From: Macrostomum lignano
Taxonomy: Eukaryota
NCBI GenBank assembly: GCA_002269645.1
Contig: NIVC01003685.1
Coordinates: forward strand, 18,937 to 82,936
Direction of reading: 5' to 3'
Length of the DNA: 64,000 nt
The position numbers and the translations under genes are program-made. Shown here one piece after another: positions 1 through 64,000 of this stretch. The notes beneath the pieces are model-generated. The model worked only from the letters and a program-made list of their open reading frames with translations. It was not told where the DNA came from and ran no database searches. Positions within the stretch are counted from its first letter, which is position 1. The number at the start of each line of letters is the position of its first letter.

Positions 1-334
1 TTGTGTTAATGTTGATCGAAGAGTTGCAAGGAAGATACAATGAACCTTACCGATCCTGTATGTGAGCTGACTACATCAACAAGACCTTGGAATTAGCTGT
101 ACACATTTCTCTCCACACGGCTTGCAGCACTGAATCAACTCTATCAAAATACACAATGCAAATTGGGGGGGGGGTTTCCCACATAACTAAAGTATTCTAA
201 GCTACGATCGTCACTCAGTCAGGAATTTACGTCTATGGCCCAACCTGTCTTTGTTCTGTTGGCTTTCAACTTTGGCTGTGTCTGTTTTATAACAAGCAAG
301 CATAGTTCAGACACGGATATTGACTAAGTGGAAG

Positions 335-601
335 ATGTCAATATTAGCCACCATCGAGTACAATGGTCGCAGCTCGCAGAGAGCGCAGCCGAGCCACCTC
401 AGACTGGAACTGCTGCTGCAAGACTCCGTGTCCGAGGTGAAGTCCAAGATCCATCGCGCTCTCTCCGTACCAGCCAACCTGATGCGACTATTCTGCGGCA
501 ACTTCGAACTGCAGGACACGGATTCGCTGCTGAACTATTACAGCTACACAAACCAGGATGTGGAAGGACGGCGATGCCTTACTCTGCAGCTGGTCATGTG
601 A
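335..601 (+). CDS. Small ubiquitin-like (beta-grasp) domain ORF, 88 aa, no C-terminal di-Gly; may be the first exon of a longer spliced gene
   Basis: MSILATIEY...LRLELLLQDSVSEVKSKIHRALSVPANLMRLFCGNFELQDTDSLLNY...LTLQL fits the UBL pattern (dTV.elK.kI....giP...qrL.f.G..L.D...L..Y). CpG-rich and coding-like. Confidence 0.7.
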   Translation: MSILATIEYNGRSSQRAQPSHLRLELLLQDSVSEVKSKIHRALSVPANLMRLFCGNFELQDTDSLLNYYSYTNQDVEGRRCLTLQLVM

Positions 602-653
602 CTTAGCAGCAACTGGTAGCACTACGATTTCTAATGTAAATGTACCTATCCAG

Positions 654-1439
654 CAGTATTATCCAACAGCATTTCTGGAGCTGGTTGCAGCCTACGTAAA
701 AGAAGAGGACGCTGACTGTTGTTTGAACTTTTTAGTAAGTTTATGCCTAAAATTGACAGAGAAGACCATCAAATATTAAACAGTAACCGCCAATAAATAC
801 CTAATTGTTTATTAATTGTTTTGCAATTCACACTCGTAAGGGCCAAACCACCCCACCCTTCATTAGAAAGTCATCAGTGCCACTGTACACTCAATGTGAG
901 CGTTTGTATGAGTGAATACCTGTGTACAGTAAGTATCCACAGATTAACACCCATGGTCAATTCTTAAAAATAGACTTGGAACTACGATACTCGAAGGCAC
1001 CCTAAACCTTTGGGCGAAATTGAATTGAACACATACACTTCTACGAATGCTTTTTGCAACAAAATTGCAAAATTATATAATTATGAAAATGATCATCAGC
1101 CACTGGTAATAACTGATTGCAGCCGACACTGAATGCAACATTTGAGTTTATTAAATGAGTCGTAAAACGCAAGCTGAATCACTGGAACCAACTGATTTTT
1201 AGTGTTTTCAATGCAAAACTGCTTCACAACTGATCAAACGCTGTCAGTCGCTGAGCGAGAAAAATGCGTTGCAGAATTTCTGGGCAGCCGCGACGGAGTG
1301 GGCGGCCACGGGCGGCTGGGCTCGCAGATCGCGCATTGCCGGCTTCACGTCAGAGTAGTGCTGCGGGGTAGGGTGGGGACTGCTGATGCTGGGGTGGACT
1401 GACAGACAGACAGACAGACAGATAGACAGACAGACAGAC

Positions 1440-1474
<35 letters not shown>

Positions 1475-1477
1475 AAC

Positions 1478-1530
<53 letters not shown>

Positions 1531-1533
1531 AAC

Positions 1534-1603
<70 letters not shown>

Positions 1604-4475
1604 GGACACTAAGGCAGACAGCCAGACATACATACAGACATCAGAGAGACAGACAGACAGAAACACAGACAGAGACCACAACCAGAGGGCAGCAGGTCAG
1701 AGGCCTAACCGAGACCCTATTACACTTCCGTCCAGAGGTGCTCTGAGCGCCTGACAGTCGGGCTAGCAGACATGGAAAGCCTGTCGGCCCAGCTGCCAGG
1801 CGCCATCAGCCACTCGATGGTGGCAGCAGAACAGTCAAGTGAGTTGCAGTCTGTACGAAAGTATGACAGGGCCTCGACAGCCGGTTATGTTTCAAAAGGC
1901 ATCCATTGGGGCCAGGCAAAGTCAGTGCAATATATGAAATTAACACGTCACATAAATTCTAGGCAACAGAAAAAAATAAATTAAAATTACATGTCTACTT
2001 GAAGCAGTATTTTTTTGAATATTGAACTTGAAAGTGTGCTGCATTTAAGGATAAGGATATAGATTATGGATTACAGAACATTGAAGTTATAACTTTGACT
2101 GCCCATAAATTCTCTAGTTGAAAAAAAAGGATTTATATATAAAAGTCCCCATAATAGATTCCAGATCCCTGCAAGATTACAAGATCCCTACAAGATCTCA
2201 GATCCCTACAAGATCCCAAATCCCTATAAGATACCAGATCCCCACAATATCGCAGACCCCTACAAGACGCCAGGTCCTTACAAGACGCCAGATCCTTACA
2301 AGATGCCAGATCCCTACAAGACGCCAGATCCCTACAAGACGCCAGATCCTTACAAGATGCCAGATCGTTACAAGATGCCAGATCCCTACAAGACGCCAGA
2401 TCCTTACAAGATGCCAGATCCTTACAAGATGCCAGATCCTTACAAGATGCCAGATCCCTACAAGACGCCAGATCCCTACAAGACGCCAGATCCCTACAAG
2501 ACGCCAGATCCTTACAAGATGCCAGATCGTTACAAGATGCCAGATCCCTACAAGACGCCAGATCCTTACAAGATGCCAGATCCTTACAAGATGCCAGATC
2601 CTTACAAGATGCCAGATCCCTACAAGACGCCAGATCCCTACAAGACGCCAGATCCCTACAAGACGCCAGATCCCTACAAGACGCCAGATCCCTACAAAAT
2701 CCCAGATCCCTACAAGATCCCAGATCCCTACAAGATCCCAGCTGGCAACTGGGCTCACCATGGTCAGACAGGCCAGTGACCGCTCGTACACCAGCCTGCG
2801 TAGGTGTCGCTCATTCGCTTCCTCGTCCCCGCTACCCGAGCAGGCCTCGTCGCTGGGAATTCCGCCGCCCTCGGCGCCCCAGACGGCGCAGCGCAGGAGG
2901 CAGGCGACCAGCAGGCGCAGCTCCTGCCGCGCCTTCTCCAGCCGGTCCAGCTTGGCGTCCAGCTCGTCTCGGGTCGGCGTGTCCTCGTCTACTAGCATGG
3001 CGGCCGGGCCCGACTGTCGGGTGATGGTGGATGGGGATATTTTCTATTTCAATATGACAGTATTATAGTATGAGAATTCTGATCCCAATGGGTTTGGGGA
3101 TTTTGATCTTGATTTCAAGTTCCCATTCCCAAGTAATTATTGGATTAAGGGTGCATGTGGCTGTCTCAGCGTACTGCAGGGCGCACTGGGGTCAGTGAGA
3201 CGCAGAGCAGCATAGAAAAAGTCAGCCCAGCTTCCTCAGCTTCATCTGCCACAGTTAGGGAACGCCTCAGACAGCCAATTTAACAATGCAAGCTGCCTAG
3301 GAGCTGTCCGTGGACCACATGGAATCTCATTCAATACACTAGCTACTCACACTACTGCAGCTCAGTAGTATCTGAGACTGTGAGCGATCTGAGCCCCAGC
3401 CCCACTAGCTACTCACACTACTGCAGCTCAGTAGTATCTGAGACTGTGAGCGATCTGAGCCCCAGCCCCAGCCCCACTAGCTACTCACACTACTGCAGCT
3501 CAGTAGTATCTGAGACTGTGAGCGATCTGAGCCCCAGCCCCACTAGCTACTCACACTACTGCAGCTCAGTAGTATCTGAGACTGTGAGCGATCTAAGCCC
3601 CAGCCCCACTAGCTACTCACACTACTGCAGCTCAGTAGTATCTGAGACTGTGAGCGATCTGAGCCCCAGCCCCAGCCCCACTAGCTACTCACACTACTGC
3701 AGCTCAGTAGTATCTGAAACTGTGAGCGATCTGAGCCCCAGCCCCACTAGCTACTCACACTACTGCAGCTCAGTAGTATCTGAGACTGTGAGCGATCTGA
3801 GCCCCAGCCCCAGCCCCACTAGCTACTCACACTACTGCAGCTCAGTAGTATCTGAGACTGTGAGCGATCTGAGCCCCAGCCCCACTAGCTACTCACACTA
3901 CTGCAGCTCAGTAGTATCTGAGACTGTGAGCGATCTGAGCCCCAGCCCCAGCCCCACTAGCTACTCACACTACTGCAGCTCAGTAGTATCTGAGACTGTG
4001 AGCGATCTGAGCCCCAGCCCCACTAGCTACTCACACTACTGCAGCTCAGTAGTATCTGAGACTGTGAGCGATCTAAGCCCCAGCCCCACTAGCTACTCAC
4101 ACTACTGCAGCTCAGTAGTATCTGAGACTGTGAGCGATCTGAGCCCCAGCCCCAGCCCCACTAGCTACTCACACTACTGCAGCTCAGTAGTATCTGAGAC
4201 TGTGAGCGATCTGAGCCCCAGCCCCACTAGCTACTCACACTACTGCAGCTCAGTAGTATCTGAGACGCTGTGAGCCCCGCAGCGGACAGCCGCAGACACG
4301 CAGGCAGCGAGTCTCTGAGGCAAAAATGCCGCACAGGGCCGCCAACCGTCTGCCACAGAAGGAAAGCCTCGCTCGGCCACTGGGCGGAGCTGCTGCTGCC
4401 GCGGTGCCGGCCAGGGGCAAAATGTGGCCCATCATGCTGTACGAGTATTTGAAAACACAAAGGATCCCATACTAG
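654..4475 (+). CDS. Candidate spliced gene nested antisense in the NCBP1 3' region (exons 654-734, 1736-1838, possibly 3180-3253, ~4290-4475)
   Basis: 654-734: tatccag|CAGTAT...TTA|gtaagt ([27 protein letters not shown]). 1736-1838: ttccgtccag|AGGTGC...TCAA|gtgagt, only one open frame ([34 protein letters not shown]). Last segment ends ...[19 protein letters not shown]. Splice phases are compatible, but the last two exons have weak sites. Confidence 0.4.
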
Positions 4476-7400
4476 TCGCTGTTCTGTGCTAAGAGTCTGA
4501 GACATCTATATTAGGAACGAATCCTCTAGAAATTAATCCGAATAAACTCTAGAGCTATGGGCAACTTAAACAATGGCGGGTATCTAATAATCTATATACC
4601 TAAATATACAACTAAAACAAAGACTAAGAACACAGGGAGTCTGGAACAAAGACTGAGAACACACCGGGGGTCAGGAACAAGGACTAATAACACACGGGAG
4701 TCTGGAACAAAGAATAAGACCACACGGGAGTCTGGAACAAATAATAAGACCACACGGGAGTCAGGAACAAAGACTAAGAGCACAGAGGAGATGGGGACAG
4801 ACTAAGAGCACAGAGGAGATGGGGACAGACTAAGAACACATGGGGGAGTCAGGAACAGACTGAGAACACGGGGAGTTAGGAACAAAGACTGAGAACACAG
4901 GGAGTCTGGAACAAAGGCTACTAAGAACACAGAGAAATCAGGAACAGAGACTAAGACTACAGAGGAGTTTGGAACAAAGACTAGCAAACAGACTAAGAAG
5001 ACACAGGAGTCACGAATAGACTAGCAACACATACATTAAGAAGCATCCTAACCTGATCAGTCGGCAGCTTCTGAGCAGCAGCTGCATCTTCATCACCGGC
5101 GGTGCCGCTACGCATTTTCTCATGATAAGAATCATATCTCTGCCTAGCCTTGGCCCAGTCCTCATTCAGCCTGGCCAGCTGCTTGCACATTTTGCTCAGC
5201 GTAGACTCGGCAGCGTCCCACGAATAGCATCGGCTGAGCTCCTGCTTCGGCAGCAGACCTTCGCCAGAGTCGCCAAGGCAGTCGCCGAACAGCCAGTCGA
5301 ACACGGCCTGACAATCAACCAGCTGCACTTTCACCAGCTTGTCCAGCAGCACAATCAGCATCTGCTCATGCCAGCGCCAGCACTCGTACAGCGAGGCCAA
5401 CACCCGGAGCTTAGCCGCTTGGTTGTCAAGCGGCACCAGAGCTTTGCACACGGAATGGAATTTGGCCAGAGCTGCGAAACTGTGACTGAAACTCTTGCTG
5501 CCCAGGAAGAGCAGGGTGGAGAAGAACACGTCTACCTGCCAGTGCGGGGTTAATGGGTGCGCGGGTAGAATTGCGACTGTTTAACAGGAACCAGCTAGGA
5601 GGCAAGCAGTCTAGGATACAGCCAGATCTACAAGATTTGAGTCTAGAATACAGCCAGATCTACAAGATTTGAGTCTAGGATAGAGCCAGATCTACAAGAT
5701 TTGAGTCTAGGATAGAGCCAGATCTACAAGATTTGAGTCTAGAATACAGCCAGATCTACAAGATTTGAGTCTAGGATAGAGCCAGATCTACAAGATTTGA
5801 GTCTAGGATAGAGCCAGATCTACAAGATTTGAGACTAGGATACAGCCAGATCTACAAGATTTGAGACTAGGATAGAGCCAGATCTACAAGATTTGAGACT
5901 AGGATAGAGCCAGATCTACAAGATTTGAGACTAGGATACAGCCAGATCTACAAGATTTGAGACTAGGATACAGCCAGATCTACAAGATTTGAGACTAGGA
6001 TACAGCCAGATCTACAAGATTTGAGACTAGGATACAGCCAGATCTACAAGATTTGAGACTAAGATACAGCCAGATCTACAATTGATTTGAGACTAGGATA
6101 CAGCCAGATCTACAAGATTTGAGTCTAGGATACAGCCAGATCTACAAGATTTGAGTCTGGGATGATGGAATCGAATCTACAATCCAGTAAAGCAGACAGC
6201 CAGTCAGACAGACGCGAGCTCACCTTGAGCAGCAAGTGTCTCTCGTTCGGGCCGCCATTCTCAGCACCGCCAGCAGGCACGGGCAGGGTGTTGAGCACCT
6301 CGATAGCCCGCTCGGGTGTGCAGCGTTCCCGAATAGCATCGATCAGTCTCTGGGCGGACTGCACCACCTCGGGGCTGAAGTCCTCCTCGATGTCGTATTT
6401 ATAATGACACTCTGGCGGCTTGTCGTGCAGCAGCATCGGGGCCAGGCGCGTACCGAAGCTCTTGCGCACGTGATCGTAGTAGGAGAAGCGGACCAGCAGC
6501 TGGGCGGTGTCGCGCAGGAATACCAGCTTGGGGTGGGAGAATACCAGATCCTGCGGGTAGGGATTGAGTAAGGGGGAATGCTGGGGGATGGCGCTTTGGG
6601 CACCTAACTGATGTCATGACTGGCTAATTCGATGCCATGACTGGCTAATTGGGTGTCATGACTGTCTAATTGAATGTCGTGACTGTCTAATTGAATGTCG
6701 TGACTGTCTAATTGGGTGTCATGACTGTCTAATTGGGTGTCATGACTGTCTAATTGGGTGTCATGACTGTCTAATTGGGTGTCATTACTGTCTACTTGGG
6801 TGCCATGACTATCTAATTGGGTGTCATGACTGTCTAATTGAATGTCGTGACTGTCTAATTGGGTGTCATGACTGTCTAATTGGGTGTCATGACTGTCTAA
6901 TTGGGTGTCATGACTGTCTAATTGGATGCCGTGACTGTCTAATTGGGTGTCATGACTATCTAATTGTATGTCATGACTGTCTAATTGGGTGTCATGACTG
7001 TCTAATTGGGTGTCATGACTGTCTAATTGGGTGTCGTTACTGTCTAATTGGATGCCATGACTATCTAATTGGGTGTCATGACTGTCTAATTGTACGTCAT
7101 GACTATCTAATTGGGTGTCGTGACTGTCTAATTGGATGTCATGACTATCTAATTAGGTGTCATGACTGTCTAATTGGGTGTCATGACTGTCTAATTGGGT
7201 GTCATGACTGTCTAATTGGGTGTCGTTACTGTCTAATTGGATGTCATGACTGTCTAATTGGGTGTCATGACTGTCTAATTGTATGTCATGACTGTCTAAT
7301 TGTATGTCATGACTATCTAATTGGATGTCGTGACTGTCTAATTGGATGTCATGACTGTCTAATTGTATGTCATGACTATCTAATTGGATGTCATGACTGT

Positions 7401-10400
7401 CTAATTGGGTGTCATGACTGTCTAATTGGGTGGCATGACTGTCTAATTGGGTGGCATGACTGTCTAATTTTATTTCAAATTGAGTGTCATGACTCATGAC
7501 TGTCTAATTGATGTCATGACAATCTAATTGGATTTCATGGCTGCCTAGGTCTCAGACAACAGCAAGACAAAAAGGTGTCATAGGCTTTAATTCAGGTTTC
7601 AAAACTGTCACATTGTAAATTAGCGCAGGGTTAAACTTAATGCCAAGGAGTATCGCGCTCACCTGGCATTCATCGGTCCAGTCAGACCAGGACCACTGGT
7701 ACTTGCACTGGCTCAGGTGATAGGAGAACCACTTAGCCAGCCTGCTCAGGCACTCGGCATTGAGCCCGTTGATTCTATCGAACAAACTAAACGTTGCCTG
7801 GGCAACCACATTCGGCATGGTCTCCGGGTCCTCTTTGCACAGCTCGATGAGCAGAGAGCAGTAGAACAGGTGCAGCAGGTCAGACTGGGGCAGACGGAGC
7901 ATCTGGCCCATGACCAGCTCGGTAATCATGTAGGGCAGCGGCACGCGGACTCCGAAACGGGCGCTCAGCAGGGCTTTGGCGCACTCTTTGCGATCGTGAT
8001 AGTGGCAGGCGATGAGGGCTGACAGGTGCTCCTCTACTAGGTAGCGCTCGATTGAGTGCTCGCCTTGAATAGTGAGTAGGGATGGGGGTTACAGGCTTTC
8101 TTATCTTCTTTGATGAGTTGCATTGGGAGGCTCCGAGAAGCATCAGGGAGGTTGGCCCAGCAACTGAGGATCTGGGAGGTTGGCCCAGCAACTGAGGATC
8201 TGGGAGGCTGGCCCAGCAACTGAGGATCTGGGATGCTGGCCCAGCAACCGAGGATCTGGGAGGCTGGCCCAGCAACTGAGGATCTGGGAGGCTGGCCCAG
8301 CAACTGAGGATCTGGGATGCTGGCCCAGCAACTGAGGATCTGGGAGGCTGGCCCAGCAACTGAGGAGCTGGGAGGCTGGCCTAATTGGGGATCTGGGAGG
8401 CTGGCCAAGCAACTGGGGATGTGGACCACTGTGACGTAAAGAATGATACTAAAGCCATCTACTGTAACACCTATAGCATTGAACTGCTTATCTAATCTAG
8501 GTACGCAGCCCAGCCACTCACCAGGCAGCGCGGGGCCATCCTCGGGCACGTCAGTGTAGTCAAACAAGCGGAACACGGTCCTCGGCGGCGGGTAGCTGCT
8601 GGTCGAGCTGCCGATGGCTGCCGACGCCTCCTCGTGCGGCTGCGGCGCAATGGCGGCTGGCAGGCTGTGACAGACGGCGTCAGGCGAAGCGAGCATGGAG
8701 GCGAAGGCCTCGAATCGGAGGCTGCACTTCTCGCGCCAGTCAGCTTTGGCGAGGGATTGGATCTGGGGAGGATGTAAAGGGTCAGGGGTTGGTGTATAAG
8801 ACTACGGATAGTCAATAGTCAGTACACAGACAGACAGACAGACAGACAGGCATCTCACCTGATGCCACAGGCTGTCAATCCAGTCCTCCTGCCCAGCCAG
8901 GCTCTGCACGGCGGTCACGTGATTCAGACTTCGCCTGGCCCGGTAGCTGTCCACGCTGCTGAGCAGCTGCATCAGCTCAGTCCGGTGCTTCTCAGCCAGG
9001 GGGGCCGCAGCCCAGGGCAGGCTGGCCAGCACCAGGTGGACGAAGAAGTCCGACCTGATAATTAAGCAGGGTCAGCTCAGATGGGTAAAGTGTGTCATCA
9101 AGTTTGCTGAGTAGTTTAGATAGGCAGTTATCCCAACCTTCACTCCTTCGGGGCAGTTTCTAAACCCCCAGGACAGAGTCCTAAACTTCAGAGCAGTGTC
9201 TAAACCCCTAGGACAGAGTCCCAAACTTCAGGACAGTGTCTAAACCCCTAGGACAGAGTTCCAAACTTCAGGGCAGTGTCTAAACCCCCAGGACGGAGTC
9301 CCAAACTTCAGGACAGTGTCTAAACCCCCAGGAGGGAGTCCCAAACTTCAGGACAGTGTCTAAACCCCCAGGAGGGAGTCCCAAACTTCAGAGCAGTGTC
9401 TAAACCCCTAGGACAGAGTTCCAAACTTCAGGGCAGTGTCTAAACCCCCAGGACGGAGTCCCAAACTTCAGAGCAGTGTCTAAACCCCCAGGAGGGAGTC
9501 CCAAACTTCAGGACAGTGTCTAAACCCCCAGGACAGAGTCCCAAACTTCAGGACAGTGTCTAAACCCCCAGGACAGAGTCCCAAACTTCAGGACAGTGTC
9601 TAAACCCCCAGGACAGAGTCCCAAACTTCAGGGCAGTGGTTAACTTTCAGGAAAGAGTCTTAGACTTCAGGGCAGCGTGTATACCTGGCCTGCGGAATGC
9701 CTTCTTCCAGGGTGACGCCCAGAAAAGAGTTGAACAGTTGTAGCAGCGAGGCGGGTGCCACAACCCGGTAGTTAACCAGCTCGGCTAGGAACCGAACAGT
9801 GCATAGCAGGTTGGACCAGCTGGTGCCGCTCTGCAGCTCTGTGCGCAGCTCCTTCACGAGCCGCTCCAGAAACTGTTAAACACACAGAATTTAGCTGAAT
9901 AATGAAGCCTCGTAGCTCAAAATTGAAGCCTAACTTGAACTATTAACTGAACCCTAACCTGAGCCATGAACTGAACCCTAACCTGAACTATGAACTGAAC
10001 CCTAACCTGAACTATGAACTGAACCCTAACCTGAACTATGAACTGAACCCTAACCTGAGCCATGAACTGAACCCTAACCTGAACTATGAACTGAACCCTA
10101 ACCTGAACCATGAACTGAACCCTAACCTGAACCATCAACTGAACCCTAACCTGAACCATCAACTGAACCCTAACCTGAACCATCAACTGAACCCTAACCT
10201 GAACCGTGAACTGAACCCTAACCTGAACCATGAACTGAACCCTAACCTGAACCATGAACTGAACCCTAACCTGAACCATCAAATGAACCCTAACCTGAAC
10301 CATCAACTGAACCCTAGCCTGAACCATCAACTGAACCCTAACCTGAACCATCAACTGAACCCTAACCTGAACCATCAACTGAACCCTAACCTGAACCATC

Positions 10401-13400
10401 AACTGAAGCCTAATCTGAACCATGAACTGGAGCTTAACCTATATTTTAATTTAAACATGGAAAAGTTTTAAGTTTTAAATATGAACCAGAAACAAAACGA
10501 TAATTATAAGGAGCATTTACCTCACCAACAAAAGCATGATTTTTTAGGTTAATCAAGCCAACCAATGTGCCATACACTCGCAGCTTGTCAGGTCGCTCAG
10601 ATGCACTGTTTAAAAGTTGAGACAAGTATATATTTATATGATTTATAATTACATAAATCAAATGTTTGCATGATTGTTCTAGTTATCTATAACTTACCAG
10701 GCGACAAGAACTTCAATAATAGCGTCTTTAAACTTGGGAATTTCGCTTTCCAACACCATAGACAGGTCGTGGACATTATTCTGCACTGTTTCATGCTGCT
10801 CGATGGTTGACTGAAGTTGAGAATATATGGTTCTGTGTTACATATTTCTCAATAGTGAGTGACTCAAATTTTAAAGTAATAAATAACCTACATGATTGCC
10901 CAACTGAGCAATTAAGTCTTCTAATCTTTCTTTAGCAATGAGTTCTTCATACTCAAGCCGAGATCGCTTGGATCTGCTGCCTGTGTGCAAATGGATAGTG
11001 ATAAATTATCGTTAATTATGCTGATGAGTAGGTAATAAAAATATTATTATGGTCATAGCAATTTCAATGTTTCAGATATCATAAATTGTAAAATATGGAT
11101 TGATTAAATTATTGATAATTAAGTGTGTTCCACTGAAATGAATATCCTACCATAGGAATATTCATAGGTAAAACTACAGCTGTTTCTATTGGTGTATCAA
11201 TAACTACTATTATAGGTACCAATTTTGTCATTGAGTTTTTATAGCAGCCATATTTACAGCTATAATATTAATTAGGCTTAGGCTTTTGTGAATCCTACTT
11301 TTGAGAGCTAAAAAAAGCTTTTAAAATCCCAAAAAATGTTTATACCTGAGAGAAAAAATACTGTCCAATAGCAACTTACAAGCATGTGTGTGCTGCCAAT
11401 AGAAATGGCTGGGTGAATCCCTAGGTTGCACCTAAGCATGTGAGTTTCAATAATCAATTTAGGTTTAGGATCTTATTGAAAGTGATCTTTTTCATGAAAA
11501 TTCATAAAATTATTAAAATAATTGAGGTTTGTTCATATACCTTGAAATTGTCTATTTGTATGTCTGTCCATATTCTAGTGCTCATTATTCTTGTGAGTTA
11601 TGAAACTTTCAAATTTCATGATGTTCATGAAACTTCATTTATGAAGTTTCAAGTCATACATGCGCAACAGTCGGCCGAGTCGGCCGATCTGGCCGACCGA
11701 TTTGGCGACCAACCAAGGAAGTCGCAAAAATGCCCACCCGAAAAAATACCAAAGTAGTAGTACTAAGTAGCTGACGAGGCATTTTGACTTAATAAGACAG
11801 TCATAGTTACTCCTGCCGTTTATCCAAAGTTGCGTTAATTTTGAGTCAGGGTTTTTTATATGTAAGTCGCATTTTTGGCCAAAAACTACGTCGCATTTTT
11901 GTTAAAATGAAGTTGCATGGCCGACCGAATTTTGGAGGTTGCGCATGTATGTTTCAAGTGCATAGTAAATACTTATTTTTGTTAGCAATTTGGGTGTTAA
12001 TTTGTACCTAAGCAAAAATACAGTATGTATATTAAAAATCAAGGTGCAAATTGAGATTTTTTGCTACCATTATATATTAGTATGTATAAACTGAGGCGGC
12101 GTATTGGTTTGCAGGGTCAGACTCTTGAGTTATTGATCTATATATTTTATTGAACCTATGAGCCAATGCCTTCTTACACCCGAAGTGTTCAGATGTACAT
12201 ATTCACTCTAAGCACTTTATTTATTTTATGCCTTCTGTGCGCGCACTGCACCAACCACCCCAATATTATCACTATCGTGTTTGCTATATATCGTTAGTTT
12301 TCTCTCGCTTTGAAATCGTGAAATACAATAGCATTTTGACCATGCATAATTAAGCTAGACTTGTTTCATTCAATCGACGACACGTCAATGGCATCGCAAG
12401 CAGTTAGACAGAGCCAAGAGCTCAATTTGGAAGATGCAGAGATGGCTGAGGCTTGGATGCAACAGCTATCGGCGACAGCACGTATCAAGAAGCTCGCCGA
12501 CTCCGACGAAGCTCGTCGGAGTTTTTGTTAGCAATTTGGGTGTTAATTTGTACCTAAGCAAAAATACAGTATGTATATTAAAAATCAAGGTGCAAATTGA
12601 GATTTTTTGCTACCATTATATATTAGTATGTATAAACATTCAACTTACATCTTTAGTGGAATAAAAGATGATGCAAATTTGTATCATTCCTTAAAAATGT
12701 AGGTTTAAGTTCATCAAAAATACACCAAAATCAAACTGTATAAATAATGTAGACTTTGATAATATATTTTATATGACTCTTTCCTAATTCTTAAATACTG
12801 CTAGTGCTAGGCTGAATCTATCTTTCTTGGTAGTATTTCTTAGTAGAGGTTAGGTAATATCCTATTCTTATAAACAGTCAAGCAGTCAATCAAAGTAATA
12901 TCAAAATTTGTTAACTCTCTTTTCAGTTAGAGTTAGACTTTGGTTAGAATTTGTTAGCTTATCAAGCTAATCTCTGATATAATCTCAATTAGCTAATCTT
13001 AAATTCAGACTTATCTTTATTCTTAAATGATTTTTCAAACAACCCTTAATTTATAGACATACTACAACATGGCATTGGTGCTTTGCAAAACAGCTGAACA
13101 ATTGGAAGTAGAAGAGGCTAAGACAGAATTGCTAGCATGTATTGAACACATACTAGTGTGTCAATGATGTAATATTTGTAGATAAGACACCAAAGTTCAA
13201 TAAGAGATCAATTGTCAATATGTGTAACAAAATTCACCAATGGCTAGATTGGAACCAGTCTAACAAGACAAGGCAAGAGCTAGAATACCAGCTAGACAAG
13301 CTACTAAAAATCTATAGCCTAATTATTTCTAAAGTCTACAATGTGGTTAGAGACTAAGAAGTCAATTGAGTTTGACTGAGTCAATTAAGTCAAGTAAGGC

Positions 13401-49345: not shown

Positions 49346-49924
49346 TCAATTCTGCCCTCTACTGCAACACCCCGCCCACTTGATTTGGTTTTGCTTCCAA
49401 GCTGAAGCCGCAGAGGGCGCACAACTCCAGCTGTTGCATATAGAGCTCCACGGATGCCATTATAGATGACATTAATTTTTCATTTCCGCCCAAGCCGCCA
49501 TTTAGCTTCATCTACTGAACTTCACCTATACATGTGTTCCCAACAAGCTCACAGGTGGGGCTGGTAGGCAGGTAGGGGAGGCTGAGGCTACCCGCATGCC
49601 GCAACTGAGTAACTGCTAGAGATGAGTTCTCTGCTCCCAGTGAGTGAGTGGCTACCCAGAATGCAGCTGCTTGCCCGCTGTGACACTGAATGGGGGATCT
49701 GTGCTGCAGTGTCCGCTGCACTCACAGCAACCTGAGCTATGAGGTAAGTAATGGACCCGCTAGTGCCAGCACTGCGGGAGGGGACCTGTTGTTGGGACTT
49801 GTTGAGACTAGAGTGGGATGCTGTCCGTCTTCACCTCTTGTTAACCTGCTGCCTGATCCTCCTATAGGAATCCCTCCGCTGGCTTTTTGTCGCATTGTCG
49901 TTCTCTACCTTCGTAATGATGCCT

Positions 49925-51160
49925 CCCGTGCCTTTAAAGTCATCCGCTCTCTACCAAATATTTTCCACTCCCTACTGTGTCATTTCCGCTCTCTACCTAA
50001 TATCTTCCACTCCCTACTGTGTCATTTCCGCTCTCTACCTAATATCTTCCACTCCCTACTGTGTCGTTTCCGCTCTCTACCTAATATCTTCCACTCCCTA
50101 CTGTGTCGTTTTCGCTCTCTACCTAATATCTTCCACTCCCTACTGTGTCATTTCCGCTCTCTACCTAATATCTTCCACTCCCTACTGTGTCGTTTCCGCT
50201 CTCTACCTAATATCTTCCACTCCCTACTGTGTCATTTCCGCTCTCTACCTAATATCTTCCACTCCCTACTGTGTCATTTCCGCTCTCTACCTAATATCTT
50301 CCACTCCTTACTGTGTCATTTCCGCTCTCTACCTAATATCTTCCACTCCCTACTGTGTTGTTTCCGCTCTCTACCTAATATCTTCCACTCCTTACTGTGT
50401 CGTTTCCGCTCTCTACCTAATATCTTCCACTCCCTACTGTGTCGTTTCCGCTCTCTACCTAATATCTTCCGCTCCCTACTGTGTTGTTTCCGCTCTCTAC
50501 GAAATATCTTCCGCTCTCTACCTAATATCTTCCACTCCCTACTGTGTCATTTCCGCTCTCTACCTAATATCTTCCACTCCTTACTGTGTCGTTTCCGCTC
50601 TCTACCTAATATCTTCCACTCCCTACTGTGTCATTTCCGCTCTCTACCTAATATCTTCCACTCCTTACTGTGTCGTTTCCGCTCTCTACCTAATATCTTC
50701 CACTCCATACTGTGTCATTTCCGCTCTCTACCTAATATCTTCCGCTCCCTACTGTGTTGTTTCCGCTCTCTACGAAATATCTTCCGCTCTCTACCTAATA
50801 TCTTCCACTCCCTCCTGTGTCGTTTCCGCTCTCTACCTAATATCTTCCACTCCCTACTGTGTCATTTCCGCTCTCTACCTAATATCTTTCACTCCCTACT
50901 GTGTCGTTTCCGCTCTCTACCTAATATCTTCCGCTCCCTACTGTGTTGTTTCCGCTCTCTACGAAATATCTTCCGCTCTCTACCAAATATCTTCCGCTCC
51001 CTACTGTGTCGTTTCCGCTCTCTACCAAATATCTTGCGCTCTCTTCCGTGACTTTTACGCTCTCTACGAAATATCTTCCGCTCTCTACCAAATATCTTCC
51101 GCTCTCTACCAAATATCTTCCGCTCCCTACTGTGTCATATCCGCTCTCTACCTAATATTT
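49925..51160 (+). repeat. 42-bp minisatellite (ccgctctctacctaatatcttccactccctactgtgtcattt)
   Basis: About 28 copies; shares the ccgctctctacct core with the 21-bp array. Confidence 0.95.
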
Positions 51161-51385
51161 TCCTCCCTTTTACTTAACATTTCCCCTCTCTATCCAACAT
51201 AATCTTTTCCATTAAATTTCAGCCAAACAATCTGATTGCAATTTAACAATCATTTTATCTGCTAAACCTCTGTCGCTTTTTCATCCTCAATGTCACGTGC
51301 ACAACACGGAATCACAACTGAAATATAATCAATGCCAAGTAACAAATTAATGAATAACGCATTTATGATAATTATTAGAACTCAC

Positions 51386-51532
51386 CGGTTTGACTGATAA
51401 GCTGTCGCACCTGTTATCATCGATGTTATTATTATTATTATTATTACTATTATTATTATTGTTGTTCTCAACAAGGCCCGTGCTCAGTCTCAGTTGATTT
51501 GACTCAAATTTAATGCCAACCTGAGCTGACAT
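51386..51532 (-). CDS. Candidate first coding exon of Lhx2/9 (poly-Asn)
   Basis: MSAQVGIKFESNQLRLSTGLVENNNNNNSNNNNNNNIDDNRCDSLSVKP|gtgagt. It ends in phase 0 while the LIM1 exon needs phase 1, so an intervening exon or an indel is required. Confidence 0.45.
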
Positions 51533-51559
51533 GCCTGAGCTGAAAATGCGCTCTGCGGG

Positions 51560-51700
51560 AGGCCGGCTGTGGGATTTGTGCCCCCCCCCCTGGCGATCTA
51601 CTGAAATATTTCAATTGAAACCTAGCCTGCCCCATTGGGGCGGCGCAGGATGAATTTCATTGGCTGAGAGGCCGCACTGGCGTGCTCAGCGATTCGCTCC
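51560..51700 (-). promoter_or_regulatory. Putative Lhx2/9 promoter with two CCAAT boxes
   Basis: attgg on the plus strand near 51634 and 51660, in GC-rich sequence ~100-130 bp upstream of the candidate ATG. Confidence 0.4.
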
Positions 51701-51824
51701 GAAGCTGTGTGTGCAAGCAGAGGGGGCAGTTTCAGAAGACCGAAATTTCAATTTTTTTCACTGGCATAGCATAATAAGAAGTAAGACATGAATGTAAATT
51801 TCACAGGCTCAAAATCTACTTTGA

Positions 51825-52575
51825 ACTAAATTTCATTAGACACATTTTTTTAGAAAAATTTCATTCGACCTAAAGTTCATCAGACCTAAATTTCATTAGA
51901 CCTGAATATCATTAGACCTAATTTTCATTGGACCTAAATTTCATTAGACCAAAATCTCACTAGACACAAGTTTTTTAAAAAATTCATTAAACCTAAATTT
52001 CATTAGACTTAAATTTCATTAGACCTAAATATCATTAGACCTAAATTTCCTTAGACCTAAATTTCATTAGACCTGAATATCATTAGACCCAATTTTCATT
52101 AGACCTAAATTTCATTAGACCAAAATTTCATTAGACCTAAATATCATTAGACCTAAATTTCCTTAGACCTAAATTTCATCAGACCTAAATTTCATTAGAC
52201 CTAAATTTCATCAGACCTAAATTTCATTAGACCTAAATTTCATTAGACCTGAATATCATTAGACCTAATTTTCATTAGACCTAAATTTCATTAGACCAAA
52301 ATTTCATTAGACCTAAATATCATTAGACCTAAATTTCCTTAGACCTAAATTTCATTAGACCTAAATTTCATTTGACCTAAATTTAATTAGACCTAAATTT
52401 CATTAAACCTAAATTTCATTAGACCTGAATATCATTAGACCTAAATTTCATCAGACCTAAATTTCATTAGACCTAAATTTCATCAGACCTAAATTTCATT
52501 AGACCTAAATTTCATCAGACCTAAATTTCATTAGACCTAAATTTCATTAGACTTAAATTTCATTCGACCTAAATA
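51825..52575 (+). repeat. 16-bp minisatellite (agacctaaatttcatt)
   Basis: Direct reading; a short 22-bp array also lies at 53100-53220. Confidence 0.93.
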
Positions 52576-53745
52576 GAACAAAGCTCCGGAATTTTGCTAA
52601 AAGATAACGTTTGATTTCAGGTGATATGAAATTTATAATTCTTGTATCGAATCCTCATTTTGATTTTTGCAAAAACACTGCTTAACTGAGCAGGGCCAAC
52701 CCCTAGGCTCAGAAAGTGCACATGCCCTGACGTCAGGGAAAGTGAGGGCCGCTGGACACCCTGTGTGAGCTGTGTGCATGAGTGCGTACCTGTGTACAGT
52801 ATGGGCGCACTTGTCTGTGCTAATGAGTCATCGGAATATTTTTATCATTATTAAATTAACTATAGTACAAACAACCACCTGTCCTGAAGGCTGTTGAGAC
52901 GAGTATATTAAGCTTGAAAAATGGTCCATGACCTCCCTAAAAATAATGAATAAGACCAACCTGGGTCAGCTGCGAACAGCTGGGTTGTTTAGCAACAATG
53001 GTCAGAAAATATTTCCTTATTTAAAAAAATTCACTTCAAAATTATTGAGACTTTTTATTCTTTATTTTGAAAGTTTTAAAAAACCCACAGTCTACATACA
53101 GACTCTGAACTCAGGGTTTACAGATCCAAACTCAAACTCTTACAGAATCCGAACTCAAAATCTACAGAATCTGAACTCAAATCCTACAGAATCTGAACTC
53201 AAATCCTACAGAATCTGAACTATATATATAATTATTTAAATACTTAACTTGTAACTACTTAAATAGACATGAAAGAAGTTAATTAAACCTGATATATTAT
53301 TTTTTCTTCAGAATCCTCTTCACACTACGCTACTAGTAAGTAGGCTATGGTATTGAAACCGCTATTTTTTAGGTATCAAAAATTCTGGAAATTTACTTGT
53401 ATAACTTTTTCGAAGGATGCACTGCACTGAGGAACAAAAGAAAGCAGCGCTTTTGGCCAGAAGAGAAAAATGAGCACAAGCTTGGGCAGAGAGGTGCAAT
53501 TTTTAAGACCCGCGCGAAGGCTCGGACCCTCCACCAACCCCAGCACTCTGCTCATGAATGTACGCGCGTAGAAGCAACCTGCGCTGGGGGGGGGGCGAGC
53601 AGAGAGGCAGAAAGGTTGCCATGCCAACAGTGCTCAACAGATGATGGCTCGACTCGTTCATTCCTGACCCCCTCACCCCTGCAACTGTATTTTAACACCT
53701 GACTGAGCGGCTTCTCAACTAAGCACTGCTCAGAGCTGGGGCAGC

Positions 53746-56700
53746 ATGAGTTCGACCGGCGACTCACTCGTGGACATCGATGAAGCCATCGAGTTCAGCG
53801 TCCGCGGCTTTATCGGCCAGAAACGGCAGGTGCGACTGCCGCTGACGGCCCTGGCGCAGCACATCGCCCTGCAGGTGCCGGCGCTGGCGCGGGTGCCACC
53901 GGCGCTGCAGGCGCTGCGCTATAACGGTGCCGCGCTGGATCCGAGCCGGACGCTGGACGAGTGCGGCCTGAGGCCCGGAGCCGAGCTGCAGTTGATGCTG
54001 CGAGTCACCGAGTGGCTGGAGATCTTCATCAGGCATCCGCGCGGCGACCGGTGCAGCCTGTTCCTGGAGCCCGGCAACTCCGTGCTCGACATCAAGCAGC
54101 TCATTGAGTTCTACGACGGTATACCGGCGGGCGTGCAGACGCTGCGGCTGCTCGGCCAGGGTCAGCCACCGCTGCCGGACACTCGGACGGTGGCCGACCT
54201 GCAGCTGCGGGACGGAGACGAGCTCACGCAGGAGCTGTCGGTGCCAGACTACCAATGCGGCCTGCCGGAGCTCGACGAGCCGACGCCGGTGACACCGCTG
54301 CCGGTGCCCCGGTTGCCGGTGAAGCCGCACAGGCAGCGGCCGAACCTGCCGGAGCCTCCAAAGCCGCGGGCCAGCGACGCTAAAATTGCCGACGAGGCCG
54401 GATCCGACTTCAGCGACGAGCACGACTTCGGCCTGCCGCTGCTGTTCCCGCACGGCCTGCCAGACAACCGGCCGACGGGCGGCTTCGGCTTCTATATCGG
54501 TGACGAAGAGGACAGCGGAGAAGAGGACGGCGGTGGAGGCGGCGGCGGACCTCCCAGACCGAGACGGAGGAGAGGCTCAGCTAGTGAAGGTGACTCAATC
54601 TACATCTCCGACGATGACGGTGGAGAGGGCGGCGGCGGCGACGGTGAAGGGGGCGGCTTCATGCCTGAAGGCTCTGGAGATGCTGATGACATCATCAATG
54701 GCGGAGGCGGAAGCGGCGGTGGAGGCGAGGGCGAAGGCGAAGGCGAAGGCAAGGGCGAAGGCGACGGTGAAGGAGAAGGAGAACCGCAGCCCCGCGGCTG
54801 GAACGACCAGCCGAGCAGTGACGTGGATGACGACAATGAAGAAAATCTTGAAGGCGGTGGCGGTGGTGGTGGTGGAGTAGCGGGAGACGAAGATGGGGGA
54901 TATGATGACGACGCTGACTTGCCTAGACCGATACCGTTCCGTCCGGGCGGGGTTGACGATGACAGCGGCGGCGGTGGCGGCACAGGTGAGGACAAAGGAG
55001 GTGGCGAAGGAGGAGGCGAAGATGAAGGCGGCCCGGACATGCCGATGCCCAGGGCCGCAGCCTATGACGACAGTGGCGGAGAAGGAGAGGAAGGCGACGA
55101 AGAGCCTCCGGGTCGGGTGACTCCGTTTGTTCCCGCCGACCCGTCTGGAGGCGGCGGCGATGCTGACGGCGGAGGTGGCGGACGCGGCGGAGGCGAGGGA
55201 GGTGTCGAAGGCGATGGAGGCGCTGGTGAGACCGGAGATGCTGGAGGAGCAGCCGACGACCAAACTCCTGAGCCGCGGAGCTCCGGCAATGGAGGCGGTG
55301 GCGGTGACGAGGGCGGAGGGGGCCCTGAAGGTGGCATCGGTAGCACTGGTGGCGGCGGCGGAGGCTCCGGTGGCGGCGAGCAGCCGAACGCTGAAGACGC
55401 TGGATCGGGGGCTCCAGAACCAGGCGCCGCGGCACAAGTGCCAAGCGGTGGAAACGACGGCGGCAGTGGCGGTGGCGGTGTGCCCGGAGGTGCTGCTGGG
55501 GCCGCTGGAGCCGCTGGAGCCGGTGTTCTCGCCGGTGCCGGCGGCGCCACGGCAATCGCGGTTGCAGGAAGCAGCGGCAATCAGCAGCAGGAGCAGCAGC
55601 AGCAGGACGACCGTCGCGACAGAGACAGACGAAGGCGGGATTCTGGCGACTCGAACAGAAGCCGACACAGCCGGCGCAGCAGCCGCAGTCGTCGAAGCAG
55701 CCGTTCTCATCACAGCCATCGAAGTCGCAGCTCGCGCAGTCACAGCTCCAGCAGTGGCAGCTCGCACAGCCACGGCTCTCACGGCGGCGGCGGCGGCGGT
55801 CACGGCGGCAAGAAGCACAAGAAAGGAGGCGTTCTGAAGACCGCTCTTAAATACGGGGCAGCCGCGGCCGTGGGTGCCGGAGCGGTCTACCTTGGCAGCA
55901 AACTGTTTGGTAAAAAGAAGGGCAAAGCGGCCGGCGGAGCGGCCCCGCAGACTCTGAAGACCATCGTGCAGCAGCAGCAACAACAGCCTGGAGGCGGCGG
56001 CGATAGCGATGGCGGTGGTGGCAGCGGAGACGACAGCGGCGGCAAAGGCGGCTCCAAATCCAGCAAGCTGGCAGGCCTGCTGGGCCCCGGAGGCAAGGGT
56101 CTGGCCGGAGCCGTGGCCGGTGCCGCGGGAGGAGTTGCGGCTGGCGTTGGCGGCAAGAAGCTGTGGGACCACGTCAAGGGCAAGCGAGGGCGCAAAGATG
56201 TTGTGACCGCGGAAACGCCCGACGAGCCAGAAAAGGAGACTGTGCATCAACAGGGCGGCAAAGAGTTGCCCGAAGCGGACGAAGACGAACATCATGACTC
56301 ACCAGCTGAAGAATCGGTTGACGAATACGACGTTAAGTCAAACCTGAGGCCGCGAGGAGGAAGAGGGTTGGAAGATGGCTCGGACGAGGAACCCAAGCCG
56401 GGTGGCGGGGGCAAGATGGCGGCCGCGGCGGCGGCTGCAGCTGGAGCTGCAGGCATTGGAGGTGGCATAATTGGAGCGTCTGGAGTGGGTGTGATTGTCC
56501 CGCCGAGCCAACCAAATCAGGAAGCTCGGCCTACGGAGCCACCCACGGAGCGCGACGCGATTCAGGGTGGCAAGGAGCCCCCCGGACCTCCGATTCCATC
56601 TCGAAGAAGACTCACGCCCCAACCGCCAGATGACGAAACGCCGAAGGCGCCGCGCCGGGGTCCCAGCCCGACGCCGCGACTACGGAGGCACCAGGCGCAG

Positions 56701-59700
56701 GCAGATTCACACGCTGACGATGAAAGCGCAGAGCATGACCAGCATGAGGGCGGCAAGGAGGCCCCAGAGCTGCAGATTGACAGCGGTGGAGGAGCTGACG
56801 ATGGTGGGAAAGCTGCACCAACCAAGCGCCCGAGGAGCCGCGTCGCTGCTGGCGACTCTGACGAAGCCAAGCGGGATAAAAAGAGGAAAAAGAAGAAGGA
56901 CGCAGAGGGTGGCCTGCCGATGCCCGTGCCAATATTTGTACCTTCCGAACCGGGCAGACGGGACGATAAACCTCGGAAACCGCCGTCGTACCGAAGCAAA
57001 CTCAGCGACACAGGGGACAGGGAGGAGCCGACAGCGCCGCCTGACTCCGACGCTGAAGCCGCAGCTGACGAAACAAAACAACCAGTCCTTCTGCCCTCCG
57101 ACTTAGGAGACAAGGACGGGCCTCATCCCAAGGGTTTCCAGCCATTAGACGACCAATCCTCAGTGGATGAAAGCCAAGCAAAGGAGGATAAGAAGCCAAA
57201 CGCCAGCAGAAAGGAGGGTAGCAAGTCGAGCAAATCGAGCAAATCGAGCAGCTCGAGTTCAAGTTCAAGTTCAAGTTCAAGCTCGGCGTCGAGTCCCGGC
57301 ACAAAGACAGGCCCCTCAAAAGGCTCTGGTCCTGAGGAAGAGTCCAGTAGCAACCGATGGCGCCAAATGTACGAAGACGCGCTTGGACGGACGCTGCTAC
57401 GCGGTAAAATTCCTGCCCTTTTGTACGGCGGCCGCAAGACGGTGGTACTGCGGAAGAAAAAGCGCTACGTGCACCGACATGCCGGCAAGAGGTTCACTCC
57501 GGCCCCTAAGCTGGGGCCTCGTTACAGTAGGAGAGGGCGAAGCGCAGCTTCCAAGCAGCCAACGCCACAAGCGACGGTGGCTGCCATCGGTTCTGACAAA
57601 TCCGAAGTTCCGCAAGAGAAGCCAAAGCCTGCTAAAAGGTATAAGGACATGGCAACTGACGCAGAACCAATGAAAGAAGACGACTTTATTCTCGGTCAAA
57701 AGAAGGCAGTTGCAAAGCCCGATGTTCCAGCACCCGATGAGCCCCCGGCTCCAGAGCCAAAGAGCTACATCAGCTCTGGCATTCGGCTCGCTCGGATGAT
57801 CAAAGCATCCAGAAGCCGGAAGAATTTTTCTGTGATGTCTGTGGCATGCTGGGTCCGAGGCATTCGCATCCGGCCAGGGCCAGACGACTGTCCGAACAGA
57901 CCCCGTCCACCGTGCCAAAATCGAAAGCGTCGGACGATGAAGCTGCGAAGACGCTTCCGCTACCATCCAAGCAGGACGCATTCGCCACCACTTCGGACTT
58001 GCTGGCGGACTTCAGCCGGCACGGCTCCGTTCGAACTCAACCTTTAGTGAGCGAAGTGGGCACCGAAACGGAGCGCAAAAGTGACGACGAATCCAAGGAG
58101 CAGCCGAGCGTACCAGTGCCCGCTCCGCAGATGGCTGATATTTCAACATCAACTCAGGGCGCAGAGGAGGAGAGCGAGCCGCTTTTTAACATCCCTGATC
58201 AAGCGCGACCCCCAGCAAGCCGGGACAGCCTGGCATCGCTAGTAGAAGAGAAACCCAGCGATGACACGAAGAAGACCTGGAAAAAAGTGGTGGATCCCGA
58301 CGATCTGCTCCCTGGAGGCTGGGACGAGCCATCGGGATCGTCGGATTTATCTAACGGAAAGCCGGACGGAGCCTCGAAGACAGTTGTCGATTCTCACGTT
58401 TGCGTTGATGAGCCTCCAGACAGCGGCCGACGCAGCAGGCAGCGAACTCTGGAATCCAGGTCGTTCCAGACCGAGCCCAGGCCCAGCAGCTCCGACCGCT
58501 GCACACAGACAAAGCCAGAAAAAGCGCCGGAGGAAGATTCCAGCAAAAAGCAGCCTCCGCTTCTAGATGAAAGTCATGGAAAAGATCGCCCAGACGAAGG
58601 ACATGAATTTCGCTCCTCCGATCCTATGAAGTTCCAGAGACCTGCCAACCTTCATGCTGCATCAGAGCCCCACCTGGATGATGGTGCCGAACAGCTGGGA
58701 TTCCCACTTCATCTGAGGTACTATGAGGCATCTGAGGACTCGACTGAGCTTCCCCAGCAACCATCAGAGCATCCTTTATCACGGTGGGACCGGGAAGAAC
58801 TTCTGGCCCTGTTGGAACTCAGCAGAGGTGACGTACAGAAACGCCAGGGATTGACAACTTCCGAGATTGAGGCGGAGCTCGACGCTATTGAGGAGCTCAT
58901 GAACGACGGTGAGAGCGAACTGATGGCGGAGCTGGCCAACTTGAGGCGGCTTCGCAGGGCTGCAACCAAGTCTCCCGAGCTGGCAAATAGCTCGCACTGG
59001 TTGATGGCTGACGCCGAATCGGACCTGCCAACTCCGTCGGATCAGTACTCGGAGCAGGAACTCGCTGTCAATTTCGAGCACAACGAGCTGCTCGACCGTG
59101 ACTTTGCGGCCAGCGGACACAGTCGGGGTCGTGTAGGCAGCGCGCCCCTCTCCAGACGCAGCCGAAGTCTTATCCGGGCCACCGACTCGCCAACCCCCAG
59201 CGAAGCTGCTGTGGAGCGAGTTGAAAAGCTTCTAGCAGCCGGAGTTCGACGAAAGCTGGCCAGCAGAGGACCCCGCGCCAGACCCCCGATTTCTCCTTTG
59301 GCGCCGGCATCTACAGCGTCGGATGATCGGAGTTCAATCATTGAGCCGCTGACGCCGCCTCGAACGCAGCCAGTGGCGCCAGTCAACCGCCGCGTGCCGA
59401 TACAGTTTCTGACAGGTGAGCTCCGACGACCTGGACCGTCGAGTTTCAGTCGAATCCTGCCGCCAGACGCCGGTCAAAACACAGAGTCGCTCCTGCGGCA
59501 GGCTGGTCTGCTCTCCAATCGGCCGGAAGACTTCAACTCGGCATCAAGTACGCCGTCCAGTGTGCGCTCTCTGTCTTCCTGCAGAGCTGAGCGAATCACG
59601 GTAGACAGGCCGCCTGTGCTGCCCAGTTACTCAACCACCCCGCAACAGCAGCCGGTGCCGCCGTCGTTGAAGCAGCGGATCATCACAGACAGCGAGCTGA

Positions 59701-61310
59701 GAGACTGGACTAATCGAGTGTCCGGCCGAGCCCAAGCCGACCAGGAGCCAGTCAAATCAAGTACGATGACAGTTCCACAAGGAACTATTTGGGATCTGGA
59801 ACAGCTGGCTAGACAGGCCAAATCTGAGTTGATCAGCTCCACCGAGAGAGCCAAAGCCATGCTGGAATCGGCGGCTCAAGCAACAAAGATTCGGCAGGAG
59901 TTCAGCGAGCCAAACGGTCATAAGGCGACGCAGACGAAGCGATCCCCAGAAACGAAGTCCAGCATGACCAAAGCTGAGAGTTCGTCAGCTTCAGCAGCTG
60001 CTAAGCAATTGAAAGATGAGCAGCCACCATCAGGGAGTCAGCGCCAGCGAATCCGCGTCACCATCGATGTCGGGCGCCTGCGCGCCAAGCCGCTGTCGGC
60101 AACGCTCGACGCGGACACTCACGTGGAAGACCTGCTGTCAAAGGTGAGCCGAGCCACAGGGCTGGATTCGCAGTGCCTGCGTTTGAAATTCGGCAACAGG
60201 CAGCTCAATAGGGGACGAACTTTGCGGCACTACGAGCTGAGTGACGCCTGTGTGCTCCGACTGTGCGCCGACCAGCTGGTGAAGTGCACCGTGCTACACC
60301 GCAACAGCTTCCTGCCGGTCACGATGCCGCGTAACGCGACGGTGCGGACGCTCCGAATGAAGCTCCACGGTACCGACAGAGCCAGCAAGACTGCCGACTT
60401 TGACCAGCTGCGCATTGCCATGGGTGACCGACTGCTTGATGACGCTCGGGAACTCGTCCGACTCGGCCTGGGCAAAGACGACGTCCTACAAGCGACCGGA
60501 CCAAGCCACTTTGATCTGCGAGTTCGCGTCGGCGACAAAATTTTGGCGCTGTTCGCCGAACCAGACCTGCAGATCGGCACGCTGAAGTCTCTCGTTCACC
60601 GTCTCGGTGGCCCACGGCCCTACGACCAAACCCTGACGCTGCGCGGCCGCGTGTTGTGCGACAGTCGCCGGCTCGCCGACTACTCGGTGACATCAACCAG
60701 CAGCCTGGAGGCGGTCGGGCCGGACCAGCCGGTGGTGCAGATCGCCGTCAGACCCAACTACGAGTTTGTCGTGCCCCTGCGTCCAGGCCTGACAACGAGT
60801 GAGGCTGCTGCGGCGGCGCACCAACTGGCCGCGGATCTCGTCGACAGCAGCGAGGAGCCACCGCTTCGGCTTGCTTGGCTCCCGCCGCCGTCGGCATCAA
60901 CCGATGCGGCCTCGACGCCAGTTGTCGTCCTCGAACCCGACACTCAGCTGGATAGTGTCGAACTCGAACCCGGCGGCGACGGCGGCAACCTTCGCCGGCT
61001 GCATTGCCTGCAGGCGTCGGACTCCACCGACAGCAGCGGCACCGACGGCGGCGCCATTGTGTCCGTGTTCGTCCGCGATCCGAACGGAGCGGCCCGGCTG
61101 TACAGCGGCTGCCCGGCCGACATCGGGCTGGGCGAGTTCCGCGACCGACTTTCGGCCGAGTTGGCGAGCGGCGTCGGCAGCGGCGGTGGAGGTGGTGGAT
61201 TTCAGCTGCGGCCAGTTGGAGCAGCAGCAAGTGCGACGGCTCCGCTGGGAAGCCTGGCCGACAGTCAGGGATTTCTGGTGCTGCAGATGCTGCCGGGTCT
61301 GCCCAGATAA
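53746..61310 (+). CDS. Giant multi-ubiquitin-like-domain protein (~2,520 aa if the single frameshift at ~57741-57800 is corrected)
   Basis: ORF1 53746-58047 and ORF2 frame open 57741-61310. UBL-like units at ~53788-54003, 54016-54240, 60048-60263, 60277-60495, 60508-60714 and, degenerate, 60730-61015 and 61054-61296 (e.g. LRYNGAALDPSRTLDECGLRPGAELQL; LRLKFGNRQLNRGRTLRHYELSDACVLRL; QTLTLRGRVLCDSRRLADYSV). Gly/acidic/Ser-rich linker. No intron evident. Confidence 0.8.
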
Positions 61311-62899
61311 GTGCACGGGAGCTCTACGTGTTGCTGCTTGCCTGAACTAATAGATTCAGTGATAACTGCATGTACCTGTAGATATCGTCACTTCAAAAAT
61401 TTGCTTTTTCGCTACTCTGAGGACCAGTTATATTTTGTAGTGGAAAAGTATATCATTTCCATTGGGGCTTGTGTGTTACTATCTAGGTACTTCTTGTGGT
61501 ATCTACCTGGTACTAAAAATCACAGTGCTAATTAGCATAACCTGTACGCTACGCAGACAATGCGAAAGGATTTCAATGATTGCTTTCTTAGAATTCTGTT
61601 AGGGCATGGCTTCATAAGAAATCAGTAATTTTCAGGGTATACTTCACCGACCAAACTCTCTTCAGGAGAGGCGTGGTGGGCCCAAGTCACAGTGAGTGTA
61701 CATGCCTGATGATAAGGCCCTGCGTGAGCGTGCGGCTTCCATTTTACGAGTTAAGTTTCATGCGCAAATAAGTTTAGCCAGCTATATGCAAATAATACTA
61801 CTATCCTTAAGAGTAGTCTCAGTTACGGACGATATGAAAAGTGGAGGAGTGGCCCAATCGAGTTAAAAAAAACTACTGTTTGTATACAGTACCGTGTTTT
61901 TTAAGAGAAGAACATTCTGTGTAAACGTATTTTTAATTATTCTGTCCTTACGCTTGCCTAGTTAAAATTAACCATGTTTTGTTAATCCGCGTTGAAAAAT
62001 AAAATATACAAAGCCTGTCCTGCTTTTGCTACTCTGCACCACTTTAATTAGTAGTATTGTATACAAAAATGAAACAAAACAATGTCTTTTTTAATTATGT
62101 TTAATTCTGTGAAAAAAATCTGCCCAGTCAACAAGCTGTGATTAATTAGCAAAATTGATTTGATTTATTTATACACTCAAAATTTAACTGAAGCAGACCA
62201 TAGCAATATTAAAGGAAATTAAAATAAGAATAAATTGCTAAATAAGCTGACTGATTGGGTTTAGTAGTACATGTAGTACATATCTGAACAAAAAATAATT
62301 AACAGAAAAAATAGAACAATCACGACTTAAGTTGAACAAGAATTATCATAATTAATAAAACAAAATGCAGTCAAGAAGCCGAACGAAAATTCAGATGGTC
62401 AAATTGGGGATTGAGTCAGGGTCGGGAGTTTCTACGGAAGCAAACAACACTGACAATATATTTGCGTATCCCGTTCGCTCTACTATGAGTAGAAGCAGCT
62501 GAAAATAAGCAAATCTACTCTATTTTTTTGAAAAAAAAGAAAAATAAAACTGCATCAGTCTAACAAAAGTCCAGCGCAAACTGAGGAAGACCCGAAAGTC
62601 AGGCGAGAGATGAAAAAAATCTTTCATAATTTTCTAAAAAATATTGAATGGAAAATAAAATGGCGCAATAAAGCTCACACATGCTACTAGATTTGTGACT
62701 AGAATGCGAACAGGCTGAGGCAGACTTCAAATAACAACAAAAATATCGGCTCAAAATAAAAATACATCTTTTATAAACCAAATCACAGATGCGAGCATCG
62801 AACACAGAAGTACGAATAAAGTTGCTTGATTGTGCAGCGTCTACTGATGATGCGTAAATATATGAGTGAGTGGGAACAGATTGGGCTTTAGATGTGACA

Positions 62900-63460
62900 G
62901 GAGGGATGAGATGAAACATAGGATAGAGATTACATTGAACAGGAGAGAGATGAGACACGACAGAGAGATTATAAGAGACAGGGGAGAGAGTAGATGAGAC
63001 AGAGATGAGAGATTAGATGAGACAGGGAAGAGAGAATAGATGAGACAGGGAAGAGGTTGGATGAGATAGGCAAGAGGTTAGATGAGACAGTGGAGAGATT
63101 AGATGAGACAGTGGAGAGATTAGATGAGACATGAGAGAGATTAGATAGACAGGCAAGAGGTTAGATGAGACAGTAGAGAGTTTAGATGAGACAGGGGAGA
63201 GAGTAGATGAGACAGAGAAGAGAGATTAGATGAGAAAGGGAAGAGAGAATAGATGAGACAGGGAAGAGGTTGGATGAGACAGGCAAGAGGTTAGATGAGA
63301 CAGTGGAGAGATTAGATGAGACAGTAGAGAGTTTGGATGAGACAGGGGAGAGAGTAGATGAGGCAGGCGAGAGACTAGATGAGACAGTGGAGAGATTAGA
63401 TGAGACGAGAGATTAGATGAGACATGAGAGATTAGATGAGACATGAGAGATTAGATGAGA
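62900..63460 (+). repeat. GA-rich degenerate minisatellite (gagagattagatgagaca)
   Basis: Direct reading. Confidence 0.85.
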
Positions 63461-63531
63461 CAAAGGAGAGAGAGTATATAAAAGAGATTAGACGAGTCGG
63501 AGAGTTAGAATAGGACAGGACATGCCAGGTA

Positions 63532-63879
63532 TCACAGAAAAGTACTTTTATCGGAGGCCTCCTCGAAGCAGCAGTCGTCGCCATCGGCGTTGCCTCCGAC
63601 GCTGGTACTGTCGCCGTCGGAGGCGAGGATGCCACGGCGCCACAGACGGCGCTGCTGTTCCTCGCTGGACAGGGCCGGCTGCTGTTGATCCGTCAGCGGC
63701 TGCGGCGTCTGCGGAGTGGCGGCAGCGGGTCCTGGAAGAAGCAGCCCGGCGGACGAATGGCGCGAGAGGCGGAGCCGCTCTTCTTCAGGTAGCGGCGCTG
63801 ACGCGGCGGCTGCTGCTGCGGCGACGAGAGAAACTCGGCGCTGCCGCTGTGGTCGCTGCTGCCGTCGTTGCTGCCGAAT
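63532..63879 (-). CDS. Terminal coding exon of an unidentified gene extending beyond the window
   Basis: tccactcccag|ATT CGG... 116 codons IRQQRRQQRPQRQRRVSLVAAAAAAASAPLPEEERLRL...DDCCFEEASDKSTFL*. This frame is absent from the ORF track because it has no start codon. Confidence 0.6.
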   Translation of the reverse strand: MRQQRRQQRPQRQRRVSLVAAAAAAASAPLPEEERLRLSRHSSAGLLLPGPAAATPQTPQPLTDQQQPALSSEEQQRRLWRRGILASDGDSTSVGGNADGDDCCFEEASDKSTFL

Positions 63880-63904
63880 CTGGGAGTGGATGATGGGTAT
63901 CGGC

Positions 63905-64000
63905 GCCCAGAGGGCTCGTGTCTATTTTTAGCAACAAGGAGAGTCTGAGGGCGGGGACCCCGCCCCAGAGGGCTCGTGTCTATTTTTAGCAACAAGGAGA
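63905..64000 (+). repeat. Start of a ~59-bp tandem repeat
   Basis: cccagagggctcgtgtctatttttagcaacaaggaga occurs twice before the window ends. Confidence 0.75.

What the first reader, a model, noticed from the sequence alone, without database searches (positions are those of the whole stretch)
53746..61310. Intronless ~2,500-aa protein with about 7 divergent ubiquitin-like domains bracketing a huge disordered linker
Seen: two tandem UBL-like units at the N-terminus, about five at the C-terminus, none followed by a clear di-Gly cleavage motif, separated by ~1,900 aa of Gly/Asp/Glu-, His/Ser- and Lys-rich low-complexity sequence, with recurring GGKE motifs, a CxxC...HxH element (FFCDVCGMLGPRHSH) and helical patches (LSRWDREELLALLELS...). 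Established: polyubiquitin precursors have near-identical GG-terminated units, and integral-UBL proteins usually carry 1-2 units. Inference: I do not recognise this architecture; it could be a lineage-specific multivalent scaffold (proteasome/p97/DUB or condensate related). A 7.6-kb CDS without introns is also odd where neighbouring genes have an intron every few hundred bp, suggesting retroposition or rapid expansion.
Basis: partly seen in the sequence, partly recalled or inferred. Interest (0 to 1): 0.72.

Follow-up and report, generated by a model that had tools for sequence, protein, structure and literature searches.

The report
Flatworm giant protein capped by decayed polyubiquitin
This is a real but unstudied single-exon gene of the flatworm Macrostomum lignano whose roughly 2,500-residue product has worn-down, uncuttable polyubiquitin repeats at both ends of a huge disordered middle; it has no detectable relatives and no known function, so it is a curiosity, not a breakthrough.

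Summary
The window is Macrostomum lignano assembly Mlig_3_7.

The break is one missing G in a GGG run at 57785-86. Two sister contigs carry GGG and read through. Each contig has its own private 1-nt homopolymer contractions elsewhere. I therefore read the break as a long-read assembly error. The corrected ORF is 7,566 nt (2,521 aa) with 0 internal stops against about 74 expected.

Five ubiquitin-like units have sequence support: two N-terminal and three C-terminal. Their junctions keep the exact head-to-tail spacing of polyubiquitin. The GG cleavage sites and the Ile44 patch residue are lost.

The 1,936-aa linker is compositionally disordered and matches no Pfam family. An exhaustive search of 1.84 billion proteins found no ortholog, only polyubiquitin-type matches to units C1-C3.

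GenBank's RNA-seq-based annotation covers only the 3' ORFs, so transcription of the 5' half is unproven. Retroposition and rapid expansion are unsupported. Function is unknown; the best guess is a nuclear, non-conjugatable scaffold.

The parts
53746..61310 (+). Whole coding region. It is 2,521 codons plus a stop once one G is restored at 57785-86. As given in the window it is split into ORF A (53746-58047, frame 1) and ORF B (57846-61310, frame 0).
   Evidence: After correction there are 0 internal stops, against a mean of 74 (minimum 47) in 2,000 local shuffles; the other five frames have 40-113 stops.
57785..57786 (+). Frameshift site. The window has GG where sister contigs L001 and L002 have GGG. 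This is most likely a homopolymer error of the long-read assembly.
   Evidence: Alignment. Window and L002 are otherwise identical over 53465-57866. L002 has its own C5->C4 contraction near window 59194. L001 has seven private 1-nt deletions, six of them in runs of two or more identical bases.
53782..54009 (+). UBL unit N1 (aa 13-88).
   Evidence: PF00240, 31.8 bits, E = 1.3e-7. In register with polyubiquitin.
54010..54240 (+). UBL unit N2 (aa 89-165). It follows N1 directly: the junction LRVTEW|LEIFI has the same length as ubiquitin LRLRGG|MQIFV.
   Evidence: PF00240, 29.2 bits. Ungapped alignment across the junction.
54241..60047 (+). Linker of 1,936 aa (aa 166-2101): Pro-rich, then acidic Gly/Asp/Glu-rich, Arg/Ser/His-rich, Gly/Ala-rich hydrophobic tracts, Lys-rich, poly-Ser, and Ser/Pro/Glu-rich blocks. 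Predicted disordered.
   Evidence: Composition. All linker segments fall on the disordered side of the charge-hydropathy boundary. No Pfam family. No homolog.
54433..55485 (+). Acidic Gly/Asp/Glu-rich block (aa 230-580). Gly runs are encoded by mixed GGC/GGT/GGA codons.
55606..55815 (+). Arg/Ser/His-rich basic block (aa 621-690), resembling an RS domain.
   Evidence: composition only.
56413..56508 (+). The most hydrophobic of the Gly/Ala-rich tracts (aa 890-921). Two others reach the Kyte-Doolittle threshold (aa 583-611 and 785-803); a fourth, seen by eye at aa 695-722, does not. Their meaning is unexplained.
   Evidence: Kyte-Doolittle 19-residue window up to 1.68.
56869..56901 (+). Lys-rich cluster KRDKKRKKKKD (aa 1042-1052), which looks like a classical nuclear localisation signal.
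   Evidence: pattern only; the NLS function is inferred.
57831..57869 (+).
   Evidence: Present. No Pfam match for the surrounding 361 aa.
58767..58979 (+). Helical-looking patch LSRWDREELLALLELS...LRRLRRAATKS (aa 1675-1745).
   Evidence: Sequence. No family or homolog match.
60048..60272 (+). UBL unit C1 (aa 2102-2176).
   Evidence: PF00240, 25.9 bits. Polyubiquitin alignment.
60273..60503 (+). UBL unit C2 (aa 2177-2253), the weakest of the five supported units.
   Evidence: PF00240, 14.9 bits, E = 0.022, below the cut-off. It lies in register between C1 and C3 in the three-unit alignment to polyubiquitin.
60504..60722 (+). UBL unit C3 (aa 2254-2326).
   Evidence: PF00240, 30.2 bits..
60723..61040 (+). 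Putative unit C4 (aa 2327-2432), unverified. Only a motif-level resemblance (VVLEPDTQLDSVELEPGG against ubiquitin-type L-x-D-x-R-T-L-x-x-Y-x-I).
   Evidence: No Pfam hit, no profile hit, hhalign P = 0.25, AF2 pLDDT below 50. MAFFT places the motif in register. Composition is on the folded side.
61041..61307 (+). Putative unit C5 (aa 2433-2521), unverified. The protein ends ...LQMLPGLPR with no GG.
   Evidence: hhalign P = 0.011 for the first strand-strand-helix part only. No Pfam or PDB hit. AF2 gave low confidence.

Best explanation
A single-exon, lineage-restricted protein-coding gene of Macrostomum lignano. The true product is about 2,521 aa.

Shown:
- The split into two ORFs in this window is a 1-nt homopolymer error of the PacBio-based assembly.
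- Both ends of the protein are decayed head-to-tail polyubiquitin arrays: two units at the N-terminus and three at the C-terminus. A further 195-aa region has folded-type composition and may hold two more degenerate units.
- Unit junctions keep the exact 76-78-aa polyubiquitin spacing, but every RGG|M cleavage site is replaced (TEW|L, CAD|Q, TGP|S...). The protein ends in PGLPR.

Inferred:
- The units cannot be released by deubiquitinases or conjugated, so they are built-in domains.
- The ubiquitin Ile44 position is R/R/K/A/T, so they probably do not dock on canonical UIM, UBA or proteasome receptors and serve as lineage-specific protein-protein interaction modules.
- The 1,936-aa middle is an intrinsically disordered, block-charged spacer with an RS/HS-rich block and a KRDKKRKKKK-type cluster. 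This suggests a nuclear location.
- The working model is a nuclear, non-conjugatable scaffold: two multivalent UBL end-caps joined by a long flexible spacer.
- The gene most likely arose from a polyubiquitin gene (intron-free coding region) that lost processing and acquired the spacer.
For: - Organism and copies.
- Frameshift as assembly error: two of three contigs carry GGG. Window and L002 have 0 substitutions over 4.4 kb. Each contig has private single-base contractions at different sites. In L002 the ORF runs 1,829 codons straight through the window's break.
- Real ORF: 0 stops in 2,521 codons against about 74 expected. Amino-acid runs are encoded by mixed codons, including both Ser codon families.
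- UBLs. Junction spacing. No GG and Ile44 replaced.
- Disorder.
- No orthologs.
- Transcription of at least the 3' half: GenBank CDSs on all three contigs in an annotation built only from RNA-seq transcript models (PMC5730564).
- No transposon hallmarks.
Against: - No transcript or annotated protein covers the 5' 1,346 codons in any copy.
- The annotated CDSs (1,154 aa in the window, 514 aa in L002) are not the longest ORFs at their loci. This fits an mRNA 5' end near 57.67-57.85 kb and a shorter major product.
- No orthologs means no test of purifying selection. The only divergent stretch between copies (L001, last 400 nt) has 5 non-synonymous against 4 synonymous changes, which is uninformative.
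- Fold prediction failed for all units.
- Nuclear localisation, scaffold function and polyubiquitin ancestry are inferences from sequence patterns.
Confidence: 0.55

Rival explanations
1. The functional product is the 3' ORF only: about 1,154 aa from Met1368, made of a disordered region plus the C-terminal UBL cluster. It would be made from an internal transcription start or spliced-leader acceptor near 57.67-57.85 kb. The upstream 1,367 codons would be used only in a rare long isoform, or not at all.
For: - GenBank annotates only 3' CDSs: 1,154 aa in the window, 514 aa in L002 and 724 aa in L001.
- The 1,433-aa and 1,829-aa upstream ORFs are not on record, although the pipeline picks ORFs from RNA-seq transcripts with TransDecoder.
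- One 5' end between about 57,670 and 57,846 would explain both choices (my inference from ORF lengths).
Against: - There is no stop codon between the two halves in L002.
- The upstream part is stop-free over 1,367 codons and begins with an ATG followed at once by two bona fide UBLs. That is not expected of untranslated sequence.
- The annotation excluded transcripts overlapping repeat annotations, and the 5' half contains TRF-detectable low complexity. Its absence may therefore be a filtering or assembly artefact.
Confidence: 0.25
2. A transcribed but functionless relic: a duplicated polyubiquitin gene that lost its cleavage sites and recognition surfaces and accumulated low-complexity sequence, kept open by chance or youth.
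For: - No ortholog anywhere.
- The Ile44 position and GG are lost in all units.
- Units are 15-32% identical to each other and to ubiquitin.
- There are 5 non-synonymous against 4 synonymous differences in the only divergent stretch.
- About 75% of the protein is low complexity.
Against: - Units this diverged imply long evolution, yet the frame has 0 stops in 2,521 codons where about 74 are expected. That is hard to obtain without selection.
- Four units still pass the Pfam gathering threshold.
- Homopolymer runs use mixed codons, not pure slippage repeats.
Confidence: 0.15
3. A retroposed copy of an intron-containing parent gene, or a gene carried by a mobile element.
For: - The CDS is intronless in a genome averaging 4.9 introns per gene.
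- There are several near-identical copies.
- The locus is embedded in satellite DNA.
Against: - There is no parent or paralog with similarity outside the UBLs.
- There is no A-tract or target-site duplication after the 3' end.
- There are no LTRs or TIRs, and no reverse transcriptase, integrase or transposase domain.
- The copies share flanks. This fits the known redundancy of the DV1 assembly, 180 Mb in blocks at least 95% identical, not transposition.
Confidence: 0.05

Closest known systems
Polyubiquitin precursors (UBB/UBC type)
   Same: The units are head-to-tail beta-grasp units with no linker and the same junction length. N1-N2 and C1-C3 align ungapped across unit boundaries with linear polyubiquitin. 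The coding region is intron-free.
   Different: Units are only 15-32% identical to ubiquitin and to each other. No unit ends in RGG. The Ile44 position and most Lys positions are changed. The arrays are separated by 1,936 aa of non-ubiquitin sequence. The product therefore cannot yield free ubiquitin.
Integral ubiquitin-like-domain proteins (RAD23, ubiquilin, BAG6, midnolin and similar)
   Same: The UBLs are built in, neither processed nor conjugated, and sit in a larger, largely disordered protein. BAG6-like proteins also combine a UBL with a long Pro-rich disordered region and an NLS (from established knowledge).
   Different: Those proteins carry one UBL, usually N-terminal with an intact hydrophobic patch for proteasome docking, plus partner domains (UBA, BAG, STI1). 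Here there are 5 (possibly 7) UBLs at both ends, no partner domain, and a changed patch residue. There is no sequence similarity outside the UBLs.
Tandem-UBL proteins: ISG15, FAT10, OASL C-terminus, and the five UBLs of USP7
   Same: They also have two to five consecutive divergent UBLs in one chain. The OASL and USP7 units are likewise not conjugated (from established knowledge; an OASL UBL structure, 1wh3, appears among weak PDB hits).
   Different: ISG15 and FAT10 end in GG and are modifiers. USP7 and OASL attach their UBLs to a catalytic or OAS-like domain. None has UBL clusters at both ends of a 1.9-kaa disordered spacer.
Unannotated divergent multi-UBL arrays in other eukaryotic assemblies (for example P0056, 1,911 aa, and P0011, 1,292 aa)
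   Same: These are long chains of divergent ubiquitin-like repeats, mostly without GG, and they are the best non-self hits.
   Different: They are uninterrupted arrays of many units with no giant spacer. Similarity to this protein is limited to the generic UBL fold over C1-C3 (about 22-26% identity). Their sources are unnamed, or labelled 'UBC' or 'ubiquitin C'.

Membership tests
Ubiquitin family domain (Pfam PF00240, beta-grasp UBL) | Score at or above the Pfam gathering threshold (25.4 bits) for each unit scanned alone | tested here: met
   N1 31.8, N2 29.2, C1 25.9 and C3 30.2 bits. C2 scores 14.9 bits, below the cut-off. C4 and C5 give no hit.
Ubiquitin family domain (Pfam PF00240, beta-grasp UBL) | Beta-grasp three-dimensional fold | tested here: inconclusive
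   AlphaFold2 without homologs gave pLDDT 37.4, and 36.9 with a 3-row alignment. Only the strand-strand-helix-strand order is suggestive.
Polyubiquitin precursor | Head-to-tail units of about 76 aa without linkers | tested here: met
   Ungapped alignment across the N1|N2 junction; the C1-C3 alignment is collinear and the C1|C2 junction keeps the same length.
Polyubiquitin precursor | Near-identical units, each ending in Arg-Gly-Gly for cleavage by deubiquitinases | tested here: not met
   Unit identities are 15-32%. Positions 74-76 read TEW, SVP, QLV, SHF and DQP. The C-terminus is PGLPR.
Ubiquitin-like modifiers (ISG15/FAT10 type) | C-terminal Gly-Gly exposed for conjugation | tested here: not met
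   There is no GG at any unit end or at the protein C-terminus.
Proteasome-shuttle UBL proteins (RAD23/ubiquilin type) | Conserved Leu8-Ile44-Val70 hydrophobic patch on the UBL | tested here: not met
   The Ile44 position is R, R, K, A, T. The Leu8 position is F, P, L, -, -. This is alignment-based, not structural.
Proteasome-shuttle UBL proteins (RAD23/ubiquilin type) | Partner ubiquitin-binding domain (UBA, UIM or STI1) | tested here: not met
   No Pfam family other than ubiquitin-type families at E <= 1 over the whole protein.
USP7-type UBL arrays | USP catalytic domain in the same chain | tested here: not met
   No peptidase family found.
SR / RS-domain splicing proteins | RRM plus an RS domain | tested here: not met
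   An Arg/Ser/His-rich block is present (aa 621-690), but there is no RRM.
Processed retrogene | Intron-containing parent gene, a poly(A) remnant and target-site duplications | tested here: not met
   No parent was found. No A-tract follows the 3' end. There are no flanking direct repeats.

The most novel reading that the evidence does not exclude
In the Macrostomum lineage a polyubiquitin gene was converted into a giant, non-cleavable protein. Its two ends are multivalent arrays of re-purposed ubiquitin folds and its middle is a newly evolved 1.9-kaa disordered spacer. That would be a de novo built 'sticker-spacer-sticker' hub, for example organising a nuclear condensate or acting as a decoy for ubiquitin-chain readers, with a second, N-terminally truncated isoform made from an internal mRNA 5' end.
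Probability: 0.15. Interest if true: 0.6.

Novelty: new variant of a known kind. Interest (0 to 1): 0.35.

Why it matters
If the full-length protein is made, it would show how a housekeeping polyubiquitin gene can be recycled into a lineage-specific structural protein. Its cleavage sites and recognition surface have eroded while the fold and the unit spacing persist. It would also add an extreme case to the small set of multi-UBL proteins.

In practice it flags a mis-annotated locus. Three near-identical copies in Mlig_3_7 are each truncated by a different homopolymer error, so the GenBank proteins (1,154, 724 and 514 aa) are fragments of one 2,521-aa ORF.

M. lignano has RNAi and transgenesis, so the function is testable. 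With no orthologs, no expression data and no phenotype, the present significance is modest.

Tried and rejected
- **Word-indexed homolog searches** with ORF B, the C-terminal cluster and the N-terminal 1,346 aa found only the gene's own cluster or nothing. This left no alignment depth for structure prediction.
- **AlphaFold2** on the C-terminal 426 aa alone, and on C4-C5 with a 3-row alignment of the protein's own di-UBL segments, gave pLDDT of about 37 both times. I ran no fold search because the models are too poor.
- **Custom broad UBL profile** built from 154 divergent units taken from the exhaustive-search hits, with hmmsearch --max and hhalign: it recovers only the five known units. C4 gives P = 0.25 and C5 P = 0.011.
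- **PDB phmmer** of C4-C5 found nothing.
- **dN/dS between copies** was uninformative. Window and L002 are identical. L001 differs only in the last 400 nt of the CDS, with 5 non-synonymous and 4 synonymous changes.
- **A short intron as the cause of the frame change** was rejected. The only GT...AG candidate of the right length class that I found by hand inspection of the sequence is about 23 nt, and the sister contigs show a plain 1-nt difference.
- **Transposon or virus origin** was rejected. There are no LTRs or TIRs and no mobile-element domains.
- **Recent internal duplication** was rejected. BLASTP self-comparison gives no off-diagonal hit at E < 0.01.
- **Expression data** were not found. 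'Mlig032073' is absent from the full-text library and from the held supplements of four M. lignano papers; a fifth paper had no supplements held.
- **The antisense 566-aa ORF** (54595-56295) was dismissed as a by-product of GC-rich low complexity. The reverse frames carry 40-54 stops over the locus.


Full report
**1. What is in the sequence**

The interval 53746-61310 on the + strand is not one open reading frame in the window as given. ORF A runs 53746-58047 in frame 1 (1,433 aa). ORF B is open from about 57737, has its first ATG at 57846 and stops at 61310, in frame 0 (1,154 aa).

**2. Source organism and sister copies**

ORF B is 100% identical to a GenBank protein cluster of Macrostomum lignano. 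The cluster includes PAA45869.1, locus tag BOX15_Mlig032073g5, 'ubiquitin-like domain-containing protein'. The window is the last 64 kb of contig NIVC01003685.1 of assembly GCA_002269645.1, Mlig_3_7. Two further contigs carry the same locus:
- L002 is part of NIVC01000136.1.
- L001 is NIVC01005265.1, which begins at window position 57751.

**3. The frameshift is an assembly error**

At 57785-86 the window has GG where both sister contigs have GGG. Over 53465-57866 the window and L002 show no substitutions. They differ only in homopolymer lengths: this G, and a G-run upstream of the gene.

In L002 the ORF runs 1,829 codons from the same ATG straight through the window's break. It is then broken by L002's own private contraction, a C5 run read as C4 near window position 59194, where the window and L001 agree on C5. 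L001 has seven private 1-nt deletions in the CDS, six of them in runs of two or more identical bases.

Each contig is thus broken at different homopolymers while the other two agree. That is the signature of uncorrected long-read consensus errors, not of a pseudogene or an intron. Restoring the one G gives a 7,566-nt ORF of 2,521 aa.

**4. It is a real reading frame**

The corrected frame has 0 internal stops. Shuffling bases within 300-nt blocks gives a mean of 74 stops and a minimum of 47. The other five frames carry 40-113 stops.

The low-complexity runs are encoded by mixed synonymous codons:
- Gly runs mix GGC, GGT and GGA.
- The Ala8 run uses four codons.
- The Ser14 run mixes the AGY and TCN families.

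The simplicity is therefore at the protein level and is not a pure DNA microsatellite.

**5. The ubiquitin-like units**

Scanned one at a time against Pfam PF00240 (cut-off 25.4 bits), the units score as follows:

| Unit | Score |
|---|---|
| N1 | 31.8 bits |
| N2 | 29.2 bits |
| C1 | 25.9 bits |
| C2 | 14.9 bits (E = 0.022) |
| C3 | 30.2 bits |
| C4 | no hit at E <= 10 |
| C5 | no hit at E <= 10 |

Against PDB sequences, C1-C2-C3 align collinearly with three consecutive ubiquitin units (E = 6e-31). N1-N2 align ungapped across a unit junction with linear polyubiquitin (E = 2e-66 for a nine-unit chain).

The junctions keep the polyubiquitin length. LRVTEW|LEIFI and LRLCAD|QLVKC stand where ubiquitin has LRLRGG|MQIFV. 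No unit ends in GG, and the protein ends in PGLPR. The position of ubiquitin Ile44 is R, R, K, A, T in the five units. Units are 15-32% identical to ubiquitin and to each other.

C4 and C5 remain unverified:
- A broad UBL profile built from 154 divergent units recovered only the five supported units.
- hhalign gave P = 0.25 for C4 and P = 0.011 for C5.
- PDB phmmer found nothing.
- Both AlphaFold2 runs were unusable, at pLDDT 37.4 and 36.9.

Three weaker observations speak in their favour. There is a motif-level match in register. The low-confidence models show a strand-strand-helix-strand order. The composition lies on the folded side of the charge-hydropathy boundary. The count is therefore five supported units plus a 195-aa C-terminal region that may hold two more.

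**6. The linker**

Residues 166-2101 (1,936 aa) contain, in order:
- a Pro-rich stretch;
- an acidic Gly/Asp/Glu block (about aa 230-580);
- an Arg/Ser/His block (aa 621-690);
- four Gly/Ala-rich hydrophobic tracts, three of which reach the Kyte-Doolittle threshold;
- Lys-rich clusters, including KRDKKRKKKKD;
- a Ser run;
- a long Ser/Pro/Glu-rich part with one helical-looking patch.

All linker segments fall on the disordered side of the charge-hydropathy boundary. No Pfam family matches, including across the repaired junction and the CxxC...HxH element. GGKE occurs three times, in similar contexts; 0 of 20,000 local shuffles reach that count. BLASTP finds no internal repeats.

**7. Relatives**

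An exhaustive HMMER scan of 1.84 billion representative proteins with ORF B found the gene's own cluster and, otherwise, only polyubiquitin-type proteins. Those match residues about 739-957 (C1-C3) at about 26% identity. Nothing matches the 730 non-UBL residues or C4-C5. The N-terminal 1,346 aa have no hit at all in the word-indexed search.

Some hits are long, divergent, GG-less UBL arrays from unnamed eukaryotic assemblies. They have no spacer and no specific similarity to this protein. The architecture has no detectable ortholog. Note that other Macrostomum species are probably not in these databases.

**8. Transcription**

The GenBank annotation of Mlig_3_7 was built solely from RNA-seq transcript models: StringTie and TACO, the TBONE boundary pipeline, then TransDecoder. 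Transcripts overlapping repeat annotations were removed (PMC5730564). CDSs are annotated on all three contigs but only in the 3' part: 1,154, 724 and 514 aa. The upstream ORFs of 1,433 and 1,829 aa are not on record.

The 3' half is therefore transcribed, and the 5' half is unproven. The two annotated CDSs that are not the longest ORF at their locus would both be explained by an mRNA 5' end between about 57,670 and 57,846. This is my inference. It could mean an internal start or spliced-leader acceptor that gives a 1,154-aa isoform, or simply fragmented and filtered transcript models over the GC-rich low-complexity part. No paper or held supplement mentions Mlig032073.

**9. Surroundings**

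The 13 kb upstream of the gene (40-53 kb) and the region 62.9-63.5 kb downstream are satellite arrays. There are no LTRs or TIRs around the gene and no A-tract after its 3' end. The nearest recognisable genes are a homeodomain exon (36875-37615, - strand) and a cap-binding-protein-like MIF4G_like_2 exon (4993-5529, - strand). The latter domain is only partly contained in its ORF, so it is split by introns. The near-identical copies share their flanks. This fits the known redundancy of the DV1 assembly, not transposition.

**10. Interpretation**

Shown:
- a single uninterrupted 2,521-codon ORF, once an assembly error is allowed for;
- five UBLs arranged as decayed head-to-tail polyubiquitin arrays at both ends;
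- no cleavage or conjugation motif;
- a 1.9-kaa disordered spacer;
- no orthologs.

Inferred:
- descent from a polyubiquitin gene, which would also explain the intron-free coding region without invoking retroposition;
- non-processable UBLs that have lost the canonical Ile44 recognition patch and so probably bind lineage-specific partners, not the proteasome or UBA/UIM readers;
- nuclear location, from the RS-like and Lys-rich blocks.

The working model is a nuclear scaffold with two multivalent UBL end-caps. The rivals are a 3'-only product (0.25), a functionless relic (0.15), and a retrogene or mobile-element origin (0.05).

**11. Verdict**

This is a new variant of a known kind, an integral multi-UBL protein derived from polyubiquitin. 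It is also an annotation and assembly correction for M. lignano. Interest is moderate to low until transcript structure, conservation and a phenotype are known.

Noticed in passing
window 40282-53221 and 62904-63492: The gene is embedded in satellite DNA. The arrays are: a 25-nt array (41217-42172); (TATC)n of about 400 copies (42778-44387); 20-nt GGGGAGGATAGGAGCGGATG arrays (44855-45873 and 46460-48614), which cause the extreme GC skew; a 42-nt array (49943-51163); a 16-nt array (51826-52574); and a 21-nt array (62948-63471). The long 'ORFs' there (588, 596 and 453 aa) are repeat artefacts.
   Followed up: partly
L001 versus window 57751-63000: L001 has no substitutions against the window up to 60904 (only 1-nt deletions). 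It then becomes about 1.5-2% divergent, with 9 substitutions in the last 400 nt of the CDS and 25 in 1.7 kb downstream. This is a sharp mosaic boundary: a recombination or gene-conversion tract between copies, or a chimeric contig.
   Followed up: partly
window ~53585 (G-run upstream of the ATG); L002 3820-3830: A G-run of about 10 G lies 160 nt upstream of the start codon and differs in length between the window and L002. This is another likely homopolymer error, in the putative 5' UTR or promoter.
   Followed up: no
window 36875-37615 (-) and 4993-5529 (-): Exons of neighbouring genes. One is a homeodomain (PF00046, E = 1e-18). The other is a nuclear cap-binding-protein-like MIF4G_like_2 segment (PF09090, E = 3e-32) covering profile positions 58-188 of 263, so it is split by introns.
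   Followed up: partly
window 54595-56295 (-): A 566-aa antisense ORF and several 160-240-aa ORFs in other frames overlap the Gly/Asp/Glu-rich part. They are by-products of GC-rich low complexity, not genes.
   Followed up: yes
window 55492-55578, 55828-55911, 56068-56154, 56413-56508: Four Gly/Ala-rich hydrophobic tracts, two of them followed by Lys-rich residues, sit inside an otherwise highly charged disordered region. Three reach the Kyte-Doolittle threshold; the tract at 55828-55911 was picked by eye only. The last reaches Kyte-Doolittle 1.68 over 19 residues. Whether they are membrane-active, self-associating or just low complexity is unexplained.
   Followed up: no
window 57670-57846: The GenBank CDS choices in the window (1,154 aa) and in L002 (514 aa) would both follow from an mRNA 5' end in this 180-nt interval. 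A pyrimidine-rich stretch ending in AG (about 57684-57705) lies inside it. This could be an internal spliced-leader acceptor or transcription start. It could not be tested without reads.
   Followed up: no
proteins P0009, P0011, P0045, P0056 (hits): Long chains (1,090-1,911 aa) of many divergent, mostly GG-less ubiquitin-like repeats exist in unnamed ENA eukaryotic assemblies. One of them (P0045) is fused to a P-loop NTPase-like region. They are essentially unannotated.
   Followed up: partly
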